Part shown: positions 1 to 64,000 of the stretch, one piece after another
Layout of the letters: each line of letters opens with the position of its first letter
Position numbering within the stretch: position 1 is the first letter of the stretch
Source of the DNA: Cyclobacteriaceae bacterium
GTDB lineage: Bacteria > Bacteroidota > Bacteroidia > Cytophagales > Cyclobacteriaceae
NCBI GenBank assembly: GCA_046541235.1
Contig: JBKHDR010000011.1
Span: 518-64,517 of the forward strand
Direction of reading: 5' to 3'
Length of the DNA stretch: 64,000 nucleotides
Position numbers and translations under genes: made by a program
Notes under the pieces: generated by a model
Databases searched by the model: none
What the model was told of the DNA's origin: nothing
What the model saw: only the letters and a program-made list of their open reading frames with translations

Positions 1-918
1 GAGTTGGGAATCATCATTGCTGTTTTTCTCGGCTGGCAGTTTGTGGTAGGCGAATATGTAGGCGGCATCATGCTCATCCTGATCAGCTGGCTGCTCATCA
101 GCCTGATCAACCCCAAAAGCCTGATCAATCAGGTCAGGGAGCGGCTCTCGGGCGACAAAGACGAAAAAATGAGCCAGGATTCTTTTCTCAAAAAAGTGAA
201 AACCACCGAAAGTTGGGCCCGGATAGGCAAGCAGTATCTTATGGAATGGAAAATGGTGTGGAAAGACGTGACCATCGGCTTTACCATCGCCGGTATTGTG
301 TCGGCATTCGTGCCCGATGTTTTTTTCCGGACGCTCTTCATCAATAGCGGGCAGGGGCAGGAAAGCTACGGGTTCTTTACCCTGCTGGAGCACGTAGTGG
401 TAGGCCCGGTAGCCGCTTTTCTGACCTTTATCGGCTCCATGGGCAACATCCCGCTGGCGGCACTGCTCTTCAGCAAAGAGGTCAGCTTTGCCGGGGTGAT
501 GGCCTTTATCTTCAGCGACCTGGTGGTTTTCCCGGTGCTGCGCATCAACGCCCGCTACTACGGTTGGAAGATGTCGCTTTTTATTCTCTTCCTGCTCTTC
601 AGCTCACTTATAGGCACTGCCCTGCTGCTGCATTACGGCTTCCGGCTGTTTGACCTGCTGCCCGATCCTTCGGCGGTTAATATTGCCCAGCAGGATCATT
701 TTAAATTCAACTACACCTTTTTCCTCAATCTGGGCTTTCTTATCCTTTCGGGTATTGTGCTCTATATGGGCTTTGTCAAACGAAAGGATGTGATGCAGCC
801 TATGGAAATGGCACCCAAAAGTATGTTGCTGGAAAATACCCTGAAGTGGTTGGCTTACCTCTCCTACCTCTGGCTGGCCGGGGGGCTGATCGTCCACTTT
901 TTTGTGACAGGGGGATGA
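1..918 (+). CDS. Predicted permease (DUF318/ArsP-like), 5'-truncated by window edge
   Basis: Frame is open from base 1 (ELGIIIA...). Multiple TM segments; motifs FIGSMGNIPLAALL and FAGVMAFIFSDL are typical of the predicted permease family. Confidence 0.75.
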   Translation, partial: ELGIIIAVFLGWQFVVGEYVGGIMLILISWLLISLINPKSLINQVRERLSGDKDEKMSQDSFLKKVKTTESWARIGKQYLMEWKMVWKDVTIGFTIAGIVSAFVPDVFFRTLFINSGQGQESYGFFTLLEHVVVGPVAAFLTFIGSMGNIPLAALLFSKEVSFAGVMAFIFSDLVVFPVLRINARYYGWKMSLFILFLLFSSLIGTALLLHYGFRLFDLLPDPSAVNIAQQDHFKFNYTFFLNLGFLILSGIVLYMGFVKRKDVMQPMEMAPKSMLLENTLKWLAYLSYLWLAGGLIVHFFVTGG

Positions 919-1047
919 TGCGAAGTAAGAATCCTGCTTTTCCCTTACATAAATTAAGAATTAGGACTAATTTGCACATGCGCTGCCAGGATAGCCTGGT
1001 AACTAATCAACATTTTTCAAAATCTTTTTAGACTTAATACTGACGCT

Positions 1048-2571
1048 ATGAATAAGAAAGTGATCCTGATGATCCTGGACGGCTGGGGCTTCGCCGAAAA
1101 TCCGGAGGTTTCTGCCGTTGACAAAGCCAACACGCCTTTTGTAGATTCTTTGTACGAAAAATACGCTCATAGTAAGCTGTATGCTTCCGGCAAAGCCGTA
1201 GGTCTGCCTGAGGGGCAGATGGGCAATTCGGAAGTAGGCCATATGAACCTGGGCGCCGGCCGTATCGTCTACCAGATGCTGGAGCGGGTCAATCAGTCTG
1301 TTGAGAATGGCGACTTTTTTGAGAACGAGACGCTGCTGAAGACTTTTGACTACGTCAAAGAAAATGACAAACAGCTCCACCTGATGGGCCTCACCTCGGT
1401 AGGCGGGGTACATTCTCATATCAACCACCTCAAAGCCATCTGCCAGGCGGCAGCCGATGCAGGGCTGAAGAAGGTCTACATCCACGCCTTCACCGACGGC
1501 CGCGACACCGACCCCAAAGCTGGCAAAGGCAACATCAAAGAGATACAGGAATTTACGGCCGAAACCACCGGCAAAATCGCTTCGGTGACCGGCCGCTACT
1601 ACGGTATGGACCGCGACAAACGCTGGGAACGCACCAAACTGGCCTACGATGCCCTGGTAAAAGGGGTGGGCAAAAAAGTAGATGACCCGGTACAGGGCGT
1701 GCAGGAATCTTATGAGGATGATGTCACCGACGAATTTATCAAGCCCATGGTGGTGACCGAGGGTGGTGAGCCCGTGGCTACCATACAGGAAGGTGACGCG
1801 GTGATCAGCTTCAACTTCCGCACCGACCGGGCCCGGCAGATCACCCTCGCCTTGAGCCAGAAAGACTTCCCTGAGCAGGATATGCACAAGCTGGACCTGC
1901 GCTACGTAACCATGACTGAATACGACGAAACCTTTAAAAACGTGGATATCCTCTTTGGTAACGAACCCATCAATATGGTGATGGGCGAAGTACTGGCCAG
2001 GAATGGCAAAAAGCAAATCCGCATCGCCGAAACCGAGAAGTATCCGCATGTCACCTTCTTTTTTAATTGTGGCCGTGAGGAGGAATTTGAAGGCGAAGAG
2101 CGCATCATGTGCCCCTCACCCAAGGTAGCCACCTATGACAAGCAGCCGGAAATGAGTGCCTACGAGGTGCGCGACAGCATCATTGAGAAGCTTAAGGAAG
2201 GTAAGGTGGATTTTGTCTGTCTCAACTTTGCCAATCCCGACATGGTAGGACATACCGGCGTATTTGAAGCAGCGGTGAAGGCCTGTGAAACGGTAGACGA
2301 ATGCGCCAGGGCCGTAGCTGAAACCGCCCTGGAAAACGGTTATTCCCTGATCGTGATCGCCGACCACGGCAATGCCGACTGTATGAAGAACCCCGATGGT
2401 TCGCCACATACGCAGCATACCACTGTACCGGTGCCCTGCATCCTGATTGACCCTGATTATAAAGGCAAGCTCAAAGACGGCAAGCTGGGCGATATCTCCC
2501 CTACCATACTGGAGCTGATGGGTATAGAAAAGCCCAAGGAGATGAGCGGAGAGTCATTGCTGGTGAAGTAG
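1048..2571 (+). CDS. gpmI: 2,3-bisphosphoglycerate-independent phosphoglycerate mutase
   Basis: ILDGWG, GQMGNSEVGH (catalytic Ser), FTDGRDT, NFRTDRARQ, AETEKYPHVTFF, NFANPDMVGHTG, ADHGNAD. Confidence 0.97.
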   Translation: MNKKVILMILDGWGFAENPEVSAVDKANTPFVDSLYEKYAHSKLYASGKAVGLPEGQMGNSEVGHMNLGAGRIVYQMLERVNQSVENGDFFENETLLKTFDYVKENDKQLHLMGLTSVGGVHSHINHLKAICQAAADAGLKKVYIHAFTDGRDTDPKAGKGNIKEIQEFTAETTGKIASVTGRYYGMDRDKRWERTKLAYDALVKGVGKKVDDPVQGVQESYEDDVTDEFIKPMVVTEGGEPVATIQEGDAVISFNFRTDRARQITLALSQKDFPEQDMHKLDLRYVTMTEYDETFKNVDILFGNEPINMVMGEVLARNGKKQIRIAETEKYPHVTFFFNCGREEEFEGEERIMCPSPKVATYDKQPEMSAYEVRDSIIEKLKEGKVDFVCLNFANPDMVGHTGVFEAAVKACETVDECARAVAETALENGYSLIVIADHGNADCMKNPDGSPHTQHTTVPVPCILIDPDYKGKLKDGKLGDISPTILELMGIEKPKEMSGESLLVK

Positions 2572-2705
2572 ATGATGCTGGATGTGCTATGGCCTGCTTT
2601 AGAGGGGTGACTTTTATACCTTAAACAGGAGCGAAGAGGATTAAATAACAGGCTTTGGCATTCTTTGTTATAGAGCATATCTTTAGTGCAGCTAAAGAAG
2701 ATTTT

Positions 2706-2849
2706 ATGAACATATCCCTGACTCCCGATTTAGAAAAATATGTGCAGGCTAAAGTGAGATCCGGACCTTATCAGTCATCAAGTGAGGTAATTCGTGAAGC
2801 ATTACATGCGTCTGCCTATCCAGATTTTTATCAGGTGGATGAGAAGTAA
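2706..2849 (+). pseudogene. Truncated ParD-like ribbon-helix-helix antitoxin (47 aa), no intact toxin
   Basis: MNISLTPDLEKYVQAKVRSGPYQSSSEVIREAL matches the N-terminus of ParD/CC2985-type antidotes. The similarity ends after EAL and the ORF stops. Confidence 0.7.
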
Positions 2850-2999
2850 AGAAAATCATGAAGCAGTATTTCTGCCTAAAGCATCTGCCACTTATTGAAT
2901 TAGATTTCCTTATGTAAATTGGCTCCCATAAAAGGGCAAGGCTGTTTTTTGCTAAAAACCGGGTTCTCATTCGCTTTGCCTTCTTCATATAAGCCGTCT

Positions 3000-3917
3000 A
3001 TGGAAAATATCACCAACTTCTGGGATGAGATCAAGGATACCTTGCGGGAAACCCTGACTATTTTCACTACTGAATTTCCCATTGCGGGAGAAAGCATCAG
3101 CATCTGGTCTATAGTACAGTTTCTGTTCAGCATCATCCTGCTCTTTTACATCTCCGGCAAGCTGGACAAACTGCTAGTCAACAGGATACTGACCCGCTAC
3201 AAACTGGATATCGGCATCCGCAAGTCCATCGGTACCATCACCCGTTATGTTATCGTGGTGCTGGGGCTGTTTATCATCGTCAATACGGCTGGTATAGACC
3301 TGAGTGCCGTCACCGTGCTCTTTGGTGCCCTGGGTGTGGGTATTGGTTTTGGCCTGCAGAACATTTTTAACAACTTTATTTCAGGGCTCATTATTCTCTT
3401 TGAGCGCCCTATCAAAGTAGGCGACCGTATAGAGGTAGGCGATGTAAGCGGAGATGTGATGGATATTTCGGCGCGCTCTACCACCGTGATCACCAACGAC
3501 AATATCTCCATCATTATCCCCAACTCTGAATTTATCTCCTCCAAGGTGATCAACTGGAGCCACAACGACCGGCGTATCCGCTTCCGCTTTCCGGTAGGGG
3601 TATCATATAACGAAGATCCCGCCAAGGTCAAGAAAATACTGATGGAGGTGATGGAAGAACACGAAGGCGTACTTAAAACACCTGCACCCGATGTGTGGTT
3701 TGATGAATTTGGCGATAGCTCCCTTAATTTCAAGCTTATGGTCTGGACCACCCGCTATGTGCAGCGTCCCGACCTGCTGAAAAGCCAGCTGTACTATGCC
3801 ATATTTGCCAAATTTAAAGAACATGAGATTGAAATTCCCTTCCCACAGCGCGACCTGCATATCAAGAGCGGAGAATTACCCGTACATTTGAAAAAAGAAA
3901 ATGGAAAAGTTAACTAG
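3000..3917 (+). CDS. Small-conductance mechanosensitive channel (MscS family)
   Basis: GALGVGIGFGLQNIFNNFISGLIILFERPIKVGD, IIIPNS, FGDSSLNF, IPFPQRDLH. Start placed at ATG 3000. Confidence 0.93.
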   Translation: MENITNFWDEIKDTLRETLTIFTTEFPIAGESISIWSIVQFLFSIILLFYISGKLDKLLVNRILTRYKLDIGIRKSIGTITRYVIVVLGLFIIVNTAGIDLSAVTVLFGALGVGIGFGLQNIFNNFISGLIILFERPIKVGDRIEVGDVSGDVMDISARSTTVITNDNISIIIPNSEFISSKVINWSHNDRRIRFRFPVGVSYNEDPAKVKKILMEVMEEHEGVLKTPAPDVWFDEFGDSSLNFKLMVWTTRYVQRPDLLKSQLYYAIFAKFKEHEIEIPFPQRDLHIKSGELPVHLKKENGKVN

Positions 3918-3926
3918 GCCAACACT

Positions 3927-5819
3927 ATGAAACCTGAAAAGTATTTTGTTTTTGATTTTGACAGCACCTTCACCAAGGTAGAGGCGCTCGATGTGCTCTG
4001 CGAAATTTCTCTGAAAGGTAACCCTCAGAAGGATGAAATCCTCAGGCAGGTCAAGGATATCACCAACAGCTGTATGGAGGGTAAGATGTCGTTTCGGGAG
4101 TCGCTGGAAAGCCGACTGGCCCTGCTGGATGCCCACCGCGATCAGCTGGCTCCCCTGATTGCCCACCTCAAAGAGAATGTATCCGTCTCTTTTAAAAGGA
4201 ATAAGGAATTTTTCCGCACCTATGCCGATCGTATCTACATTATTTCCAACGGCTTCAAAGAATTTATCGTGCCCATCGTACTGGATTACGGTATCAGTGA
4301 AGAGCATGTGTTTGCCAATGAGTTTATTTTTGATGAGAAAGGTAAAATTGCCGGTTTCGACCGCCATAATGTGCTTTCTGAGGACGATGGCAAGGTACAG
4401 GTCATCAAAGAGCTGGATCTGCACGGCGATATTTACGTGATCGGTGATGGATACAATGATTACAAGATCAAAGCTGCCGGCCTGGCCAATAAATTCTATG
4501 CCTTTACCGAAAATATTGAAAGAGAAATTATACTACAGAAAGCCGATCATATCACTCCCTCTCTTGACGAATTTTTATACCTGAACAAAATGAACACTGC
4601 CATTTCCTACCCTAAAAACAGGATTAATATTCTTTTGCTGGAAAACATCCATCCTGATGCCGAAAAGAAGCTCCGTGAAGAAGGCTACAATGTGGAAGTA
4701 AGCGCTTCGGCCATGGATGAGGATGAGCTTGCCGAACGTATCAAAACAGTTTCTATCCTGGGCATACGCTCCAAAACCCAGGTGACTGCCAAAGTGCTGG
4801 AAAATGCTAACCGCCTCATTGCACTGGGTGCCTTCTGCATAGGTACCAACCAGATTGACCTGGAGGCCTGTCTCAAAAAAGGGATTGCCGTCTTCAATGC
4901 CCCTTACAGCAATACCCGCTCTGTGGTAGAAATGGCCATAGGAGAGATCATCATGCTGATGCGCGGCTTTCATGACAAAAGCATGGGTATGCACCAGGGC
5001 AAGTGGGTCAAGTCAGCTGCCAACAGCAATGAGGTAAGAGGCAAAAAGCTCGGCATTATCGGCTATGGCAACATAGGCGCCCAGCTTTCTGTACTGGCCG
5101 AAAATATGGGTATGGACGTGTACTACTATGACGTAATTGAAAAACTCGCCCTGGGTAATGCCACCAAATGCAGCAGCATGGATGAACTAATGGGTATTGC
5201 CGACATCATCAGCTTACACGTAGACGGCCGAGCGGAAAACGAGAAAATGATAAATGCTTCCGCTTTTGATAAGATGAAACAGGGTGTAGTCTTTCTTAAT
5301 CTTAGCCGGGGCTCGGTAGTAGATATCAAAGCACTGAAAGATAACATTATCAAAGGCAAGGTAAGAGGAGCTGCCATAGATGTCTTTCCCCAAGAGCCGA
5401 AAAGCAATCATGAGGAGTTTGTATCAGAACTCCGCAACCTGCCTAACGTTATTCTGACCCCGCACGTGGGCGGCAGTACGGAAGAAGCGCAGGAGAACAT
5501 TGCCGACTTTGTGCCCAATAAGCTGATAGAGTATGTCAATACCGGCAGCACCACCAACAGTGTCAACTTCCCCAACCTACAGCTGCCACTTCTCAAAAAT
5601 GCGCACAGGCTGATGCACATCCACCATAATGTACCCGGTGTGCTGGCCAAGATCAGCCAGGTGCTGGCCGAACATAATATCAATGTGGTGGGTCAGTACC
5701 TCAAAACCAATGAACACATCGGCTATGTGATCATTGACATTGACAAGGCCTATGACGATTCGGTAATCAAGGCTCTCAAAAGCATTGACAACACCATCAG
5801 GTTCAGAGTTCTTTATTAA
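3927..5819 (+). CDS. serA: D-3-phosphoglycerate dehydrogenase with N-terminal HAD (SerB-like) phosphatase and C-terminal ACT domain
   Basis: HAD motifs FDFDST and GDGYND; PGDH motifs GIRSKT, FCIGTNQ, GIIGYGNIG, TPHVGGST; ACT motif HHNVPGVL. Confidence 0.92.
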   Translation: MKPEKYFVFDFDSTFTKVEALDVLCEISLKGNPQKDEILRQVKDITNSCMEGKMSFRESLESRLALLDAHRDQLAPLIAHLKENVSVSFKRNKEFFRTYADRIYIISNGFKEFIVPIVLDYGISEEHVFANEFIFDEKGKIAGFDRHNVLSEDDGKVQVIKELDLHGDIYVIGDGYNDYKIKAAGLANKFYAFTENIEREIILQKADHITPSLDEFLYLNKMNTAISYPKNRINILLLENIHPDAEKKLREEGYNVEVSASAMDEDELAERIKTVSILGIRSKTQVTAKVLENANRLIALGAFCIGTNQIDLEACLKKGIAVFNAPYSNTRSVVEMAIGEIIMLMRGFHDKSMGMHQGKWVKSAANSNEVRGKKLGIIGYGNIGAQLSVLAENMGMDVYYYDVIEKLALGNATKCSSMDELMGIADIISLHVDGRAENEKMINASAFDKMKQGVVFLNLSRGSVVDIKALKDNIIKGKVRGAAIDVFPQEPKSNHEEFVSELRNLPNVILTPHVGGSTEEAQENIADFVPNKLIEYVNTGSTTNSVNFPNLQLPLLKNAHRLMHIHHNVPGVLAKISQVLAEHNINVVGQYLKTNEHIGYVIIDIDKAYDDSVIKALKSIDNTIRFRVLY

Positions 5820-5831
5820 TCATGCTGGTGG

Positions 5832-6416
5832 GTGTATAGAGGAAAGCGCTGCCTTGATCTTATGTTTGCCCTGCCCTTGCTTCTGCTCAGCAGCCCGCTT
5901 CTGCTGACAGTGGCAGGGGTGACTATGCTGCTCTCCGGCAGCTTTCCTTTTTTCAGGCAAAAGCGGCCAGGTTACCAGGAGCAGCTTTTCACTCTTTATA
6001 AGCTGCGCACCCTTTTTGACAGGAGGAAGCTTCTTTCTCCTATCTTACAGCCCTGGGGCAGGTTTTTGAGAACTTACTCCATTGATGAATTACCGCAGCT
6101 TTACAATGTCATCAGGGGAGAAATGTCGCTGGTGGGGCCCCGCCCCCTGCTGGAAGAATACCTGCCACTCTACAACGAAGCACAGCGCCTAAGGCATGCG
6201 GTAAAGCCGGGTATCACCGGCTGGGCGCAGATTCATGGCAGAAATGAGCTATCCTGGGCCGAAAGGTTCAGGCTGGACCTTTGGTATGTAAAAAATCAGT
6301 CACTGAGAACCGACCTGCGCATTCTGAGGCTGACGGTGCTTCAAATAATAAAGCCCTCAGGAGTGAGACCTGAAGGCTTAAAAGATCATGAAAAGTTTAA
6401 AGGCAATAAAGATTAA
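5832..6416 (+). CDS. Bacterial sugar transferase (polyprenyl-phosphate phosphoglycosyl transferase)
   Basis: KRCLDL, FFRQKRPG, SIDELPQLYNVIRGEMSLVGPRP, KPGITGWAQIHGRN. GTG start. Confidence 0.9.
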   Translation: MYRGKRCLDLMFALPLLLLSSPLLLTVAGVTMLLSGSFPFFRQKRPGYQEQLFTLYKLRTLFDRRKLLSPILQPWGRFLRTYSIDELPQLYNVIRGEMSLVGPRPLLEEYLPLYNEAQRLRHAVKPGITGWAQIHGRNELSWAERFRLDLWYVKNQSLRTDLRILRLTVLQIIKPSGVRPEGLKDHEKFKGNKD

Positions 6417-7312
6417 GGGTTCAGTTTGTTCATCGCTTTGATCAGCGTACTGTCACTGATAATTTCAAGGGGTACAACTTCCTTCTGCTCCTGCCTGAGT
6501 GAGTAATAATCACCTTCATACTGCAGGAAGAGCGTCTTTTGATCGCCCTGGTTGAGCGCAATGATTTTGTAGGGGATGCCCTGGAAATCTCCGTGGAGGT
6601 AGAGTTTATGATCAAAGAACTGGTAATGGAAAGGGAATTTACTGTCTACCACGGTCTCGATTTCTACATTGACATCTGCCACTTCAGACTTTTGCAGCAT
6701 GTTTTTATCAGGTGCTTCAAAGTCACTGTAATTCACCTCCTGCGTCTGATCGGGAAATTCGCTCATAATATCCGGTCTGACGATATGGGGCATTACCTCT
6801 ATGGATGCTACCTTGGTAGTAGGTCCGGCAGGTGCTGCTACGGAGCTGCCTGAGCTAAGGCTGCTTGCTTCTTCGGGAAGATCAGCTTCGGTGTTGTCAG
6901 CTACAGCTGGTTCGGGCAGAACGGGCATGAAGTCAGCTTCGCTTAAGCGGCTGTTTTCCGGAATATCCAGCCTGATATCCCACTGCTGCTGCGTGATAGG
7001 CTGATCCTGCTGCGTATTGTAAAAAAAATAAGCGGCACCCCCGCTCAGCATGACCGAAGCCACGATGGCAGAAAGTTGCATGCCAGATAGATTATACCAT
7101 CCACCTGAATTGACTGGTACCTGCTCAAGACGGTTTTTCAGGTGAGCTCTCCTTGCTTCACCCAGGGCCTGATGGATGTCCTGCTGCCATTTGACTTCGC
7201 TGCTCAGGAGGGGATCCTGGCTAATCTTTTGTTCAAAGGCCATTTTCTCCTCATCGGAAAGCCTCCCTTTGAGATAATTGTCAAACTGATCGGAATAGAT
7301 AAAGTCTTTCAT
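6413..7312 (-). CDS. Putative anti-sigma factor (N-terminal helical domain, single TM, extracytoplasmic region)
   Basis: Starts 4 nt downstream of the ECF sigma. N-terminus FDNYLKGRLSDEEKMAFEQKISQDPLL; hydrophobic segment LSAIVASVMLSGGAAYFFY. Confidence 0.6.
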   Translation of the reverse strand: MKDFIYSDQFDNYLKGRLSDEEKMAFEQKISQDPLLSSEVKWQQDIHQALGEARRAHLKNRLEQVPVNSGGWYNLSGMQLSAIVASVMLSGGAAYFFYNTQQDQPITQQQWDIRLDIPENSRLSEADFMPVLPEPAVADNTEADLPEEASSLSSGSSVAAPAGPTTKVASIEVMPHIVRPDIMSEFPDQTQEVNYSDFEAPDKNMLQKSEVADVNVEIETVVDSKFPFHYQFFDHKLYLHGDFQGIPYKIIALNQGDQKTLFLQYEGDYYSLRQEQKEVVPLEIISDSTLIKAMNKLNP

Positions 7313-7316
7313 AAGC

Positions 7317-7856
7317 CTAATCTAAAAAGTCGCTTTCTGAGTATTTCGTTTTGACCAGGTGATCCAGTCGTTTTTTGCACTTGTATTTTTTGGTCTTTAC
7401 AGTTTCGGTATTGGCCATACCCATTTTATCAGCTATATCCTGCATAGACATATCATCAAAATAGTAGTACATCAGTACTTTCTTGCAGGTATCGCCCAGT
7501 TGCTCTATGCACTCTCTGATAATGAGGCTTCTTTCCTTTTGCTCCTGGTCCAGGTAAGTTGTACCATCTTTTTCCTCATTTGAAAGACGATTTTTTCTTT
7601 CCAGTTCCTTCCTCCAGAGATTCAGGCATACACTGTAGAGGTAAGTGCTGATCTTGGAGGTGAGTACGAGCTGATGGCTCACCACTTTCTGCCAGAATAC
7701 GATCAGGGCATCCTGGTAGACATCCTTAGCCTCCTGCTCCGTACCATTATTTTTCATGATGAGGTTAGTCATCATTTTGTAGTACTTTCGGTACAGGTAG
7801 TCCAGGGCCTTTTCGTCTCCTCTACTGATCCTATCCAGAATTTCACTGTCTTTCAT
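7317..7856 (-). CDS. ECF (sigma-70 family) RNA polymerase sigma factor
   Basis: Region 2 AKDVYQDALIVFWQK and STYLYSVCLNLW; region 4 YYFDDMSMQDIADKMGMANTETVKTKKYKC. Confidence 0.9.
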   Translation of the reverse strand: MKDSEILDRISRGDEKALDYLYRKYYKMMTNLIMKNNGTEQEAKDVYQDALIVFWQKVVSHQLVLTSKISTYLYSVCLNLWRKELERKNRLSNEEKDGTTYLDQEQKERSLIIRECIEQLGDTCKKVLMYYYFDDMSMQDIADKMGMANTETVKTKKYKCKKRLDHLVKTKYSESDFLD

Positions 7857-8114
7857 TACAAAAGCCTTAATGGTTAATACGCCAAACAGCCATAAGGTAA
7901 CCCGTCATGTAATATAAGAATCTAATAATCGGGCAACAATGTTGATGCCTGAGCTGAAAAACCACCCTAAAAACAGGAGTTAAGCAGCAAAACGAAGGTA
8001 GAACTTCAGCACAAAAATAAATTTACTAAAATATACAGGAATAAATCATGTGCTTTAATCAGCAAGAATATAAACATTTTTATAAACGCTGATAAAACTG
8101 TTATTACCCACTTT

Positions 8115-8579
8115 TCACTTACAGGCATCCAGGTAGGCGGAGGCTTCTCTGACCGGGATAAACCCCTGGGCATTGCCCCATGAATTATAGACATAGGTGG
8201 CTATCTGGGCTACTTCTATGTCGGTGAGTTTTTCATTAGCAGGCATTTCCTGCTTATAGTGCTGCCCGTTGACGATGATTTCACCTTCCATGCCATTTCT
8301 GATGATACAGAGCGTACGTCCTACATCTTCCAGCATATAATCGGACTGCGCCAGGGGAGGAATCAGTCGGCCCAGGCCACTGCCGTCTTCCTGGTGGCAG
8401 TTGGCACATTGTTGCTTGTAAAGCCTTTCGCCGTGTACCATGTACTGCTCGTAATACATTTTATCCTGCATGCTGAGGTCAGCGGTGGCTTCATTCTGAA
8501 ACTGCCCACCGCCGCACCTGACAAATAAAAAGGAGAGAAAAAAGAGTAGAGCGCTGCCAATGATCAGGTGGAGGTTCAT
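8115..8579 (-). CDS. c-type cytochrome (monoheme, probably a lipoprotein)
   Basis: CANCH heme motif, IPPLAQSD, distal Met in YKQEMP; N-terminal hydrophobic segment ending in Cys. Confidence 0.88.
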   Translation of the reverse strand: MNLHLIIGSALLFFLSFLFVRCGGGQFQNEATADLSMQDKMYYEQYMVHGERLYKQQCANCHQEDGSGLGRLIPPLAQSDYMLEDVGRTLCIIRNGMEGEIIVNGQHYKQEMPANEKLTDIEVAQIATYVYNSWGNAQGFIPVREASAYLDACK

Positions 8580-9262
8580 AGAGCAGCGGCTTGCTTGGTT
8601 TGATATTCCTCGAGCAGGCGATTCATATCTTTAATCAGTTTATCTACCTGCGCGGGTTCAGTGCCGTCATACATGCCCCTGATCCTCCTATCCTTATCTA
8701 CCAGGATAAAGGCACCGCTATGTATAAACCCTCCCGGCTCTTCTTCATCTTCCATGGCAGTCACCATATAACTGCTGAGACCTATGTCATAAATAGCCTC
8801 TTTGTCACCGGTCACAAAATGCCAGGTGTCGCTGCTGACTCCCAGGCGTTCGGCATAATCATGCAGCAGTGCCACTGTATCATATTCAGGATCAATACTA
8901 TGAGAAAGGAGTGCTACTTCAGGATGGCCTTTAAATTCCTCGTATACTCTGAGCATCTGAGTCTTCATTACCGGGCAGATGGTAGGGCATGAAGTAAAAA
9001 AGAAGTCAGCCACATATATCTTTCCATCCAGGGTAGCAGGCGTAATCTGGCTGCTGTCCTGATTTACAAAACTGAAGTCACCCACTGTATGATAAATGGT
9101 ATCCACTACCGTCTGTCCGTTCACCGTCTTTTCCACATAATCGTGACGCCCCAGCATGGGCAGCCTGTCTGCTTCCACATCAGATGAAGCACCACCTGTA
9201 CAGGCAGGTAATAAAGGGAGCATCAGCAGAATAAAGAAAAAGGTAAGATTGCTTGTGTTCAT
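8576..9262 (-). CDS. SCO1/SenC family copper chaperone lipoprotein
   Basis: FFFTSCPTICP (CxxxC), SIDPEYDT, FIHSG, lipobox LPAC. Overlaps the cytochrome c gene by 4 nt. Confidence 0.93.
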   Translation of the reverse strand: MNTSNLTFFFILLMLPLLPACTGGASSDVEADRLPMLGRHDYVEKTVNGQTVVDTIYHTVGDFSFVNQDSSQITPATLDGKIYVADFFFTSCPTICPVMKTQMLRVYEEFKGHPEVALLSHSIDPEYDTVALLHDYAERLGVSSDTWHFVTGDKEAIYDIGLSSYMVTAMEDEEEPGGFIHSGAFILVDKDRRIRGMYDGTEPAQVDKLIKDMNRLLEEYQTKQAAAL

Positions 9263-9352
9263 ATTTGTATTGTTGATTTGAAGTCAACAAGTTAACAAAT
9301 ACAAACGGCAGTGAATTCCTATAGCCTGCATTTTATGGATTTCTGCAGGCAT

Positions 9353-9375
9353 AAAAAAAGGCGCTGTTAGCGCCC
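9353..9375 (-). terminator. Rho-independent terminator downstream of the sensor-less kinase
   Basis: Minus strand GGGCGC-taaca-GCGCCT followed by a T run. Confidence 0.65.
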
Positions 9376-9441
9376 TATAGAGTATGCCGGGAAACAGATA
9401 AATTGAAAACGTTATGGAATGACTACATTTCGTAAAACAGA

Positions 9442-10155
9442 TCAGATGCGGTCACGTATCGGCAGGTTGACAAAGAAATTGGTACCCTGTCCTTCTTCAC
9501 TTTCATACCAGATACTTCCCTGGTGTCTTTCGACAATCTTTTTAGCCAGATAGAGGCCCAGGCCGCTGGATTCCTCGCCTTCGGTACCCCGGCGGGTAGC
9601 TTTGCTGAACTTGCTGAATATGTAAGGCCTGAGTCTTTTTGGGATACCAATGCCCTGATCCGATACAGAAATATTGATCACATTGGCATACTTAACTAGT
9701 TTCACAATCACCTCGGTGCCCGGAATTGAATACTTGACGGCGTTGGAAAGCAGTTGCTCAATCACCCGGCGGATGGCTACTTCGTCCATGTAGATGGTAG
9801 CTTCTTCTTCCAGGTCCTCAAAAATCACCTTTACGTCCTTAGACTTGCTGAGGCTGGCAGGATACCTTTCAGCAACTTGCTTCACAATGCGGTTGATGAT
9901 GACCGGGCGAGGCTGCTGCAGGGGATCTTCTTCAAGACAGCGATCTACCGAGATAAGGTTATGAATGATGCTCTTGATAGTGGTACAATCGCGTTCTATG
10001 GTTTCAAAGAATTTACGATTCTCATCATCTATCTCATTCTCAAAGTTCTTGAAAAGTGTATAATTGCAGGATCTTATCCTGGCGAGCATACCTTTCAGAT
10101 CATGCCCTATACGGGCAAGGATCTCTTCATTGGTCTCAGCACTTTTGATCATCAC
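9442..10155 (-). CDS. Minimal histidine kinase (HisKA + HATPase only, no sensor or TM)
   Basis: H-box IGHDLKG at residues ~16-22; N box QLLSNAVKY; DQGIGI; IFSKF; SGLGLY. Confidence 0.85.
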   Translation of the reverse strand: MMIKSAETNEEILARIGHDLKGMLARIRSCNYTLFKNFENEIDDENRKFFETIERDCTTIKSIIHNLISVDRCLEEDPLQQPRPVIINRIVKQVAERYPASLSKSKDVKVIFEDLEEEATIYMDEVAIRRVIEQLLSNAVKYSIPGTEVIVKLVKYANVINISVSDQGIGIPKRLRPYIFSKFSKATRRGTEGEESSGLGLYLAKKIVERHQGSIWYESEEGQGTNFFVNLPIRDRI

Positions 10156-10422
10156 TGTAAATTCTTTGGTTGCAGCTTTTGTCAGGCACGCTACAATGAT
10201 AGTGAGGACCCGTCATAAAAAAATCAAAAATATGTCTACCAACTGTCAATGTAATTATTACGCTGACTATGCATGTAATTTTGTACTTATAAATGCCAAA
10301 CAAATAAAATGATGACTATAAGACTGATAGAATTGTATTCTATACATAATCCGTAAAGAAAATAAGCTGAGCAATGTATACGTAAAAGACGAAAGCAACC
10401 TACTGATTTGCACAGCAGAAAC

Positions 10423-11592
10423 TCAGAAGGCTTCTCCAATGAAGAAATATACGCCACTACCCTCTTCGGTAAATGCCACATCCAGGCGGGTAAAAATATC
10501 CTTGTTCTTGAAAAGCAGGAAGCGCACTCCTGCCCCGCCGGCGGGCTTGAGCGAAGCCAGGTTCAGGTCGCCAATGGTGGGCGCTACGCCACCCATCCCC
10601 ATGAACACCGCTCCTCCCCAGCGGCGGCTGAAGGGAAAAGGCAGCCAGCGATATTCCACCTGAGTCGCCAGCAGATTGCGGTCGCGGTAGCGTCCCAGAT
10701 AGTAGCCACGCATCAGGCTTTCCCCACCCATCAGCGCCAGCTGATTGAAAGGCACATCACCACTTACCGACTGCCCGTAAAGCTGCACAGCAAGCAACTG
10801 TTGCTTGGCCGTAGGCACATACCAGCGGCTATCCAGGATAAAACTGCTGAAGCTGAGAGCATGCTGGTTGAGCAGACCATAGTTAAGATAGGCGAGCTCT
10901 GCAAACCAGCCCTTCCGTACATTGAGAACATTGTGACGGTCATCATGTAGCAGACCCACCCCCAGGCCCAGGTTGGAGGACCCATCTGCACCAAGCGGCA
11001 GCGCTGCAGGTGGACCTTCCCAGTTAAAAGTAACATTACTCAGACGCTGCCAGTCTACTTCCAGTCCCAGGTAAAAATCGCCGAAAATACGACGCAGTGC
11101 CCGCTCACGCAGGATCAGGTAGCGCGCATCTACGACCGCAAGGGCCTCGTCAGGGCTTTCTTCACCTATACCATGATAATACAGTGGAAACGACTGCCCA
11201 CGAAGCCTGCCCAGGAAGAACCACTGGTCCTGGTCAGAGTAGAGCGCATGGTCCAGCCAGATGCCATACTGGCTTTCCAGTGTAAAAAAGGTAAAAGCAT
11301 TGATCTCACTCAGGCGGTTGGCAGTATCCCTGTTTGCATGGTAAAGATAAAGCGAACTCAGACCAATTTCCCAGCTGGTTTCGGGAGAATAGGCCAGGGT
11401 GGGATAATTCAGAAAGCGAGGCTGCTCTGCCGAAACTGTATCTGCCAGGAAACTTCCGACTTTATCCTGTGTCCACTTTACCAACTGGGCCTGTACCTGC
11501 ATTGTAGAAAGTAAAACAAGTGCTACTATAAAGGTATACCGGCTCAACCATTTGAAACAGGTATGACGAAAGCTACTGACTAAGATATACAT
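10423..11592 (-). CDS. Omp85/BamA-TamA family outer-membrane beta-barrel without POTRA domains
   Basis: L6-loop motif LMRGYYLGRYRD; amphipathic strands; C-terminal YFFIGEAF. Confidence 0.8.
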   Translation of the reverse strand: MYILVSSFRHTCFKWLSRYTFIVALVLLSTMQVQAQLVKWTQDKVGSFLADTVSAEQPRFLNYPTLAYSPETSWEIGLSSLYLYHANRDTANRLSEINAFTFFTLESQYGIWLDHALYSDQDQWFFLGRLRGQSFPLYYHGIGEESPDEALAVVDARYLILRERALRRIFGDFYLGLEVDWQRLSNVTFNWEGPPAALPLGADGSSNLGLGVGLLHDDRHNVLNVRKGWFAELAYLNYGLLNQHALSFSSFILDSRWYVPTAKQQLLAVQLYGQSVSGDVPFNQLALMGGESLMRGYYLGRYRDRNLLATQVEYRWLPFPFSRRWGGAVFMGMGGVAPTIGDLNLASLKPAGGAGVRFLLFKNKDIFTRLDVAFTEEGSGVYFFIGEAF

Positions 11593-12108
11593 GCTTTACT
11601 GTTACGTTTTTGCCAACCTAAGGTGACACTCTTCTATTCAGATTTAATTGTTTCTTAAAAAGGCAGAAACAGGCACATGTCAGATTTTTACTTTTTTTCA
11701 AATAACAGTCAGTTGCAGGGCCGGCAAAAATATTGTGTATTACTCATCATAATTCAAAACAATTACATACGACAATTTTCTTAAGTAGCCTGAGCAGATT
11801 TTACTAACATTTTCTCACCTTAAGCTTAAGTAAGCTCATTTTTTGAAGACTTTGAAAAAATCAGGGAGTTGAGGAGTAGAGCTGCCTGTATATTTTAGTA
11901 TTTCTGATTTATGTAGTTACTTTTTCTCTATTATATAGCCACCTATAACTAAGTATATCAGACAATGCCATTTTAAGTTCTTGAAGTAAATATTTAAAAT
12001 AGTACCCCTGATACGATTCACATGAACTTCTTACCTGTAGTTTATCCGTATGAAGCGAACAGGTATCTTTGAAGAGCGGTGAATCTTTTTTTTCAAAAAA
12101 AGATATGA

Positions 12109-12498
12109 ATGCTTATGCAAGTGAAGGATTGTCAGAAAGCCAATGAAATTATCAGCTTCCACTTAGAAGATGGAATTCTTCATGGAACTTATCTTGTCCA
12201 GAAAATCAACCTGGGAGCAGCTATCAATGCTACTTCATTCAAAAAAGAAATTACAATGGGTAAACCTTACCCGGCACTGGCTGACATTTCCAGGGTGAAA
12301 GATATGAGTAAGGAAGCCCGGGCTTTTTTTTCTCAGGATGCGGGTGAGGATCTGCTGGCACTGGCCGTCATTGTCAACAATCCGGTCACACGGATGCTGA
12401 CCAACTTCTTTCTTCAATTCAACAAGCCGGTTTACCCTTTTCGCATTTTTACTGACCGGAAAGAGGCCATCTGCTGGTTGAAAAAATACCAACATTAG
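12109..12498 (+). CDS. STAS/SEC14-like (SpoIIAA-like) small protein, copy 1
   Basis: 129 aa alpha/beta pattern; DISRVKDMSKEAR; C-terminal PFRIFTDRKEAICWL typical of SpoIIAA-like proteins. Confidence 0.75.
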   Translation: MLMQVKDCQKANEIISFHLEDGILHGTYLVQKINLGAAINATSFKKEITMGKPYPALADISRVKDMSKEARAFFSQDAGEDLLALAVIVNNPVTRMLTNFFLQFNKPVYPFRIFTDRKEAICWLKKYQH

Positions 12499-12509
12499 TA
12501 CATTCTCAG

Positions 12510-12887
12510 ATGCAGGATAAGATATTAGACAATAAGTATTACAGAGCTGAAATGCAGGATGGCATCATGATCGTGCAATATAAACCCGGCCTGCATATCA
12601 CGCTGAAGGAGGCCAGGGAAATTGTACAGGCGAGGCTTGATCATTTTGGGAACATTTCATATCCGGTAATTTTTAAAAGCTCCAGGGTAAAAAGTATAGA
12701 CAAAGCAGCACGCAGCTACCTCTTCAAGGAAGGGCATATCAACCTCAAAGCTATTGCGCTAATAGAGCAAACCAAGGTAGAAAAAGTGATGTTGAGCATC
12801 ATGCTGAATTTTGACCGCCCTCCCATACCCTGCCGTGCCTTCGACAATGAAATGGATGCCATAGCATGGTTACAAGATTTTAAATAA
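12510..12887 (+). CDS. STAS/SEC14-like (SpoIIAA-like) small protein, copy 2
   Basis: Paralog of the preceding ORF: shares DGI, YP, SRVK, KxAR and PxRxFxxxxxAIxWL. Confidence 0.75.
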   Translation: MQDKILDNKYYRAEMQDGIMIVQYKPGLHITLKEAREIVQARLDHFGNISYPVIFKSSRVKSIDKAARSYLFKEGHINLKAIALIEQTKVEKVMLSIMLNFDRPPIPCRAFDNEMDAIAWLQDFK

Positions 12888-12889
12888 GT

Positions 12890-14113
12890 ATGGACAAAAA
12901 CGAGAAGCGTTTGGAAGATATCAACCAACTGATACTGGAGATCGCCGGAGGAAAACTGGGCCGTAAGCTGGAGATATCTTCTGCTTTTGATGAAATTGAT
13001 GCGATTGCTTCCGGTATCAATATGCTGGGAGAAGAGTTGCAGGCGAGTATGATCGACCGCAACTACTTCAATTGCGTGCTGAAAAGCATCGTGGATATTC
13101 TCATCATTTTTGACCAGAACTATCAGATTATCCAGATTAATGACAAGGCTCTTGAATCCCTGGGCTATCCTGAACAAGACCTGCTAGGTAAATCTATTGG
13201 CTCATTAGTGCCTGACGAAGAAAAAGAAAAATTTTTTAATCTGATTGCTGCTGTCCAGGAACAGGAAGCACTCTATAATGCGGAAGTCAATTTTTGTACT
13301 GCCTTGGATGAAAAACTTCCCCTGGCTATTTCTGTCTCCAAGCTACAGACCAAAAGTCAAATGCAATCGGGGTATGTACTCCTGGCTAAGGATCTGAAAC
13401 AGTTTTACATTCTGTCAGATGCCCTGAAGAAGAAGAATAAGGAGCTTGAGACTTTTGTCTATAAAGTGTCTCATGACCTGAAAGGGCCGGTAGCTTCGCT
13501 GCTCGGCCTGCTGGAGTTAAGTGAAAGAGAGGATAATGACTTGGCAACTATTCGTGCCTATATGGGGATGATGAAGAGCAGCCTGCAGCGGCTTGATAAA
13601 AGCATCGTTTCTTTTCTTAATTTCACTCTGGCTACCCGTACTGATATCGAACCACAGAAAGTCATGCTCAAGCAGGAAGTATACGAAGTGATAAAGGTAC
13701 TATGGGCTTTTCCCAACAGATCCTATGTATCTATCAATAACCTGATCCCCGATGAGTTGAGCCTGTATACAATTCCTGAGCTGCTTCGTTCGGTACTGCA
13801 GAATTTTATTGAAAACGCCATCAAGTACAGAAGCAGGTTCAGGCCTTCCAGTGTGGATATCAGCGCTGAAACACACCCTCAGAAAACCATCATCCGCATC
13901 AGGGACAATGGCATCGGCATGAGCCCATATATTCGTGAACGAGCTTTTGATATGTACTTCAGGGGGCATAGCGAAGCGCCCGGCAGCGGCCTTGGCCTGT
14001 ACATTACCAAAGCCAGCGTAGAGAAGCTGGGAGGAGAGATTTATCTGTGCAGCGAAGAAGGTAAGGGAACCGAAGTAAAAATTACGCTTCCCAATCTCAA
14101 CCGCTATGTATAA
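12890..14113 (+). CDS. Soluble HAMP-PAS-HisKA-HATPase histidine kinase
   Basis: N-terminal HAMP-like IAGGKL...DEIDAIASGINMLGEEL; PAS INDKALESLGYPEQDLLGKSI; H-box VSHDLKGP; NFIENAIKY; DNGIGM; GSGLGL. No TM stretch. Confidence 0.88.
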   Translation: MDKNEKRLEDINQLILEIAGGKLGRKLEISSAFDEIDAIASGINMLGEELQASMIDRNYFNCVLKSIVDILIIFDQNYQIIQINDKALESLGYPEQDLLGKSIGSLVPDEEKEKFFNLIAAVQEQEALYNAEVNFCTALDEKLPLAISVSKLQTKSQMQSGYVLLAKDLKQFYILSDALKKKNKELETFVYKVSHDLKGPVASLLGLLELSEREDNDLATIRAYMGMMKSSLQRLDKSIVSFLNFTLATRTDIEPQKVMLKQEVYEVIKVLWAFPNRSYVSINNLIPDELSLYTIPELLRSVLQNFIENAIKYRSRFRPSSVDISAETHPQKTIIRIRDNGIGMSPYIRERAFDMYFRGHSEAPGSGLGLYITKASVEKLGGEIYLCSEEGKGTEVKITLPNLNRYV

Positions 14114-14162
14114 TCCTCCAGCACGATCAATATATACTGGTGAAGAATACTACCCGTGTTTT

Positions 14163-16589
14163 TTAGTACTCCTTTTCCAGTAGTTTATTGCCCTGCAAGC
14201 CTTCCAGCGCTTCAAAACTGAAATTGGCATCGGTCTGTATAAAGCCTACTTTGGGAAACTGCCGGGCACCCAGCTTCTTCTTTTCCATATTGGCCGTCAC
14301 ACCCAGGTGAATCAGTTCTTTCCCCAGTGCATTGGCTCGCATTACTGCCCGGTAAAGCAGTTGCTTGTACACTTTGTGTTCGGCGTATTCATAATCAAGC
14401 CCCACCAGTACTCCCTGATAAGTACGAGGACTGATATGGGTCATGGCTACCCCGATCAGCGGTTTTTCACCGGTAGCCGCATAAAGGCAGATAAACTCCC
14501 ATTCTGATGACTCATTCATCTGGCTAAAAAGCTTATAAGGATAAGCGGTAATATTAAGCGCCAGGTTTACTTTTTGTACGTTCAGGTAAAGCATGTAGGC
14601 CGTGTGCAGTTCTTCATCCGTCAGTTGTGCTTTGTGCTCAATTACAAAGAGATGTTTGCGGTTGAGGACATCCTGGCGCATGTGTTTCCTGGAGCGGGGC
14701 GTGAGCGTAGCCTGAAAAGTTTCTTCATTTTCAAAATGAGTCAGTTCAAGTACTGAAGCTTCGGGGAAATCCACTTTCATAAAACCCTGCTCATGGAAGA
14801 AATCGTTGAGTTCGGTATCATCAGCATGCAGGTCTCGGATGATCATAGTCTTGGCATCCATCTGCTTTTTTAGTTTTTCCATTTGCAGGCACAGCATCCG
14901 CAAAGCTTCTTTATACATGTGATGTGAGCGGTCCACGTAGAGATGATCGCCGTCCGTGATCTGTGAGCCCATACAAAGCACCCTGCTCATCATAAAGTAG
15001 GGGTCTGTCATTCGTATCGCTTCTATAGGCGCAGATACTTCCGGTTTAGCCAGCATGTCATCCTTCCAGAGCCCTGCCGTGAAGAAGGTTGCCAGCACCG
15101 GGTGCTGCTTTTTGTCCCTGATAATGAGATACACAAAATTCCAGTTGTGTTCGGGCAGCAGATTGTCAGCAAATGCGCTTTCCATCAGCCGCAGGTTACT
15201 GTGATTGAAGATACCCTTATCGGCAAAAAGATAATCCCAGTCCTGGGAATTGATATCACTGATGCGATGATAGACTGATACATCAAGCTGTTCCGATACT
15301 TCTGCTGCATCGTGCGGTTCTTCCACCGGAGGCAGTTTAAAGGCCGCTCTCACGCGGTTGAGGGTTAGTCCTTCTTCCCTCAAACTCTCGGGATAATGAT
15401 GAACCATGGCATCAACCAAAGCTTTGATCTCTTCTTTCTGGTTATGCCTTGAAATGGTAAACCTGATGCCGGAATTACGTACAGGTACGGCGGGGAAGAT
15501 GGCTACATTGATATAAAAGCCCTCGTTCATGAGCCTGCGCGCAAAATTGTAAGCAGCGGCTGGCAGGGCTGATCCTATAAAATGGACAGGGCACACGTTT
15601 TCCTGCACCAGGGGCAGGGAAGTCTGCCTGATAAGTTCGTTACAGTAATTCACTTTCTCTCTGAGATCAGCCTGTAGCTCGTAGATTTCGTCAGAAAGGT
15701 GAATCCTGGCTGATGCCAGAGCAGCTGCTACGCTGGCAGGCTCCAGCTGGGCCGAGAAAGTCTGGGGCCCACCAAAGATGCGGTAGGATTCATAGAGCGC
15801 CTGATCACCAAAAACCACCACGCTGCCGCTGGCTCCGAAGCTTTTGCTAAGCGTACCGACCAGCACCATTTGCTCCGGCAACTCACCCAGCTGGCTCATC
15901 ACATAACCTGTACCGTGTTTGCCCGCCCAGCTCATGCCGTGTACATCATCTACATAGAGATGAAGCTGAGGATATTTTTTCTTCAGTTCCAACAGTTCTC
16001 CCATGGGTACTGTATCTCCGTACATAGAATATACTCCATCGGCTGCATACCAGATATGACGGTACTGGTTTCGGTATTTCTTAAGCAAATCCTCCAGCAT
16101 GTTCATATCGTTGTGTCGCAGTAGCTGCACCGGAATGCCGCGAGGCTTGAGCAGCTGCGCTGCATTCTGTACACTGGCGTGCACCTGCTGGTCCAGGATC
16201 AGCATATCTTCATCTCTTACCACAGAAGGGATGACACCTAAGTGGGCCAGGGTACTGTTCTTGGTGATTACCAGCGGGCGCTCGTACATTTGCAGAAGTG
16301 CCTCCTCCAGCTCTTTGTAAATCACAAAGGAAACATAGGTTTTTGACAACGGAAACTGGGTACCATAGCGCATAATAGCATCACAGGCCGCCTGCTTGAT
16401 TCTTATATCCTGCTCGAGACCCAGGTAGCCGGTGGTACCGAAATGAAAAAGCTTCTTGCCTTTGATCTGGATATAGCGACCGTCAAAATGATCCCCTTCG
16501 GTGTAGAGATGAAGCAACCCCTCTTTCTTGGCATGAAGAATCAGGTCGCCGATAGTATCCAACAAATTGTTGTGTCTGGATTTAGCCAT
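14163..16589 (-). CDS. Alpha-oxoamine synthase (BioF/Spt/CqsA-like, PLP) fused to a C-terminal FemAB/GNAT-like domain
   Basis: GYLGL, DQQVHASV, DGVYSMYGD, DDVHG, GTLSKSFG (PLP Lys), FPAVP..GIRFTIS in residues ~1-400. The following ~400 aa include GLDY and HLGVTANMEKKKLGA, typical of tandem GNAT/FemAB folds. Start placed at ATG 16589 (MAKSRHNN). Confidence 0.85.
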   Translation of the reverse strand: MAKSRHNNLLDTIGDLILHAKKEGLLHLYTEGDHFDGRYIQIKGKKLFHFGTTGYLGLEQDIRIKQAACDAIMRYGTQFPLSKTYVSFVIYKELEEALLQMYERPLVITKNSTLAHLGVIPSVVRDEDMLILDQQVHASVQNAAQLLKPRGIPVQLLRHNDMNMLEDLLKKYRNQYRHIWYAADGVYSMYGDTVPMGELLELKKKYPQLHLYVDDVHGMSWAGKHGTGYVMSQLGELPEQMVLVGTLSKSFGASGSVVVFGDQALYESYRIFGGPQTFSAQLEPASVAAALASARIHLSDEIYELQADLREKVNYCNELIRQTSLPLVQENVCPVHFIGSALPAAAYNFARRLMNEGFYINVAIFPAVPVRNSGIRFTISRHNQKEEIKALVDAMVHHYPESLREEGLTLNRVRAAFKLPPVEEPHDAAEVSEQLDVSVYHRISDINSQDWDYLFADKGIFNHSNLRLMESAFADNLLPEHNWNFVYLIIRDKKQHPVLATFFTAGLWKDDMLAKPEVSAPIEAIRMTDPYFMMSRVLCMGSQITDGDHLYVDRSHHMYKEALRMLCLQMEKLKKQMDAKTMIIRDLHADDTELNDFFHEQGFMKVDFPEASVLELTHFENEETFQATLTPRSRKHMRQDVLNRKHLFVIEHKAQLTDEELHTAYMLYLNVQKVNLALNITAYPYKLFSQMNESSEWEFICLYAATGEKPLIGVAMTHISPRTYQGVLVGLDYEYAEHKVYKQLLYRAVMRANALGKELIHLGVTANMEKKKLGARQFPKVGFIQTDANFSFEALEGLQGNKLLEKEY

Positions 16590-17032
16590 TAACTTAATGC
16601 ATTGATTTTGAGAATATAAAATTGAGGAACAAATGCCACACCTCTGAACTGAAATAAGGATAAAGCGGATCTTGTAAGAAAAAACCAGGAATAAGTGTGA
16701 ATTACAAAGCAAAAATACAGGAAATAAGAGATACCACTGATACTGACTAAAAAATCAATTTTATGTTTACCAAATACGTCCGTCATACTACCGACTGAAG
16801 GGGCAACGGCATGTAAGGTCTTCCTGATTTGAGAATAAAAAAGTTAAAAAAGCTCTTTTTTTCTGTTTTATTTCATGAAGCATTATCTGATGTATCTACA
16901 TTTATTTACGTAATTTCAGCATCGCCTTGATCAAGCTTGATACTTTTTTTCCTCATTTTCAGTAAATTGGCAAAGGCAACATTATACAGGAAAAAGCATA
17001 TTTATACTTTCGGACGATGAACCTTATTTTTT

Positions 17033-17593
17033 ATGAGTAAAGATACCTTTGCCTTTAAATACTTCAGGGTACTACCGGCGGCACTACCCGCTTATTTTAT
17101 ACCCGAACCCCATCCTTTTTACTCTACCCGACTTACTATGGAAAAGCTGGCGGAGCATTGCTGGCAGATATATTACGCGCGTCATTACGAAAGTTTGGCG
17201 TTTGGAGCCCCGGAAATCGTATCAGGGACTCTCAGGGTGGGACGCCATCCTGAAGAGTGTGAAAAGGAACTGCTCAAGGTCCTAAATCATTTTCCAATGC
17301 TTACCGAAGGTTTTTATCATAAGTTGAGGACAGGAATTCTTACGTTTAGGATAAAAGAAAAAGACTGGTTACAGAGTGAACTGCTGCACCGTGATTATCA
17401 TGACATAGAAATTGCTGCTTTGTACCAGCTGGGGGTGAGCAATGAGTTGCTTCGCTGGATGTACCGTGAAAGGAAATTTATACTGCATGAACTGAAAGAC
17501 CAGCCTCTTCTGGCTGAGGAAGTGAGGATCAGGGAAATGGAATTTACTATTTCTGATCAAGTGCTCAGGAAATTTCGCAAGAGCCAGAAATAG
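17033..17593 (+). CDS. Hypothetical cytoplasmic protein, divergent from the AOS-GNAT gene
   Basis: 186-aa ORF with protein-like composition filling an otherwise empty gap; no recognised motif. Confidence 0.65.
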   Translation: MSKDTFAFKYFRVLPAALPAYFIPEPHPFYSTRLTMEKLAEHCWQIYYARHYESLAFGAPEIVSGTLRVGRHPEECEKELLKVLNHFPMLTEGFYHKLRTGILTFRIKEKDWLQSELLHRDYHDIEIAALYQLGVSNELLRWMYRERKFILHELKDQPLLAEEVRIREMEFTISDQVLRKFRKSQK

Positions 17594-18001
17594 TGCCCAT
17601 CTTCCAGTTCCCCAATGAGATTCCGTTTTTGGCACTCTACCAGGCTAAACCGTTTCACGGCGAACCACGGTAGATTCTTGTCCATCAGACTTTCCGAACC
17701 CTCCGCTGCCTTGGACAATGGGAATTACCCGACCCCTGATGTTTGCCGCACCTGGGATTCACGTCCAGAATACTTAGAATGAAATTTTCAATGTTACGAA
17801 CCAGGCTACCTAAAGGACAAGATCATATCACTGTAAAGTAGCATAACATAAAAGGCCACAAATTTTTGTCTATAATAAATCTTAGTCAACATTCTACTTC
17901 TGCGGAAACCTGGCAGCACACAAAGGAAGCAAAAAAAAACCGGCTCATGAGGCCGGTCTCTCATCAATAAGCAGTCAATTAAAAAAAGCCGCTTGTGTAA
18001 A

Positions 18002-18364
18002 TTATCCCTGAGAATTGTCGTAATAAAAACGCTCATGCACAATCTGATCGTTCTCCCAGTGCTGCACGGCTACCTGTTCCATATTGACGCGCGAACCACC
18101 CTGAAAGGTGACATCCATGGCCACTTCTATAAAAACCACACCTTTGCTTTCATCAGAAGCGATGCTTTTTACTTCCATGCCGTGAAACTCCTGCACGCTG
18201 TTCAGAAACTGCACTTCGTACTCTCTGCAACTGGCTTTCCCCTCACGTGTACCGCGGGGCTCGGTCATGACCACATTTTCGGCATAATACTTATCAAAGG
18301 CATCCAGCAGTTGCCCCTGTCCAATCATGTTGTAAAGATCCTGGGCTTTTTCTTTAAGTGTCAT
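18002..18364 (-). CDS. SnoaL-like / NTF2-family protein
   Basis: AFDKYYAENVVMTEP; VAVQHWENDQIVHERFYY. Confidence 0.85.
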   Translation of the reverse strand: MTLKEKAQDLYNMIGQGQLLDAFDKYYAENVVMTEPRGTREGKASCREYEVQFLNSVQEFHGMEVKSIASDESKGVVFIEVAMDVTFQGGSRVNMEQVAVQHWENDQIVHERFYYDNSQG

Positions 18365-18574
18365 AATATATAAATTTTATATGTATATACATTAAATTAG
18401 CTTGCAGGAGTTTTGTTTGACAAATTGATGCTTTTTTGACCAAAGCTACTTTGCAGGATCAGGCTTGTATCATTATCAGACTATTAGCTATATTTTACCT
18501 CAAAATTTGTTTGGTTACCAGAAGCCGCCTTAATTAAGGGGCCACCTGACTTCTTACTGGCCAGAGCGCCTGGT

Positions 18575-19102
18575 TTGATGGAAATAGAAATGATGAACAT
18601 GAAAAATAAATCTGATAAAATTCTTCTGCTGGGCGACCCACGCCTGCATGAGAAAAGCCGGGCGATAAGCCAGGATGAATTGCCTTATGTATTGGAGGTG
18701 GTACAGGAACTACACGATATTCTCTTTGAATTTAAAGCGAAGTATGGCGCCTTCCGGGCGATAGCCGCACCCCAGATTGGTGAAATGATCCGCCTGATCT
18801 ATATGAATATAGATAAGCCGGTAGTGATCATCAACCCGGAATTCACTTACCTGAGTGAGGAAAAATTTGAGGTCTGGGATGACTGCATGTGTTTCCCCAA
18901 CCTGCTGGTCAGGCTGGAGAGGCATCAGGACTGCACCATGGAGTACCTGGATGAAAACTTTGAGCTACAGCGAATGGAACTTTCCGGCTCGCTTTCTGAG
19001 CTGCTACAGCATGAGTATGATCATCTTGAAGGCATCCTGGCCACCCAGCGGGCGATAGATGGCCAGTCTTTTAAATGGAGAAAGGCCATTGGCCAACTGT
19101 AA
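18575..19102 (+). CDS. def: Peptide deformylase-like protein with variant motifs (start may be ATG 18599)
   Basis: LGDPRL, AIAAPQIG, INPE, DDCMCFP (usually EGCLS), QHEYDHLEG (HExxH). Confidence 0.8.
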   Translation: MMEIEMMNMKNKSDKILLLGDPRLHEKSRAISQDELPYVLEVVQELHDILFEFKAKYGAFRAIAAPQIGEMIRLIYMNIDKPVVIINPEFTYLSEEKFEVWDDCMCFPNLLVRLERHQDCTMEYLDENFELQRMELSGSLSELLQHEYDHLEGILATQRAIDGQSFKWRKAIGQL

Positions 19103-19206
19103 TCTTTTTTTCGTTTAGAGGCTTAGCAGCTCATTTAAAACTATCCTGCAAATTTTGCAATCAGCTTTCTGCTACTTTATTTTTCTGTACAAATGTACCT
19201 GATCGC

Positions 19207-19917
19207 TTAAAAGCTCATCAACTCCTTGAGCCTGATCGTTTGTCTTCTGGAAACGTCTACCTTGGTGCCGTCTTTTAAAAAAACACGTAAAGTGCCGCTG
19301 AACCAGGGTTCTACCCTGTCTACCCATTTCAGGTTGATCATCTGCTGACGATTGGCCCGAAAGAACACCTCCGGATCAAGTCGCGACTCCAGGTAATTCA
19401 GCGTCTTGGGAATCATGGGTCGCTGCTCCTGAAAATAGATCCGTGTGTAGTTGTCCTCTACCTCAAAGAGCCGAATATCTCTCAGATATACAAACCAGCA
19501 TTTTTCACCATCTTTGACAAATACCTGGCTCTCTTCGTGCATCACTTTTTTACTTTGCCTGGCTTTTATTCTTTCTCTTACTTTTTGCAGTGCCTCTTGC
19601 AGGCGAGCGGGAGTTACCGGCTTTTGCAGGTAATCAAGTGCATTGTACTCAAAAGCTTTGATGGCATAGGCATCATAGGCGGTCACAAACACCACCTCGG
19701 GCGCTTCGTCCAGTTGTTCCAGCATTTCAAATCCGTTCATACCAGGCATCTGTATGTCCAGAAATACCAGGTCGGGAGTTGACCTCCTGATCAGGTCAAG
19801 TCCCTGACGGGCGTTTTCTGCCTCGCCTACAATTTTAATATCATCATGGCTGCTCAGCAGGTAGCTAAGTTCGTTACGTGCCAGGCGGGTATCGTCAATC
19901 AGCAGGGTTTTGATCAT
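19207..19917 (-). CDS. LytTR-family response regulator
   Basis: IDD, FLDIQMPGMNGF (phospho-Asp), VTAYD, DYLQKP; LytTR FFRANRQQMINL and VSRRQ. Confidence 0.95.
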   Translation of the reverse strand: MIKTLLIDDTRLARNELSYLLSSHDDIKIVGEAENARQGLDLIRRSTPDLVFLDIQMPGMNGFEMLEQLDEAPEVVFVTAYDAYAIKAFEYNALDYLQKPVTPARLQEALQKVRERIKARQSKKVMHEESQVFVKDGEKCWFVYLRDIRLFEVEDNYTRIYFQEQRPMIPKTLNYLESRLDPEVFFRANRQQMINLKWVDRVEPWFSGTLRVFLKDGTKVDVSRRQTIRLKELMSF

Positions 19918-20962
19918 AGATTGGCAAAATTAAATGCGCTACTACTCTGTCTGAATTTTGGGTGAGAGAAAAAGCAGGTTTTTCACCATAAAGTATCCTT
20001 ACTCTTTCCAGCACATTGCGCAGTCCGGTGCCCGAAAATTCATTGTTGCGCAAATGCCCGGTGTTTTCTACCATCAGGTGAAGACCGTCTTTTATCTGTG
20101 TCCTGAGCAGGATCATCCCACCGCCTTCCAGTTGAGATATACCGTGTTTGATAGCATTTTCCGCCATCACCTGTAGGCTCATAGGCGGTATCAGCAGCTT
20201 TTCAGTCTGAGGATCTATATCAAAACAATAGGTCAACCTTTTTTCATAATGAATACTTTCCAGTTGAAGGTAGTTTTTTACTACTTCCACTTCCTCAATG
20301 AGCATTACCTGCGACTGCTGCGAAAACCTGATGGAGTAACGCAACAGGTCAGAAAGATTGGAAATAGCGTCGCGGGAAGCATGAGGGTTCATCAATACCA
20401 GCGCCCGGATGTTATTCAGTGCATTGAACAGAAAATGGGGATTGATCTGTGCCTTGAGGGCAATCAGTTCGGCCTCCTTAATGGCAGCTTCAGCTTTTAC
20501 CGCTTCCACCTTGGCATTACGTGCATTCTCAAAATTATAGTATCCAAAGTAAAAACCCGACCAGACTATCATGACAAGAAATACATTAGCCAGGTAAAAT
20601 GGAAACTCCGACCAGTCTATCGGACGTACGGTTTGCCAATTGAGCACAGTAAGCATGACCAGGTGAATTATCACCTGCGCTACGAAGGCGGCCACCAGAG
20701 ACCCGGCCAGCAGGTAGAGACTCAGCCGCAGGAGAGGGAGCGCAAACCAGTTCCTTTTTTTAATGACTAACCTGAACCAATGCGCACAGAGCAGGCAGCT
20801 GGCACCTATGGTCAACTGCAAAAGAATAAGTTTAAAAGGAAGGGGAGACTCATTGAAATATAATATGGAAAAGAGTAGGGAACCGGTAAAGGTCCCCCAC
20901 CCTATGATTTGCAACAGCCAGTATAAACTGTTCCTGCTTATTTTCAGCTCATTCACCATCAT
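19895..20962 (-). CDS. LytS/YehU-family membrane sensor histidine kinase
   Basis: About 4 N-terminal TM segments; LKAQINPHFLFNALNNI; ENAIKHG. Confidence 0.93.
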   Translation of the reverse strand: MMVNELKISRNSLYWLLQIIGWGTFTGSLLFSILYFNESPLPFKLILLQLTIGASCLLCAHWFRLVIKKRNWFALPLLRLSLYLLAGSLVAAFVAQVIIHLVMLTVLNWQTVRPIDWSEFPFYLANVFLVMIVWSGFYFGYYNFENARNAKVEAVKAEAAIKEAELIALKAQINPHFLFNALNNIRALVLMNPHASRDAISNLSDLLRYSIRFSQQSQVMLIEEVEVVKNYLQLESIHYEKRLTYCFDIDPQTEKLLIPPMSLQVMAENAIKHGISQLEGGGMILLRTQIKDGLHLMVENTGHLRNNEFSGTGLRNVLERVRILYGEKPAFSLTQNSDRVVAHLILPIYDQNPAD

Positions 20963-21009
20963 AGTGTAATATCACAAAAGGCGCGTACATTTAGCAGAAC
21001 AAAAATTAG

Positions 21010-21921
21010 CTAATTTTGCGATACGTTGGTAGCCGGCAGTCCAAAAAAGTCCTGTAGTTGTGCAAAGAAGAAGGGCTTGTCATCCCACATGATAAAGTGC
21101 CTGCCCCGGTCGGTCATTTCCAGGCGGTAGCCATTAAGCTGATGGTACTGAGCATGGTAAATCTGGGAAGTAGACTCCCGGGTAGCGCCATAGTCCTGGT
21201 AGGCTACCCAGGCACCCAGTACCAGCACAGGCGACTGTATGGCAGCTATATCATCGCGCAGGTCGGTGGTGTAAAGGTTGTACATGGCCTGGGCCACTGT
21301 GCGGGGATCACTCTTTAATCCCCACTGTATGGCGGTGTCGATATCCTCCTCGGCGGTGATCATCATTTTCAGCATCTGGCGGTTGTACTGACTCTGGCTG
21401 CTGCCCTGCTGCAGGCTCATCTGCTTCATATTTTCCGCCATAGGTTTGGCCTTTTCCTCGGTCATGCTGGGGTCCATCATGCCTCCCAGAAAGGGAAGTC
21501 CGTCCACGACCAGGATTTTGCCGAAGCTGTCAGGTTGGCGGCTGGCCAGGTCCAGGGACAGAAAGCCGCCCAGGCTGTGGCCTATCAGGTGCACTTTCGA
21601 CAGGTTTTGCTCATCTATGTAGCGGAAAATTTCATCCCGGATCAGGCCCAGGTAATCATCAGGCACCGAGTCAAGCGCGGTGTGTCCGGCAAAGCCCGGG
21701 AGCGTAAGCACATGGCACTGATAGTGCTTTTGCAGCATGGCTACTGTTTCCTGCCATACCTCTCCCGGGCAGGTCATGCCGGGGATCAGGATGACTGCTT
21801 CACCCTGCCCGGATACTTCGCTTTTAAAAGAATACGTTTGAGCTTTGACCAGATTTGTTGCGAGTAGGGTCACGATCGTGGTCAGCAAAAGGACAGCTTT
21901 AAAGTTTCTTACCGTTTTCAT
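21010..21921 (-). CDS. Secreted alpha/beta hydrolase
   Basis: Signal peptide; oxyanion LIPG; nucleophile elbow GHSLGG; catalytic His region RHFIMWD. Confidence 0.9.
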   Translation of the reverse strand: MKTVRNFKAVLLLTTIVTLLATNLVKAQTYSFKSEVSGQGEAVILIPGMTCPGEVWQETVAMLQKHYQCHVLTLPGFAGHTALDSVPDDYLGLIRDEIFRYIDEQNLSKVHLIGHSLGGFLSLDLASRQPDSFGKILVVDGLPFLGGMMDPSMTEEKAKPMAENMKQMSLQQGSSQSQYNRQMLKMMITAEEDIDTAIQWGLKSDPRTVAQAMYNLYTTDLRDDIAAIQSPVLVLGAWVAYQDYGATRESTSQIYHAQYHQLNGYRLEMTDRGRHFIMWDDKPFFFAQLQDFFGLPATNVSQN

Positions 21922-21991
21922 GTTTAGTATAATTTTAGTTGCTGAATAGGTCTAAATTAGGAACCGATAAGAGGCTTTCCATCAGATTTTG

Positions 21992-22020
21992 GGTAAGCGG
22001 TCGTTATGGATGGTAAGTGG
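21992..22020 (-). promoter_or_regulatory. Putative LytTR-binding direct repeat upstream of the hydrolase-lytS-lytTR operon
   Basis: GGTAAGCGG (21992-22000) and GGTAAGTGG (22012-22020), 20-nt period, ~70 nt upstream of the hydrolase start. Confidence 0.5.
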
Positions 22021-22160
22021 ATAGCAGGCTAAATAAATGTCAATCTTCAAGTTTAAAACCTGATTGTAAGGCATTCTCTAAACTTCTGCTAAACTTCAGG
22101 ATCAGTCAGATAATTTTATAGCCAGTCTGAAATCAATAGGTAGTTTTCAAACAGCATCTT

Positions 22161-22910
22161 ATGGTAAAACTGAGTAAGCGACTACTTTTACTTTTTCTGC
22201 TGATGCCTGTTTCTCTTCTGGCTCAGTCGCTTGTCAGGGGTAAGGTCATAAGTGCCGAAAATAATATTCCTTTAGAGGGTGTACATATACAAAACCTGCA
22301 TACCGGCGAGGGTGGCCTCAGTTTTCCTGATGGCAGCTTTCTCCTTCAGGCCAAACCCGGAGATACCTTGAATTTTTCTTCTGTAGGTTTTCTTCCCTAT
22401 CAGCATTTGGTAGGCGAGCAGGATGTACTACAGATCTATATGCTGCCCGAAATCAGGGTGCTGCCTGAGGCCCAGGTATATGCCAGGCGTTACGAATTGC
22501 TTCGTAAGAAAGACAGGAAAACACATCGTATACCTGGCGTCAGGTCTATAGAAAAAACGACTCGGTTCAGGTCCATGACTATGGAATGGAAAAAGGGAAA
22601 GGAAGATATTCCCACGTTTTCAGTAGGTTTTACAGTTTACGGTCCGTTCAGCCATTATAGCAAAACAGAAAAACAGCTGAGGAAAATGCAGGAAACTACT
22701 TTGTCAGAAAAACAGGAACAAGATTATCTCTATACTATTCATAAGCACGATACCCGGCAATTTTTTAAAAAGCACCATCAGCTTAATGACCAGCAATACG
22801 ATAGCCTGCTGCTGAAATTCAACCGGGAACGTCTGCCCCTGATACAAAATGAAGACAAAGACAGCGTACTGGGTCTGCTCATGCTTTTTTTTGCTGAAAA
22901 TTGTCCCTGA
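22161..22910 (+). CDS. Secreted protein with carboxypeptidase-regulatory-like domain
   Basis: Signal peptide; VRGKV...PLEGVHI...DGSF...DTLNFSSVGF...LPEAQV. Confidence 0.75.
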   Translation: MVKLSKRLLLLFLLMPVSLLAQSLVRGKVISAENNIPLEGVHIQNLHTGEGGLSFPDGSFLLQAKPGDTLNFSSVGFLPYQHLVGEQDVLQIYMLPEIRVLPEAQVYARRYELLRKKDRKTHRIPGVRSIEKTTRFRSMTMEWKKGKEDIPTFSVGFTVYGPFSHYSKTEKQLRKMQETTLSEKQEQDYLYTIHKHDTRQFFKKHHQLNDQQYDSLLLKFNRERLPLIQNEDKDSVLGLLMLFFAENCP

Positions 22911-23018
22911 GGTTTTGATGAATTTTAGCCTTTATCAATCTTTAACCCTCAGGATGCGTTACGGCTAAGTAGAATCACAGGTCTGACTCTGCTGATTCTA
23001 TCCATTGTACCCTAAGCT

Positions 23019-23822
23019 ATGATACAGCAAGACATAACCCAAAACAATGAGCAGGAGCCCTACATCTGGCGTTACCTTCCCGAATACGAGGTGAAGGCGA
23101 TGGGCGAACTGATCAGCTGGCAGGAAAAGATGCAGCGCCCGCCCAGCCTGGGCAACCGAATATCAAAAGGGCTGCAACACCGTATCAACCGCCTGATCCC
23201 GGAAAAAGTGCATCAGGCCATTACCGTGGTGATCAGGCAGATGGTACGCTCCATCCTATTTGGCTCTGAGTTTACCAACCCTAAACCCACCCAGGAAGGC
23301 TCACTGCGCCAGCGAGAGATAAAAGTGCTGAAGCGTATTGATCTTTACAACCGCCTGGCAGCTACCGAAGGTGGTATTACCGGCGCGGGCGGCTTCCTCA
23401 TGTCTATGGCTGACTTCCCGCTCTTCCTGAGTCTGAAGATGAAAATGCTCTACGAGATTGCCGCCCTCTACGGCCATGATGTGCGCGATTATCGCGAAAG
23501 ATTATATCTGCTCAGGGTCTTCCAGCTGGCCTTTTCCAGCCAGCAGATGCGCAATGAAATCTACCAGCAGATACAGGACTGGGAAAGCCAAAGCCAGCTT
23601 CTGCCTTATGATGTCAATGCTTTTGACTGGCGCAGCTTTCAGCTGGAATACCGGGATTACCTGGACCTGGCCAAGCTCGCGCAGATGCTGCCTGGAATAG
23701 GTGCGGCCGTGGGCATCGTTGTCAATTACCGTATGACACGTCAATTGGGTAAAACTGCCATGAACGCATACCGCATGCGATGGGCCGCCCGTAACCGTCA
23801 GCAGCAAACTTCTCCTCATTGA
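23019..23822 (+). CDS. EcsC family protein
   Basis: EGGITGAGG, DFPLFL, EIAALYG, KLAQMLPGIGAAVG. Confidence 0.85.
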   Translation: MIQQDITQNNEQEPYIWRYLPEYEVKAMGELISWQEKMQRPPSLGNRISKGLQHRINRLIPEKVHQAITVVIRQMVRSILFGSEFTNPKPTQEGSLRQREIKVLKRIDLYNRLAATEGGITGAGGFLMSMADFPLFLSLKMKMLYEIAALYGHDVRDYRERLYLLRVFQLAFSSQQMRNEIYQQIQDWESQSQLLPYDVNAFDWRSFQLEYRDYLDLAKLAQMLPGIGAAVGIVVNYRMTRQLGKTAMNAYRMRWAARNRQQQTSPH

Positions 23823-23910
23823 AAAAACTTAACTTAAGAAGGCATTTTCCGGTTCTTTTTTTAATTGAGGACCCAAAAAGTCAAAAGTCTCCGTACTATA
23901 ATGCCTGCAT

Positions 23911-24525
23911 ATGATACAGATATCAAAGCTTTTTTTGCTACTACCTACCTTACTCGTAACCACCCTCTGCCTTGCCCAGGATAAGAAGCGGGAGTATGAG
24001 AAGCGCATAGCGAGGAATGAAATTCCCGAACAGGTGCTGTCAGATGTTGAACCTTTACTGAAGGATGCCGATAAAGTCCGGTATTATAAGGAGTATGACG
24101 GAACACAGATCTCTTATGAGGTGAAATTCCTTTGGAAAGGGAGGCCACTAAGTGTGGAGTTTTACGAGGATGGTCACATCATGGATATTGAAGAACTTCT
24201 GAGCCTTAGCGATATTAGCAGAAGCGCTCGTTCAGGCATTACCAAGACTTTAGAGAACCGTTTCAGTCGCTACCGTATTGAGCGGCTACAGCGGCAGTAC
24301 TCTGCTGAAGAGGATGAGGATGAGGATAAGGATGAATATAATGAAGAGGTGATTGAAGAGTTTATGGAAGATGACACCGACGACCTCATCATTCGTTACG
24401 AGATGATCGCCCAGCTCAAAGGGGATGGTATTTTTGGCCCGTACGAGCTGCTTTTTGATAAAAACGGGAATTTAGTAAATCAACGCAAAGTAGAAAGGAG
24501 GTCGGCAGATAATGTGCTTTACTAA
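23911..24525 (+). CDS. Secreted acidic hypothetical protein (PepSY/BLIP-like repeats)
   Basis: Signal peptide; YEVKF..SVEFYEDG and YELLFDKNG repeats; D/E-rich stretch. Confidence 0.6.
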   Translation: MIQISKLFLLLPTLLVTTLCLAQDKKREYEKRIARNEIPEQVLSDVEPLLKDADKVRYYKEYDGTQISYEVKFLWKGRPLSVEFYEDGHIMDIEELLSLSDISRSARSGITKTLENRFSRYRIERLQRQYSAEEDEDEDKDEYNEEVIEEFMEDDTDDLIIRYEMIAQLKGDGIFGPYELLFDKNGNLVNQRKVERRSADNVLY

Positions 24526-25213
24526 AAAGAAGCTTTTATTCGCTCTGCTCTTGTTTTTCTCCCCCCTGCTTACCCTGGCTCAATCCCCTCTGTTGCGCTG
24601 GGAGCCTGATCTCTCCTACTCCTGGAAACCTGCCGATCGCTGGTCATTCAATACCTCCGCCGGGGGGCGCAATACCTGGTTCAGTCAGCAAGAGAATGGC
24701 CCTGAAGGAAACTATGCCTGGGAACATGTGGAGATCAGGCTGTTCGCTACCTACAGCTTATTTGGCGATAACAGGGTCGGTGGCGGCTACCAGTTTCGCT
24801 GGCGTGACCCTCTTGAATCAGATGAGTTTGGTTACGAACATCGCACCCAGCAACAGTTTGCCTTTATCAGTTATACCGGTACGCGGCGTCTGAGTCACCG
24901 TATCCGCTCGGAGCAGCGCATACGTGATATTGGGTTCATCCAGAGATTCAGGTATAGGCTCAGCTATGAGTTTCCACTGACCGGGGATCAGATTGATCCG
25001 GGTGAGAAATACCTTGTTCTTTCCAATGAAGTCGTTTATTCCATCTCTGATGCCCCCCCGGAAATTGATAACCGCCTCTACCTGGGCCTGGGCTGGTTTT
25101 TTAACAGGCAACGCCAGTTAGAGACCGGGCTGCAGTTTAGGGTAGAAGCTTATAACACTGAAACTCCAGAGCCTATTTTTCACTTGAATACTACCTATTT
25201 TCTTAGCAGGTAA
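24512..25213 (+). CDS. DUF2490 outer-membrane beta-barrel protein
   Basis: EHRTQQQF, HRIRSEQR, RFRYRL, NEV, NRLYLGLG. Overlaps the upstream gene by 14 nt. Confidence 0.8.
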   Translation: MCFTKKKLLFALLLFFSPLLTLAQSPLLRWEPDLSYSWKPADRWSFNTSAGGRNTWFSQQENGPEGNYAWEHVEIRLFATYSLFGDNRVGGGYQFRWRDPLESDEFGYEHRTQQQFAFISYTGTRRLSHRIRSEQRIRDIGFIQRFRYRLSYEFPLTGDQIDPGEKYLVLSNEVVYSISDAPPEIDNRLYLGLGWFFNRQRQLETGLQFRVEAYNTETPEPIFHLNTTYFLSR

Positions 25214-25244
25214 AAAACCGGAGGCTCTCACCTCCGGCCTTTTG
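25212..25244. terminator. Bidirectional terminator between convergent genes
   Basis: AAAAAA-CCGGAGG-ctctca-CCTCCGG-ccTTTT. Confidence 0.75.
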
Positions 25245-27662
25245 CTAAAATTCCGAGTCATTTCCTCCGCCGTAGTCTCCGCCACCACCACCTCTCTGGC
25301 CTCCACGCTGGCTTCTTTTGACCTGGTTGAGACGATAACTGAAAGATAGCGTCAGCTGGCGCTGTGCCCACTGAAATTCATTCACCTGGAAGAAATTTTC
25401 TGCCATGGTTTCAGCTCTGAACCGCCGGGAATTCAGTATGTCGCGTACGTTGAAAGAGAGCGTACCTTTCTTGTTCAGGATCTCGCGTGAGGCGCCCAGG
25501 TCAAAGGAATAGAAAGCCAGCGTTTTTCCCTGCGGATTCCGTTGCGGTGCGCGGTAAAAGCCGGTAAGCTGCAATTCAAAAAGATTCGGAATATCCCATT
25601 TAGAAGTAAAACGGCTGCTTAGTGCGTAAGTATCTGCATCAAAGTTCTGTCCGTCAAGTTCACCATCGGTAATTGAGCGGAAGATATTGAGGTTAGCATT
25701 AAGCTGCCACCAGGAATAAAGGTCTCTGGCCGCATTAAATTCAAAGCCAAAAGAATTCTCAATACCCAGGTTCTCAGGCCGGGTCAGGGTCCTCCCCTCA
25801 TCAAGCGTCCTGACAAATCTCACCACCACATCGTCGGTATGGCGGTAAAAGCCACCAAAATAGAAGTTACCGCTTTTGAAATTATAAAGATAACCCAGCT
25901 CATAGCTATCAGTAAATTCAGGATCAAGATCAGGGTTCCCGGTTCTTAGGTTACGCGGGTCGCTGAAACTGAAGAAAGGGTTCAGCGAGCGGAAGCCCGG
26001 GCGGTTGATGCGGCGGCTGTAGCTTCCCTGCAGCGAGCTGCCTTTTTTAAGTTCGTAAGTCAGAAAAGCACTGGGAAAGAAGTTGAGATAATTTTTGTCG
26101 TAGCGTTCGTCTGTCTCAATAAGGTGAGTAATGATATCGGTAGATTCAAGCCGCAGCCCGCCCTGGTACGACCATTTACCGCTCTTGTTACTCAGGATGG
26201 CATAGGCCGCATGAATATTTTCATCATAGTTAAAGGTATTGCTGAAATTATCCAGGGTAAACCAATCGCCTGATTCCTCCTGTTCTTCCACCAGGAAACG
26301 AGTGTCAATATCGCGCAGGGTGCTGCGGTAGCCTATTTCAAATTTTGCCTTCTCTGCAAAAGGGTGTACATAATCGGCCTGGAAAAACCACTGTAACTCA
26401 TTTTCATCGTTGAGCGAACGTTGAAAAAGGTTGGGCAGCATCTCCTGCATACCGTCACGCTCTACCTGCGTGGCATCTTCTACTTCATTGCTTTCGCGGT
26501 ATTGCATGGTGGCCGACAGTTCCCTGCCCTTCCGGGCAAATGTTCGCTTATAATAAAGCTCATACTCCTGGTTACGCTCGTCTTCATATTCGTTGTCAGT
26601 TCGCAGGGTGCGACGGAAGAGCTCATTTTGCAGGTTAAAATCACGGTACCAGGTATCGGTTACATTGTTCTGATCAGCCACATTGTAGAGCAGGGAAGCC
26701 GTAATGGTATTAAATTCATTGATGATAAAATCCGTGCCCACCCTGATATTGTGCGAAAGCCCGCCTCTCACCCGCTCGTTCTCTATCAGTGAGGCCGAAA
26801 TGGAATCAGAGTTGTAGAAAAGCTGATTTCTGCTTCCGCTGCCGGGTGTACGGCGGTAGTTGACGCCATAATTGACAAAGAAGTTGACCCAGTTTTGCCG
26901 ATAATTGAGATTTACCGAAGCACCGTAGTTTTCAGGCGTACCTACGTTGGTGGTAAATGAACCGTTTAGGCCTGAATTCTTTTTCTTTTTAAGAACAATA
27001 TTAATGATACCTGCCGATCCTTCTGCGTCGTAACGAGCTGAAGGATTGGTGACAACCTCTACCCTTTCAATGACATCGCCCTGCAGCGTACGCAGTCCAT
27101 CCGTATTACCAATGCCAATCAGGCCGGAGGGTTTGCCATCCACCAGTATCCTGACGTTCTGGCTGCCCCGCAGACTTACATTACCATCCACATCCACCGT
27201 AACTGAAGGGATGTTGTCCAGGATGTCAGCTGCATTTCTTCCGGTATTAGCCAGGTCCTGGGTGACATCAAATACTCTCTTGTCAAGTTCCAGCGTCATT
27301 TGCTCACGCTGCCCCTCCACTACCAGTTCGCTCAGCAGGGCAGTAGCCGGTTTGATCATCAGCCTGCCCAGGTCCCTGGGATTGCTGCCTACCTCTACGT
27401 CTTCTATCTGCATCTTTTCATAGGAGACAAACTGAAGGCGAACGGTGTAGGTACCGGGACTGAGTGAAAGGTTAAAATTGCCGGAGGCATCCGTCAGCCC
27501 GCCGCCCACCAGGGTGGAATCAGGCCCCTGCAGCACACTGACAGTGGCATATTCCAGAGGCACATTGGTGTCAGCATCAAATAATTGCCCCCGTAAAAGT
27601 GCCTGGGCCATCAGGGAAGAAGTACTAAATAATGTAAGAAGTAATAATGTAATTTTGTACAT
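25245..27662 (-). CDS. TonB-dependent receptor / outer-membrane beta-barrel family protein
   Basis: Signal peptide; N-terminal carboxypeptidase-regulatory domain; plug ILDNIPSVTVD...ILVDGKP...IERVEVVTNPSARYDAEG; barrel SYSRRINRP and GNPDLDPEF; terminal Phe. Confidence 0.9.
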   Translation of the reverse strand: MYKITLLLLTLFSTSSLMAQALLRGQLFDADTNVPLEYATVSVLQGPDSTLVGGGLTDASGNFNLSLSPGTYTVRLQFVSYEKMQIEDVEVGSNPRDLGRLMIKPATALLSELVVEGQREQMTLELDKRVFDVTQDLANTGRNAADILDNIPSVTVDVDGNVSLRGSQNVRILVDGKPSGLIGIGNTDGLRTLQGDVIERVEVVTNPSARYDAEGSAGIINIVLKKKKNSGLNGSFTTNVGTPENYGASVNLNYRQNWVNFFVNYGVNYRRTPGSGSRNQLFYNSDSISASLIENERVRGGLSHNIRVGTDFIINEFNTITASLLYNVADQNNVTDTWYRDFNLQNELFRRTLRTDNEYEDERNQEYELYYKRTFARKGRELSATMQYRESNEVEDATQVERDGMQEMLPNLFQRSLNDENELQWFFQADYVHPFAEKAKFEIGYRSTLRDIDTRFLVEEQEESGDWFTLDNFSNTFNYDENIHAAYAILSNKSGKWSYQGGLRLESTDIITHLIETDERYDKNYLNFFPSAFLTYELKKGSSLQGSYSRRINRPGFRSLNPFFSFSDPRNLRTGNPDLDPEFTDSYELGYLYNFKSGNFYFGGFYRHTDDVVVRFVRTLDEGRTLTRPENLGIENSFGFEFNAARDLYSWWQLNANLNIFRSITDGELDGQNFDADTYALSSRFTSKWDIPNLFELQLTGFYRAPQRNPQGKTLAFYSFDLGASREILNKKGTLSFNVRDILNSRRFRAETMAENFFQVNEFQWAQRQLTLSFSYRLNQVKRSQRGGQRGGGGGDYGGGNDSEF

Positions 27663-27834
27663 GAAGATGTTTAGTTCGGTGAGGGTCTGCTAATTCATAC
27701 GTCAAAAATAACCGTATTGAAGGTCGTATGGCGGTGCGCCAACAGGCATTATAGACCAACCTGATGCTCCCTTAGACCAAACCGCATTTTTCATTAAAAA
27801 CGAACAAATAAACAAGACAAAAAACCCGACTGCC

Positions 27835-30600
27835 TCAATGGAAATACTGTATCTTTTGCAGCTTTATATTACCTATTATTCCGGAGGGTAGGGGCTCCCA
27901 GCCCGAGGCATCAAATTTCTGGTAGGTAATATCTACGAAGTTTATGTCATAAAAATTCTTCCACTCCACCTCCTGTTTATCCAACCCAATGATGCGGTTG
28001 GCCGACAAGTTTTGCACTATTACTTCCAGTTGGTTTTTACGCTTAAATTTTTCTGCCGGGATCAGCAGCTCGTAAGGGAGCGCCCAAATGGTGCCAACTT
28101 CTTCTCCGTTTAAAATAACCCGGGCGCTTTCTCTCAGGTCGTTAAACACCAGGCGGTAAGCTTCTACCAGATTTTCATCCGGGGGTAGTGTAAAGTTCAT
28201 TAGGTAGTGGGCTTTTCCGCTGAAGTGTAGCAGGCTGCTGTCGCCCCACTCCGTCCAGGAAACCAGGCTGTCAACACGATAGCTATCCTGCAGGCCTTCA
28301 GTGTTCCCAGAAACAAATTTCACATACCAGGGATTGTTGATAGTTATATCTTTAATAGCTGCCAGGTAGTTAAAAGGCGGCTGCTCTCCTTCCAATGGCT
28401 GGTCATAAGTGATCAGCAGCGCCGATGAGCCGGGAGGCAGTTGCAGGTAAAGCTGTGTCTGCCCGTCTATCATGCGGCTGTCGGCCAGGCCGCGCCTGCC
28501 ACCAATAAGCTCTACAATTTCCACAGCCTCACTGGCTACGCTCAGCCTGACCAGCCCCTCGCTAAACTGATCATTCAGGTTGGTCACAAAGTAAAGATGG
28601 CCAGCAGGATGCTTTTTGCGGATAAAATTCAGCCCCTGCTGCTTCATCTCCTCTGTCTGAATACTGCTGACCTCTGCCAGTTCTTCAGCAGCACCAAGCA
28701 GCCTGACGTTGGAAAATGACTTCAGTTCAGCAAGCAGATTTTTAAAAACCCTGGCACTATCTTCAGCTATACCATAGCCCGGAATCTGCTCTGGGAATTT
28801 TTCAGTAAAAACTACCTGTGCTCCTGCCTCTGCCAGCGTATGCAGCTTTCGGAGACTTGACAGTGGCAGGTAAGTCATGGGTGGCATTAAGATCGATTGA
28901 TAGGAGGTGCCTTCGCTATGGGAAACACCTTTTCCTTCCTCATAAGAAAGACCAGCCAACTGACGATCAGAGAGATAGTCAAAAGTATAGCCCTGCTCCC
29001 ACAGGTATTCGCTGAGTGAGCCGGCCGGGGTGGCGGAAAACCAGCGCTCGTATTTATGCACATCCAGCTGCAACAGCCATCGCTCAGGCTGCTGCTCTGT
29101 CCAGAGATCATGTATGGGAAAGTAAAGCAGGAGGTCGTGATCGGGCTCGGTATGCTGCAGGTAGCTCTGTACTTTGCTGATGTACTGATTCAGCTCGGGT
29201 AGTTCATCCCAGAAATGGGCGTTGCGGTTAAAATTAGTAGAGGCATAGAACAGCCAGCCGGGAAAGCCCGCCCTATCCGGTGAATAAGCCATCCCATGAA
29301 AAAAGATATGGTTGATACCTGCCGTAAAAAGCTCATCTACCTGCGGCTTGACCTGCGATAGCGCTACTTTGAAGTGGTTGCCCAGCCAGGTAGCTGTTTC
29401 GGAGCTTACCAGGGGCTTGCCCAGCAGATGAGCCGGTGAAGAGGCAAACTTCATCATCAGCGGTGAGGGCTGCCCAAAGCGTTCTATCTCAAAATCTTCG
29501 TCAATGCGCAGTCCGGGGATATCAAACTGGCTGGTGCCAAAGGATTCTGTCTCAGGAATGCTGGCCAGGGCGTAGAGATCCAGGATATTGCCCGGCGAAC
29601 CATGGGCCTGGTTCCGGGTTAGGATGGATTGCTCAGCGGCCCAGGAGGTCCAGCTTTGGGTAAACTGGGTATATAGGAGTTCAGCCAGTGTCTCCCGTAC
29701 ATCATGTAATACGGCACCGTACGAATCATGGGCTGTGTCGGCCAGCACGGGCAGCACCGAAGCCAGGGGATAACCCTGTAGAGCTACAAACTTTTCAGTA
29801 AAGTCAGCCGACCAGTTGGCACCGTAAGCTTCGTAGGAATCGTGATAGAAAGCCCGTGGCGGGTACTGGCTGAGTATGTCTGCAAAAGCTGAGTCATGGG
29901 TATCCAGGTATTTTTCAACAGCGGCCTGGTCAAAGTAATCCATCACCGGTCCTTCGCCTCCGGGTGCGGCTCGTTTTACCTGCTGCCCCGTGGGCGCACT
30001 GACCGCCAGGTAGAGGGTCCAGTCTCCTCTTTCCACTCTTTGCTCAATCACTCCATCCTCCCAGCCCTCTGGTATGATCAGCTGGCCATCGGCATTACTT
30101 AGTGCCAGTGCCTCTACATCAGCGAGTGCTTGAACCTGCTCTAGCGTATCCAGCCTGAAGCTGATTCTTTCTGAAGCAGGCAACTCGTAGCGCATAATTT
30201 CTACTTTTCTGGCAGCTTCTGCCTCGCTCACCATGGGGCCGCCGTAGGGCCAGCCGGTGCCCAGGGTCAGGTCAGTGCCCATCCCCAGCGAGTCGGCAGT
30301 ACGAATGGTATAGCTGACCATCTCCTGCCACTCAGGACTCAGGTAGGGCAAGAAGCGCTCCTCCTCTCCCCTGACACCGTAGATGGGAATGATATGTACG
30401 CCTCCCATGCCAGCCTGCTGCATGTCATTAAGCTGGGCGGCTATTTCGGCTTTATTTACCGCATTGCCCATCCACCACCAGTAGGTCCAGGGGCGGGTAG
30501 CAGAAGTGGCTTCACCGGAAAGAGGTTCAGTTTTTTTGGTGCAGGAAAAAGTCAGCAGGCATATAAGAATCAAATAGAAAAGGCAACGTATTTTACTCAT
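27835..30600 (-). CDS. Glycoside hydrolase family 106 (alpha-L-rhamnosidase-like) lipoprotein
   Basis: RPWTYWWWMGN, GMGGVHIIPIYG, GTGWPYGGP, DSYE, IPETESFG, GINHIFFHG; lipobox TFSC. Confidence 0.85.
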   Translation of the reverse strand: MSKIRCLFYLILICLLTFSCTKKTEPLSGEATSATRPWTYWWWMGNAVNKAEIAAQLNDMQQAGMGGVHIIPIYGVRGEEERFLPYLSPEWQEMVSYTIRTADSLGMGTDLTLGTGWPYGGPMVSEAEAARKVEIMRYELPASERISFRLDTLEQVQALADVEALALSNADGQLIIPEGWEDGVIEQRVERGDWTLYLAVSAPTGQQVKRAAPGGEGPVMDYFDQAAVEKYLDTHDSAFADILSQYPPRAFYHDSYEAYGANWSADFTEKFVALQGYPLASVLPVLADTAHDSYGAVLHDVRETLAELLYTQFTQSWTSWAAEQSILTRNQAHGSPGNILDLYALASIPETESFGTSQFDIPGLRIDEDFEIERFGQPSPLMMKFASSPAHLLGKPLVSSETATWLGNHFKVALSQVKPQVDELFTAGINHIFFHGMAYSPDRAGFPGWLFYASTNFNRNAHFWDELPELNQYISKVQSYLQHTEPDHDLLLYFPIHDLWTEQQPERWLLQLDVHKYERWFSATPAGSLSEYLWEQGYTFDYLSDRQLAGLSYEEGKGVSHSEGTSYQSILMPPMTYLPLSSLRKLHTLAEAGAQVVFTEKFPEQIPGYGIAEDSARVFKNLLAELKSFSNVRLLGAAEELAEVSSIQTEEMKQQGLNFIRKKHPAGHLYFVTNLNDQFSEGLVRLSVASEAVEIVELIGGRRGLADSRMIDGQTQLYLQLPPGSSALLITYDQPLEGEQPPFNYLAAIKDITINNPWYVKFVSGNTEGLQDSYRVDSLVSWTEWGDSSLLHFSGKAHYLMNFTLPPDENLVEAYRLVFNDLRESARVILNGEEVGTIWALPYELLIPAEKFKRKNQLEVIVQNLSANRIIGLDKQEVEWKNFYDINFVDITYQKFDASGWEPLPSGIIGNIKLQKIQYFH

Positions 30601-30673
30601 GTACTACGGCAAATGACCTTTGATCTTGAGGATTGTTGATATTGCACAAAAATTTTGAACTTCAAACTGTCAT

Positions 30674-31471
30674 CTACTTATAGGCAGACAGTATTTTCAT
30701 CACTCTTTCCATAGATTTGTCACGGGCCTGTTTGTTGGCGGCTTCGCTCTCAGGCTCATCACCCCTGCGCATGTAGGCATGCCCTGCGCCCGGATAGATC
30801 TCGTATCCATAGGTGTTGCCTGCCTTTTTCATCATTTCAGCCGTCTTTTCTATGGTAGCATTGACGCGCTGGTCATCGCCCCCGTAGAAGCCGTAAACTG
30901 GTACGCTTATTCGTTCTATGTCCGTATACGCATCGGGAGCCGTTCCGTAAAAAACCAGGGCGGCCTCTATCTCATCAGAATTGGTAGCAAAGCGAAAAGT
31001 CTGCGAACCACCCCAGCAGAAGCCCATCACCGCGACCTTGCCATTGGAGGCAGGGACATCAGCAATATAAGTCCTGACTGCCTTCAGGTCCTGGGTGACC
31101 TGCTCAGGGTCCAGCTGGTAAATGGCATTGCGGGCATCGTCTGAAGTAGCAAAATCATCGGTGTTTTTCATTTCTGCACTGAAATCAGAAAGCAGGTCGG
31201 GGGCAATGGCCAGGTAGCCTTCGGCCGCCAACTGATCGGCAAAGCTACGAACCCAGTCGGTGAGGCCACGGTTTTCGTGTATTACCAGTACCGCTGGCGC
31301 ATTGGTGGAAGTCTCAGGATAAGCCACAAAACTGCGGATGCTACGGTTGCCCAGGGGAATCTCTACCCACTCGTGATGACGGGGCGAATTGTCTAATTGC
31401 TTGAGCGCAAAATCCTGTGAAAAAGCCAGCGTGCCTGAGCTGCAAAGAAAAAAAGCCAGTAAAATTTTCAT
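30674..31471 (-). CDS. Dienelactone hydrolase family protein (secreted)
   Basis: VIHENRGL, IAPDLLS, GFCWGG, YPGAGHAY. Confidence 0.92.
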   Translation of the reverse strand: MKILLAFFLCSSGTLAFSQDFALKQLDNSPRHHEWVEIPLGNRSIRSFVAYPETSTNAPAVLVIHENRGLTDWVRSFADQLAAEGYLAIAPDLLSDFSAEMKNTDDFATSDDARNAIYQLDPEQVTQDLKAVRTYIADVPASNGKVAVMGFCWGGSQTFRFATNSDEIEAALVFYGTAPDAYTDIERISVPVYGFYGGDDQRVNATIEKTAEMMKKAGNTYGYEIYPGAGHAYMRRGDEPESEAANKQARDKSMERVMKILSAYK

Positions 31472-31548
31472 GGTTCAGCATTTAGGAAGTTTAGTCCGCT
31501 GAAGGTAAGCAATTACTGGCTTTTGAAGAAATCTGTTGGGTCAGGAAC

Positions 31549-31833
31549 TCAGTCCGGCAGATGGAGGCTGAGTTGCACCGTATCTTCTTCAGGCGTACCA
31601 AAACGGATACGGTAGCGTATCTCTCCTCCTTCTTCAAAATCTGTCTGGTCAGTGTAGGGAGAGCGGGCATTCTCTGCCAGCAGCTGCCATTCTTTACCGT
31701 TGATGCTGCGCTCTATGTGAACAGCTTCTTTGCAAAGTTTATCAAAAAACAGCCTGGGCTGTTGGTTTTCATCAAAAGTGATACTGGCTTTGTTGTGATG
31801 TTCTCCGGGTATGTGGTTTTTGGTTTCAGTCAT
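31549..31833 (-). CDS. Small hypothetical protein (beta-rich, FN3-like)
   Basis: 94 aa; IERSINGKEWQLL...YTD...YRIR pattern resembles FN3 strands. Lies in a same-strand gene string. Confidence 0.55.
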   Translation of the reverse strand: MTETKNHIPGEHHNKASITFDENQQPRLFFDKLCKEAVHIERSINGKEWQLLAENARSPYTDQTDFEEGGEIRYRIRFGTPEEDTVQLSLHLPD

Positions 31834-31848
31834 AATGCTTCTTTAGCT

Positions 31849-32061
31849 TTAAGGAATGATGCTGCTCAGCATGTCCCTGTTTTTCAAACTATCCAGCCTT
31901 CGCCTTTCATTTTCATCCATGTGAGGATACTCTTCTATTCTATACTCTTCCGGCCTATGTTCTTCCATCCTCCCGTCATGATCTACGTCAGTATCGTCAA
32001 TGGCTGGCGTACAGGCTGGCAGAAAAAACAGCAAAGCGATCAAAACTGGTATGCTTCTCAT
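31849..32061 (-). CDS. Small acidic lipoprotein
   Basis: MRSIPVLIALLFFLPAC lipobox followed by a D/E/R-rich tail. Confidence 0.6.
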   Translation of the reverse strand: MRSIPVLIALLFFLPACTPAIDDTDVDHDGRMEEHRPEEYRIEEYPHMDENERRRLDSLKNRDMLSSIIP

Positions 32062-32164
32062 AAGTGTTTCTTCAAGTTAGCTACATTTATACACTACCGA
32101 AACAAGCAAAATGTTGCTCATATTAGCATAATCCGGAAAAAGAAAAAAGCCCAGCTGCAAGTGT

Positions 32165-33907
32165 TCAGTTACTGGCCTGCATCCCGGTGGGCAGACATTG
32201 GTTAATAGACAGCCGCTGATCCAGTGAAGCTGTCTGCAGGGGAGTCGGCAGGTAGGCTGCCGCCATGCCTTCCTGCTCGGGGTTGAGCGCCAGGAACTGC
32301 TCGGCTTCAGGTATTTCGGCCTGGTTGGGATCGGCATTCTCCCAGTTTTGCAGGAATTCCTGGTAGTACTGATAAGCAGTAGAGCGGTCGTTGATTTCTT
32401 CGGCCGCCCTGGCCATGCCCAGCAGGGAGGCGCTCCGCTTAGGCGAACGTTCCAGGGCAATGGCAAAGCTCTCCATAGCCGCCTGCGGGTCTCCCATTTC
32501 CAAGAGTACCTCTCCGTAGAGTTCATGTATGGGCTTGATCACATCCGGCGGGCCGGTAGGCGGGTTCATGCTTTCTTCCAGGGCCAGGCCTTCTTCAAAA
32601 AGCTGGCGACTTTCGTCATTTTTACCCTTCGCAAAACGCTGGTAGCCTTTCAGGGCTTTTTCGTTGATCTGTATGAGATTTACGTAATAGTCATCTTCCT
32701 GGGCTTCAAACACCTCCCTGATCTGCTCCATATGTGAAAGGGCCTCTTCTGCTGCCTGCCATGACTTTAGGTTAACTGCGCTCAGGCCTGAAGCCAGCAG
32801 GTAACTTACCTGCGCATAGAGCGCCCGGCCTTTCTTTTCTTTCCAGTCGGGCAGGGGCAGTACCTGCCACTGCTGGGAGTTGACGATGAAATTGCCCTGC
32901 ATAACGGGCAGGTAGTAGTCAGAACTGCCTCCACCCACTTCTGCCACGGCATCTTTGATCACCTGCAGGTTGGCAGCTGAGTTTTCAAACTGACCGCCCT
33001 GTTCATAGCCGTATGACTTCCAGGCCAGGCTGTGGTAGTCCCAGTCGGAGATGGTCAGGCCTTTTCTTTCCACCCATTTCTGGGAGGCAGCAAAGGCCGC
33101 TGTGTTGGAGCTGACTACCTCATCCCAAAGCCCCAGCTGCACAAAGATGTGAGAGGGCATGTGCAGGGCGTGGTTAGATTCAGGCGCAATGCGTGCATAG
33201 GTACGGGCGGCATCCAGGGCCAGGGGCGCATGCAGCGGATCGTCCATGGCGTGGATCAAATAATGCACCGCCCCGGGATGTTCTCCGTTTTCGGCCATTA
33301 CCTTCTGGGCGACAGCCCCGGCTTCCATACGTTCCTTCTCATTGCCCTGGTTGTTGCGCAGTATACCCAGCAGCGATAGGGCGTAAAAAGTAGCTACTTC
33401 ATGATCACGGGGATACCTCTGGTAAAAGTTCTTCATGAAGTTCATGTAAGCGCGGTCGCGAAGCAGCTTATCTTCTTCATCGCCGTAGAGCAGGTCGAGC
33501 GACTGCAGGAACATGCGTTCTTTCTCTGAAGCAGTCTTCTGCAATCTTTCATCGGGTGTAGCGCCTAACTCCTGCAGTACCTTACGGGCTGCTTCTTTGT
33601 CCTGCACCTGCCAGAAGGTGCGGTTATAGCTCATGGCCTCGCCCCAGTAAGCCATGGCAAAATCAGGGTCAATGGCTCGGGCCTGCTGAAAAGCCTCCAG
33701 GGCTTCCGGGTACCAGAAGTTATGGAGAGCCGCCACGCCTCGCTCAAAATGCGGCAGGGCTTCCGGGCTTCCTTTTACCTCAAAAGCAATTTTTCCCAGC
33801 CTTGTCTCGGGAGCAGCGGTTTGACTATTGTTTTGGCAGGCAAAAAAGCTAAAGCACAAAAAAATGATAAGCAAACGTATCATAAGACCATAGTTTAAGT
33901 AGATCAA
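32165..33907 (-). CDS. TPR-repeat lipoprotein with conserved His-rich motifs
   Basis: Lipobox FFAC; TPRs (FQQARAIDPDFAMAYWG); HPGAVHYLIH, HALHMPSHIF, DYHSLAW. Confidence 0.8.
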   Translation of the reverse strand: MIYLNYGLMIRLLIIFLCFSFFACQNNSQTAAPETRLGKIAFEVKGSPEALPHFERGVAALHNFWYPEALEAFQQARAIDPDFAMAYWGEAMSYNRTFWQVQDKEAARKVLQELGATPDERLQKTASEKERMFLQSLDLLYGDEEDKLLRDRAYMNFMKNFYQRYPRDHEVATFYALSLLGILRNNQGNEKERMEAGAVAQKVMAENGEHPGAVHYLIHAMDDPLHAPLALDAARTYARIAPESNHALHMPSHIFVQLGLWDEVVSSNTAAFAASQKWVERKGLTISDWDYHSLAWKSYGYEQGGQFENSAANLQVIKDAVAEVGGGSSDYYLPVMQGNFIVNSQQWQVLPLPDWKEKKGRALYAQVSYLLASGLSAVNLKSWQAAEEALSHMEQIREVFEAQEDDYYVNLIQINEKALKGYQRFAKGKNDESRQLFEEGLALEESMNPPTGPPDVIKPIHELYGEVLLEMGDPQAAMESFAIALERSPKRSASLLGMARAAEEINDRSTAYQYYQEFLQNWENADPNQAEIPEAEQFLALNPEQEGMAAAYLPTPLQTASLDQRLSINQCLPTGMQASN

Positions 33908-33985
33908 TCAGGATGGACTGAAATTAACTACTTTTTGCTGTTAATACCAGAAAAGGGAGTTAGTAGTGATAAAAAAACATCAGCT

Positions 33986-34705
33986 TCAGCGCCGGTTCAG
34001 GCTCATTGCCTTGATTTCCGGCCGATCTTCCGCCAGGTAGTGGTAGTAAAATTCAGCACTTTCGGCCTCAACGGAGATACAACTCAGGCTGAGCGTCTGC
34101 AGTCCTCCGCTGCGGGTCATACGAAAATCCACTTCGGGGTCGCCTTCTCCCCCGTGCAGGTGGAAATCCCGGATATTTTCCGGGCTAAATTCAGGCTGCT
34201 GCGCCAGCCAGTTACCAAACCACTCCTGCCGCTTGGCCCTCATTAGTTCGTCGTAGAGGGTAACCGACGACCAGATACGAGGACGGTCGCCATCATGCTG
34301 CTGGTGATGCAACTCATGGGCATCCCAGCGTATCTCGTGCAGCTGACGCGCCCTATCCACCCTGACCAGCGTAAATGGCTCTATCTGATCAAAGTTGTAA
34401 TCGGCTATGAATGCATGGATATCCTCATAATCAAATGACTCCACGATGACCCGGCCCCGGCTTTTGCGGTACGGAGGTCGCCTGACATGGTTCTGGAAGG
34501 CACCATTGAGCAGACAGGCGGCTTCCCCATTCTCGCAGAGGAGGATCCAGGTACCTCCGCCCTGGGGATCAAGCGGCATCAATAGCTTACCGGTATGGCT
34601 CTGTGCTTCTGAGGGAAAGAGAGCTTGCTGACGCTCCCGGTCTTCGTCGCGGTTTGAAGTAAAAATAAAGCCTGTAGCTGTCGGTAAATAAGTAAGGGTA
34701 CACAT
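33986..34705 (-). CDS. NRDE/TANGO2 family protein
   Basis: Start MCT (ATG 34705), SNRDE, GGTWI, LLNG, SRG. Confidence 0.92.
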   Translation of the reverse strand: MCTLTYLPTATGFIFTSNRDEDRERQQALFPSEAQSHTGKLLMPLDPQGGGTWILLCENGEAACLLNGAFQNHVRRPPYRKSRGRVIVESFDYEDIHAFIADYNFDQIEPFTLVRVDRARQLHEIRWDAHELHHQQHDGDRPRIWSSVTLYDELMRAKRQEWFGNWLAQQPEFSPENIRDFHLHGGEGDPEVDFRMTRSGGLQTLSLSCISVEAESAEFYYHYLAEDRPEIKAMSLNRR

Positions 34706-34765
34706 ACTTTCTTTCGTCTGGAATTCATGCCGAGAACCCCGCAAAGACGTAAAAGTTTCAGCGGG

Positions 34766-35098
34766 TCAGAGCTGTATCCAGCCTGCCAGGTATGCGATTC
34801 CCATTAACAAAGCCAGTCCGCCCAGCACGATCAGGGTAATCATCCAGAGAGGCATCCCCTTTTCCAAAGGCTTATCAGAGGCGATAAGCTTATGTTTGAG
34901 CTGCTGCATGAAATAATACTCTATGCCATAGAGCACATCACGGTGCACATGAACCGTTTCGGCAAGTTCGGCATGTTCACGCATTCTCTGCTCAAATTCT
35001 TCCGCCTCATAAACATCCATCTTTCCCTGCACATAGCGGTCAATCTGGTTCCGGCGATTTTCAGCACCGTCATTCATCTTATTCTTCATAAAATTCAT
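34766..35098 (-). CDS. Small putative anti-sigma factor (single C-terminal TM)
   Basis: IDRYVQGKMDVYEAEEFEQRM; C-terminal hydrophobic helix; overlaps the end of the ECF sigma. Confidence 0.6.
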   Translation of the reverse strand: MNFMKNKMNDGAENRRNQIDRYVQGKMDVYEAEEFEQRMREHAELAETVHVHRDVLYGIEYYFMQQLKHKLIASDKPLEKGMPLWMITLIVLGGLALLMGIAYLAGWIQL

Positions 35099-35687
35099 CT
35101 GCGCTGTAACTATCGTTCAGCATCTTTTTGAGGTGAGTCAGGCAGCGAAGCATCTGGGTTTTTACCGCATTTTCATTTTTGTACTTCATAGTTTCGGCAA
35201 TGGCCTGTAAGCTGACCCCTTTGAAGTAAAACAGGCGAAGGGTGGTATGGCAGGGATCGCCTATCTGTACCATCAGCTTCGCTACAAATTTCTGCCGGTC
35301 GTTACCGGCGAAAGCCTCCACGGCATCTGCATAGAGGTTTCGGATCAGTTCTGTTTCCTCACCGCTGAGGGGGGAGGCTATTGAAAGTTTTCTACTCAGC
35401 ACGTATTTCGCAAGGGCAAAGAGATAGTTTTTGAGTGGGTTATTCATTTCCTGTAGCTTTTCCTTGACGATGTTGTGGTGTAGGCAGACCACTGCATCCT
35501 GAAAAGCATCAGCGGCAACTTCTTCATCGAGCTTATAGGTTTGCTGCGCCCACTGTATAAATTCCCTACGATGCGCCTGGTATAGTTTTATCAGGCTGTC
35601 TTCATCGCCACTTTTGAAACGGGAGATAAGCTGTTGATCTTCTAAATAAATCTCTTGCACAACTTTGCGATTACTTTGGTCAGACAA
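35079..35687 (-). CDS. ECF RNA polymerase sigma factor
   Basis: AADAFQDAV; IGDPCHTTLRLFYFKGVSLQAIAETMKYKNENAVKTQMLRCL. TTG start. Confidence 0.88.
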   Translation of the reverse strand: MSDQSNRKVVQEIYLEDQQLISRFKSGDEDSLIKLYQAHRREFIQWAQQTYKLDEEVAADAFQDAVVCLHHNIVKEKLQEMNNPLKNYLFALAKYVLSRKLSIASPLSGEETELIRNLYADAVEAFAGNDRQKFVAKLMVQIGDPCHTTLRLFYFKGVSLQAIAETMKYKNENAVKTQMLRCLTHLKKMLNDSYSADEFYEE

Positions 35688-35793
35688 TGTTAAAGGAATG
35701 ATGCGAAGGTATCCTTACTTTCTGGCACATTAATTTGCGGATGTAATTAAAAAGGAATTAGCCTAAAAAACAGCTTCAAAAAAACTTCGGATC

Positions 35794-35825
35794 AAAAAAA
35801 AAGCCACTCTCTCAGAGTGGCTTTT
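35794..35825 (-). terminator. Rho-independent terminator after PBP1A
   Basis: AAAAGCCACTCT-ctc-AGAGTGGCTTTT perfect hairpin with an A run on the left. Confidence 0.8.
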
Positions 35826-35847
35826 GTAGTATTGTCTCAGGTATTTA

Positions 35848-38208
35848 TCAGAAAATGCTTTCTTCGTCAAGTTCTTCCAATTCTTCTATCATCAGAGAAT
35901 CAGATTCCTGCAGTAGCTCAGGCTTGTACTTACCGCAGTCTATTTCAATATTAATACCCCCGGCAGGACGTTCAAAAGGACCTTTTTCGTAATCGAGACG
36001 CTCGTCATTGTACACGCGCTTCATGTACTCCACCCACAAAGGCATGGCCATACGGGCACCCTGCCCAAGCGCCAAGGTACTGAAATGTACGCTACGGTTG
36101 TCGCCTCCTACCCAGGCACCTGACACGAGGTCTTTGGTAACTCCCATAAACCAGCCGTCGGAATAGTTGGAAGTGGTACCGGTCTTGGCGCCAATCTCAT
36201 TGCCCTCCCTCAACTCACGTGGGATTCCCCGTCCTGTACCTCCGCTTTCTTCGGTGGCGCCTCTGAGCATGTACAGCATCAGGTAGGCAGTCTCTTCGCT
36301 CAGTGCCTCCCGGGTATTGACCGGGTGCTCGTAGAGCATATTTCCGTCTTTGTCTTCAATGCGGGTAATAAATACAGGTTCAGTCCAGGTACCGTGATTG
36401 GCAAAAGTACTGTAAGCCCCTACCATTTCGTAGACCGATACATCACCTCCACCTCCCAGCGCCAGAGAGGGTACCGCTTCTATATTGCTGGTAATGCCCA
36501 GCCTGCGGGCATAATCTACCACGGTAGAAGGTCCCAGCCTTTTCATGATGAAAGCGGTAATGGAATTCTTGGACTGAGCCATGGCCTGACGAATGGTCAT
36601 CTGTTCGCCAGAATACTCACCTTCCGCATTTTTGGGCGTCCAGGTATCTTCTTCCCCGTCGTTAATCACATTAAAGGTGACAGGTGCATCCACTACTTCA
36701 TAGCAGGGAGAATAGCCGTTGTCGATGGCAGCAGCGTACACAAATGGCTTGAAGGTAGAACCAGGCTGCCGCTTACCCTGCATCACGTGATCGTATTTGA
36801 AATGCTTGTAGTTGATTCCTCCTACCCATGCTTTCACGTGTCCGTTGTGGGGGTCCATAGACATGAAACCGGCATGCAGGAAATGCTGCATATACTTGAT
36901 GGAATCCAGAGGACTCAGCACGGTATCCTTCTCAAAATCCTCATTGTCCCAGGTGAAGACGGTCATATCCACCGGGGTATTCATCACAATATCTATAGAA
37001 TCATTGCCTCTGCCATACTGACGTTCCAGGCTACGGTAACGATCCGAGCGTTTGGCCAGCACAGGAATAAAATCTTTCAGCACTTTGCCATCTTCATCAC
37101 GCCAGGGCGCTCCTCTGTCCTTCCAATGGTCAAAAAATAGAGCCTGCTGCCGCTTCATGTGGGTTTTCACCGCTTCTTCGGCATGCTCCTGCATCCGGCT
37201 GTCAATGGTTGTATAAATGCGCAGCCCGTCTTCAAACAGGTCATACCCATGCTCATTAGCCCACTCCAGCAGCCATCCTCTGAGTACAGAACGAAAGTAA
37301 GTTGCCGATCCTTCGGTATGGCTGTCTACCTTAAAATCGAGCTCAATGGGCATGGCAATCAGTGAATCATATTCATTCTCGTTGATAAATCCGTACTTTT
37401 CCATTTGCCCGATCACCACATTGCGTCGCTTTTTTGAGTTTTCAGGATTACGGGCCGGGTTGTAGTAGGTAGCAGCCTTGAGCATGCCTATCAGGGTAGC
37501 AGACTCCTCCACAGTAAGGTCAGCAGGATATTTGTTGAAGAAGGTCTTGGCAGCGACTTTGATACCGTAGGAGTTGCTGCTGAACTCTGCCGTGTTGAGG
37601 TACATGGCAAGAATTTCTTTCTTGGTATAATATTTTTCCAGTTGAACGGCTACAATCCACTCTTTGGTCTTGACGATCAGCATGCGCAGGCCGGGAATCT
37701 TCATCAGGGGCCCTTCATTGTCGCCTGTCCTCGTTTTGTAGAGGTTTTTCGCAGTTTGTTGAGAAAGTGTACTCCCCCCCCCTTCCAGGTCGCTGTTGCC
37801 GAAAGTTACTACATATTTAAATACGCCCCAGGCTACCCGGGTAAGACTGATCAGGTCAATACCACTGTGTTCGGTAAAGCGAAAGTCTTCTGTAGCTATC
37901 AGTGCATTGACCAGGTTAGGCGACAACTCTTCGTAAGCTACCGGGCTTCGGTTTTCGCGATAGTATTTTCCCAACAGCACATTGTCGGACGAATAAAGCT
38001 CTGATGACAGGTCGCTTTTAGGATTCTCGAGGGCCTCCAGGCTGGGCAGCCCTCCGTAAAGGCCCAGAAAGTCGTTGCTTACGGATATTACATAAAGAGG
38101 GAAAAGAATAATGAAGGCACCAAAGGCACCCCACAGCCCTCTCACAATCCAGGTATAGAGGCGGCTATTTCCCTCTTTTCCCTGATTCTTCTTAGTTATT
38201 GTGGACAT
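35848..38208 (-). CDS. Class A penicillin-binding protein (PBP1A, transglycosylase + transpeptidase)
   Basis: TGase EDFRF, HSGID, GGSTLSQQTAKNL, YLN; TPase QPGSTFK (SxxK), SKN (SxN), KTGT. Confidence 0.95.
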   Translation of the reverse strand: MSTITKKNQGKEGNSRLYTWIVRGLWGAFGAFIILFPLYVISVSNDFLGLYGGLPSLEALENPKSDLSSELYSSDNVLLGKYYRENRSPVAYEELSPNLVNALIATEDFRFTEHSGIDLISLTRVAWGVFKYVVTFGNSDLEGGGSTLSQQTAKNLYKTRTGDNEGPLMKIPGLRMLIVKTKEWIVAVQLEKYYTKKEILAMYLNTAEFSSNSYGIKVAAKTFFNKYPADLTVEESATLIGMLKAATYYNPARNPENSKKRRNVVIGQMEKYGFINENEYDSLIAMPIELDFKVDSHTEGSATYFRSVLRGWLLEWANEHGYDLFEDGLRIYTTIDSRMQEHAEEAVKTHMKRQQALFFDHWKDRGAPWRDEDGKVLKDFIPVLAKRSDRYRSLERQYGRGNDSIDIVMNTPVDMTVFTWDNEDFEKDTVLSPLDSIKYMQHFLHAGFMSMDPHNGHVKAWVGGINYKHFKYDHVMQGKRQPGSTFKPFVYAAAIDNGYSPCYEVVDAPVTFNVINDGEEDTWTPKNAEGEYSGEQMTIRQAMAQSKNSITAFIMKRLGPSTVVDYARRLGITSNIEAVPSLALGGGGDVSVYEMVGAYSTFANHGTWTEPVFITRIEDKDGNMLYEHPVNTREALSEETAYLMLYMLRGATEESGGTGRGIPRELREGNEIGAKTGTTSNYSDGWFMGVTKDLVSGAWVGGDNRSVHFSTLALGQGARMAMPLWVEYMKRVYNDERLDYEKGPFERPAGGINIEIDCGKYKPELLQESDSLMIEELEELDEESIF

Positions 38209-38305
38209 TGGGTTTGAGCTATTTTTCTATGTCTGTAGGAATTCTAACGGCTTTAGGCTGAACAAAAATCAGACAAAATTATTTTCAGAAATTCTGTGTG
38301 TCAAT

Positions 38306-40924
38306 TTACATGTAATGCATCTCAAAAAAACGCAGATATTCATCTATAGCCTGTGTCTGATACAGTTTGTTCAGGTTATCCTCAGTAATGACAAAACTTT
38401 GCTGCACTGCGTTCCTTTGCTGATCACTCAACTGCTTCAGAGGTGAATTTTCTCCATTAAACTGTCGGTAGTATTCCATGGCTGCCTCTTTATCAGCAAA
38501 CTTCTCCACGATAATAAAAACGCGCCCGCTCTCCAGCATGAGGTTAGCTGTGTTCAGCGGATTGGCAGAAGAAAAAGACGCATTAAAAGTGTTGATGGCT
38601 TTGGGCAAATCTGTAGAAATATTTTCCTTATTGTCATACAGGATCACAAAGGAATGCGTACGATCAGGTCTTTCACGGAAGTTGGGTCCCCTGCGTCTGT
38701 TTTCTTCTTCTTTAAAGTTCCTGGATTTTTCCAGCAGTCCTTCTGCATATGCATAGAGGTCACTCTCCGGATAATTCTCCAGGAAATTCTGCAACGAAAG
38801 CTGGTACTGGTAGATATTACTGGTTTTAGCGTTGATCAGGGTCTGCAGCAGCACCATATTATCTACAAAGTCATTGTCGGGATACTCCCTGAGGCTGGCA
38901 TTCACTATGGCAGAGGCCTGCTCATAATCACCCTTCTTATAGAGGTCATAGGCTTCGCGGTAAACAGACTTGAGCTTTTCGCTGGCCAGGCTGCTTTCTT
39001 CCTGGTAATTGGGATTTTCCAGGATTTTAGCAAAGATACTCTCCGGATACTCCTGCATGAGGGTATTTTTGTAGCGGGTGGCCTGCTCAGCATCTAGTTC
39101 CTTATACAGAAGATAGAGCTCATAAAGTACCTCCGGGCGATAGGTTGATACAGGAAAGCGCGACATCATGGTCTCAAAAGCATCTATGGCATTCATTTTT
39201 TCCTGCAGGTCAAAATTGTAGATGCTTCCCAGTTTATAATAGGCTTCCTCAATCTGCCCCAGGGCGGCCGCCTGAGCTTCGGCAGTAAAGGGAATATTGG
39301 AATAATACTGTTCTTTCCGCTGGTCTGCCGTATTTTCGGTCACAGGTCCGGTGGTGGGTACATTCTCGGCAGCCTCTATCATTTCGGCATCATCCTGGGA
39401 GTAGTTGCCTTCTATGGTCTTCTCTGCCCTTCGCCAGTTATCTTCCAGCGGACGGTTGCCCCAGCGCCTGACGAAGGCCGTGCGCCCCATGCTGATGGCT
39501 GATGAACTATAGAAATACCAGTTTTCTCCCGTACCTGCCGAGGCATTTGCCCCAGCAAAGGGAGAGTCGGGCTGCCCAAAACTACTGCCGGCACTAGATG
39601 TGCGGGCAGCGCGCTTGTTTCTGGTCAGCAGCTTTTCTCTTTCTTTCATCAGGAGGTCTTCTTTACTGATGGCATCATCCAGGTAAGCGCTTAGTTCCAG
39701 TGAATCCATGCTGGCCAGTGCCAGCAGGCTGTCCTGCTCTTCTATAATGTTGAGCTGCGTCACAAAATTCTCCAGTACCTGCTGACGTTCGGAGATAGCC
39801 TGGTACTCCGGTTCATCGGCAGGCAGTACACTCATAGTACTGTCATAATAAAGTTTGGCAAGTTCGTATTCCTTTTTATCGTCATAGTAAATTTTGCCCA
39901 GGGCAAGATAGGCGTAAGCTTTTTGGCGATTATTACCCATACTTGACTGGATGGATTTGTTGTAATAATCAATAGCCTCCACGAGCCGGTCTTGCTTTTG
40001 CTCAAAGGCCGCCATTTCATAGTATATCTTATCCTTGAACTCAGTGTTCTTCTTATCCTTAAGCAGTTTTCTGAAGTATTTTCTGATTTTACGTATATCG
40101 TTTTCTTTAGAAAGGTCGTATACCTGCGCCATATTAAGACGGGCATAAAAGTAGAGTTCATACTCCGGGTTACTGGCGAGCACCTCTTTATAGTTTTGGT
40201 AAGCCTGGGCATCAAAGCCCAGTTGCTGGTACACCTGCCCGATGATAAAGTAAGTGCGCGCCCGGTCTTCGCTCTTCTTAAGCAGCGTAGCAGCCAGCAA
40301 TAAATTACCTACCATATTGCTGTAATCATCGTTGATTTGGGCCAGGTGCGCCTGTGTCAGATAATAGTTTGCCTTGTTAATCCGGTTAAGTTTTTCTTTT
40401 TTAAGATAGTCTGAAACGGCAATAGCGTTGTTCTGCTCCTGGGCTTCAATGAAAGTACGCATGAGCTTGATCAGGGCCTGGTGGCGGGCATCGTCGTCTT
40501 CGCTGCTGGTATTGACAAATTTGAAGGTTTTGATGGCATCCCCAAAATTCTGGTTATAAAGGCGGCACTGCCCTATCAGGATGTAGCTGTCGTCGGCCCA
40601 GCGGCTGTTGGGATGGCGTTCAATGGAGATGGAAGCTTTTTTGATACATTCTTCCAGTTGAGGTTCCAGCCCGCTGATCAGGCCGGTATCCACTTCAGGA
40701 TAGATGCGGAGGATGTCGTTAAAGTTATTTTCCTGGCTTTCCAGAATAGCTGCCTGTATCTCGTCCATCTGCTGGTTGGCATAAAAATAAGCATTGTAAC
40801 GAGCGGTAGTATTATGATAAACACTGGCTACCATTCCGTTCTTTTCAGCCGCACATGCGCTAAGCAAAAGGACCAGCGACAGCAGAGGCAGAATGTAATA
40901 TTTGGAAAATTCTTTTACCTTCAA
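38306..40924 (-). CDS. porW: Type IX secretion/gliding TPR lipoprotein PorW/SprE
   Basis: Lipobox LSAC; YHNTTARYNAYF; WYFY...WGNRPLEDNWRR; many TPRs; divergent from the M23-bactofilin-atp cluster as is usual in Bacteroidota. Confidence 0.8.
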   Translation of the reverse strand: MKVKEFSKYYILPLLSLVLLLSACAAEKNGMVASVYHNTTARYNAYFYANQQMDEIQAAILESQENNFNDILRIYPEVDTGLISGLEPQLEECIKKASISIERHPNSRWADDSYILIGQCRLYNQNFGDAIKTFKFVNTSSEDDDARHQALIKLMRTFIEAQEQNNAIAVSDYLKKEKLNRINKANYYLTQAHLAQINDDYSNMVGNLLLAATLLKKSEDRARTYFIIGQVYQQLGFDAQAYQNYKEVLASNPEYELYFYARLNMAQVYDLSKENDIRKIRKYFRKLLKDKKNTEFKDKIYYEMAAFEQKQDRLVEAIDYYNKSIQSSMGNNRQKAYAYLALGKIYYDDKKEYELAKLYYDSTMSVLPADEPEYQAISERQQVLENFVTQLNIIEEQDSLLALASMDSLELSAYLDDAISKEDLLMKEREKLLTRNKRAARTSSAGSSFGQPDSPFAGANASAGTGENWYFYSSSAISMGRTAFVRRWGNRPLEDNWRRAEKTIEGNYSQDDAEMIEAAENVPTTGPVTENTADQRKEQYYSNIPFTAEAQAAALGQIEEAYYKLGSIYNFDLQEKMNAIDAFETMMSRFPVSTYRPEVLYELYLLYKELDAEQATRYKNTLMQEYPESIFAKILENPNYQEESSLASEKLKSVYREAYDLYKKGDYEQASAIVNASLREYPDNDFVDNMVLLQTLINAKTSNIYQYQLSLQNFLENYPESDLYAYAEGLLEKSRNFKEEENRRRGPNFRERPDRTHSFVILYDNKENISTDLPKAINTFNASFSSANPLNTANLMLESGRVFIIVEKFADKEAAMEYYRQFNGENSPLKQLSDQQRNAVQQSFVITEDNLNKLYQTQAIDEYLRFFEMHYM

Positions 40925-41046
40925 ATGATTAATATTTAGATTTATACTAAAGCGTACGACTAAGTCACTGATTGCGAGTCACAAGCGTTAGTCTAATATA
41001 TTTAAATGGTTACTTTTGCCTGACAAGAGAATTTAACGACATCATT

Positions 41047-41919
41047 TTGAAACCCAGGAAGACACTTTCAAATCGCTTAACTACAAGGTATCTGCTAATC
41101 GTTCGCAATGAAGAAGATTTTGCTGAAAAAACCACGTTTACCTTTACTTACGCAAAGGTAGCTCTTTTCATTGTATCTCTCTTCATATTAATATTGACCG
41201 GCAGTTTGTTCCTGGTAAGCACCCTGCTGGAACAATGGTTTGACCCGCGTTATGCACAGGCAGAGTCTAACCGTCAGCTCATTGAGCTCTCTATGGCGGT
41301 AGATTCCCTGGAGCAGCAGGTACAGAAGAAACAGGCTTTTATCGGCTCATTTCAGCGCATTGTGAGTGGCGATTCTCTGACAGATAACGAAAGCTACCAT
41401 CTTGAAAATGCAGGCGACCGGGCAGTGACCAACAACAGTACTGGACTGACCGATGTATCGGACGTAGATGAGCAGTTCAGGCAGGAATTTGAAGAAAATG
41501 GGGTGGAATTGCTGACCGTAAATGCCAACACCAATGCCAGCCAGCTTGATGAATTGTTTTTTTTCACACCGCTTACCGGCATTATATCTTCGGCTTACAA
41601 TCCCAAGATCGGACACTATGGCGTAGATATTGTTTCAAAGAAGAACGAACCGATCAAGGCTGTGGCTGATGGTACGGTCATCCTATCCTCATGGACGCAG
41701 GATGCGGGTTATGTCATCACGGTTCAGCACAAAAGCAATGTAATTTCAGTTTATAAACATAATTCCAGCCTGCTCAAGAAGTCGGGAGATTTTGTAAATG
41801 CGGGAGATGTCATTGCCATTATCGGGAATACAGGAGAGTTGACCTCCGGGCCGCACCTGCACTTTGAGCTATGGTACAACGGCAACCCGGTAGACCCTGA
41901 AGAATTTGTATCATTTTAA
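41047..41919 (+). CDS. M23 family metallopeptidase
   Basis: HYGVD (HxxxD), AVADG, YKHN, GNTGELTSGPHLHFELW (HxH). Likely TTG start at 41047. Confidence 0.9.
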   Translation: MKPRKTLSNRLTTRYLLIVRNEEDFAEKTTFTFTYAKVALFIVSLFILILTGSLFLVSTLLEQWFDPRYAQAESNRQLIELSMAVDSLEQQVQKKQAFIGSFQRIVSGDSLTDNESYHLENAGDRAVTNNSTGLTDVSDVDEQFRQEFEENGVELLTVNANTNASQLDELFFFTPLTGIISSAYNPKIGHYGVDIVSKKNEPIKAVADGTVILSSWTQDAGYVITVQHKSNVISVYKHNSSLLKKSGDFVNAGDVIAIIGNTGELTSGPHLHFELWYNGNPVDPEEFVSF

Positions 41920-41943
41920 TCTTACATATTAGACCACAAGCAC

Positions 41944-42414
41944 ATGTCTATGTTCAGTAACAATCCTAAGGAGAAGGTCAAGCCAGAAGAAGTAGCCACC
42001 AACTCCAGCAGCATTATCGGAAAAGGCACTTCTGTAGAAGGTGACCTCAACACGGCAGGCAATATCAGAATTGAAGGAGATGTAAAGGGTAATGTAAGCT
42101 GCCAATCAAAAATTGCCCTCGGACAGTCATCTTACGTAGAAGGGACTGTTCTGGCACAAAATGCCGAGATCGCCGGCGAGATACAGGGCTCTATTGAAGT
42201 AGCTGATCTGCTTATCCTGCGCCCTACTGCTGTCATTCACGGTGATATCGTAACTAATAAACTGATCGTGGAATCTGGCGCCACCTTCAACGGCTCATGC
42301 CGCATGGGAGTATCCGTCAGCGAAATTGACCTGGAGAAAGATGAGCGAAAAGAAGGAAACAAGCCCAAATCAGAAACAGAACGATCAGAAGAAACACAGT
42401 CAAGAACAGCTTAA
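41944..42414 (+). CDS. Bactofilin (polymer-forming cytoskeletal protein)
   Basis: IIGKGTSVEGDL..IRIEGDVKGNV...GEIQGSI..IHGDI..LIVESGATFNGSCRM. Confidence 0.92.
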   Translation: MSMFSNNPKEKVKPEEVATNSSSIIGKGTSVEGDLNTAGNIRIEGDVKGNVSCQSKIALGQSSYVEGTVLAQNAEIAGEIQGSIEVADLLILRPTAVIHGDIVTNKLIVESGATFNGSCRMGVSVSEIDLEKDERKEGNKPKSETERSEETQSRTA

Positions 42415-42598
42415 GACCTACGTCAGGTATTCTGGACTGGCTTTTCAGATGATGGCAGTGCTCGGGCTTGCGGTCTGGGGCGGCTTAAAGTTGGATGATA
42501 GCGTGGGAAACGACTTTCCGCTGTTTATGATTACCTTTGCGTTGCTGGCCTTTGTGGCCAGTCTGATTGTGACTATAAGAAGCTTACCTAAGGATTGA
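42341..42598 (+). CDS. AtpZ/AtpI family protein
   Basis: YSGLAFQM...G.KLD, two TM segments, directly upstream of the atp genes. Start placed at ATG 42341. Confidence 0.8.
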   Translation: MSEKKETSPNQKQNDQKKHSQEQLKTYVRYSGLAFQMMAVLGLAVWGGLKLDDSVGNDFPLFMITFALLAFVASLIVTIRSLPKD

Positions 42599-42993
42599 AT
42601 ACACTACTCACTCGCAAGCCGTGGCTGGCGATCACCATTTATTCCTCGCTGCTTGCCTTATTTACTTTTGCAGTTAAATACCTGGCTCCCGGGCTTGTGC
42701 ATCAGGGAGCCTTTTACATTTTACTCTTTTTTTACCTGCTCACCCTGCTTACCCACTATCTTTCCCTGAGTGGTCTCGGTGACTCAGTAGAGCGGTTTTC
42801 TGTCTTTTTCTTTACCTCCATGATCATGCGCCTGCTGCTCAGCGCTGGCGTGGTACTGGTAGCCCTGCTGCTGCAGATTCCTGAGCGGATCAGCTTTGCC
42901 CTCAACCTGGTAGTTCTTTATTTCGCTTTTTTAATTTTTGAAATAAATGCCTTATTAACTACCTTGCGCTCAAATTTTCAAAAGAGGGCATAA
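42595..42993 (+). CDS. AtpI-like membrane protein
   Basis: Four TM segments, position before atpB, 4-nt overlap with the upstream gene. Confidence 0.65.
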   Translation: MNTLLTRKPWLAITIYSSLLALFTFAVKYLAPGLVHQGAFYILLFFYLLTLLTHYLSLSGLGDSVERFSVFFFTSMIMRLLLSAGVVLVALLLQIPERISFALNLVVLYFAFLIFEINALLTTLRSNFQKRA

Positions 42994-42994
42994 A

Positions 42995-44107
42995 ATGCGG
43001 AAAAAAGACCAGAAACACTATCATAACTTACTCCAAATCAGCATTATATTCTTTGTTTTACTCTTCGGCATCAATCCCCTGCAAGCTGCTGAAGTAGAAC
43101 CTGACACTGAAACTGAAGGACCTACTGAATTTATTTTCCACCACGTAGCCGATGCCTATGACTGGCATTTCACCACTATCGGGCATACCCACGTCACCCT
43201 GCCACTGCCAGTCATACTCTACTCTGAAGATCGTGGCCTGGAAGTTTTTATGTCTTCCAATTTCCTGGATGAAGACCATAACTATGTACCCTATAAAGGC
43301 TATATGCTGCTGGATGATGGCTCTCACCTGGTATCGGTAGAAGAAGGTCGTACCTTCTATGACTTTTCCATTACCAAGAACGTAGCCGCTATGATACTGA
43401 GCGTCATTGTCATGCTCATCATTTTCCCTGCGGTGGCCTCCAGCTATAAGAAGCATCCTAAATCGGCTCCCAGCGGACTGCAGTCTTTTATTGAGCCCGT
43501 AGTAGTATTTATCAGGGATGAAGTGGCAATTCCTGCCATAGGCGAGCGTAAGTACAAGAAATTCATGCCTTTCCTGCTGACGGTTTTCTTCTTTATTCTG
43601 GTCAATAACCTGCTGGGCTTGCTGCCTGGTGCAGCCAACGTGACCGGCAATATCTCCATTACACTGACACTGGCATTCCTGACCTTCATCATTACCCAGT
43701 TTAGTGGCAATAAATACTACTGGCAGCACGTGTTTAACACGCCGGGCGTACCTGCCTGGCTGCTCCCCATCATGATTCCGGTAGAGATCATCGGTTTGTT
43801 TACCAAGCCTTTCTCACTGATGGTGAGGCTTTTTGCCAACATCACCGCAGGCCACATCATCATACTGAGTATCATTGGCCTGGTGTTCATCTTTGAAAGC
43901 CTGGCAGTAGGAGTGGTCAGTGTACTGTTTGCCACTGTGATGAACTTTCTCGAGCTGCTGGTAGCCTTCCTACAGGCCTTTGTATTTACGCTGCTCTCGG
44001 CCATTTACTTTGGCGGAGCGGTAGAGGAGCATCATCATGAAGAAGGCAAGGTGCTGGAGGGCGAACATGACCGTGCGCCCTTGCAGTCTGACTCTGCCAT
44101 GGTATAA
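42995..44107 (+). CDS. atpB: F0F1 ATP synthase subunit a
   Basis: NLLGLLP, TGNI, KPFSLMVRLFANITAGH, LQAFVFTLL; Bacteroidota-type N-terminal extension. Confidence 0.97.
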   Translation: MRKKDQKHYHNLLQISIIFFVLLFGINPLQAAEVEPDTETEGPTEFIFHHVADAYDWHFTTIGHTHVTLPLPVILYSEDRGLEVFMSSNFLDEDHNYVPYKGYMLLDDGSHLVSVEEGRTFYDFSITKNVAAMILSVIVMLIIFPAVASSYKKHPKSAPSGLQSFIEPVVVFIRDEVAIPAIGERKYKKFMPFLLTVFFFILVNNLLGLLPGAANVTGNISITLTLAFLTFIITQFSGNKYYWQHVFNTPGVPAWLLPIMIPVEIIGLFTKPFSLMVRLFANITAGHIIILSIIGLVFIFESLAVGVVSVLFATVMNFLELLVAFLQAFVFTLLSAIYFGGAVEEHHHEEGKVLEGEHDRAPLQSDSAMV

Positions 44108-44146
44108 GATCTTTCTTTTTTTCCATATATAAATAGTTTAATCCTT

Positions 44147-44407
44147 ATGTTGTTAGCTTTATTATTACAAGCTGCCGCTGAAACGGTTTCTGGTTTAGGA
44201 ATCATGGGCGCAGGTCTCGGTGCCGGAATAGTTGCATTAGGCGCTGGTCTAGGTATCGGTAAAATCGGTGGTTCCGCTATGGAAGCCATCGCCCGTCAGC
44301 CCGAAGCCGCTGGTAGAATCCAGACGGCCATGATTATCGTAGCCGCTCTGATTGAAGGTGTTGCCCTGTTTGGGGTAATTATCTGTTTGATCATAGCGAC
44401 TGCCTAA
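44147..44407 (+). CDS. atpE: ATP synthase subunit c
   Basis: GAGLGIGKIG, ARQPE, LIEG (proton-binding Glu). Confidence 0.97.
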   Translation: MLLALLLQAAAETVSGLGIMGAGLGAGIVALGAGLGIGKIGGSAMEAIARQPEAAGRIQTAMIIVAALIEGVALFGVIICLIIATA

Positions 44408-44420
44408 GGAACAAAGAAAG

Positions 44421-44449
44421 CTGGCTCCTGGCATTAGGCCCGGAGCCAG
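44421..44449 (+). other. Intercistronic hairpin between atpE and atpF
   Basis: CTGGCTCC...GGAGCCAG stem followed by ttatttt; possible attenuator or stabiliser that raises the c-subunit ratio. Confidence 0.6.
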
Positions 44450-44495
44450 TTATTTTCACTTTAACTCTAATATTTACACCATAGATTAAGCTACC

Positions 44496-44990
44496 ATGGA
44501 TCTTATTACCCCAGATTCCGGCCTTATATTCTGGCAGATACTTATCTTCCTCTCCGTACTGTTTGTACTCGGAAAGTTTGCATGGAAACCCATGCTGAAC
44601 GCACTGGATGAAAGAGAAAACTCTATACAGGAAGCGCTACTGGCCGCCGACAGAGCGCGTAATGAAATGTCTGCGTTAAAAGCTGACAATGAAAAGCTGC
44701 TGGCCGAAGCCCGCAGAGAAAGGGATAATATCCTGAAAGATGCTACTGCCGCTGCCAACAAACTGCGCGAAGAAGCCAGAGAGCAGGCTGCTAAAGACAG
44801 TGCACGCATTGTTGAAGACGCCCGTGCTTCAATTGAAACACAGAAGAAAGCTGCCCTGGCTGAAGTAAAAAAACAGGTTGCAGAACTTTCCGTGGAAATC
44901 GCCGAGAAGATTCTGCGTGAGCAGCTTAGCAACGACCAGGCCCAGAAAGCGTATGTAGCCAAACTTGTGAAGGATATCAATGTTAACTAA
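44496..44990 (+). CDS. atpF: ATP synthase subunit b
   Basis: FWQ...KFAWKP..LDERE..I coiled coil. Confidence 0.96.
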   Translation: MDLITPDSGLIFWQILIFLSVLFVLGKFAWKPMLNALDERENSIQEALLAADRARNEMSALKADNEKLLAEARRERDNILKDATAAANKLREEAREQAAKDSARIVEDARASIETQKKAALAEVKKQVAELSVEIAEKILREQLSNDQAQKAYVAKLVKDINVN

Positions 44991-45022
44991 TTGCTTTTCA
45001 GCAACTTTAATATCATCAGCCC

Positions 45023-45580
45023 ATGGCAAATAGCAGGGTAGCCGCCCGATACGCAAAATCACTACTTGATCTGGCCAATGAAAGAAACATGCTGGATGAG
45101 GTATATAAGGATATGCTTTATTTTCAGCAGGTAAGCAAACAAAATCGCGACCTGCTGCTGATGCTTCGTAACCCCATCATCAATCATGATAAGAAGAAAG
45201 CAGTACTCTATGCCATATTTCAGGGTAAGGTCACTGCATCTACGCTTGCGGTTTTTGATATCATTACCCGAAAAAACCGGGAAAAGGTCCTGCCTGAACT
45301 GGCAGAGTCATTTGTAATACAGTACCGTCAGTACAAAGGTATCGACAAAGCTACTGTAACCACTCCCTTTCCGCTGACTGATAGTATGCGGGCTGAGTTT
45401 ATGAGGATGATTACCACGAAAACCGGCAGGAAAGTAGATCTTGAAGAAAAGGTTGACCCGGAACTGATAGGGGGCTTTGTCCTTAAAATTGGCGATCAGC
45501 AGATGGATAATTCTGTGAAGGGCAAACTAAGTGCACTTCGCTATGAGTTTTCTGATGAAAGCTACACCAAAGCGATATAG
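45023..45580 (+). CDS. atpH: ATP synthase subunit delta
   Basis: VAARYAKSL, NPII, VDPELIGGFVLKIGD..MDNSV. Confidence 0.96.
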   Translation: MANSRVAARYAKSLLDLANERNMLDEVYKDMLYFQQVSKQNRDLLLMLRNPIINHDKKKAVLYAIFQGKVTASTLAVFDIITRKNREKVLPELAESFVIQYRQYKGIDKATVTTPFPLTDSMRAEFMRMITTKTGRKVDLEEKVDPELIGGFVLKIGDQQMDNSVKGKLSALRYEFSDESYTKAI

Positions 45581-45612
45581 AAATTCATATTACTACAAAA
45601 ACCTGATATATA

Positions 45613-47193
45613 ATGGCAGATGTAAGACCCGATGAGGTATCGGCAATATTAAGACAACAACTATCTGGCTTCAAGTCAGATGCTGAGCTCGAAGAAGTAG
45701 GTACTGTGCTCCAGGTAGGTGATGGCGTAGCCCGCATCTACGGACTGACCAAAGCCCAGTCAGGGGAGTTGCTTGAGTTTGAAAACGGACTCAATGCGCT
45801 GGTACTGAACCTTGAAGAAGATAACGTAGGTGCCGTACTCCTGGGTGAGCAGGGCGATATCAAAGAAGGTGATACCGTCAAGCGTACCGGACGTATTGCA
45901 TCCATCAAAGTGGGTGAAGGTATTTCTGGCCGTGTGGTCAACACTTTGGGTGAACCTATTGATGGCAAAGGCCCTATTGAAGGCGATACCTACGAAATGC
46001 CTATTGAAAGACGCGCTCCCGGTGTTATTTACCGCCAGCCGGTAAACGAACCCCTGCAGACCGGTGTAAAAGCGATTGACTCTATGATTCCGATCGGCCG
46101 CGGACAGCGTGAGCTGATCATCGGTGACCGCCAGACTGGTAAAACAGCTGTAGCCATAGATACCATCATCAACCAGAAAGAGTTCTATGACAGAGGCGAA
46201 CCCGTTTACTGTATCTACGTGGCCTGTGGACAGAAAGCCTCAACTGTAGCCGGTGTGGTAGCTACCCTGGAAAAGTACGGGGCAATGGCCTATACCACAG
46301 TAGTAGCCGCTACTGCTTCTGACCCTGCGCCTATGCAGTTCTTTGCCCCCTTTACAGGTGCGGTAATTGGTGAGTATTTCCGTGATACGGGAAGACCTGC
46401 CCTGGTGATATTTGATGACCTTTCCAAGCAGGCTGTTGCCTACCGTGAGGTGTCTCTGCTGCTCAGAAGACCTCCCGGACGCGAAGCTTATCCTGGAGAT
46501 GTATTTTACCTCCACTCTCGTCTGCTGGAACGTGCCGCCAAGCTCAATGCCAATGCTGAGATCGTTTCGCAGATGAACGACCTGCCCGATTCTATCAAGC
46601 CTATGGTCAAAGGGGGTGGTTCACTGACTGCATTGCCTATCATTGAAACCCAGGCGGGCGACGTTTCTGCTTATATCCCGACCAATGTGATCTCTATTAC
46701 AGATGGCCAGATATTCCTTGAAACCAGTCTTTTTAACGCCGGTCTGCGTCCTGCAATCAACGTGGGTATTTCAGTATCCCGCGTAGGAGGTTCGGCCCAG
46801 ATCAAATCTATGAAAAAAGTGGCCGGTACGCTCAAACTGGATCAGGCGCAGTTCCGTGAACTGGAAGCTTTTGCCAAATTTGGCTCTGACCTGGATGCAG
46901 CCACCAAGCTTACCATTGACCGTGGCAGAAGAAACCAGCAAATTCTGAAGCAGCCTCAGTATTCTCCCGTGCCGGTTGAAGAGCAGGTAGCCATCATCTT
47001 TGCCTCTACCCGCGGACATATGGACAAAGTTGCTCCTGAGCGTGTGAAGGATTTTGAAAGAGACTACCTGACACAGCTTAAAGCACAACACAGAGATGTG
47101 CTGGATGCCCTCAGAGCAGGTAAGCTTGATGACCATGTCACAGATACCCTGAAGAAAGTGGCCCTGGAGCTTTCAAACAGTTATAAAGCATAG
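45613..47193 (+). CDS. atpA: ATP synthase subunit alpha
   Basis: [19 protein letters not shown] (Walker A), [23 protein letters not shown]. Confidence 0.98.
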
Positions 47194-47202
47194 ATTCACT
47201 TA

Positions 47203-47228
47203 AGGGCTGCAGAAATATCTGCAGCCCT
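47203..47228 (+). other. Perfect hairpin between atpA and atpG
   Basis: AGGGCTGCAGA-aata-TCTGCAGCCCT. Confidence 0.7.
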
Positions 47229-47254
47229 GCTTATTGAGATTCCCCAAAAAAATT

Positions 47255-48145
47255 ATGCCTAGCTTAAAAGCAGTAAAAAGCCGAATATCTTCGGTCAAGT
47301 CTACGCAGCAGATCACCAAAGCCATGAAAATGGTAGCGGCCTCCAAACTGCGCAGGTCACAGGACAGGCTTCTTCAGATGCGTCCTTATGCTGAGAAACT
47401 TACGCAGCTACTCAATAATGTTTCGGCCAACCTCAGCGAAGAGAATGTAAGCGAATACGCCCAAAGCAGAGAGGTCAACAATGTGCTCTTTGTGATATTT
47501 TCATCAGACCGTGGACTTTGTGGTGCTTTCAATACAAACCTCTACCGCTTTCTCAGGAAATACATCCCTGAAAACTTTGGCACTTACCAACGTGAAAACC
47601 GCCTGCACTTCATGACCGTGGGTAACAAAGCCAGAGATTACTACAAGCGTAAAGATGTAGACCTCGTAACCGACTATGTGAATCTTTTCAGCGAACATTC
47701 TTTTGATAATGTAAGGCCTGCTGCCGAAGATGTGATGAAGATGTTCCGCGAAAGGAAATACGACAAGGTCATTCTTATCTACAACACTTTCAAAAATGTA
47801 GCTACCCAGGTAGTAACTGCCGAGCAGTTTTTGCCGGTTGAAAATCAGCCAACAGAAGGTGAAGCACCCAGTAGCAACAGCAACACAGATTACATCTATG
47901 AGCCTTCAGAAAATTATATTGTAGAAGAACTTATCCCCCAGTCGCTGAAAATTCAGTTTTACAAAGCTTTTCTTGAGTCAGCAGCCTCTGAGCAGGGCGC
48001 CCGTATGACGGCCATGGACCAGGCGACAGAAAATGCCGGTGAGCTTCTGCAGCAGCTGAAACTTACCTACAACCGCACTCGCCAGGCGGCAATTACCAAG
48101 GAAATTCTTGAGATTGTGGCAGGTGCCAATGCCTTGGGTGGTTGA
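47255..48145 (+). CDS. atpG: ATP synthase subunit gamma
   Basis: QITKAMKMVAASK, SDRGLCGAFN, SEQGARMTAM, YNRTRQAAITKEI. Start placed at ATG 47255. Confidence 0.97.
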   Translation: MPSLKAVKSRISSVKSTQQITKAMKMVAASKLRRSQDRLLQMRPYAEKLTQLLNNVSANLSEENVSEYAQSREVNNVLFVIFSSDRGLCGAFNTNLYRFLRKYIPENFGTYQRENRLHFMTVGNKARDYYKRKDVDLVTDYVNLFSEHSFDNVRPAAEDVMKMFRERKYDKVILIYNTFKNVATQVVTAEQFLPVENQPTEGEAPSSNSNTDYIYEPSENYIVEELIPQSLKIQFYKAFLESAASEQGARMTAMDQATENAGELLQQLKLTYNRTRQAAITKEILEIVAGANALGG

Positions 48146-48172
48146 TCAACAGCTGATATTATTGTCATCGCC

Positions 48173-48198
48173 AAAAAGCCCTTTTCAGGGCTTTTTTT
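48173..48198 (+). terminator. Terminator after atpG
   Basis: AAAAAGCCCT-tttc-AGGGCTTTTTTT. Confidence 0.8.
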
Positions 48199-48227
48199 GT
48201 TAGCATTTTTAACGCTACCGCTCACTT

Positions 48228-49064
48228 ATGCTGCGAAAAACCATAGAGGTGATCAGTACCCTAAGCCTGGATGTAGTAGCAGGTGCCTGCATCAGCAGCC
48301 TTTTTGTGGCTGAAATGAGCGGTGTACAACTGCACTGGACATGGCTGCTGGCTTTGTGCATCTGTGTGTGGCTCATCTATACCGCAGATCATCTTTATGA
48401 TGCAGCGCATATCAATCACGCTGCACATTCAAAAAGACATAAATTTCATCAGCAGCACCGCAGGGGATTGCTGATCGCTCTGATTTTTACAGGAGTGGCG
48501 GGCATCTTCCTGCTCTTCATTCTCCCTCTTCCACTTCTTTACTGGGGAATGGGTGGCGTAGCCCTGGTAGGTAGTTACTTTCTTTTCATTCGGATCTTCA
48601 GACAGAAAGGGCTTTTACATAAAGAGCTGATCATTGCCTTTCTCTACCCGGCAGGTATATTTTTGCCCTCCTGGTACCAGCTAGAAGAAATCCCTGCTAT
48701 GATATGGTTACTCTATCTGCAGTTTGTCCTGCTGGCTTTGGCAAACCTGCTGCTGATCTCCGTTTATGAAAAAGAGATAGACCTCAAAGATGGGCATCAT
48801 TCGTTTGTACTTTCGTACGGGGCAGAAAAAACCATCAGGCTGGTGCAGTTCGCTCTGATTTTGTTTTATCTTTCTCTGGTTGCAAATTTTCTGTTTTATG
48901 AAAATTTGCAGGTTTTTGTTTCTGCCTCTATCATACTGCTCCTGATGGGCCTGGCTTTGCAATTGCTCATATACAAACCAAATTATTTTAAAAGCAGGGA
49001 GAGGTATCGTAAACTGGCAGACAGTATCTTTTTATTCCCACTTGTACTGCTGGTATTGCCATGA
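48228..49064 (+). CDS. UbiA-superfamily prenyltransferase-like membrane protein
   Basis: 8-9 TM segments; WLIYTADHLYD and EKEIDLKDG Asp-containing motifs. Confidence 0.6.
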   Translation: MLRKTIEVISTLSLDVVAGACISSLFVAEMSGVQLHWTWLLALCICVWLIYTADHLYDAAHINHAAHSKRHKFHQQHRRGLLIALIFTGVAGIFLLFILPLPLLYWGMGGVALVGSYFLFIRIFRQKGLLHKELIIAFLYPAGIFLPSWYQLEEIPAMIWLLYLQFVLLALANLLLISVYEKEIDLKDGHHSFVLSYGAEKTIRLVQFALILFYLSLVANFLFYENLQVFVSASIILLLMGLALQLLIYKPNYFKSRERYRKLADSIFLFPLVLLVLP

Positions 49065-49711
49065 CACACGCCTCTATGCAAAATATTGCCGGTATTTATG
49101 ATCTCCTGGCCTCAATGGTATTTGGAAGTCATTTGCAAAAGGCTCAGACGGCTTACCTGCATCATGTAACCCCACAAAGCAGTCTGCTGATTATCGGTGG
49201 GGGTAGTGGATGGATACTTAAAGAAATTTTAAAAAGAAGCAGTCCCTCTTCCATTTTTTACCTGGAAACTTCTGCCGCTATGCTTGAACTGGCCAGAAAA
49301 GAATGGGGTAAAATAGATAAGAAAGTCAGAGGAAAGACAGCCATAAGATTTGTACACGGCTCAGAAGAAGACATACCGGCCGAAAGTAAATTTGATGCGG
49401 TGCTTACTTTCTTCCTGCTGGACTGCTACACTACCCCTGAAGCCGGTCTGCTGATGAAAAAACTGAAAAATCACCTCAGAGCAGAGGGGCTATGGCTTTT
49501 TGCTGATTTCAGAATAGATATGAACAGCTTCAACCGATTTTGGCAAAAGCTGTTCATAAACATCATGTACCTGTTTTTTGGCCTGAGCTGTGGTTTGAAA
49601 AATCGCAGTTTACCCGATTTACAGCAGCTTTTTTCAGACCATGCTCTACAGATGACAGAAAACAGCTACTTTTTCTCTGGCTTTATACAGTCTTCAATTT
49701 ACCATTGTTAG
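49061..49711 (+). CDS. Class I SAM-dependent methyltransferase
   Basis: LIIGGGSG (motif I), [20 protein letters not shown]. 4-nt overlap with the upstream gene. Confidence 0.85.
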
Positions 49712-50708
49712 ACTTACACGCTTTTTTCAGGCAGTCTTCTACCTCAATCACCATATCTATAGAACCCACGATGAAAGGAGTCCGCTGATGGAAGACTTTG
49801 GGTTTGATATCCAAAATTGGCTTATGGCCATCAGAGGCTATGCCTCCCGCCTGCTCAATAATAAAAGCCAGTGAGTTACATTCATACAGTAGCCTCAGCT
49901 TTCCTTCAGTATTTTTTTTGGTTGCGGGATAAACATACACGCCCCCTTTGAGCAGGTTGCGGTGAAAGTCTCCTACTAAAGAACCGATGTAACGAGCTGA
50001 ATACTTGCGCCCTTTACACTGCAATATATATTCAATGATCCCTTCTTCATAGTCATCATAATAGCCTTCATTGATAGAAAATATATTACCATTTTGAGGG
50101 ATACGCATATTCTGATGAGAGAGGAAAAATTCGCCCAGGGAAGGCTCATAGGTAAAGCCGTTGACACCATTACCGGTAGTGTACACCAGCATGGTAGATG
50201 AACCATAAAGCAGGTAACCTGCCGCTACCTGTGCTCTGCCTGGCTGCAAAAGGTCTTCAGCCGTAGCCGGACTCCCCACGGGCGACTTACGCCTGTAAAT
50301 AGAAAAAATAGTACCGATGGATACGTTTACATCAATATTGGAAGAGCCATCTAAAGGATCAATAGCTACCAGGTACTTGGAATTAGGGTTGAGGTGCACC
50401 ATTTCTTCATTCTCTTCTGAAATGAGTGCGCATACCTCCCCGCCATTACGCAGTGCCCTGATAAAGCGGATATTGGCTACTATATCCAGCTTCTGCTGAT
50501 TTTCTCCCTGTACGTTGGTCTCGCCAAAATCGCCTATGATATTATTGAGCCCCGCCCGGCTGATTTCCTTGTTGAGAATTTTGCCGGCAAGGGCGATATC
50601 CCTGAGTAATTGAGATAATTCTCCTGAAGCGTAGGGAAAATCCTCCTGGTTTCTTTTGATAAACCTGTCCAGTGTGGTGCCTACTGGTAATCCTAAGTCT
50701 TCACCCAT
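49683..50708 (-). CDS. fbp: Fructose-1,6-bisphosphatase class 1
   Basis: [43 protein letters not shown]. Start placed at ATG 50708. Confidence 0.96.
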
Positions 50709-50740
50709 GGTGTAAAAATTTTGTGTGGTAAAAACATAAA

Positions 50741-51217
50741 TCAGAGCCGATGCTCTTTTTTTATATAATCTAACAAATTTCGGCAACTTCTCAAGAGGAT
50801 ATCGTGCACTTCAATAAAACCGTTTCGCTCACTCCAGTAGGGGTCGGGTACATCCAGCGCATCTGCATTATCTTCAAACTCCCGCATCAGAAATACCTTC
50901 TTTTTGACTTCATCATCTGTGGTAAGGCTCAATATATTATTGCGGTTACTCTGGTCCATAGCAATGATGTAATCAAATCCTTCAAAATCTTCAGAAGAGA
51001 ACTGACGGGCCAGGTGATCAAGCTGCAGCTTTTTCTCCTGCACCACATCCATCGTACGAGGGTCAGGACGGCTGCCGATATGGTAGTCAGAGGTACCTGC
51101 AGAGTCGGAACTGATCTTATCTTCAAGCCCGTCGCGGCTTAGGAGTGCATTAAACACAGCCTCTGCCATAGGCGACCGGCAGATATTACCCAGGCAGACA
51201 AAAAGAACTTTGATCAT
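50741..51217 (-). CDS. Low-molecular-weight protein-tyrosine phosphatase
   Basis: [15 protein letters not shown]-loop; DSAGT; VPDPYW. Confidence 0.95.
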
Positions 51218-51567
51218 AATTTACATTGTTTACTTTTTGAAAAAAAAATCAGCTTAAAGAAACAAAAATTAGCCACCTCCCAAAAATCACCATTTTCATT
51301 ACATCATAAATTACTGTAAAACAGCATCTTATAAATTAATTAAAAAAATTGCCATTTTTTTCTGGCAGGGGGGGTTACCTTTTCAATGGTAGAGGTATAT
51401 ATAGGTACATAACACAAATTGTTTTTATTCATACACCTGTTTACAGCGAGAAGACCTTCTTTATTTAAGAAGGTTTTTCTTTTTTCAGCCGTCTTTCAGT
51501 TGACTGCATTCTTCATAAGCCTTTTGTTTCCACACTCGCTTTTAAATAAAGCCTCGGCTTAATTTAC

Positions 51568-51597
51568 AAAAAAAAGCCAGGCTAAATCAACCTGGCT
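51568..51597 (-). terminator. Terminator after the acyl-CoA dehydrogenase
   Basis: A run followed by AGCCAGG-ctaaatcaa-CCTGGCT. Confidence 0.65.
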
Positions 51598-51625
51598 GTT
51601 TTCCATCTTGCTTCTACTTATCTAA

Positions 51626-53422
51626 CTAAAACGCATATGATTTCTTTTCAATCAGGTAATCTGCGATAGACCTTCTCAGTTCTTTCATATTGTAAAGATC
51701 AATCTTAGTAAATCGCTTCAGTCCCATCAGCATCACTCTCTGCTCGTCACCTTTGGCAAAAGAGGCAATGGCCTGCTTGCCATGAGAGTTGATCTTATCA
51801 ACAGCCATATACAGGTAGAGCTTAGTCATATTGATCTGCTGCTCGCAGGCGGCCTCACCACGCTGTCCGATCAGCTTCTCTGTCCTGAGCAGGGTAGATT
51901 CTGCCGCATAGATCTCTATCATCATGTCGGCTACGTCCATCAGGATTTCCTGCTCATGGTCCAGCTTGGCACCAAAGTCCTGAGCGGCTTTACCGGCTAC
52001 CATCAATACGGCCTTCTTCAGGTTTTTCAGTACTTCTTTTTCTTTGGCAAACATGCCGTTAAGGTCAGTACTGCCGAAATCCGGAACCGAAGTAAGTTCT
52101 TTAGCTACTGCCATGGCAGGACCAAGCAGGTTGATCTCACCTTTGAGAGCGCGTTTGATCGTCATACCTACCAGCAGCATACGGTTGATCTCGTTGGTAC
52201 CTTCGTAGATACGGGAGATACGGGCGTCACGGTAGGCTCTTTCCATTGGTGCTTCTGCTGAGAAGCCCATACCACCGTAAATCTGTACACCTTCGTCCAC
52301 GCAGTAATCCAGTACTTCGGAGCCGTGTACTTTCATAATGGCACACTCTATGGCAAATTGCTCCACTCCTTTGAGCTTAGCTTCAGCCTCAGGCATACCT
52401 TCTTCAATAAGCGCTGCAATGCGGTCTTCAATATCCTGACCGGCACGGTATGAAGCCGACTCGGTAGCATAGATGAGGGTAGCCATATTGGCCAGCTTTT
52501 GCTTGATTGCACCAAAATTGGCGATGGAAACACCAAACTGCTTACGGTCAAGAGCATATTGTACAGAGTTGGTTACTACCTCTTTACAGCCACCGATCAC
52601 CCCGGCACCCAGCTTGATACGACCGATATTCAGGATATTTACGGCAATCTTAAAGCCATTGCCTCTGCTAGAAAGCATGTTCTCAACCGGCACCATGGTA
52701 TCATTGAAAAATACCTGGCGGGTAGATGAACCTTTGATACCCATTTTCTTTTCTTCCTCATTCATGGTAATACCACCAAAGGTTTTCTCCACGATGAAGG
52801 CAGTGAGGTTTTTGTCGTCCTCTATACGGGCAAATACGATAAATAAATCTGCGAAGCCTCCGTTGGAGATCCACATTTTTTGCCCGGTAATTTTGTAGTG
52901 TTTACCATCTTCACTCAGTACCGCTTTGGTCTTGCCAGAATTGGCATCAGAACCAGCATCAGGCTCGGTGAGGCAGTAGGCGGCCTTCCATTCGCCACTC
53001 GCCAGCAAAGGAAGATACTTCTGCTTCTGCTCCTCATTTCCATAATAAAGAATGGGCAAGGTACCAATGCCGGTATGTGCACCGTAGGCCGTTGAGAATG
53101 AACCTGCTGAACCGATAATATCAGCAATCAGCATAGAAGTGTTGAAGCTCATGCCTAAGCCACCATATTCTTCAGGTATAGAAATACCCAGCAGGCCCAG
53201 TTCACCGGCTTTGTCAAGCAGGCTGGGCATCAGTCCGGGCTCCAGGCTATCAATTCTATCTATAATCGGCTTGATTTCCTTGTCGATGAAATCCTGGGTA
53301 GCCTGGGCCATCATACGCTGTTCTTCACTGAACTCTTCAGGAATGAAAATATCTCTGGCCGCAGTTTCCTTGATCAGGAATTCGCCTCCGTTGATGGCTT
53401 GCTTTTTTGATAGTGTTTCCAT
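51626..53422 (-). CDS. Acyl-CoA dehydrogenase (long, ACADVL/FadE-like)
   Basis: YCLTEPDAGSD, ITGQKMWISNG, EEKKMGIKGSST, QIYGGMGF, RIYEGTNEIN. Confidence 0.95.
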   Translation of the reverse strand: METLSKKQAINGGEFLIKETAARDIFIPEEFSEEQRMMAQATQDFIDKEIKPIIDRIDSLEPGLMPSLLDKAGELGLLGISIPEEYGGLGMSFNTSMLIADIIGSAGSFSTAYGAHTGIGTLPILYYGNEEQKQKYLPLLASGEWKAAYCLTEPDAGSDANSGKTKAVLSEDGKHYKITGQKMWISNGGFADLFIVFARIEDDKNLTAFIVEKTFGGITMNEEEKKMGIKGSSTRQVFFNDTMVPVENMLSSRGNGFKIAVNILNIGRIKLGAGVIGGCKEVVTNSVQYALDRKQFGVSIANFGAIKQKLANMATLIYATESASYRAGQDIEDRIAALIEEGMPEAEAKLKGVEQFAIECAIMKVHGSEVLDYCVDEGVQIYGGMGFSAEAPMERAYRDARISRIYEGTNEINRMLLVGMTIKRALKGEINLLGPAMAVAKELTSVPDFGSTDLNGMFAKEKEVLKNLKKAVLMVAGKAAQDFGAKLDHEQEILMDVADMMIEIYAAESTLLRTEKLIGQRGEAACEQQINMTKLYLYMAVDKINSHGKQAIASFAKGDEQRVMLMGLKRFTKIDLYNMKELRRSIADYLIEKKSYAF

Positions 53423-53463
53423 GAATAGCTGTATTTAAGATGTTTACTGATTAATAACTGCAA

Positions 53464-53526
53464 ATTTGTTATGCATACATAACAAATATAAATATAACTT
53501 TTGAAAAATAGTATGCATGCATAACT
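53464..53526. promoter_or_regulatory. Two palindromic operator-like sites upstream of the acyl-CoA dehydrogenase
   Basis: ATTTGTTATG-cata-CATAACAAAT (53464-53487) and TATGCATGCATA (53512-53523); consensus TATGCATRCATAAC. Confidence 0.6.
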
Positions 53527-54021
53527 TTTTTATCAAATTAAAAACCTGTTCATGAGCAAGAAAAGTTTCATGCGTTCTGTCTCAGGTAGCAACATCAATG
53601 AGCATTCTTGATAACATACACAAACAGGCAAGATCACTACTTCAATGAGTTCTGGCTTAGCTCTCTCACTTGTACTTGACCTTAAAAAAAGGAAAGGGAT
53701 AGCTCAAATATTTGTGCCTTATCATTTACCTGATGCTATATGTGCAAGTCCCGCGGGGTAGGTTGTTTTCAAGCCATCGCGTTGTAATACGATCATCACA
53801 TTTTTAAAATAGCAGAAGTAATTTTTGGGCTTGAAAGCTGATCTATAGCAGGGCCGCTGCCGCTCTGAGATATTATTCTGAGAATAATTATACCCATTCC
53901 AGACAGCTTATTTATCCCTCATGCATGTTCATTATGAAGCACGTGTTTAAAACAAAATCCCCTTGTAAGTTTTACATAGAGGTAGATTTAAAAAGCGAGC
54001 TCGCTTACCAGACTCAAAAAC

Positions 54022-55902
54022 ATGAAGAAGCCAGAAAAATTAAAGAAAACACTAGGTCTCTATGATGTTTTCTCTGTAAGTACCGGGGCTATGTTTAGCT
54101 CGGGTTTTTTTTTACTGCCAGGGCTGGCAACAGCAGAAGCAGGTCCGGCTACAGTTATTTCTTATTTTATTGCAGGGCTGCTTATCCTGCCTACACTCTT
54201 TAGCATGGCAGAACTGTGTACAGCTATGCCAAAAGCAGGCGGATCTTTCTATTTTATAGACAGGAGCTTAGGACCCTTATTTGGTACTGTTGGTGGTTTG
54301 GGAACCTGGGTAGCCCTGGTTTTTAAAAGTGCCTTTGCTCTGATCGGCATGGGTGCTTATCTGGCTATATTTATTGATTTTTCAGTTACTCCGATAGCCA
54401 TTGCCCTTACCGTAGCTTTTACGCTGCTTAACATTTTTGGGGTAAAAGAAACCACTCTTCTTCAACGAATACTGGTCACCGTCCTGATCGTTATTTTGTC
54501 CTTTTTTATCGTAGCGGGTTTTCTGAAAGTACAACAGATGGGTTGGATTCCGGTTACGGAAAGACAGTTTATTCCTTTCATGCCTTTTGGTTTTGAATCT
54601 GTTATTTTTACTACAGGCCTGGTTTTCGTTTCCTACGCAGGGCTTACTAAAGTTGCCAGTATTGCTGAGGAGGTAAAAGACCCGGAGAGAAATATACCAC
54701 TAGGCATGCTACTTTCGCTGGGGGCTGCTAGTTTTCTTTATGTTACCGGTGTGTACATACTTATAGCCGTGCTGCCAGCTGATGAACTAAGAGAAGACCT
54801 GACGCCCTTAGCTACTGCTTCATCTGAAATCCTGGATTGGCTCCCGGACCAAGTCAGTTTAATCATCATCACTTCGGCCGCTATCGCTGCTTTCACCTCT
54901 ACTGCCAATGCAGGCATTTTGTCTGCTTCTCGCTACCCCATGGCCATGGCCAGGGATAAGTTGCTACAGTCACGTTTTAAAGAAATCAGTAAGTTCGGTA
55001 CTCCTATCGTTGCCGTTTCTGTCACCGGAGCCATGATGATTGTGATCATACTTTCTTTTTCAGAGCTGGGTCTGGCCAAACTGGCCAGTGCTTTTCAGCT
55101 TCTGATTTTTACGATCCTCAATTTAGCTGTGATCATCATGCGTGAAAGTAATATCCCTTCTTATCTTCCTGGTTACAAATCACCTTTTTACCCCTGGATG
55201 CAGGTATTAGGAATAGGTTTTTCAGCCTTTTTGATTTTAAAGATGGGTATGTTATCTGTACTGTTCTCCGTAGGCGTCATATTGATCGGAGTACTCTGGT
55301 TTTATGTCTATGCACGTAGCAATGTAAAGAGAGAGGGAGCTATTTATCATATTTTTGAGAGGCTGGGCAGAAAGCATCATAAAAGCCTGGAGGATGAGTT
55401 CCGGATGATACTTAAAGAAAAAGGGCCCATAGACCCCTCTGTTTACGATAATATGATTGCCCGCGCAGATGTATTGATCGCAGAACAACACGCATCTTTT
55501 GAGGATGCCCTGGAAAAAGCGGCCAGAAGTATTGAGCAAAGCACTTCTTTAGATTATGAAAAAATCATGGAGCATATCATGGGAGAAAAAAACCTGGAAA
55601 ACACGCCGGTAATCAATCAGATTGCCCTGTCTCACTTCTCCGACCCTACCATTAGTGAACCCGAACTGGTCATCATGCGCCTGAAGGAGAATATCGTATT
55701 TGAAAGGCCTGGCGACGGACGAGAAAATAAGTTACTCAAGGGAGTCATACTTTTATCAGGCAATGTAAGCACAAAGAACATGCACCTGCGCTTACTCAGT
55801 CAACTGGCTAACATCATAGACCGTGAAGATTTTCTGGAAAGATGGCACGCTGTCCAAAATAAAGATGAACTGAAAGAATGCTTTACGACTGCTGATAATT
55901 AA
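54022..55902 (+). CDS. APC-family amino acid permease fused to a C-terminal PTS EIIA-like domain
   Basis: GAMFSSGFFLLPG, MPKAGG, SYAG..KVASIAEEVKDP, SASRYP; EIIA-like IALSH and HLRLLSQLA. Confidence 0.85.
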   Translation: MKKPEKLKKTLGLYDVFSVSTGAMFSSGFFLLPGLATAEAGPATVISYFIAGLLILPTLFSMAELCTAMPKAGGSFYFIDRSLGPLFGTVGGLGTWVALVFKSAFALIGMGAYLAIFIDFSVTPIAIALTVAFTLLNIFGVKETTLLQRILVTVLIVILSFFIVAGFLKVQQMGWIPVTERQFIPFMPFGFESVIFTTGLVFVSYAGLTKVASIAEEVKDPERNIPLGMLLSLGAASFLYVTGVYILIAVLPADELREDLTPLATASSEILDWLPDQVSLIIITSAAIAAFTSTANAGILSASRYPMAMARDKLLQSRFKEISKFGTPIVAVSVTGAMMIVIILSFSELGLAKLASAFQLLIFTILNLAVIIMRESNIPSYLPGYKSPFYPWMQVLGIGFSAFLILKMGMLSVLFSVGVILIGVLWFYVYARSNVKREGAIYHIFERLGRKHHKSLEDEFRMILKEKGPIDPSVYDNMIARADVLIAEQHASFEDALEKAARSIEQSTSLDYEKIMEHIMGEKNLENTPVINQIALSHFSDPTISEPELVIMRLKENIVFERPGDGRENKLLKGVILLSGNVSTKNMHLRLLSQLANIIDREDFLERWHAVQNKDELKECFTTADN

Positions 55903-56089
55903 TCGGTACCGGATCTGCAGGAAGATCCAGCCGCTGATGAGCTTATCAGAAATGGATAAAGTTCTGATGTATGCAGAAACCTGATAAGTTTATCCCTTCT
56001 TACAGTCACGGTTCTAAAGGAGACCATGAGTCAGTTGAAGAAGAAATATTTATAAAAGATGTGCTGAGTGAGTGTCTGCCGTAAAAGAA

Positions 56090-56114
56090 GAAGTGACCCC
56101 AAAGGAGTCACTTC
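56090..56114 (-). terminator. Terminator after the S9 peptidase
   Basis: GAAGTGAC(CCC-aaa-GGA)GTCACTTC preceded by an A-rich run. Confidence 0.6.
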
Positions 56115-56145
56115 ATGATAATTTATGGTAACAACGCTAAAAATG

Positions 56146-58593
56146 CTATTCTTCTGTAGTTACCTCATCTGATTCTGTAGCCCTGTTTTTTACATATTTA
56201 TCCAGCCACTGATCCATCTCCCACAGCATATGCTTGACAGATTCTTCAGCACGATAGCCGTGGCTTTCATGGGGCAGCATCACCAGGCGTGAAGTACCTC
56301 CCAGTCCTTTGATGGCAGCGTAAAAGCGCTCGCTCTGTAGCGGGAAGGTGCCTGAATTATTATCGGCCTCCCCATGTATCATCAGCAGCGGTTCATTGAC
56401 TTTGTCAGCATGCATGAAGGGCGACATATTGTAATAAATCTCCGGTGCCTGCCAGTAAGTCCGTTCTTCTGACTGGAAACCAAAAGGGGTAAGCGTACGG
56501 TTGTAAGCGCCGCTGCGCGCAATACCTGCCGCAAACAGGTCAGAATGGGCCAGCAGGTTGGCTGTCATAAAAGCGCCATATGAATGCCCGCCAATAGCCA
56601 TGCGCTGAGGATCTCCCACTTTCATTTCCGTCAGTTTGTTAATGGCAGCTTCAGCATTGGCCACCAGTTGCTTTACAAAAGAATCGTTAGGTTCTTCCTC
56701 ACCCTCACCTACCACTGGCATACTGATATCATCAAAAACCGCGTAGCCCTGGGTCACCCAGAAGAGGGGCGAATACCAGCCAATACGAATAAACTCGTAA
56801 GGAGAGCCCTGTACCTGACTGGCCGCATCAGCCGACTTAAACTCATCAGGATAAGCCCACATCAGTACCGGCAAAGCAGTTTTACCATCATAATCAGCTG
56901 GCAGATAGAGGTCGCCTTTTAGCGCCAGTCCATCTTCACGTTCGTATTTGACAACCTGCTTTTCTACGCCTTCCAGTTGGGGGTAAGGATTCGGAAAAGA
57001 GGTAAGTGCCGTCAGCTTGTCGCTACGCAGGTTGCGGATGAAATAATTAGGCGGCATGCTGGTAGACTCCCGGCGGGTCAGCACCTGGTTTTTGCTGATA
57101 TCCAGAATACTGATGGGGTACTCGTAATAGGGAGCTTCTGAGCGCCACAGCCTCTTGGTTTTGCCGGATGTAATGTCAAATTCATCTACAAAGGGACGGT
57201 TCCCTTCAGGAGAAGCCCCTTGCCCGGTGAGATAAAGCTTTCTGCCCCTTTTGTCGGTCAGCAGCACCTGTCGGCCATATTCATTAGATTGAGTCTCAAA
57301 ACTACCGGGGTCATTGTAGCGATCTTCATAAGAACGGTCAAACAGCACCTGTTTGCTATCAGCGTCGCCTGTAGGATCAAAGCGGCTGGTGATGATCTGC
57401 CGGGTAGACCACCAGTACTCGGTAGCCATAGCCAGTTCATCATCACCCCAGGTAATGCCGCCAAAGCGCAGCTTGAAGGGAATACCCGCCTGCTTTTCGC
57501 CTTCAAACGGGCCTGACAGGTGGTACAGGCGGTCGCGTACTTCCACCTCATTGGCAGGATCGCCGCCGTCCTGTGCTTCTACCCAGTACAAGGTAGCAGG
57601 TACATCAGCGCGCCATTCAAAGCTGCGCGGCCCTTCGCGTACGGCACCAAATCCCTGGGGAATATTTTCGGCCAGGGGTATGTCAGCAATATTACGAACC
57701 TGTTGCCCGTCATTATCCACTATGTCTACACTTTGCGGAAAACGAAAGTAAGGAACCAGGTAAGAGAAAGGCTCCTTGATGGTGGATACCAGGAGGTAAT
57801 TGCCATCCGGAGAGGCAGAAAAATCGCTGATGATGGCCGCCTCGGAAATGCGCTGAGCACTCTTATCAGCAATGTTGATTTTGTTCAGCTCCGAAGTAGC
57901 GTAGTAACGGAATACCTCTTCGTCGTGCTTGTTCTGCAGCAAATCCTGGTAGGTACGCACGGCAGCTTTGTTGCCACTGGTTTCCTGTATGGTCGGGCCT
58001 CCAGGTACCAGCGATTTCAGCGGTGCTTCTCCCCTGTCTGATCTTACCGATTTATAAACAATGGTTTCGCTGTCGGAAAGCCAGGTGTAGGGGGTGCCGC
58101 CCAGGGCATCGTTGATGACTGCCCCAGTAAGGGCTTGGGCTTCTCCGCTGCTGGCCTCCACTACCCAGAGCGAAAGTCCTCTATCTTCAGTAAGGGTGAA
58201 AGCCACTTTCTGTCCGTCAGGAGACCAGTTGACATTACCAATCTTAGGATTTTCAGGCAGCCCCTGTACCTCTACTTCCTGCTGATCTGCTATGCTTTTG
58301 AACTGCATGCCAGTATAGTGGGAAGCCCGGCTTGAACCATTGGTACGGGGGTTGATGCGGATACCGGCCAGCTTTAGTTCTGGCTGAGCGAGTTCTTCAA
58401 TAGAGGGATAACCCGGTCTTTCCAGGAGAACCATCCAGTCGCCGGTGCCATTCAGGCTTACTGAGGGGGTTTGTGGTGCGTCAATCAGCTCGTTGATCGC
58501 TGTCGGAGGGGTCTGATAGCCTTCCTGGGCCTGGGCTGTCAAACAAATAAGCCCCAGCAGGAGCGGCAGACTCCATTTTTTCAGATTAAACAT
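56146..58593 (-). CDS. S9 family (prolyl oligopeptidase / glutamyl endopeptidase-like) peptidase, secreted
   Basis: Signal peptide; beta-propeller region; GGHSYGA nucleophile; HGEADNN; LPHESH. Confidence 0.92.
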   Translation of the reverse strand: MFNLKKWSLPLLLGLICLTAQAQEGYQTPPTAINELIDAPQTPSVSLNGTGDWMVLLERPGYPSIEELAQPELKLAGIRINPRTNGSSRASHYTGMQFKSIADQQEVEVQGLPENPKIGNVNWSPDGQKVAFTLTEDRGLSLWVVEASSGEAQALTGAVINDALGGTPYTWLSDSETIVYKSVRSDRGEAPLKSLVPGGPTIQETSGNKAAVRTYQDLLQNKHDEEVFRYYATSELNKINIADKSAQRISEAAIISDFSASPDGNYLLVSTIKEPFSYLVPYFRFPQSVDIVDNDGQQVRNIADIPLAENIPQGFGAVREGPRSFEWRADVPATLYWVEAQDGGDPANEVEVRDRLYHLSGPFEGEKQAGIPFKLRFGGITWGDDELAMATEYWWSTRQIITSRFDPTGDADSKQVLFDRSYEDRYNDPGSFETQSNEYGRQVLLTDKRGRKLYLTGQGASPEGNRPFVDEFDITSGKTKRLWRSEAPYYEYPISILDISKNQVLTRRESTSMPPNYFIRNLRSDKLTALTSFPNPYPQLEGVEKQVVKYEREDGLALKGDLYLPADYDGKTALPVLMWAYPDEFKSADAASQVQGSPYEFIRIGWYSPLFWVTQGYAVFDDISMPVVGEGEEEPNDSFVKQLVANAEAAINKLTEMKVGDPQRMAIGGHSYGAFMTANLLAHSDLFAAGIARSGAYNRTLTPFGFQSEERTYWQAPEIYYNMSPFMHADKVNEPLLMIHGEADNNSGTFPLQSERFYAAIKGLGGTSRLVMLPHESHGYRAEESVKHMLWEMDQWLDKYVKNRATESDEVTTEE

Positions 58594-58761
58594 TGTATTT
58601 ATGGTTAGGTGATTTACTTGTGCTAAAAATAGGAAAAAAAACTACTTCCGGATTGTCTTTTTCATTTAACAGGCACATTCATTCACTGATTCCGCTACCC
58701 GCAAAAAAACAGAGGATAAAGAAAACTCTACCCTCTGTTCAGCATATGGAATTAAAAAAAC

Positions 58762-61194
58762 TTAACTGGCCGGCTGCTGGGCTACTTTATCTTCTGAGCC
58801 AACACTGAGGTTGAGCTTCGGGTTGCCCCGATACTCAACACGGCTAGAATCTTCAGCATCAGCATTCAGTTCATCACTTACATTAAGCTGTGCTTTGGCG
58901 GCTCCACTGCTCTCCAGGTTTGCCGTGTTGAGCTGCATTTCATAAGCATCCAGGCGGGAAGCGCCGCTCAGAGTGGCGTCTATCAGCCGGCTGTTGCCAT
59001 AGAGCTTGAGGCTGGAAGCACCACGCATGTTTACCGATAATTGATCCGTATCTACTTTGATAAAAGCTTTGGAAGAACCGGACATTTCCACATCCAGCTG
59101 ATCCGTCAGGGCATTTCCGACATTGAGCTGGGCGTTGGCGTTTAGCCTGACCGATCGCAGAGAAGGTACCACTAAGGTCACTTCTATCATTTCATCCACA
59201 TCTCTAACGAAGGGCTGGCGATAATTGACGCTTAGGGTTTCTTCATTTTTATCCACCGCCACATCCTCTACGGCATCCTGGTCGCCGGTTACCATGATGG
59301 CATACTCCTCACCCAGGCTCAGGTTGACCCGGAAAGGCCCCTCTATCCTTAGGCGATTGAAGTTCTCCAGTTCATAAGACCTGGAAAAATCCCCTGAAAT
59401 ACCCTGCTGACTGTCGAACTGCTCATCCAGGTTTTCTCTGGTTTCGCAGGTGAGGCAACGAAGGCCATCTTCGGTAAACATAAAGGTATTGTCTCGCATA
59501 TCTGATACACTAAAGCCATCGCGGTAGAGTGTATTTCTGAGGATGAGACTAAGCTCTCTATCCATGATGAAAGGGCGCTGGTAAGGCAGGTAAAGAATCA
59601 GATCCACCTCCTGCGCCCTGAACTTAGCTCCTTCATTTAAAGTAAAGGCCGGAGGAAAAATGATCGTAGAGTCTTCTGCCTCTACCTGGTAAGATACCAT
59701 CTGGGCGTATTCTATGGCAGCCTTACGGTTACGGCCTTTAGCCTCAAATTCCTTTTCCAATGTCACTGCTTCTTCTTCATGACCACGGAGCATGAGGCGG
59801 GGACGGGCGTAGTTTTCACCTTCCGGATAATCACCCAATGTAAGCAGCAGCGTGTTCCCTTGAGGCGTAAAGGTTTCCGTACTGGTATACCTGCCTTCTT
59901 CACTAAAATCAATGAAGATCTGCGGCAGCGTAACGCTCAGGCCAATCAGTGCGGCAAACCATACCCCCAGCGCACTCCAGCCCACGGTAGCATTCATCAG
60001 TTTGCGCCTGACCACTATGGCAATACCTGCTATAATGACAGCCACTGCGGGTATGAGCAGGGCAATAAAGGCAAAAACAGAAGCAGCAGCGGGCAGGCTT
60101 TCCTGCAGCATTCTCAGGGGAATCTCGCCATCTATCACCGGGTCAAAAGTTGACAGCCCCAGCAGCAGGCTACCTCCTACCAGCAACCCGAAGATGACCG
60201 CCCCCCCCAGCAGGATCAGGATCAGGCCCGCTACCACCCTGGCCAGGTCACCAAGAAAACTAAGCAGCGGGCCGAGGGCCTTTCCCAGCGCATTGATAAG
60301 CAGGGCAATCAGCCTGAAAGGAAAAAGCACGATTTTCATCAGAAGACTTTCCTCACCGCTCTCACTTGCGCTAAAGTTTTTTTTTATACTTGATTCAATA
60401 TTGCTCAGGGTCACCGGCTCGCCCTTCATCTGCATCTTATCGGTCAGGGTTTTGGCCTCTGGAGTAATGATCCAGAGGATGATGTAGAGAAAGAAGCCGG
60501 TACCACCCAGGAAGATGCTGAGCACAAAGAGCAGCCTGATGACCGTAGGATCTGTGCCGAAATAAGCCGAAATACCCCCGGCAACACCACCGATCACGCG
60601 ATCGTCAGGATTACGGAAAAGTTTTTTCACTTTCGCATCTAGCTTCAGATCAGGCCTGCCGGGCAGTACGATCCAAAGTACGATGTAGGTGACGAAGGTG
60701 ATCGTACCGAAGGAGGCAAAGGCATCGGCGAAGAAGAAAATGATGAACAGCAGGCGTATCCAGAGCGGGTCGGTTTTGAAATAATGGGCAATCCCGGCGG
60801 CCACACCACCCAGCACTTTGCGCTCAGTATCCCGATACAGGCGGCGGCGTCCGTAGGTTTCTTCCTCTGCTTCATAAGTACGCTCACCTGTGTCGTAGGA
60901 ACGGTAAGCACTCTCTTCATCCAGTACCTCTGCGGCAGCAAAATCCTCTACGCTACCCATGGTCTTGATCACTCCTTCCACATCCTCACGGGTAATGACC
61001 TGCTTGCTGTTGCTGAGTTTGGATAAAAATATTTCTGCAATTCTGCTCTCGATATCATCGGTAATTTCCTTACTGTCTTCGTAGCTGGAAAAGTAGCGGC
61101 TGATAGATTCCAGGTAATGCTTGAGCAGATCGTAGCCGTCTTCTTCCACATGGAAGATAATGCCACTTATATTGATGCTAATGTTCTTTTTCAT
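58762..61194 (-). CDS. PspC-domain protein (two PspC domains, TM region, C-terminal DUF2807/GIN beta-helix)
   Basis: LYRD...LGGVAAGIAHYF and LFRNPDDRVIGGVAGGISAYF; terminal SGASxL repeats ending VEYRGNP. Confidence 0.88.
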   Translation of the reverse strand: MKKNISINISGIIFHVEEDGYDLLKHYLESISRYFSSYEDSKEITDDIESRIAEIFLSKLSNSKQVITREDVEGVIKTMGSVEDFAAAEVLDEESAYRSYDTGERTYEAEEETYGRRRLYRDTERKVLGGVAAGIAHYFKTDPLWIRLLFIIFFFADAFASFGTITFVTYIVLWIVLPGRPDLKLDAKVKKLFRNPDDRVIGGVAGGISAYFGTDPTVIRLLFVLSIFLGGTGFFLYIILWIITPEAKTLTDKMQMKGEPVTLSNIESSIKKNFSASESGEESLLMKIVLFPFRLIALLINALGKALGPLLSFLGDLARVVAGLILILLGGAVIFGLLVGGSLLLGLSTFDPVIDGEIPLRMLQESLPAAASVFAFIALLIPAVAVIIAGIAIVVRRKLMNATVGWSALGVWFAALIGLSVTLPQIFIDFSEEGRYTSTETFTPQGNTLLLTLGDYPEGENYARPRLMLRGHEEEAVTLEKEFEAKGRNRKAAIEYAQMVSYQVEAEDSTIIFPPAFTLNEGAKFRAQEVDLILYLPYQRPFIMDRELSLILRNTLYRDGFSVSDMRDNTFMFTEDGLRCLTCETRENLDEQFDSQQGISGDFSRSYELENFNRLRIEGPFRVNLSLGEEYAIMVTGDQDAVEDVAVDKNEETLSVNYRQPFVRDVDEMIEVTLVVPSLRSVRLNANAQLNVGNALTDQLDVEMSGSSKAFIKVDTDQLSVNMRGASSLKLYGNSRLIDATLSGASRLDAYEMQLNTANLESSGAAKAQLNVSDELNADAEDSSRVEYRGNPKLNLSVGSEDKVAQQPAS

Positions 61195-61233
61195 CTCTCT
61201 GAAATTTTCTTTACTTCATTTGGGTTGGCCTCG

Positions 61234-61608
61234 TTATTTGGACTTAGAGGCTTCATTTGAGGACTCAGCAGGGCTTGTATGCTGCCTGGTGATGATCTGG
61301 TTGGTAGAATCCACCAGTTCAAGCCAGGTGATTTCCAGCAGTTTCAGAAACTCGCGCCCCTTATCAGTTAGTGTGTAATATTTGCGTGGCGGCCCTGAAG
61401 TTGACTCTACCCACTGATAATCTACCAGCTCAGCTTTGCGAAGCCGTGTGAGCAAGGGATAAAGCGTACCTTCTACCACCATGATCTTAGCCGAAGTCAG
61501 TTCCTCCAGCATGTCCGAAGCATATACCTCCCCGCGGGAGATGATATGCAGTATGCAGAATTCCAGGATGCCCTTTCGCATCTGCACCTGTGTGTTCTCA
61601 ATTTTCAT
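61234..61608 (-). CDS. PadR family transcriptional regulator
   Basis: QMRKGILEFCIL, EGTLYPLLTRL, GPPRKYYTLT. Confidence 0.95.
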   Translation of the reverse strand: MKIENTQVQMRKGILEFCILHIISRGEVYASDMLEELTSAKIMVVEGTLYPLLTRLRKAELVDYQWVESTSGPPRKYYTLTDKGREFLKLLEITWLELVDSTNQIITRQHTSPAESSNEASKSK

Positions 61609-61634
61609 GGGCTCTTCTTGATTTTCTAGACTTA

Positions 61635-61673
61635 CATGGAGCAGGCCCCGACCTCTGCCGGGGCTGCTACATG
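61635..61673 (-). promoter_or_regulatory. GC-rich hairpin in the padR-pspC leader
   Basis: CATG-gAGCAGGCCCCG...CGGGGCTGCT-aCATG inverted repeat. Confidence 0.5.
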
Positions 61674-61700
61674 CTGTTTTGGGTTAACGTTGAATTAGAG

Positions 61701-61708
61701 CAAATTTA
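61701..61708 (-). promoter_or_regulatory. Bacteroidota sigma70 -7 box candidate for padR
   Basis: Minus strand TAAATTTG matches the TAnnTTTG consensus, ~90 nt upstream of padR. Confidence 0.45.
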
Positions 61709-61907
61709 TCATATAGTACTATGTTATACAAGGTATCTTGTAAATTTGTTGCAGTCCTTATGAAATTTTTCTTGCAGATGGTCTGATGTTTTTTGCAAAT
61801 CACTGAAAGGCAGTCAAATACAGTTTTTTGTTAAAGGACAAATTCTGCATCCATGAAAGATTTTTTTTTACTTTAGGCCTGTACTCGTACTCTAATCATT
61901 AAAATAT

Positions 61908-64000
61908 ATGCAAACACAGTCTGGCTTATCCTTACTCTTTTTCTTCATTTTCTTTTTCGCCTGTACCTTAGGCATGGCACAGGAGAAACCTAAAATGCTT
62001 CAGTGGGATTTTCCCCTGCCCCGTACCCATACCGGCGTACTGATTGGCAATGGTGTACAGGGTCTGATGGTCTGGGGAGAGGGTAACCAACTCAACATTA
62101 CCATCGGCAGGGCCGGCTTCTGGGACCGGCGGGGAGGTAATGACTTCTCCTCCAGCACTACTTACACCGAAGTACGTGAGCTACTGGAAGCTAATGACGA
62201 GCCGGGCATACTGGCTGCTTTTGCCGGACCAAAAAAGCCGGAAGGAACCCCAGAACGCCCCTTTCAGATAGGCGGAGGGCGTCTGGAAGTGAGCATGCCG
62301 GAAGGCTGGGCACTGGAAACAGGAGACCTGGACCTGAACAATGCACAGCTAAACATCTCCGTAAGCGACCCTGCCGGTAACGAGCACACGATTGCCATAC
62401 AGCAGGCAGTCAAACAGGAATTTGCCTGGCTGGAGTTACCTCAAGCACTACAGGGTAAAGTAAGTCTGCGATTGCGCCCCAGTTGGGAGTGGGTACAGGA
62501 TGAACTCAGCAGTATGGGTGTCAGCAAGCCGGAAGAATGGGCTACCAACGAAGAGATCAGCAGTGGTGGTTTTATCCAGAGATTACCGGCAGATGAGCCT
62601 CTTTCAATCTCCTATGCGGTATATGATAACAAAGTCAACATCGCATCAGCCCTGGGAAAAGAGGCTCAGAAAGAAGCCCTGCAACTGGCAGCTTCTCAGC
62701 AGTGGTCAGCCATAGAGCAGGATAACAAACAGTGGTGGGCAGAGTATTGGGAAGACATCCCCAAAGTAAACCTGCCCGACCCCAAGCTGCAGGAACTTTA
62801 TGACTACGGGGTGTACAAGCAGGCCTGTGTGACACCTCCGCAGGGGCTGGCCGCTACCCTGCAAGGACCATTCAATGAAGAGTACCGTCTTCCTCCCTGG
62901 AGCAATGACTATCATTTTAACATTAATATAGAAATGATCTACTGGCCTGCCCTGGCTACCAACCGGAGCGAGCACCTCAAGCCCATGTGGGATCTGCTCT
63001 TTAGCTGGATGCCGCAGATGCAAAAGAATGGCGAGAAATTCTTTGGCGAAGAGGGCGCCCTCATGCTGCCGCATGCCGTAGATGACCAGTGCCAGGTGGT
63101 TGGTCTCTTCTGGGCCGGCACCATTGACCAGGCCTGCGCCGCCTGGATGGCCCAGCTGGCCTGGCTACAGTACCGCTACACCATGGATGAGCAGGTGCTG
63201 CGTGACATCGCCTGGCCCCTGCTTAGCGGAGCTTTCAACGGCTATTGGGGCATGATTGAAGAAGAAGCTGATGGTAGTTTCAGCCTGCCGGTGTCGGTGA
63301 GCCCTGAATTCAGGGGTTCAGACATGAATGCCTGGGGTAAGAATGCTTCTTTCCAGCTGGCGGCCCTGCATATGCTGGCAGATGTCCTTCCTAAAGCCGC
63401 CTCCATTCTGGGTAAAGAAAACGATAGCCGCTGGCAGCAAGTCTCAGAAAAGCTCCCCCCCTATGCCGTGGTAAAAGGGCCTACGTGGCTAGAATCAGGC
63501 CAGAACGTACAGCCACGGATTGCCCTCTGGGAAGGTATGGACCTGATCACCAGCCACCGCCATCACAGCCACCTGGCTTCCATTTATCCCTTTGCCACAG
63601 TAGATCCATTTTCTGAAGAGCATCAAGAGATTGTGATGCATAGCCTCAACTTCTGGACCCTGCGCGGCCCCGGTGCCTGGAGCGGCTGGTGTGTGCCCTG
63701 GGCCGCCACCCTCAACGCCCGCTTTGACCGTACAGAGGCTGCCGTACACTGGCTGCATACTTTTAAAGATGTGTATACCAACGCAGGCCGGGGAACTTTA
63801 CACAATGCGGCTTTTCCCGGTTTCAGCATGATTTATCAACCCGTATGGGAAAAAACTGATGGGCAAAACGGTGAAGTTATGCAACTAGACGGTGGCTTTG
63901 GTGCCATCACAGCTATTACTGAACTGCTGGTACAGAATCGCAACGATGGTATACATGTGTTACCCTCGCTGCACCGCGACTGGAAAGAGCTGAGTTTTGA
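61908..64000 (+). CDS. GH95-like glycoside hydrolase, 3'-truncated by window edge (absent from the ORF track)
   Basis: My translation from ATG 61908: signal peptide MQTQSGLSLLFFFIFFFACTLGMAQ; IGNGVQGLMVWG; LQGPFNEEYRLPPWSNDYHFNINIEMIYWP; MQLDGGFG...ELLVQ...VLPSL..W. These match GH95 conserved blocks. Confidence 0.8.
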   Translation, partial: MQTQSGLSLLFFFIFFFACTLGMAQEKPKMLQWDFPLPRTHTGVLIGNGVQGLMVWGEGNQLNITIGRAGFWDRRGGNDFSSSTTYTEVRELLEANDEPGILAAFAGPKKPEGTPERPFQIGGGRLEVSMPEGWALETGDLDLNNAQLNISVSDPAGNEHTIAIQQAVKQEFAWLELPQALQGKVSLRLRPSWEWVQDELSSMGVSKPEEWATNEEISSGGFIQRLPADEPLSISYAVYDNKVNIASALGKEAQKEALQLAASQQWSAIEQDNKQWWAEYWEDIPKVNLPDPKLQELYDYGVYKQACVTPPQGLAATLQGPFNEEYRLPPWSNDYHFNINIEMIYWPALATNRSEHLKPMWDLLFSWMPQMQKNGEKFFGEEGALMLPHAVDDQCQVVGLFWAGTIDQACAAWMAQLAWLQYRYTMDEQVLRDIAWPLLSGAFNGYWGMIEEEADGSFSLPVSVSPEFRGSDMNAWGKNASFQLAALHMLADVLPKAASILGKENDSRWQQVSEKLPPYAVVKGPTWLESGQNVQPRIALWEGMDLITSHRHHSHLASIYPFATVDPFSEEHQEIVMHSLNFWTLRGPGAWSGWCVPWAATLNARFDRTEAAVHWLHTFKDVYTNAGRGTLHNAAFPGFSMIYQPVWEKTDGQNGEVMQLDGGFGAITAITELLVQNRNDGIHVLPSLHRDWKELSF

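Follow-up and report, generated by a model that had tools for sequence, protein, structure and literature searches.

DUF7793 STAS-like proteins as candidate detached partner subunits of a soluble, HAMP-first histidine kinase in a Cyclobacteriaceae bacterium

HAMP domains normally relay a signal from an upstream sensor, and are usually described as being driven by preceding membrane helices. Fungal group III kinases are soluble and have N-terminal HAMP domains. The poly-HAMP protein Aer2 shows that HAMP can begin a soluble protein without input from a membrane helix (PMC3570549, PMC13446029). Aer2 carries its PAS-haem sensor downstream in the same chain and has no known detached partner, whereas the kinase described here has just one HAMP, and its putative STAS-like partner is a conserved separate protein. 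In three-component systems, a small separate protein encoded with a kinase modulates that kinase (PMC4160245, PMC12691602). WalK-YycH/YycI, CpxA-CpxP, QseE-QseG, LiaS-LiaF and GraS-GraX likewise combine a kinase with an accessory protein, and the body of our kinase resembles the cytoplasmic part of WalK/VicK. For the most part, the accessory proteins of those systems reside in the periplasm or membrane and target domains that are extracytoplasmic or membrane-embedded; none is listed as having the STAS fold. In contrast, the present system is all cytoplasmic, with a STAS-like partner whose presumed target is the N-terminal HAMP.

Small STAS-fold partner-switching proteins control signalling enzymes, as we propose for DUF7793, in the case of SpoIIAA, RsbV, the RsbS/RsbR stressosome, SiaC-SiaD and SypA; SiaC activates its signalling enzyme by direct binding. 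The present system differs from these in having no conserved phospho-serine and no RsbW/PP2C, its partner being a classical HisKA kinase. The SpoIIAA-like/DUF3478 proteins (PF11964; 2q3l, 2ook, 3bl4) are like DUF7793 in fold and size. They exhibit an open or closed nonpolar cavity between helices alpha2 and alpha3, for which nonpolar ligands have been proposed as in CRAL-TRIO/Sec14 proteins, in a paper where histidine kinases are not mentioned (PMC2954212). Members of SpoIIAA-like/DUF3478 have no known partner or function, whereas DUF7793 is a separate Pfam family found beside or fused to HAMP kinases. We class the system as a putative accessory-protein-dependent histidine kinase. In the literature we found no description of the pairing between DUF7793 and a HAMP kinase, nor any mention of "DUF7793" or "STAS SEC14 domain-containing protein".

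The window (the whole 64,000-nucleotide stretch of Cyclobacteriaceae DNA analysed here) exhibits the following features at this locus:

12064-12071, + strand: candidate Bacteroidota-type -7 promoter element TAnnTTTG (consensus match only)
12109-12498, + strand: DUF7793 protein of type A, kinase-distal copy, 129 aa (PF25056, E-value = 2.3e-31)
12510-12887, + strand: DUF7793 protein of type B, kinase-proximal copy, 125 aa (PF25056, E-value = 1.1e-32), STAS/SpoIIAA-like fold
12890-14113, + strand: soluble histidine kinase HAMP-PAS-HisKA-HATPase_c, 407 aa
12896-13045, + strand: divergent N-terminal HAMP of the kinase, residues 3-52, with the helix 2 motif I-N-M-L-G-E-E-L
13079-13396, + strand: PAS domain of the kinase, residues 64-169 (PAS_9 E-value = 7e-9; also PAS and PAS_4)
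13445-14095, + strand: kinase core, HisKA and HATPase_c, with the putative phospho-acceptor His195 at 13472-13474

The three ORFs are separated by gaps of 11 nt and 2 nt, which an earlier note on this DNA had taken to imply one operon. The promoter scan agrees: the TAnnTTTG element, 38 nt 5' of the first ORF, is the sole match in the 516-nt upstream gap, and a consensus scan found none inside 12109-14113, a pattern that fits a single transcript. The first ORF has an alternative start at the ATG of position 12115, giving the 127 aa of the public gene call. A TAA stands in the kinase frame three codons 5' of the kinase ATG, so that no N-terminal extension of the kinase is possible. A frameshift or read-through joining the second small protein to the kinase was also considered and ruled out; their reading frames differ, and every two-copy locus has them as separate genes.

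Both small proteins belong to DUF7793. They score 108.6 bits (type A) and 112.9 bits (type B) against PF25056 (cut-off 26), with alignments covering profile positions 1-113 and 3-113, and both match PF11964 (SpoIIAA-like) weakly (25.8 bits for type B). They are 32% identical to each other across 75 residues (E-value = 6e-15), which bears out the earlier description of the two as diverged paralogs. The AlphaFold2 model of type B (pLDDT 84.6) consists of beta-alpha repeats with four helices (residues 32-46, 65-74, 89-102 and 114-124). Foldseek matches it with probability 1.00 to 2q3l, 4hyl, 4xs5, 8ih8 and SLC26 STAS domains (TM 0.53-0.63), 2q3l being the best; RsbV, RsfB and SiaC are further matches, those to SiaC (6kko, 7e6g) being weak. 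The alternation of strands and helices, together with these similarities, identifies a STAS/SpoIIAA-like fold. PDB entry 3bl4 is also a relative by sequence (E-value = 2.6e-16). Of the label "STAS/SEC14-like" given earlier, the STAS part thus stands; SEC14 likeness extends only through the shared SpoIIAA-like fold and the cavity reported for 2q3l (PMC2954212), as CRAL-TRIO gave no Pfam match in the small proteins and does not occur among the top 50 Foldseek matches.

The most conserved DUF7793 segments in the alignment are K-x-A-R in alpha2 and, in type A, N-P-V-T-R...N-F-F in alpha3, the latter helix being the part of the type B model with the lowest pLDDT. The alpha2 N-cap column varies among S, T, D and P in type A, whereas type B has Asp there without exception. 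Ser or Thr occurs there in many type A copies, that of the window included; the phosphorylatable Ser/Thr characterising SpoIIAA/RsbV-type anti-sigma-factor antagonists is not conserved in DUF7793. In a phylogenetic tree, type A falls in a generic clade with all single-copy loci, while type B forms a lineage-restricted, kinase-adjacent clade of 11 sequences (support 100/99), and the A and B clades branch in parallel. A and B go back to an old duplication. The family is large, with >7,000 representative matches in the protein library at E-value ≤ 0.001, and a third copy in the same genome has no kinase nearby; a word-based homologue search with the type A protein returned 3 proteins only.

Profile matches in the kinase are PAS_9 at residues 72-169, HisKA at 186-245 (E-value = 7.6e-7) and HATPase_c at 296-402 (E-value = 8.3e-24); in the AlphaFold2 model the PAS strands and helices cover residues 70-168. 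An alignment of 33 homologues has no variation at H195-D196, N309, D339-N340-G341, G343, F353 and G365-S-G-L-G-L370, and the H box and the N, G1, F and G2 boxes of class I HisKA kinases are all present. The scores are below the NCBIfam equivalog cut-offs for PnpS (147.7 versus 400), WalK (128.3 versus 725), VicK (77.5 versus 680) and PhoR (111.4 versus 334).

The earlier note had stated that the kinase begins directly with a HAMP, without a transmembrane or sensor domain, and several observations uphold this. Pfam HAMP (PF00672) aligns to residues 6-52 with 14.7 bits, below its cut-off of 25, and 22 of the 33 family members match it at E-value ≤ 0.01 (best 1.4e-5). The NCBIfam models of WalK, VicK and PnpS align from kinase residue 3-8 onwards across their own HAMP regions. 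The AlphaFold2 model, a monomer with pLDDT 65-68 in this part, places a helix at residues 3-19, a loop at 20-34 and a second helix at 35-52; the helix lengths, the glycine after helix 1 and the acidic start of helix 2 are those of the HAMP two-helix/connector architecture. The top Foldseek matches of the whole model are WalK (9a5d) and VicK (4i5s), with an alignment of 412 columns including the HAMP part. Columns G21, D34, D37, G42, N44-L46 and E48-L50 are invariant in the 33 homologues, and the motifs A-x-G-N/D-F/L and D-E-I-D are present. A search for hydrophobic segments in the kinase gave none. Among the 60 kinase-core ORFs of the genome, the one adjoining the DUF7793 pair is the only one with this HAMP type, and no other ORF of the genome has the segment or the motif.

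The earlier note had named the common occurrence of homologous kinases without STAS neighbours as a finding that would count against its proposal. This is not what related genomes exhibit. In a best-hit set of related kinases, DUF7793 genes lie nearby on the same strand at 25 of the 28 HAMP-first loci, against none of the 52 loci of HAMP-less PAS-kinase relatives. The linkage persists at 32-61% kinase identity and in at least five gene orders: A-B-kinase; A-kinase with a gap of 110-200 nt; kinase-A; A divergent from a pair formed by an alpha-oxoamine synthase (AOS) gene and the kinase; and kinase-AOS-A-A. In 151 genomes sampled evenly across the order, the kinase occurs in 12 genomes, DUF7793 in 34 and both in 11; the Fisher p of this co-occurrence (2e-7) overstates the case, since relatedness makes the genomes non-independent. 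Of the 12 true family kinases, 9 lie within 3.5 kb of a DUF7793 gene. Neither G020 nor G135, both family kinases, is linked to a DUF7793 gene, and a single di-HAMP variant kinase occurs in a genome where no DUF7793 was detected. A further candidate (G019) was discarded as a false positive, a PAS-only match without HAMP. Seen from the other side, about a quarter of the sampled DUF7793 loci of the order (approximately 15 of 60) adjoin a kinase, and most lie beside unrelated genes such as those for UvrA, MutS and peptidases; DUF7793 is therefore a more general module, not exclusive to kinases.

A 164-aa ORF is found downstream of the kinase in 14 loci. It has no Pfam, NCBIfam or PDB match except a faint TsaC-like one (E-value = 0.044).

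Six natural fusion proteins exhibit two or three DUF7793 domains, then a HAMP of the same type, then a kinase with or without PAS. In P0150, P0203, P0215 and P0231 the HAMP-profile segment follows the DUF7793 domains after 12-32 residues, and in P0129 and P0139 a block of 5-6 predicted membrane-spanning segments lies in between. The N-terminus of the window kinase aligns to the HAMP segments of the fusions, with the common motif I-N-x-L-G-E-E-L. DUF7793 is N-terminal in all six kinase fusions, preceding HAMP, and this location directly before HAMP places it at the input position; the N-terminal position in kinase fusions is the usual seat of input domains. The idea of a split sensor kinase, put forward in the earlier note, accordingly gains support of the Rosetta-stone kind. 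Tandem DUF7793 polypeptides contain 2-4 copies. Literal joins of A and B are ruled out as the origin of the fusions: all repeats in 18 multi-domain proteins score higher with the type A profile. A word-based homologue search with fusion P0231 found only itself.

Because their genes are kept together or fused in other bacteria, the DUF7793 proteins are most likely detached partner subunits acting on the kinase. On comparative evidence, and with moderate confidence, we propose a three-component unit in which a cytoplasmic dimeric HAMP-PAS-HisKA-HATPase kinase would be combined with detached A and B proteins setting the state of its HAMP. The kinase has nothing upstream of the HAMP, and A and B, which a common transcript would supply in balanced quantities, would dock on or beside the HAMP bundle at the kinase N-terminus, one A:B pair per protomer or per dimer being the probable arrangement. 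The idea of a pairing draws indirect support from the parallel A and B clades and from the frequency of tandem DUF7793-DUF7793 polypeptides. As for direction, we infer that A and B provide the input: once docked they would favour one or another signalling state of the HAMP bundle and so set the kinase/phosphatase balance directed at an unlinked response regulator. If the open and closed SpoIIAA-like structures 2q3l and 2ook are taken as a guide, the signal would most likely be a small ligand, either hydrophobic or anionic; the second option would be a protein that binds between helices alpha2 and alpha3, both conserved in DUF7793.

A third conserved neighbour, overlooked in the earlier note, is convergent with the kinase in the window:

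14163-16712, - strand: alpha-oxoamine synthase (PLP) fused to Acetyltransf_6/GNAT (Aminotran_1_2 and Acetyltransf_6)

Its homologues align from residue 34-40 on, and translation probably begins at an internal Met some 40 codons downstream of the ORF start. The gene is near the kinase in 20 of the 28 related loci and adjoins DUF7793 in 14 of the 60 sampled DUF7793 loci. Among NCBIfam models PRK07505, "hypothetical protein", fits best though below its cut-off (276.7 bits versus 342), and the CqsA-type model PRK07179 stays well below its cut-off (66.2 bits versus 428). An enzyme of the alpha-oxoamine-synthase family is encoded beside a sensor kinase in CqsA-CqsS and LqsA-LqsS as well. Compared with CqsA, our AOS+GNAT protein is closer to BioF/Spt/PRK07505 and has an extra GNAT domain; compared with CqsS, our kinase is soluble and without CqsS-type membrane helices. 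The conserved neighbours allow, but do not show, a Cqs-like lipid-signal circuit. A version of it that we regard as speculative and rather doubtful would be a cytoplasmic Bacteroidota circuit, in which a lipid of (N-acyl) amino-ketone type made by the enzyme would enter the Sec14-like cavity of DUF7793 and so switch the HAMP-PAS kinase, by a logic like that of CqsA-CqsS and LqsA-LqsS; A and B would then be two specificities or an asymmetric pair.

Other readings of the locus place DUF7793 elsewhere. STAS proteins are classically phospho-switched partners, SpoIIAA being phosphorylated at the alpha2 N-cap, and the DUF7793 proteins might be switch proteins downstream of the kinase, set by phosphorylation or via a receiver and signalling to other targets. 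The likeness of the type B model to RsbV, RsfB and SiaC would suit such a role, as would a single-domain receiver gene after DUF7793 or the kinase in four loci (L028-L030, L035) and a fusion of two DUF7793 domains with a receiver (P0236), both of which would also suit a phospho-relay. At the alpha2 N-cap, many type A copies including that of the window have Ser or Thr, but the residue is not conserved, and type B has Asp throughout. A large SpoIIE/PP2C sensor phosphatase adjoins the genes of one DUF7793 subfamily (L120, L129, L133), but this subfamily is distant, and neither the window locus nor the 28 related loci contain an RsbW-type serine kinase, SpoIIAB or PP2C. Classical partner switching at this locus was rejected on these grounds, namely the lack of a conserved phospho-serine and of an RsbW or PP2C neighbour. 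The His box of the kinase HisKA is moreover normal, and DUF7793 holds the N-terminal input position in the six kinase fusions. We therefore consider a role downstream of the kinase unlikely.

A carrier function is about equally improbable. DUF7793 proteins would mainly be Sec14-like carriers for the hydrophobic substrate or product of the AOS+GNAT enzyme, and the kinase a co-regulated or regulating neighbour without direct contact between DUF7793 and HAMP. The enzyme gene indeed adjoins DUF7793 without a kinase within 3.5 kb in 4 of its 14 DUF7793 loci (L089, L090, L094, L108), DUF7793 is present in 14 of the 15 genomes with a full-length AOS+GNAT enzyme, and SpoIIAA-like relatives possess a CRAL-TRIO-like nonpolar cavity (PMC2954212). 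However, the top 150 representatives include DUF7793 fusions to kinases and none to the enzyme, the enzyme is never in the DUF7793 transcription unit (being divergent or convergent), and several loci (L007, L008, L025, L028-L030 and the fusion locus L145) combine DUF7793 and kinase with no enzyme within 5 kb. That the genes are co-transcribed through inherited synteny, with no common function, seems to us highly improbable. Many loci come from related Cytophagales, so that shared ancestry inflates the counts, and most DUF7793 genes have unrelated neighbours; yet the adjacency survives changes of gene order and the wide range of kinase identity given above, independent fusions exist, and of the 60 kinase-core ORFs in the genome only the HAMP-first kinase has this link.

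If DUF7793 proteins are detached partner subunits, a HAMP with nothing before it and a detachable STAS-like partner would make up a simple, fully soluble system for switching a HAMP bundle in trans. The lipid circuit, if true, would introduce a receptor principle that is new: a HAMP whose detachable sensor is a soluble lipid carrier. The neighbouring AOS+GNAT gene suggests that two-component signalling in Cytophagales is linked to a product of lipid or amino-ketone type. The association with HAMP-first kinases would provide the first functional context for DUF7793 and for 3bl4, 2q3l and 2ook, relatives from structural genomics that have been without a function since 2007.

The locus comprises the following features.

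12064-12071, forward strand: candidate Bacteroidota-type -7 element (TAnnTTTG), by consensus match
12109-12498, forward strand: ORF of a DUF7793 protein (type A, distal to the kinase), 129 aa
12510-12887, forward strand: ORF of a DUF7793 protein (type B, proximal to the kinase), 125 aa
12890-14113, forward strand: histidine kinase ORF, 407 aa
14163-16712, reverse strand: alpha-oxoamine synthase fused to an Acetyltransf_6/GNAT domain (AOS+GNAT), 849 aa

The first three ORFs are separated by 11 nt (A to B) and 2 nt (B to kinase). The 516-nt gap 5' of the set is AT-rich (GC 0.32) and contains a single match to the -7 consensus; none occurs inside the three genes, and a scan for generic sigma-70 promoters and terminators gave nothing exceeding the shuffled expectation. 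The spacing and the lone upstream element fit the single predicted operon that the earlier note had proposed for these tightly coupled genes. The type A ORF has two candidate ATG starts two codons apart (12109 and 12115), the second being used in a public gene call (127 aa). A TAA codon in the kinase frame, three codons 5' of the kinase ATG, indicates that the protein truly starts at its HAMP domain. A minimal 237-aa histidine kinase (9442-10155, reverse strand), 2 kb upstream of the operon, exhibits only a weak HisKA match and an HATPase_c domain, with no sensor domain, and is not conserved among related loci.

The kinase matches PAS_9, HisKA and HATPase_c in Pfam, with a sub-threshold HAMP match at residues 6-52. 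It falls in no NCBIfam equivalog, every score being far under the cut-off. Despite the low Pfam score, the HAMP assignment is sound. The WalK, VicK and PnpS models align to the kinase from residue 3-8, spanning their own HAMP regions, and 22 of 33 kinase homologues match Pfam HAMP at E<=0.01. The best-conserved part of the family is the N-terminal 55 residues, with the pattern I-A-x-G-N-F, a connector of 14-15 residues, and D-E-I-D-A-I-x-x-G-I-N-M-L-G-E-E-L; HAMP hallmarks (Gly after helix 1, acidic start of helix 2) are present in it. The structural model consists of a helix (3-19), a loop (20-34) and a second helix (35-52), then the PAS, DHp and catalytic domains; its top structural matches are WalK (9a5d) and VicK (4i5s), with 412 aligned columns. 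No hydrophobic segment was found in the kinase. A kinase opening with a HAMP-like helix pair and lacking a transmembrane segment, as read earlier from the sequence, is thus borne out.

Pfam assigns both small proteins to DUF7793 (PF25056; E = 2e-31 and 1e-32), with weak matches to the SpoIIAA-like family PF11964; NCBIfam has no model for either. They are diverged paralogs, as previously supposed, with 32% identity over 75 residues. An AlphaFold2 model of type B (34 homologues used, pLDDT 84.6) exhibits a beta-alpha-repeat topology. Its Foldseek neighbours are the DUF3478 SpoIIAA-like protein 2q3l, the anti-sigma antagonists 4hyl, 4xs5, 8ih8, RsbS and RsbV, SLC26 STAS domains and, weakly, SiaC. 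A sequence relative of the family is an uncharacterised Arthrobacter protein (3bl4, E = 2.6e-16). The paper on 2q3l and 2ook reports both open and closed forms, with alpha2 and alpha3 flanking a deep nonpolar cavity, and likens them to CRAL-TRIO/Sec14 carriers (PMC2954212). The label "STAS/SEC14-like" used in the earlier note is therefore fair at the level of fold, although no CRAL-TRIO hit was obtained. Conservation peaks in alpha2 (K-x-A-R, with an invariant Arg) and, in type A, also in alpha3 (N-P-V-T-R...N-F-F), which is the lowest-confidence part of the type B model.

The association of DUF7793 with this kinase is conserved and specific to its HAMP domain. Using the kinase alignment, we fetched a best-hit set of 80 loci from species-representative genomes, in 28 of which the match reached the HAMP domain (from residue 8 or earlier; "HAMP-first" loci). 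One or two same-strand DUF7793 ORFs are present at 25 of these 28 loci, and at none of the 52 loci matching the PAS-kinase or the kinase core alone. Concerning the three exceptions, L041 has merely 257 nt of upstream sequence, in L027 the sequence stops just past the AOS+GNAT gene (beyond which the DUF7793 pair sits in L033), and L047 encodes an 833-aa protein with an internal HAMP. Gene order varies among the related loci and includes A-B-kinase, A-kinase with a gap of 110-200 nt, kinase-A and kinase-AOS-A-A. Of 151 genomes sampled evenly from this order, 34 have DUF7793 and 12 the HAMP-first kinase (one false positive removed). Eleven genomes contain both, and nine of the 12 kinase genomes carry them within 3.5 kb (Fisher p = 2e-7 for co-occurrence, a value overstated since related genomes are not independent). 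The co-occurrence statistics called for earlier thus favour the association. The window genome has 60 kinase-core ORFs; the only one with the special HAMP type or the N-[MLI]-L-[GS]-E-E-L motif is the kinase adjoining the DUF7793 pair. One 503-aa kinase relative (L146, 4249-5760, forward strand) has two tandem special HAMP segments in a genome with no DUF7793 at E<=1e-5.

A DUF7793 profile run against 1.84 billion representative proteins gave 7,109 hits at E<=0.001. The best 150 of these comprise 132 single-domain proteins of about 125 aa; 11 tandem polypeptides with 2-4 DUF7793 domains, in which nothing further was recognised (eight of 252-288 aa, plus the longer P0121, P0123 and P0124); six kinases with 2-3 N-terminal DUF7793 domains; and one protein with two DUF7793 domains and a receiver. 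A segment fitting the profile of kinase-family residues 5-58 is found in each of the six kinase fusions. It begins 12-32 residues past the last DUF7793 domain in four (P0150, P0203, P0215, P0231), and follows 5-6 predicted membrane-spanning segments in the other two (P0129, P0139). By BLASTP, kinase residues 4-60 align with the fusion segments, including the I-N-x-L-G-E-E-L motif. The order in P0231 (DUF7793, DUF7793, HAMP, PAS, kinase) is exactly that of the three window genes joined. In locus L110, a canonical membrane-proximal HAMP is followed by a second segment of the special type. The presence of this segment in the six fusions, and beyond a canonical HAMP in L110, indicates that DUF7793 tracks a HAMP subtype rather than HAMP domains generally.

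In a maximum-likelihood tree, 34 DUF7793 proteins fall into two clades (support 100/99). The type B clade contains the kinase-proximal copies and a third copy from the window genome; the type A clade contains the distal copies, all single-copy loci and the downstream copies. The parallel branching order within the two clades implies an old duplication, with both copies retained in Catalimonadaceae and neighbouring lineages. The type A profile outscores that of type B in 126 of the 132 single-domain representatives and in all fusion repeats, so that type A is by sequence the generic form. The two types diverge most in alpha3. The tandem polypeptides and the reported dimers of 2q3l and 2ook (PMC2954212) make a paired DUF7793 unit plausible, and A and B may form a heterodimer. 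The third copy (type B-like, 137 aa; contig C10, L003 1492-1905, reverse strand) has no kinase nearby. It lies directly upstream of a 183-aa ORF (block L003 899-1905, reverse strand) homologous (30% identity, E = 2e-26) to a family-less 164-aa ORF found after the kinase in 14 related loci; apparently, an ancestral block became divided between two sites in this genome.

Among 60 sampled DUF7793 loci, 12 adjoin a kinase with the special HAMP and three more another or truncated kinase; many of the remainder adjoin UvrA, MutS or peptidase genes. One Cytophagales genome (G020) has 18 DUF7793 matches, several as tandem pairs, in a lineage-specific expansion. DUF7793 is therefore a small module of general use, within which one clade has specialised with the HAMP-first kinase. 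A distant subfamily is convergent with a large neighbouring Reg_prop/Y_Y_Y sensor that carries a SpoIIE-type PP2C phosphatase domain (L120 78-3476; 1161-aa ORFs in L129 and L133), which hints at possible phospho-regulation of some DUF7793 proteins, as in classical STAS proteins.

The most likely reading, which we hold with moderate confidence, is that A and B act as detached subunits of the dimeric kinase, docking on its N-terminal HAMP bundle or beside it. When bound they would set its output, the cue probably being a small hydrophobic or anionic ligand between alpha2 and alpha3 of DUF7793, and the kinase would then signal to an unlinked response regulator. The gene layout, the domains, the fold, the conserved HAMP-specific linkage and the fused homologues are shown by the analysis, whereas contact with the kinase, the direction of signalling, A:B pairing and the ligand are inferred. 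The ORFs examined around the window locus yielded no receiver gene, and one is nearby in only four related loci (L028, 6727-7119; L029; L030; L035), as a single-domain receiver placed immediately after DUF7793 or the kinase. This receiver, absent from the window locus, is a candidate cognate partner. That the DUF7793 proteins serve instead in output or partner switching we consider improbable. In type A, the alpha2 N-cap (the phosphorylation site in SpoIIAA) is occupied by S, T, D or P, and in type B it is invariably Asp; no phospho-site is conserved there. Equally doubtful is that A and B are carriers serving the AOS+GNAT enzyme, and passive synteny seems very improbable.

Throughout Cytophagales, the AOS+GNAT enzyme recurs as a conserved neighbour of both the HAMP-first kinase and DUF7793. 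It belongs to no equivalog, PRK07505 being its top NCBIfam match; its kin are BioF, Kbl, serine palmitoyltransferase and cysteate-C-fatty-acyltransferase, CqsA being just distantly related. The listed TTG probably lies about 40 codons ahead of the true start, given that homologues begin to align at residue 34-40. The gene is present at 20 of the 28 HAMP-first loci, in most of them transcribed divergently from DUF7793, and adjoins DUF7793 in 14 of the 60 sampled loci, four of them having no nearby kinase; in L085 and L086 it separates the kinase from a divergent DUF7793 gene. DUF7793 occurs in 14 of 15 sampled genomes with full-length AOS+GNAT, which is itself found in 10 of the 12 HAMP-first kinase genomes. 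This recurrent association suggests a functional three-way link, in which the AOS+GNAT product may be the signal or the enzyme the regulated target.

Kinases depending on accessory proteins are well known, such as CpxA with CpxP (PMC4160245) and QseE with QseG (PMC12691602), and WalK with YycH, for which there is an integrative model (9a5d), is another such pair. Soluble N-terminal HAMP domains are exemplified by Aer2 (PMC3570549). Our literature search found no paper in which a membrane-less HAMP has a STAS-like protein as its conserved partner, whether detached or fused.

What the first reader, a model, noticed from the sequence alone, without database searches (positions are those of the whole stretch)
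14163..16589. Alpha-oxoamine synthase fused to a FemAB/GNAT-like transferase
Seen: all AOS catalytic motifs are intact (HAS, DGVYSM, DDVHG, TLSK), but the usual SNDYLGL block reads FGTTGYLGL. A ~400-aa GNAT/FemAB-like domain follows. Established: AOS enzymes condense an amino acid with an acyl-CoA/ACP (BioF, Spt, CqsA, the sulfonolipid enzyme CapB), and the bacterial ceramide synthase bCerS is a GNAT-type N-acyltransferase acting on the Spt product. Inference: this single polypeptide could do condensation plus N-acylation (or tRNA-dependent aminoacylation), yielding an unknown ceramide-like or N-acyl-aminoketone product. It is unlikely to be BioF, as there are no bio genes nearby and it is about twice the usual length.
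Basis: partly seen in the sequence, partly recalled or inferred. Interest (0 to 1): 0.75.

Follow-up and report, generated by a model that had tools for sequence, protein, structure and literature searches.

The report
Aminoketone synthase–acyltransferase fusion with sensor genes
This is a real, uncharacterised two-domain enzyme of Bacteroidota that probably joins an amino acid to a fatty acyl chain and then caps the new amine, and because its gene is inherited together with a small STAS-like protein and a cytoplasmic sensor it is a good candidate for a lipid-like signal maker, not a biotin or routine sphingolipid enzyme.

Summary
The gene lies on the minus strand (window 14163-16589, 808 aa). 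Residues about 20-400 are an intact PLP alpha-oxoamine synthase (AOS). Residues about 436-808 fold as a FemX-like tandem GNAT (AlphaFold pLDDT 92.5).

It is not BioF, Kbl, Spt, CqsA or the sulfonolipid enzyme. All curated models score far below cut-off, and the genome has separate Kbl, CFAT and BioF-like genes. The C-terminal domain shows no sequence kinship with the bacterial ceramide synthase homologue YghO.

The fusion is an accessory gene: about 3% of sampled Bacteroidota genomes and 489 species. Distant full-length relatives carry extra N-terminal FAAL-ACP-ACP or acyl-CoA-binding domains, which points to fatty-acyl substrates.

In 77 of 80 related loci it sits beside a STAS-fold DUF7793 gene. 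In about 73 it also sits beside a HAMP-PAS sensor whose output is a histidine kinase (Cytophagales, and this window) or an AraC domain (Flavobacteriales).

Best reading: a one-enzyme synthase of an N-acylated long-chain aminoketone used as a regulatory or signal lipid. Product, donor and receptor are all inferred.

No paper on this family was found.

The parts
14163..16589 (-). Gene for the 808-aa AOS / tandem-GNAT fusion protein (P0002); stop codon at 14163-14165
   Evidence: ORF and translation. The start is fixed by the invariant M1-A2-K3 of relatives. More than 1730 full-length relatives were found.
15390..16532 (-). Alpha-oxoamine synthase (PLP, fold-type I) domain, residues about 20-400
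   Evidence: PF00155 E 6.5e-25. NCBIfam best hit is the PRK07505 subfamily at 276.8 bits, below its cut-off of 342; all equivalogs fall far below cut-off. The best PDB match is Alb29 8XHA at 122 bits, followed by Sphingobacterium SPT.
15843..15845 (-). Codon of Lys249 (TLSK), the predicted PLP Schiff-base lysine
   Evidence: It aligns with the SK lysine of Alb29 and of S. multivorum SPT and is invariant in 14 relatives.
14166..15284 (-). FemX-like tandem-GNAT (PF13480/PF04339) domain, residues about 436-808
   Evidence: PF13480. AlphaFold2 pLDDT 92.5. Foldseek matches FemX, Sbb17/Sba18, 2wpx, FemA and MprF. There are 27 invariant columns in 73 sequences.
12109..12498 (+). DUF7793 gene 1 (STAS/SpoIIAA-like, 129 aa), first gene of the convergent sensor operon
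   Evidence: PF25056 E 2.3e-31. A relative lies next to the fusion in 77 of 80 loci.
12510..12887 (+). DUF7793 gene 2 (125 aa)
   Evidence: PF25056 E 1.1e-32. AlphaFold2 pLDDT 84.6, with Foldseek matches to STAS/SpoIIAA folds 2q3l, 4xs5 and 1th8.
12890..14113 (+). Soluble HAMP-like / PAS / HisKA / HATPase_c histidine kinase (407 aa), ending 49 bp from the fusion gene's 3' end
   Evidence: Pfam. Its N-terminal HAMP-PAS part is shared with the AraC-output proteins that flank the fusion in Flavobacteriales (31% identity over 120 aa, E 2e-14).

Best explanation
The gene encodes a two-step enzyme.

Step 1 (inferred from intact catalytic residues). The N-terminal PLP domain condenses an amino acid with a fatty acyl thioester (acyl-CoA or acyl-ACP). 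This releases CO2 and gives a long-chain alpha-aminoketone.

Step 2 (inferred from the fold, the conservation and the fusion). The C-terminal FemX-like tandem GNAT acylates the free amine. The donor is most likely a second acyl-CoA or acyl-ACP. The product would be a stable N-acyl aminoketone, a 3-oxo-ceramide-like molecule, which cannot dimerise to pyrazines.

Role (inferred from synteny). Across two orders the gene is inherited together with a STAS-like DUF7793 protein and a soluble HAMP-PAS sensor, whose output domain is swapped between a histidine kinase and an AraC DNA-binding domain. The product is therefore most likely a regulatory or signalling lipid made by a single synthase and read, or feedback-controlled, by that sensor pair. 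This parallels CqsA/CqsS and LgsGA3/TetR.

In this window the sensor operon (12109-14113, plus strand) is convergent with the synthase gene.
For: Shown by tools:
- The AOS motifs are intact and conserved, including His137, Asp214/His217, Lys249 and Arg376.
- The C-terminal half is a confident tandem-GNAT fold with 27 invariant columns.
- The AOS domain belongs to a separate clade together with about 425-aa stand-alone Bacteroidota AOS proteins (38-45% identity). A long, well-supported branch separates this clade from Kbl, CFAT and Spt (22-27% identity).
- P0164 has FAAL + 2 ACP + AOS + GNAT and is 38% identical end to end. P0272 has ACBP + AOS + GNAT and is 34% identical. Both indicate fatty-acyl substrates, and the two carrier domains fit two acyl transfers.
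- In 80 related loci, DUF7793 lies within 3 kb in 77. A HAMP-PAS protein lies within 4 kb in about 73, with AraC output in 49 and kinase output in 24.
- In a 401-genome phylum sample, all 11 genomes with the fusion (12 loci) have DUF7793 directly adjacent.
- All 8 genomes of the window's genus carry both the fusion and a tandem DUF7793 pair. They are linked in 3 genomes and lie more than 500 kb apart in 3 others.
- Stand-alone relatives of the AOS domain sit next to regulators: a multi-TM histidine kinase in L101 and a histidine kinase (N-terminal part not examined) in L105, and a divergent MerR in L104.
- AOS enzymes are proven signal synthases elsewhere: CqsA, and B. fragilis LgsGA3 with TetR (PMC13080023).
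Against: - No product, substrate or ligand binding has been measured.
- DUF7793 plus a HAMP-like kinase also occurs without the fusion (10 of 21 DUF7793-positive genomes). The pair is therefore a generic sensor module that may simply regulate the enzyme.
- In the closest named relative, Catalinimonas niigatensis, the fusion has no adjacent sensor.
- A two-tailed lipid is a poor diffusible signal.
- The best structural matches of the C-domain use aminoacyl-tRNA, not acyl-CoA.
- No shared operator was found between the two promoter regions within the genus.
- P0164 and P0272 come from an unnamed library, so their organisms are unknown.
Confidence: 0.45

Rival explanations
1. The chemistry is the same (N-acyl long-chain aminoketone, 3-oxo-ceramide-like), but the product is a conditional structural or protective membrane lipid. 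The STAS/HAMP-PAS genes merely switch its synthesis on in response to an unrelated cue.
For: - FAAL-ACP and ACBP variants indicate long acyl chains.
- In Caulobacter, N-acylation of the Spt product before reduction is the proposed ceramide route (PMC11324152, PMC9386255).
- The DUF7793-kinase pair exists without the fusion, so it may sense something else.
Against: - The distribution is patchy (12 of 401 genomes).
- No reductase, head-group or export genes are conserved nearby.
- The sensor domain is co-inherited across an output-domain swap.
- The genome already has a CFAT for its sulfonolipids.
Confidence: 0.25
2. The C-terminal domain uses an aminoacyl-tRNA, as FemX and Sbb17 do. It adds an amino acid to the aminoketone, giving an aminoacyl-aminoketone that cyclises to a dihydropyrazinone or pyrazinone-type small signal.
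For: - The top structural matches are aminoacyl-tRNA-dependent transferases: FemX, Sbb17/Sba18, FemA and MprF.
- The domain matches PF04339 FemAB_like.
- There is no canonical GNAT Q/RxxGxG/A CoA loop after the beta-4 strand (direct reading).
- From my own knowledge: pyrazinones are known bacterial signals, and a PAS-domain receptor (VqmA) reads one.
Against: - Fold alone does not reveal the donor, and acetyl-CoA-binding tandem GNATs (2wpx, VipF) score almost as well.
- Relatives with two fused ACPs or an ACBP fit acyl donors better.
Confidence: 0.15
3. The C-terminal domain is not catalytic. It would be an acyl-CoA or ACP docking, oligomerisation or regulatory domain, and the enzyme releases a free aminoketone as CqsA does.
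For: - The donor-binding motif is not recognisable.
- Stand-alone relatives of the AOS domain exist and work without it.
Against: - There are 27 invariant and 41 nearly invariant columns in the C-domain across 35-54% identical sequences, including charged residues (E46, D87, E99, R102, R161, D162, E345, K346, K348).
- The fusion is kept in 489 species.
Confidence: 0.07
4. It is a housekeeping BioF, Kbl, Spt or cysteate acyltransferase that happens to carry an extra domain.
For: General AOS homology.
Against: - All curated equivalog models fall far below their cut-offs.
- The genome has a true Kbl (708 bits), a CFAT (591 bits to PDB 28eh) and a BioF-like gene elsewhere.
- The fusion is present in only about 3% of sampled genomes.
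- M. tuberculosis BioF2, which has a similar domain pair, does not complement a bioF mutant (PMC12910592).
Confidence: 0.03

Closest known systems
CqsA/CqsS (Vibrio) and LqsA/LqsS (Legionella) alpha-hydroxyketone signalling
   Same: An AOS-family enzyme acts as a one-gene signal synthase, and its gene lies next to a sensor histidine kinase. Two stand-alone relatives of this AOS clade are followed by a histidine kinase; the one examined (L101) is multi-TM.
   Different: - The CqsA model scores only 65.6 bits against a cut-off of 428.
- This enzyme has an extra tandem-GNAT domain.
- The sensor is soluble (HAMP-PAS) and paired with a STAS-like protein.
- The sensor's output is a kinase or an AraC domain.
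LgsGA3/TetR of Bacteroides fragilis (PMC13080023)
   Same: An AOS in Bacteroidota is encoded divergently from a cytoplasmic regulator and makes a released small-molecule ligand.
   Different: Lgs is a stand-alone AOS paired with a TetR regulator.
Spt + bCerS (Caulobacter CCNA_01212/CC_1154; E. coli BL21 YghO) ceramide route
   Same: The logic matches: an AOS makes a long-chain aminoketone that is N-acylated before any reduction. In E. coli BL21 a FAAL and an ACP feed the Spt enzyme, and variant P0164 has the same parts fused.
   Different: - The C-domain shows no profile similarity to YghO (probability 0.35%).
- The AOS domain is only 26% identical to BL21 Spt.
- There is no CerR-type reductase nearby.
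- The gene is accessory, not core.
Mycobacterium tuberculosis BioF2 (Rv0032)
   Same: An AOS is fused to an extra domain, its function is unknown, and it does not complement a bioF mutant (PMC12910592). From my own knowledge, PF13480 is called the 'BioF2-like acetyltransferase domain' in InterPro.
   Different: The domain order is reversed (the extra domain is N-terminal) and the phylum is different. It was not compared directly here.
Alb29 (Streptomyces albogriseolus, PDB 8XHA)
   Same: It is the closest solved AOS (122 bits) and shares the L-S-(K/R) loop. It condenses L-glutamate with acyl-CoAs (PMC11906848).
   Different: It is a stand-alone enzyme of a natural-product cluster. At 122 bits over about 340 aligned residues the match is distant. 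Substrate transfer from it would be speculative.
FemX / Sbb17-Sba18 aminoacyl-tRNA-dependent transferases
   Same: These are the best structural matches of the C-domain (E 1e-13 to 1e-10, TM up to 0.74 on the target). Sbb17/Sba18 act on a small-molecule amine.
   Different: Sequence identity is 11-13%. The donor of this domain is unknown.

Membership tests
Alpha-oxoamine synthase (PLP fold-type I, PF00155 AOS group) | Schiff-base Lys, PLP-stacking His, the Asp/His pair, the carboxylate-binding Arg and the glycine-rich N-terminal YLGL block | tested here: met
   K249, H137, D214/H217, R376 and FGTTGYLGL align with Alb29 and SPT and are invariant. PF00155 E 6.5e-25.
BioF (8-amino-7-oxononanoate synthase) | Score above the TIGR00858 equivalog cut-off; bio gene context | tested here: not met
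   180.7 bits against a cut-off of 426.45. No bio genes nearby.
Serine palmitoyltransferase (bacterial Spt) | Score above the NF047599/NF047600/NF047603 cut-offs | tested here: not met
   170, 163 and 122 bits against cut-offs of 500, 640 and 670. 26% identity to E. coli BL21 Spt, from which it is separated by a long branch.
Kbl (glycine C-acetyltransferase) | Score above the TIGR01822/NF005394 cut-offs | tested here: not met
   122 and 150 bits against cut-offs of 493 and 460. The genome has a true Kbl at 708 bits.
CqsA/LqsA autoinducer synthase | Score above the NF005526 cut-off | tested here: not met
   65.6 bits against a cut-off of 428.
Cysteate-C-fatty acyltransferase (CapB/SulA/CFAT) | Close similarity to the solved CFATs (28eh, 7u7h) | tested here: not met
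   94 bits to 28eh. The paralogue on contig C21 scores 591 and 564 bits.
FemAB-like / BioF2-like tandem GNAT (PF13480, PF04339) | Pfam match above cut-off and a two-lobed GNAT fold | tested here: met
   PF13480 26.6 bits against a cut-off of 22. 62 of 73 relatives match PF13480 and 46 of 73 match PF04339. Fold matches to FemX, FemA and 2wpx.
FemAB-like / BioF2-like tandem GNAT (PF13480, PF04339) | Identity of the acyl or aminoacyl donor (acyl-CoA/ACP versus aminoacyl-tRNA) | not testable with these tools
   The fold matches include both donor types. Fused ACPs and ACBP in relatives favour acyl donors.
Bacterial ceramide synthase bCerS (CCNA_01212 / YghO family) | Sequence or profile homology to a family member | tested here: not met
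   hhalign of A2 against E. coli BL21 YghO gave probability 0.35%. Only one template sequence was used, so this is a weak test. YghO has no Pfam match.
Synthase-receptor signalling pair (Cqs/Lqs/Lgs type) | The synthase gene is genetically linked to a sensor or regulator across lineages | tested here: met
   77 of 80 loci have DUF7793 and about 73 of 80 have a HAMP-PAS kinase or AraC protein. All 12 loci in the phylum sample show the linkage.
Synthase-receptor signalling pair (Cqs/Lqs/Lgs type) | The product is released and is the ligand of the linked sensor | not testable with these tools
   This needs metabolite and binding or reporter experiments.

The most novel reading that the evidence does not exclude
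The fusion, DUF7793 (STAS-like) and the HAMP-PAS kinase or AraC protein together form an undescribed lipid-signal system of Bacteroidota. A single enzyme would make an N-capped long-chain aminoketone, and a soluble STAS plus HAMP-PAS receptor would read it. In Flavobacteriaceae the module travels with an RteC/HTH_17 gene block that can be present in several diverged copies per genome. That pattern would be expected if each copy carried its own private signal channel.
Probability: 0.35. Interest if true: 0.8.

Novelty: new variant of a known kind. Interest (0 to 1): 0.62.

Why it matters
Few chemical signalling systems are known in Bacteroidota. The N-acyl-cyclolysine/LuxR system and LgsGA3/TetR were described only in 2025-2026.

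A single, easily expressed enzyme found in hundreds of marine and soil Cytophagales and Flavobacteriales species, with its probable sensor encoded next door, gives a directly testable route to three things:
- a new class of aminoketone lipids;
- a function for the PF13480/PF04339 'FemAB-like' domain when it is fused to an AOS, which also bears on the unexplained M. tuberculosis BioF2;
- a function for DUF7793.

If the product is only a conditional membrane lipid, the finding is still a new one-polypeptide ceramide-like pathway. It would then be of narrower interest.

Tried and rejected
- Plus-strand reading of the stated coordinates: not a gene.
- Sequence search of the C-domain profile against the PDB: nothing found. 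NCBIfam gave no C-domain match either.
- bCerS kinship through E. coli BL21 YghO: rejected at the sequence level.
- Conserved operator in the DUF7793/fusion divergent spacer: the recurrent GAAAACTGG lies within about 10 bp of the DUF7793 start, so it is probably 5' end or RBS context, not an operator.
- Shared motif between the fusion and DUF7793-operon promoters in five genomes of the genus: none found by k-mer counting. This is a crude test.
- Sigma-70 promoter and terminator scan: at or below the shuffled expectation, and Bacteroidota promoters are not covered by it.
- Mobile-element idea for the Flavobacteriaceae block. RteC and HTH_17 are present and Aequorivita antarctica has three diverged copies. 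However, 4 of 5 genomes have no CTnDOT-type TraJ and there is no consistently nearby tyrosine integrase. Mobility is not established.
- No tRNA genes in the window and no composition anomaly around the gene.
- Literature searches for the fusion, DUF7793, PF13480, PF04339 and COG3146 found no characterisation. The Nature 2025 ACL paper is not held.
Full report
**1. The object**

The coordinates are right, but the gene is on the minus strand. The plus-strand reading is full of stops. The minus strand gives an 808-aa protein from ATG 16589 to the stop codon at 14163-14165. The mechanical ORF extends to a TTG at 16712, but all relatives begin M-A-K, which fixes the start.

**2. The N-terminal domain**

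Pfam finds PF00155 at residues 50-393. NCBIfam's best model is the unnamed subfamily PRK07505 at 276.8 bits, below its cut-off of 342. Every named equivalog is far below its cut-off:

| Model | Score (bits) | Cut-off (bits) |
|---|---|---|
| BioF | 181 | 426 |
| Spt (three models) | 170, 163, 122 | 500, 640, 670 |
| Kbl (two models) | 150, 122 | 460, 493 |
| ALAS | 109 | 339 |
| CqsA | 66 | 428 |

The closest solved structure is Alb29 of Streptomyces albogriseolus (8XHA, 122 bits), an L-glutamate plus acyl-CoA enzyme according to PMC11906848. Sphingobacterium SPT follows. The alignments place K249, H137, D214/H217 and R376 on the catalytic residues.

The genome (4.9 Mb, 100% complete by marker genes) has three other AOS genes:
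- a true Kbl (708 bits);
- a cysteate-C-fatty acyltransferase (591 bits to PDB 28eh);
- a divergent BioF-like gene.

In a maximum-likelihood tree, three groups form one clade: the fusion AOS domains, about 425-aa stand-alone Bacteroidota AOS proteins (38-45% identity), and the FAAL or ACBP variants described in section 5. A long branch (99/98 support) separates this clade from Kbl, CFAT and E. coli BL21 Spt (22-27% identity). Long-branch caveats apply.

**3. The C-terminal domain**

PF13480 matches at 26.6 bits (cut-off 22). Of 73 relatives' C-terminal halves, 62 match PF13480 and 46 match PF04339 FemAB_like. A profile search of the PDB by sequence finds nothing.

An AlphaFold2 model of residues 425-808, built on a 73-sequence alignment, is confident (pLDDT 92.5, pTM 0.89). 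Foldseek returns these matches over 340-405 columns:
- Weissella FemX (1.7e-13);
- the aminoacyl-tRNA-dependent peptide synthases Sbb17/Sba18 (TM 0.73 on the target);
- the clavulanate tandem GNAT 2wpx;
- FemA, VipF and MprF/aaPGS.

The domain has 27 invariant and 41 nearly invariant columns at 35-54% identity, which argues for a working active site. The fold does not reveal whether the donor is acyl-CoA/ACP or aminoacyl-tRNA.

**4. Test of the bCerS analogy**

PMC9386255 names E. coli BL21 yghO as the homologue of the Caulobacter N-acyltransferase CC_1154. I fetched yghO, which lies next to a FAAL, an epimerase, an ACP and spt. Comparing it with the C-domain profile gave hhalign probability 0.35%, and YghO has no Pfam match. 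The C-domain is thus not a detectable member of the bCerS family. The resemblance is one of pathway logic only: N-acylation of the keto intermediate (PMC11324152).

**5. Distribution and domain variants**

- More than 1730 full-length relatives were found, all named ones from Bacteroidota (Cytophagales, Flavobacteriales). NCBI labels some of them 'bifunctional aminotransferase class I/II-fold PLP-dependent enzyme/GNAT family N-acetyltransferase'.
- 489 of the species representatives hold the fusion.
- In an even sample of 401 Bacteroidota genomes, 12 gave a match and 11 of these carry the two-domain fusion (one copy truncated at 636 aa); the twelfth is a stand-alone AOS. One genus shows 5 of 15.
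- In the window's genus it is in 7 of 7 relatives, one of them fragmented. In five other genera of the family it was not found among those searched.
- An exhaustive profile search with the C-domain gave 2505 cluster representatives at E <= 0.001 and 359 at E <= 1e-30. The best 150 are mostly about 800-aa fusions.

Two variants are informative:
- P0164 (1429 aa) has AMP-binding (FAAL-like) + two PP-binding + AOS + PF13480 domains.
- P0272 (966 aa) has an acyl-CoA-binding protein (ACBP) + AOS + PF13480.

Both align with P0002 from end to end, at 38% and 34% identity. This is domain-fusion evidence that the family handles fatty acyl thioesters. Two carrier domains fit two acyl transfers.

**6. 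Gene neighbourhood**

I called and clustered ORFs in 80 related loci plus the window and rescored them with HMMs built here.

- DUF7793 lies within 3 kb of the fusion in 77 of 80 loci. In 75 of these it is the divergently transcribed upstream neighbour.
- A protein with a shared HAMP-like + PAS N-terminus lies within 4 kb in about 73 loci.
- Its output is an AraC HTH in 49 loci (Flavobacteriales) and HisKA/HATPase in 24 (Cytophagales).
- In the window and in L005 the DUF7793-DUF7793-kinase operon is convergent with the fusion. In the window it spans 12109-14113 on the plus strand, with a 49-bp gap.

In the phylum sample, every one of the 12 fusion loci has DUF7793 directly adjacent. Within the genus, all 8 genomes hold both the fusion and a tandem DUF7793 pair. 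They are linked in 3 genomes, more than 500 kb apart in 3, and on different contigs in 2.

DUF7793 models as a STAS/SpoIIAA fold (pLDDT 84.6; matches 2q3l, 4xs5 and 1th8).

A caveat applies. DUF7793 also occurs in 10 sampled genomes that lack the fusion. There it is often followed by a kinase with the same HAMP-like N-terminus (5 of 14 contexts examined). Other contexts are unrelated. The STAS-sensor pair is therefore a generic module, and the fusion is tied to one branch of it.

**7. Stand-alone relatives**

The nearest non-fused AOS is G087, 437 aa, scoring 256 bits on PRK07505. It is followed on the same strand by a histidine kinase with about five N-terminal transmembrane helices, the CqsA/CqsS layout.

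Of three further stand-alone relatives examined:
- one is again followed by a histidine kinase;
- one has a divergent MerR regulator;
- one has no regulator nearby.

The sample is small, but it is consistent with a clade of regulator-linked synthases.

**8. Flavobacteriaceae context**

On the regulator side lie an unknown 360-510-aa protein, a small secreted Cys-rich DUF6520 protein, an S9 peptidase and SusC/D-like genes. On the synthase side lie RteC, an HTH_17 protein, two unknown or AAA-like proteins and a 372-aa protein.

Aequorivita antarctica has three copies. Identities between copies are:

| Component | Identity between copies |
|---|---|
| Fusion | 79-84% |
| DUF7793 | 60-82% |
| AraC sensor | 53-73% |
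| RteC block | 81-96% |

No CTnDOT-type TraJ was found in 4 of 5 genomes with the block, and there is no consistent integrase nearby. Mobility is therefore suggested but not shown.

**9. Mechanism**

Shown:
- two intact, conserved domains of the stated folds;
- a separate AOS clade;
- fatty-acyl accessory domains in relatives;
- conserved linkage to a STAS plus HAMP-PAS pair with swapped outputs.

Inferred:
- The order of the reactions. An AOS needs a free alpha-amine, so the GNAT must act after it.
- An acyl donor rather than an aminoacyl donor.
- A long-chain product.
- A signalling role.

| Reading | Weight |
|---|---|
| N-acyl long-chain aminoketone used as a regulatory or signal lipid | 0.45 |
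| Same chemistry, but a conditionally made structural lipid | 0.25 |
| tRNA-dependent aminoacylation leading to a pyrazinone-type signal | 0.15 |
| Non-catalytic C-domain | 0.07 |
| Housekeeping AOS | 0.03 |

**10. Known or new**

No paper on this fusion, on DUF7793 or on PF13480/PF04339 function in this setting was found. The nearest described systems are:
- CqsA/CqsS and LqsA/LqsS;
- B. fragilis LgsGA3/TetR (PMC13080023);
- Spt plus bCerS;
- the uncharacterised M. tuberculosis BioF2 (PMC12910592).

Databases already label the protein generically as bifunctional, so the architecture itself is not new. The function, the product and the sensor linkage are undescribed.

Earlier notes of this scan reached similar readings on other genomes (e1-3595204, e1-2114200, e1-3595205, e1-5123969) and on this stretch (e1-5275733). 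They are leads, not independent evidence.

**11. Limits**

- Only 80 of the 489 loci were examined.
- The organisms of P0164 and P0272 are unknown.
- The bCerS test used a single template.
- No operator was found.

Noticed in passing
window 9442-10155 (-) and 10423-11592 (-): A 237-aa HisKA + HATPase_c protein with no sensor domain lies next to an Omp85-superfamily protein, just upstream of the DUF7793 operon. The arrangement is not conserved in related loci.
   Followed up: partly
window 19207-20962 (-): A LytTR response regulator (236 aa) overlaps a His_kinase (LytS-type, 355 aa) gene, forming a separate two-component pair. An alpha/beta hydrolase lies at 21010-21921.
   Followed up: no
window 17993-18373 (+) / 18002-18364 (-): Two ORFs cover almost the same bases on opposite strands. 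Only the minus-strand one has a family match (SnoaL-like, E 1e-12), so it is probably the real gene.
   Followed up: partly
window 17033-17593 (+): A 186-aa ORF runs divergently from the fusion gene. It has no Pfam match and is not conserved next to the fusion elsewhere.
   Followed up: partly
own genome G000:C10:26332-26661 (-) (L087): A third DUF7793 gene lies away from the fusion. It is followed by a 97-aa ORF and a PolyA_pol/HD (CCA-adding-like) gene, with no kinase beside it.
   Followed up: partly
L028, L030, L082 (Aequorivita antarctica) and other Flavobacteriaceae loci: A conserved block surrounds the fusion. It holds SusC/D-like genes, an S9 peptidase, a small secreted Cys-rich DUF6520 protein, an unknown 360-510-aa protein, and RteC / HTH_17 / AAA-like / 372-aa genes. 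One genome has three diverged copies. DUF6520 could be a bacteriocin-like target of the AraC sensor.
   Followed up: partly
G383 (phylum sample): One genome carries 11 DUF7793 genes, several of them directly upstream of HAMP-like/PAS or HWE-type histidine kinases. This suggests that DUF7793 is a general partner of soluble kinases.
   Followed up: partly
L101:4380-7302 (-) and L105:5001-7978 (+): A stand-alone AOS of the same clade is followed by a histidine kinase; in L101 its N-terminal about 200 residues read as multi-TM (L105's was not examined). This is a CqsA/CqsS-like gene pair in Bacteroidota.
   Followed up: partly
L086 (E. coli BL21(DE3) 2989282-2994885): yghO, the bCerS homologue, has no Pfam match at all. 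It lies divergent from a FAAL-epimerase-ACP-spt operon.
   Followed up: partly
L107:13483-14412: An Xre-like-HTH/MbcA-ParS antitoxin and a RES-domain toxin form a pair a few kb from the fusion in Tunicatimonas pelagia.
   Followed up: no
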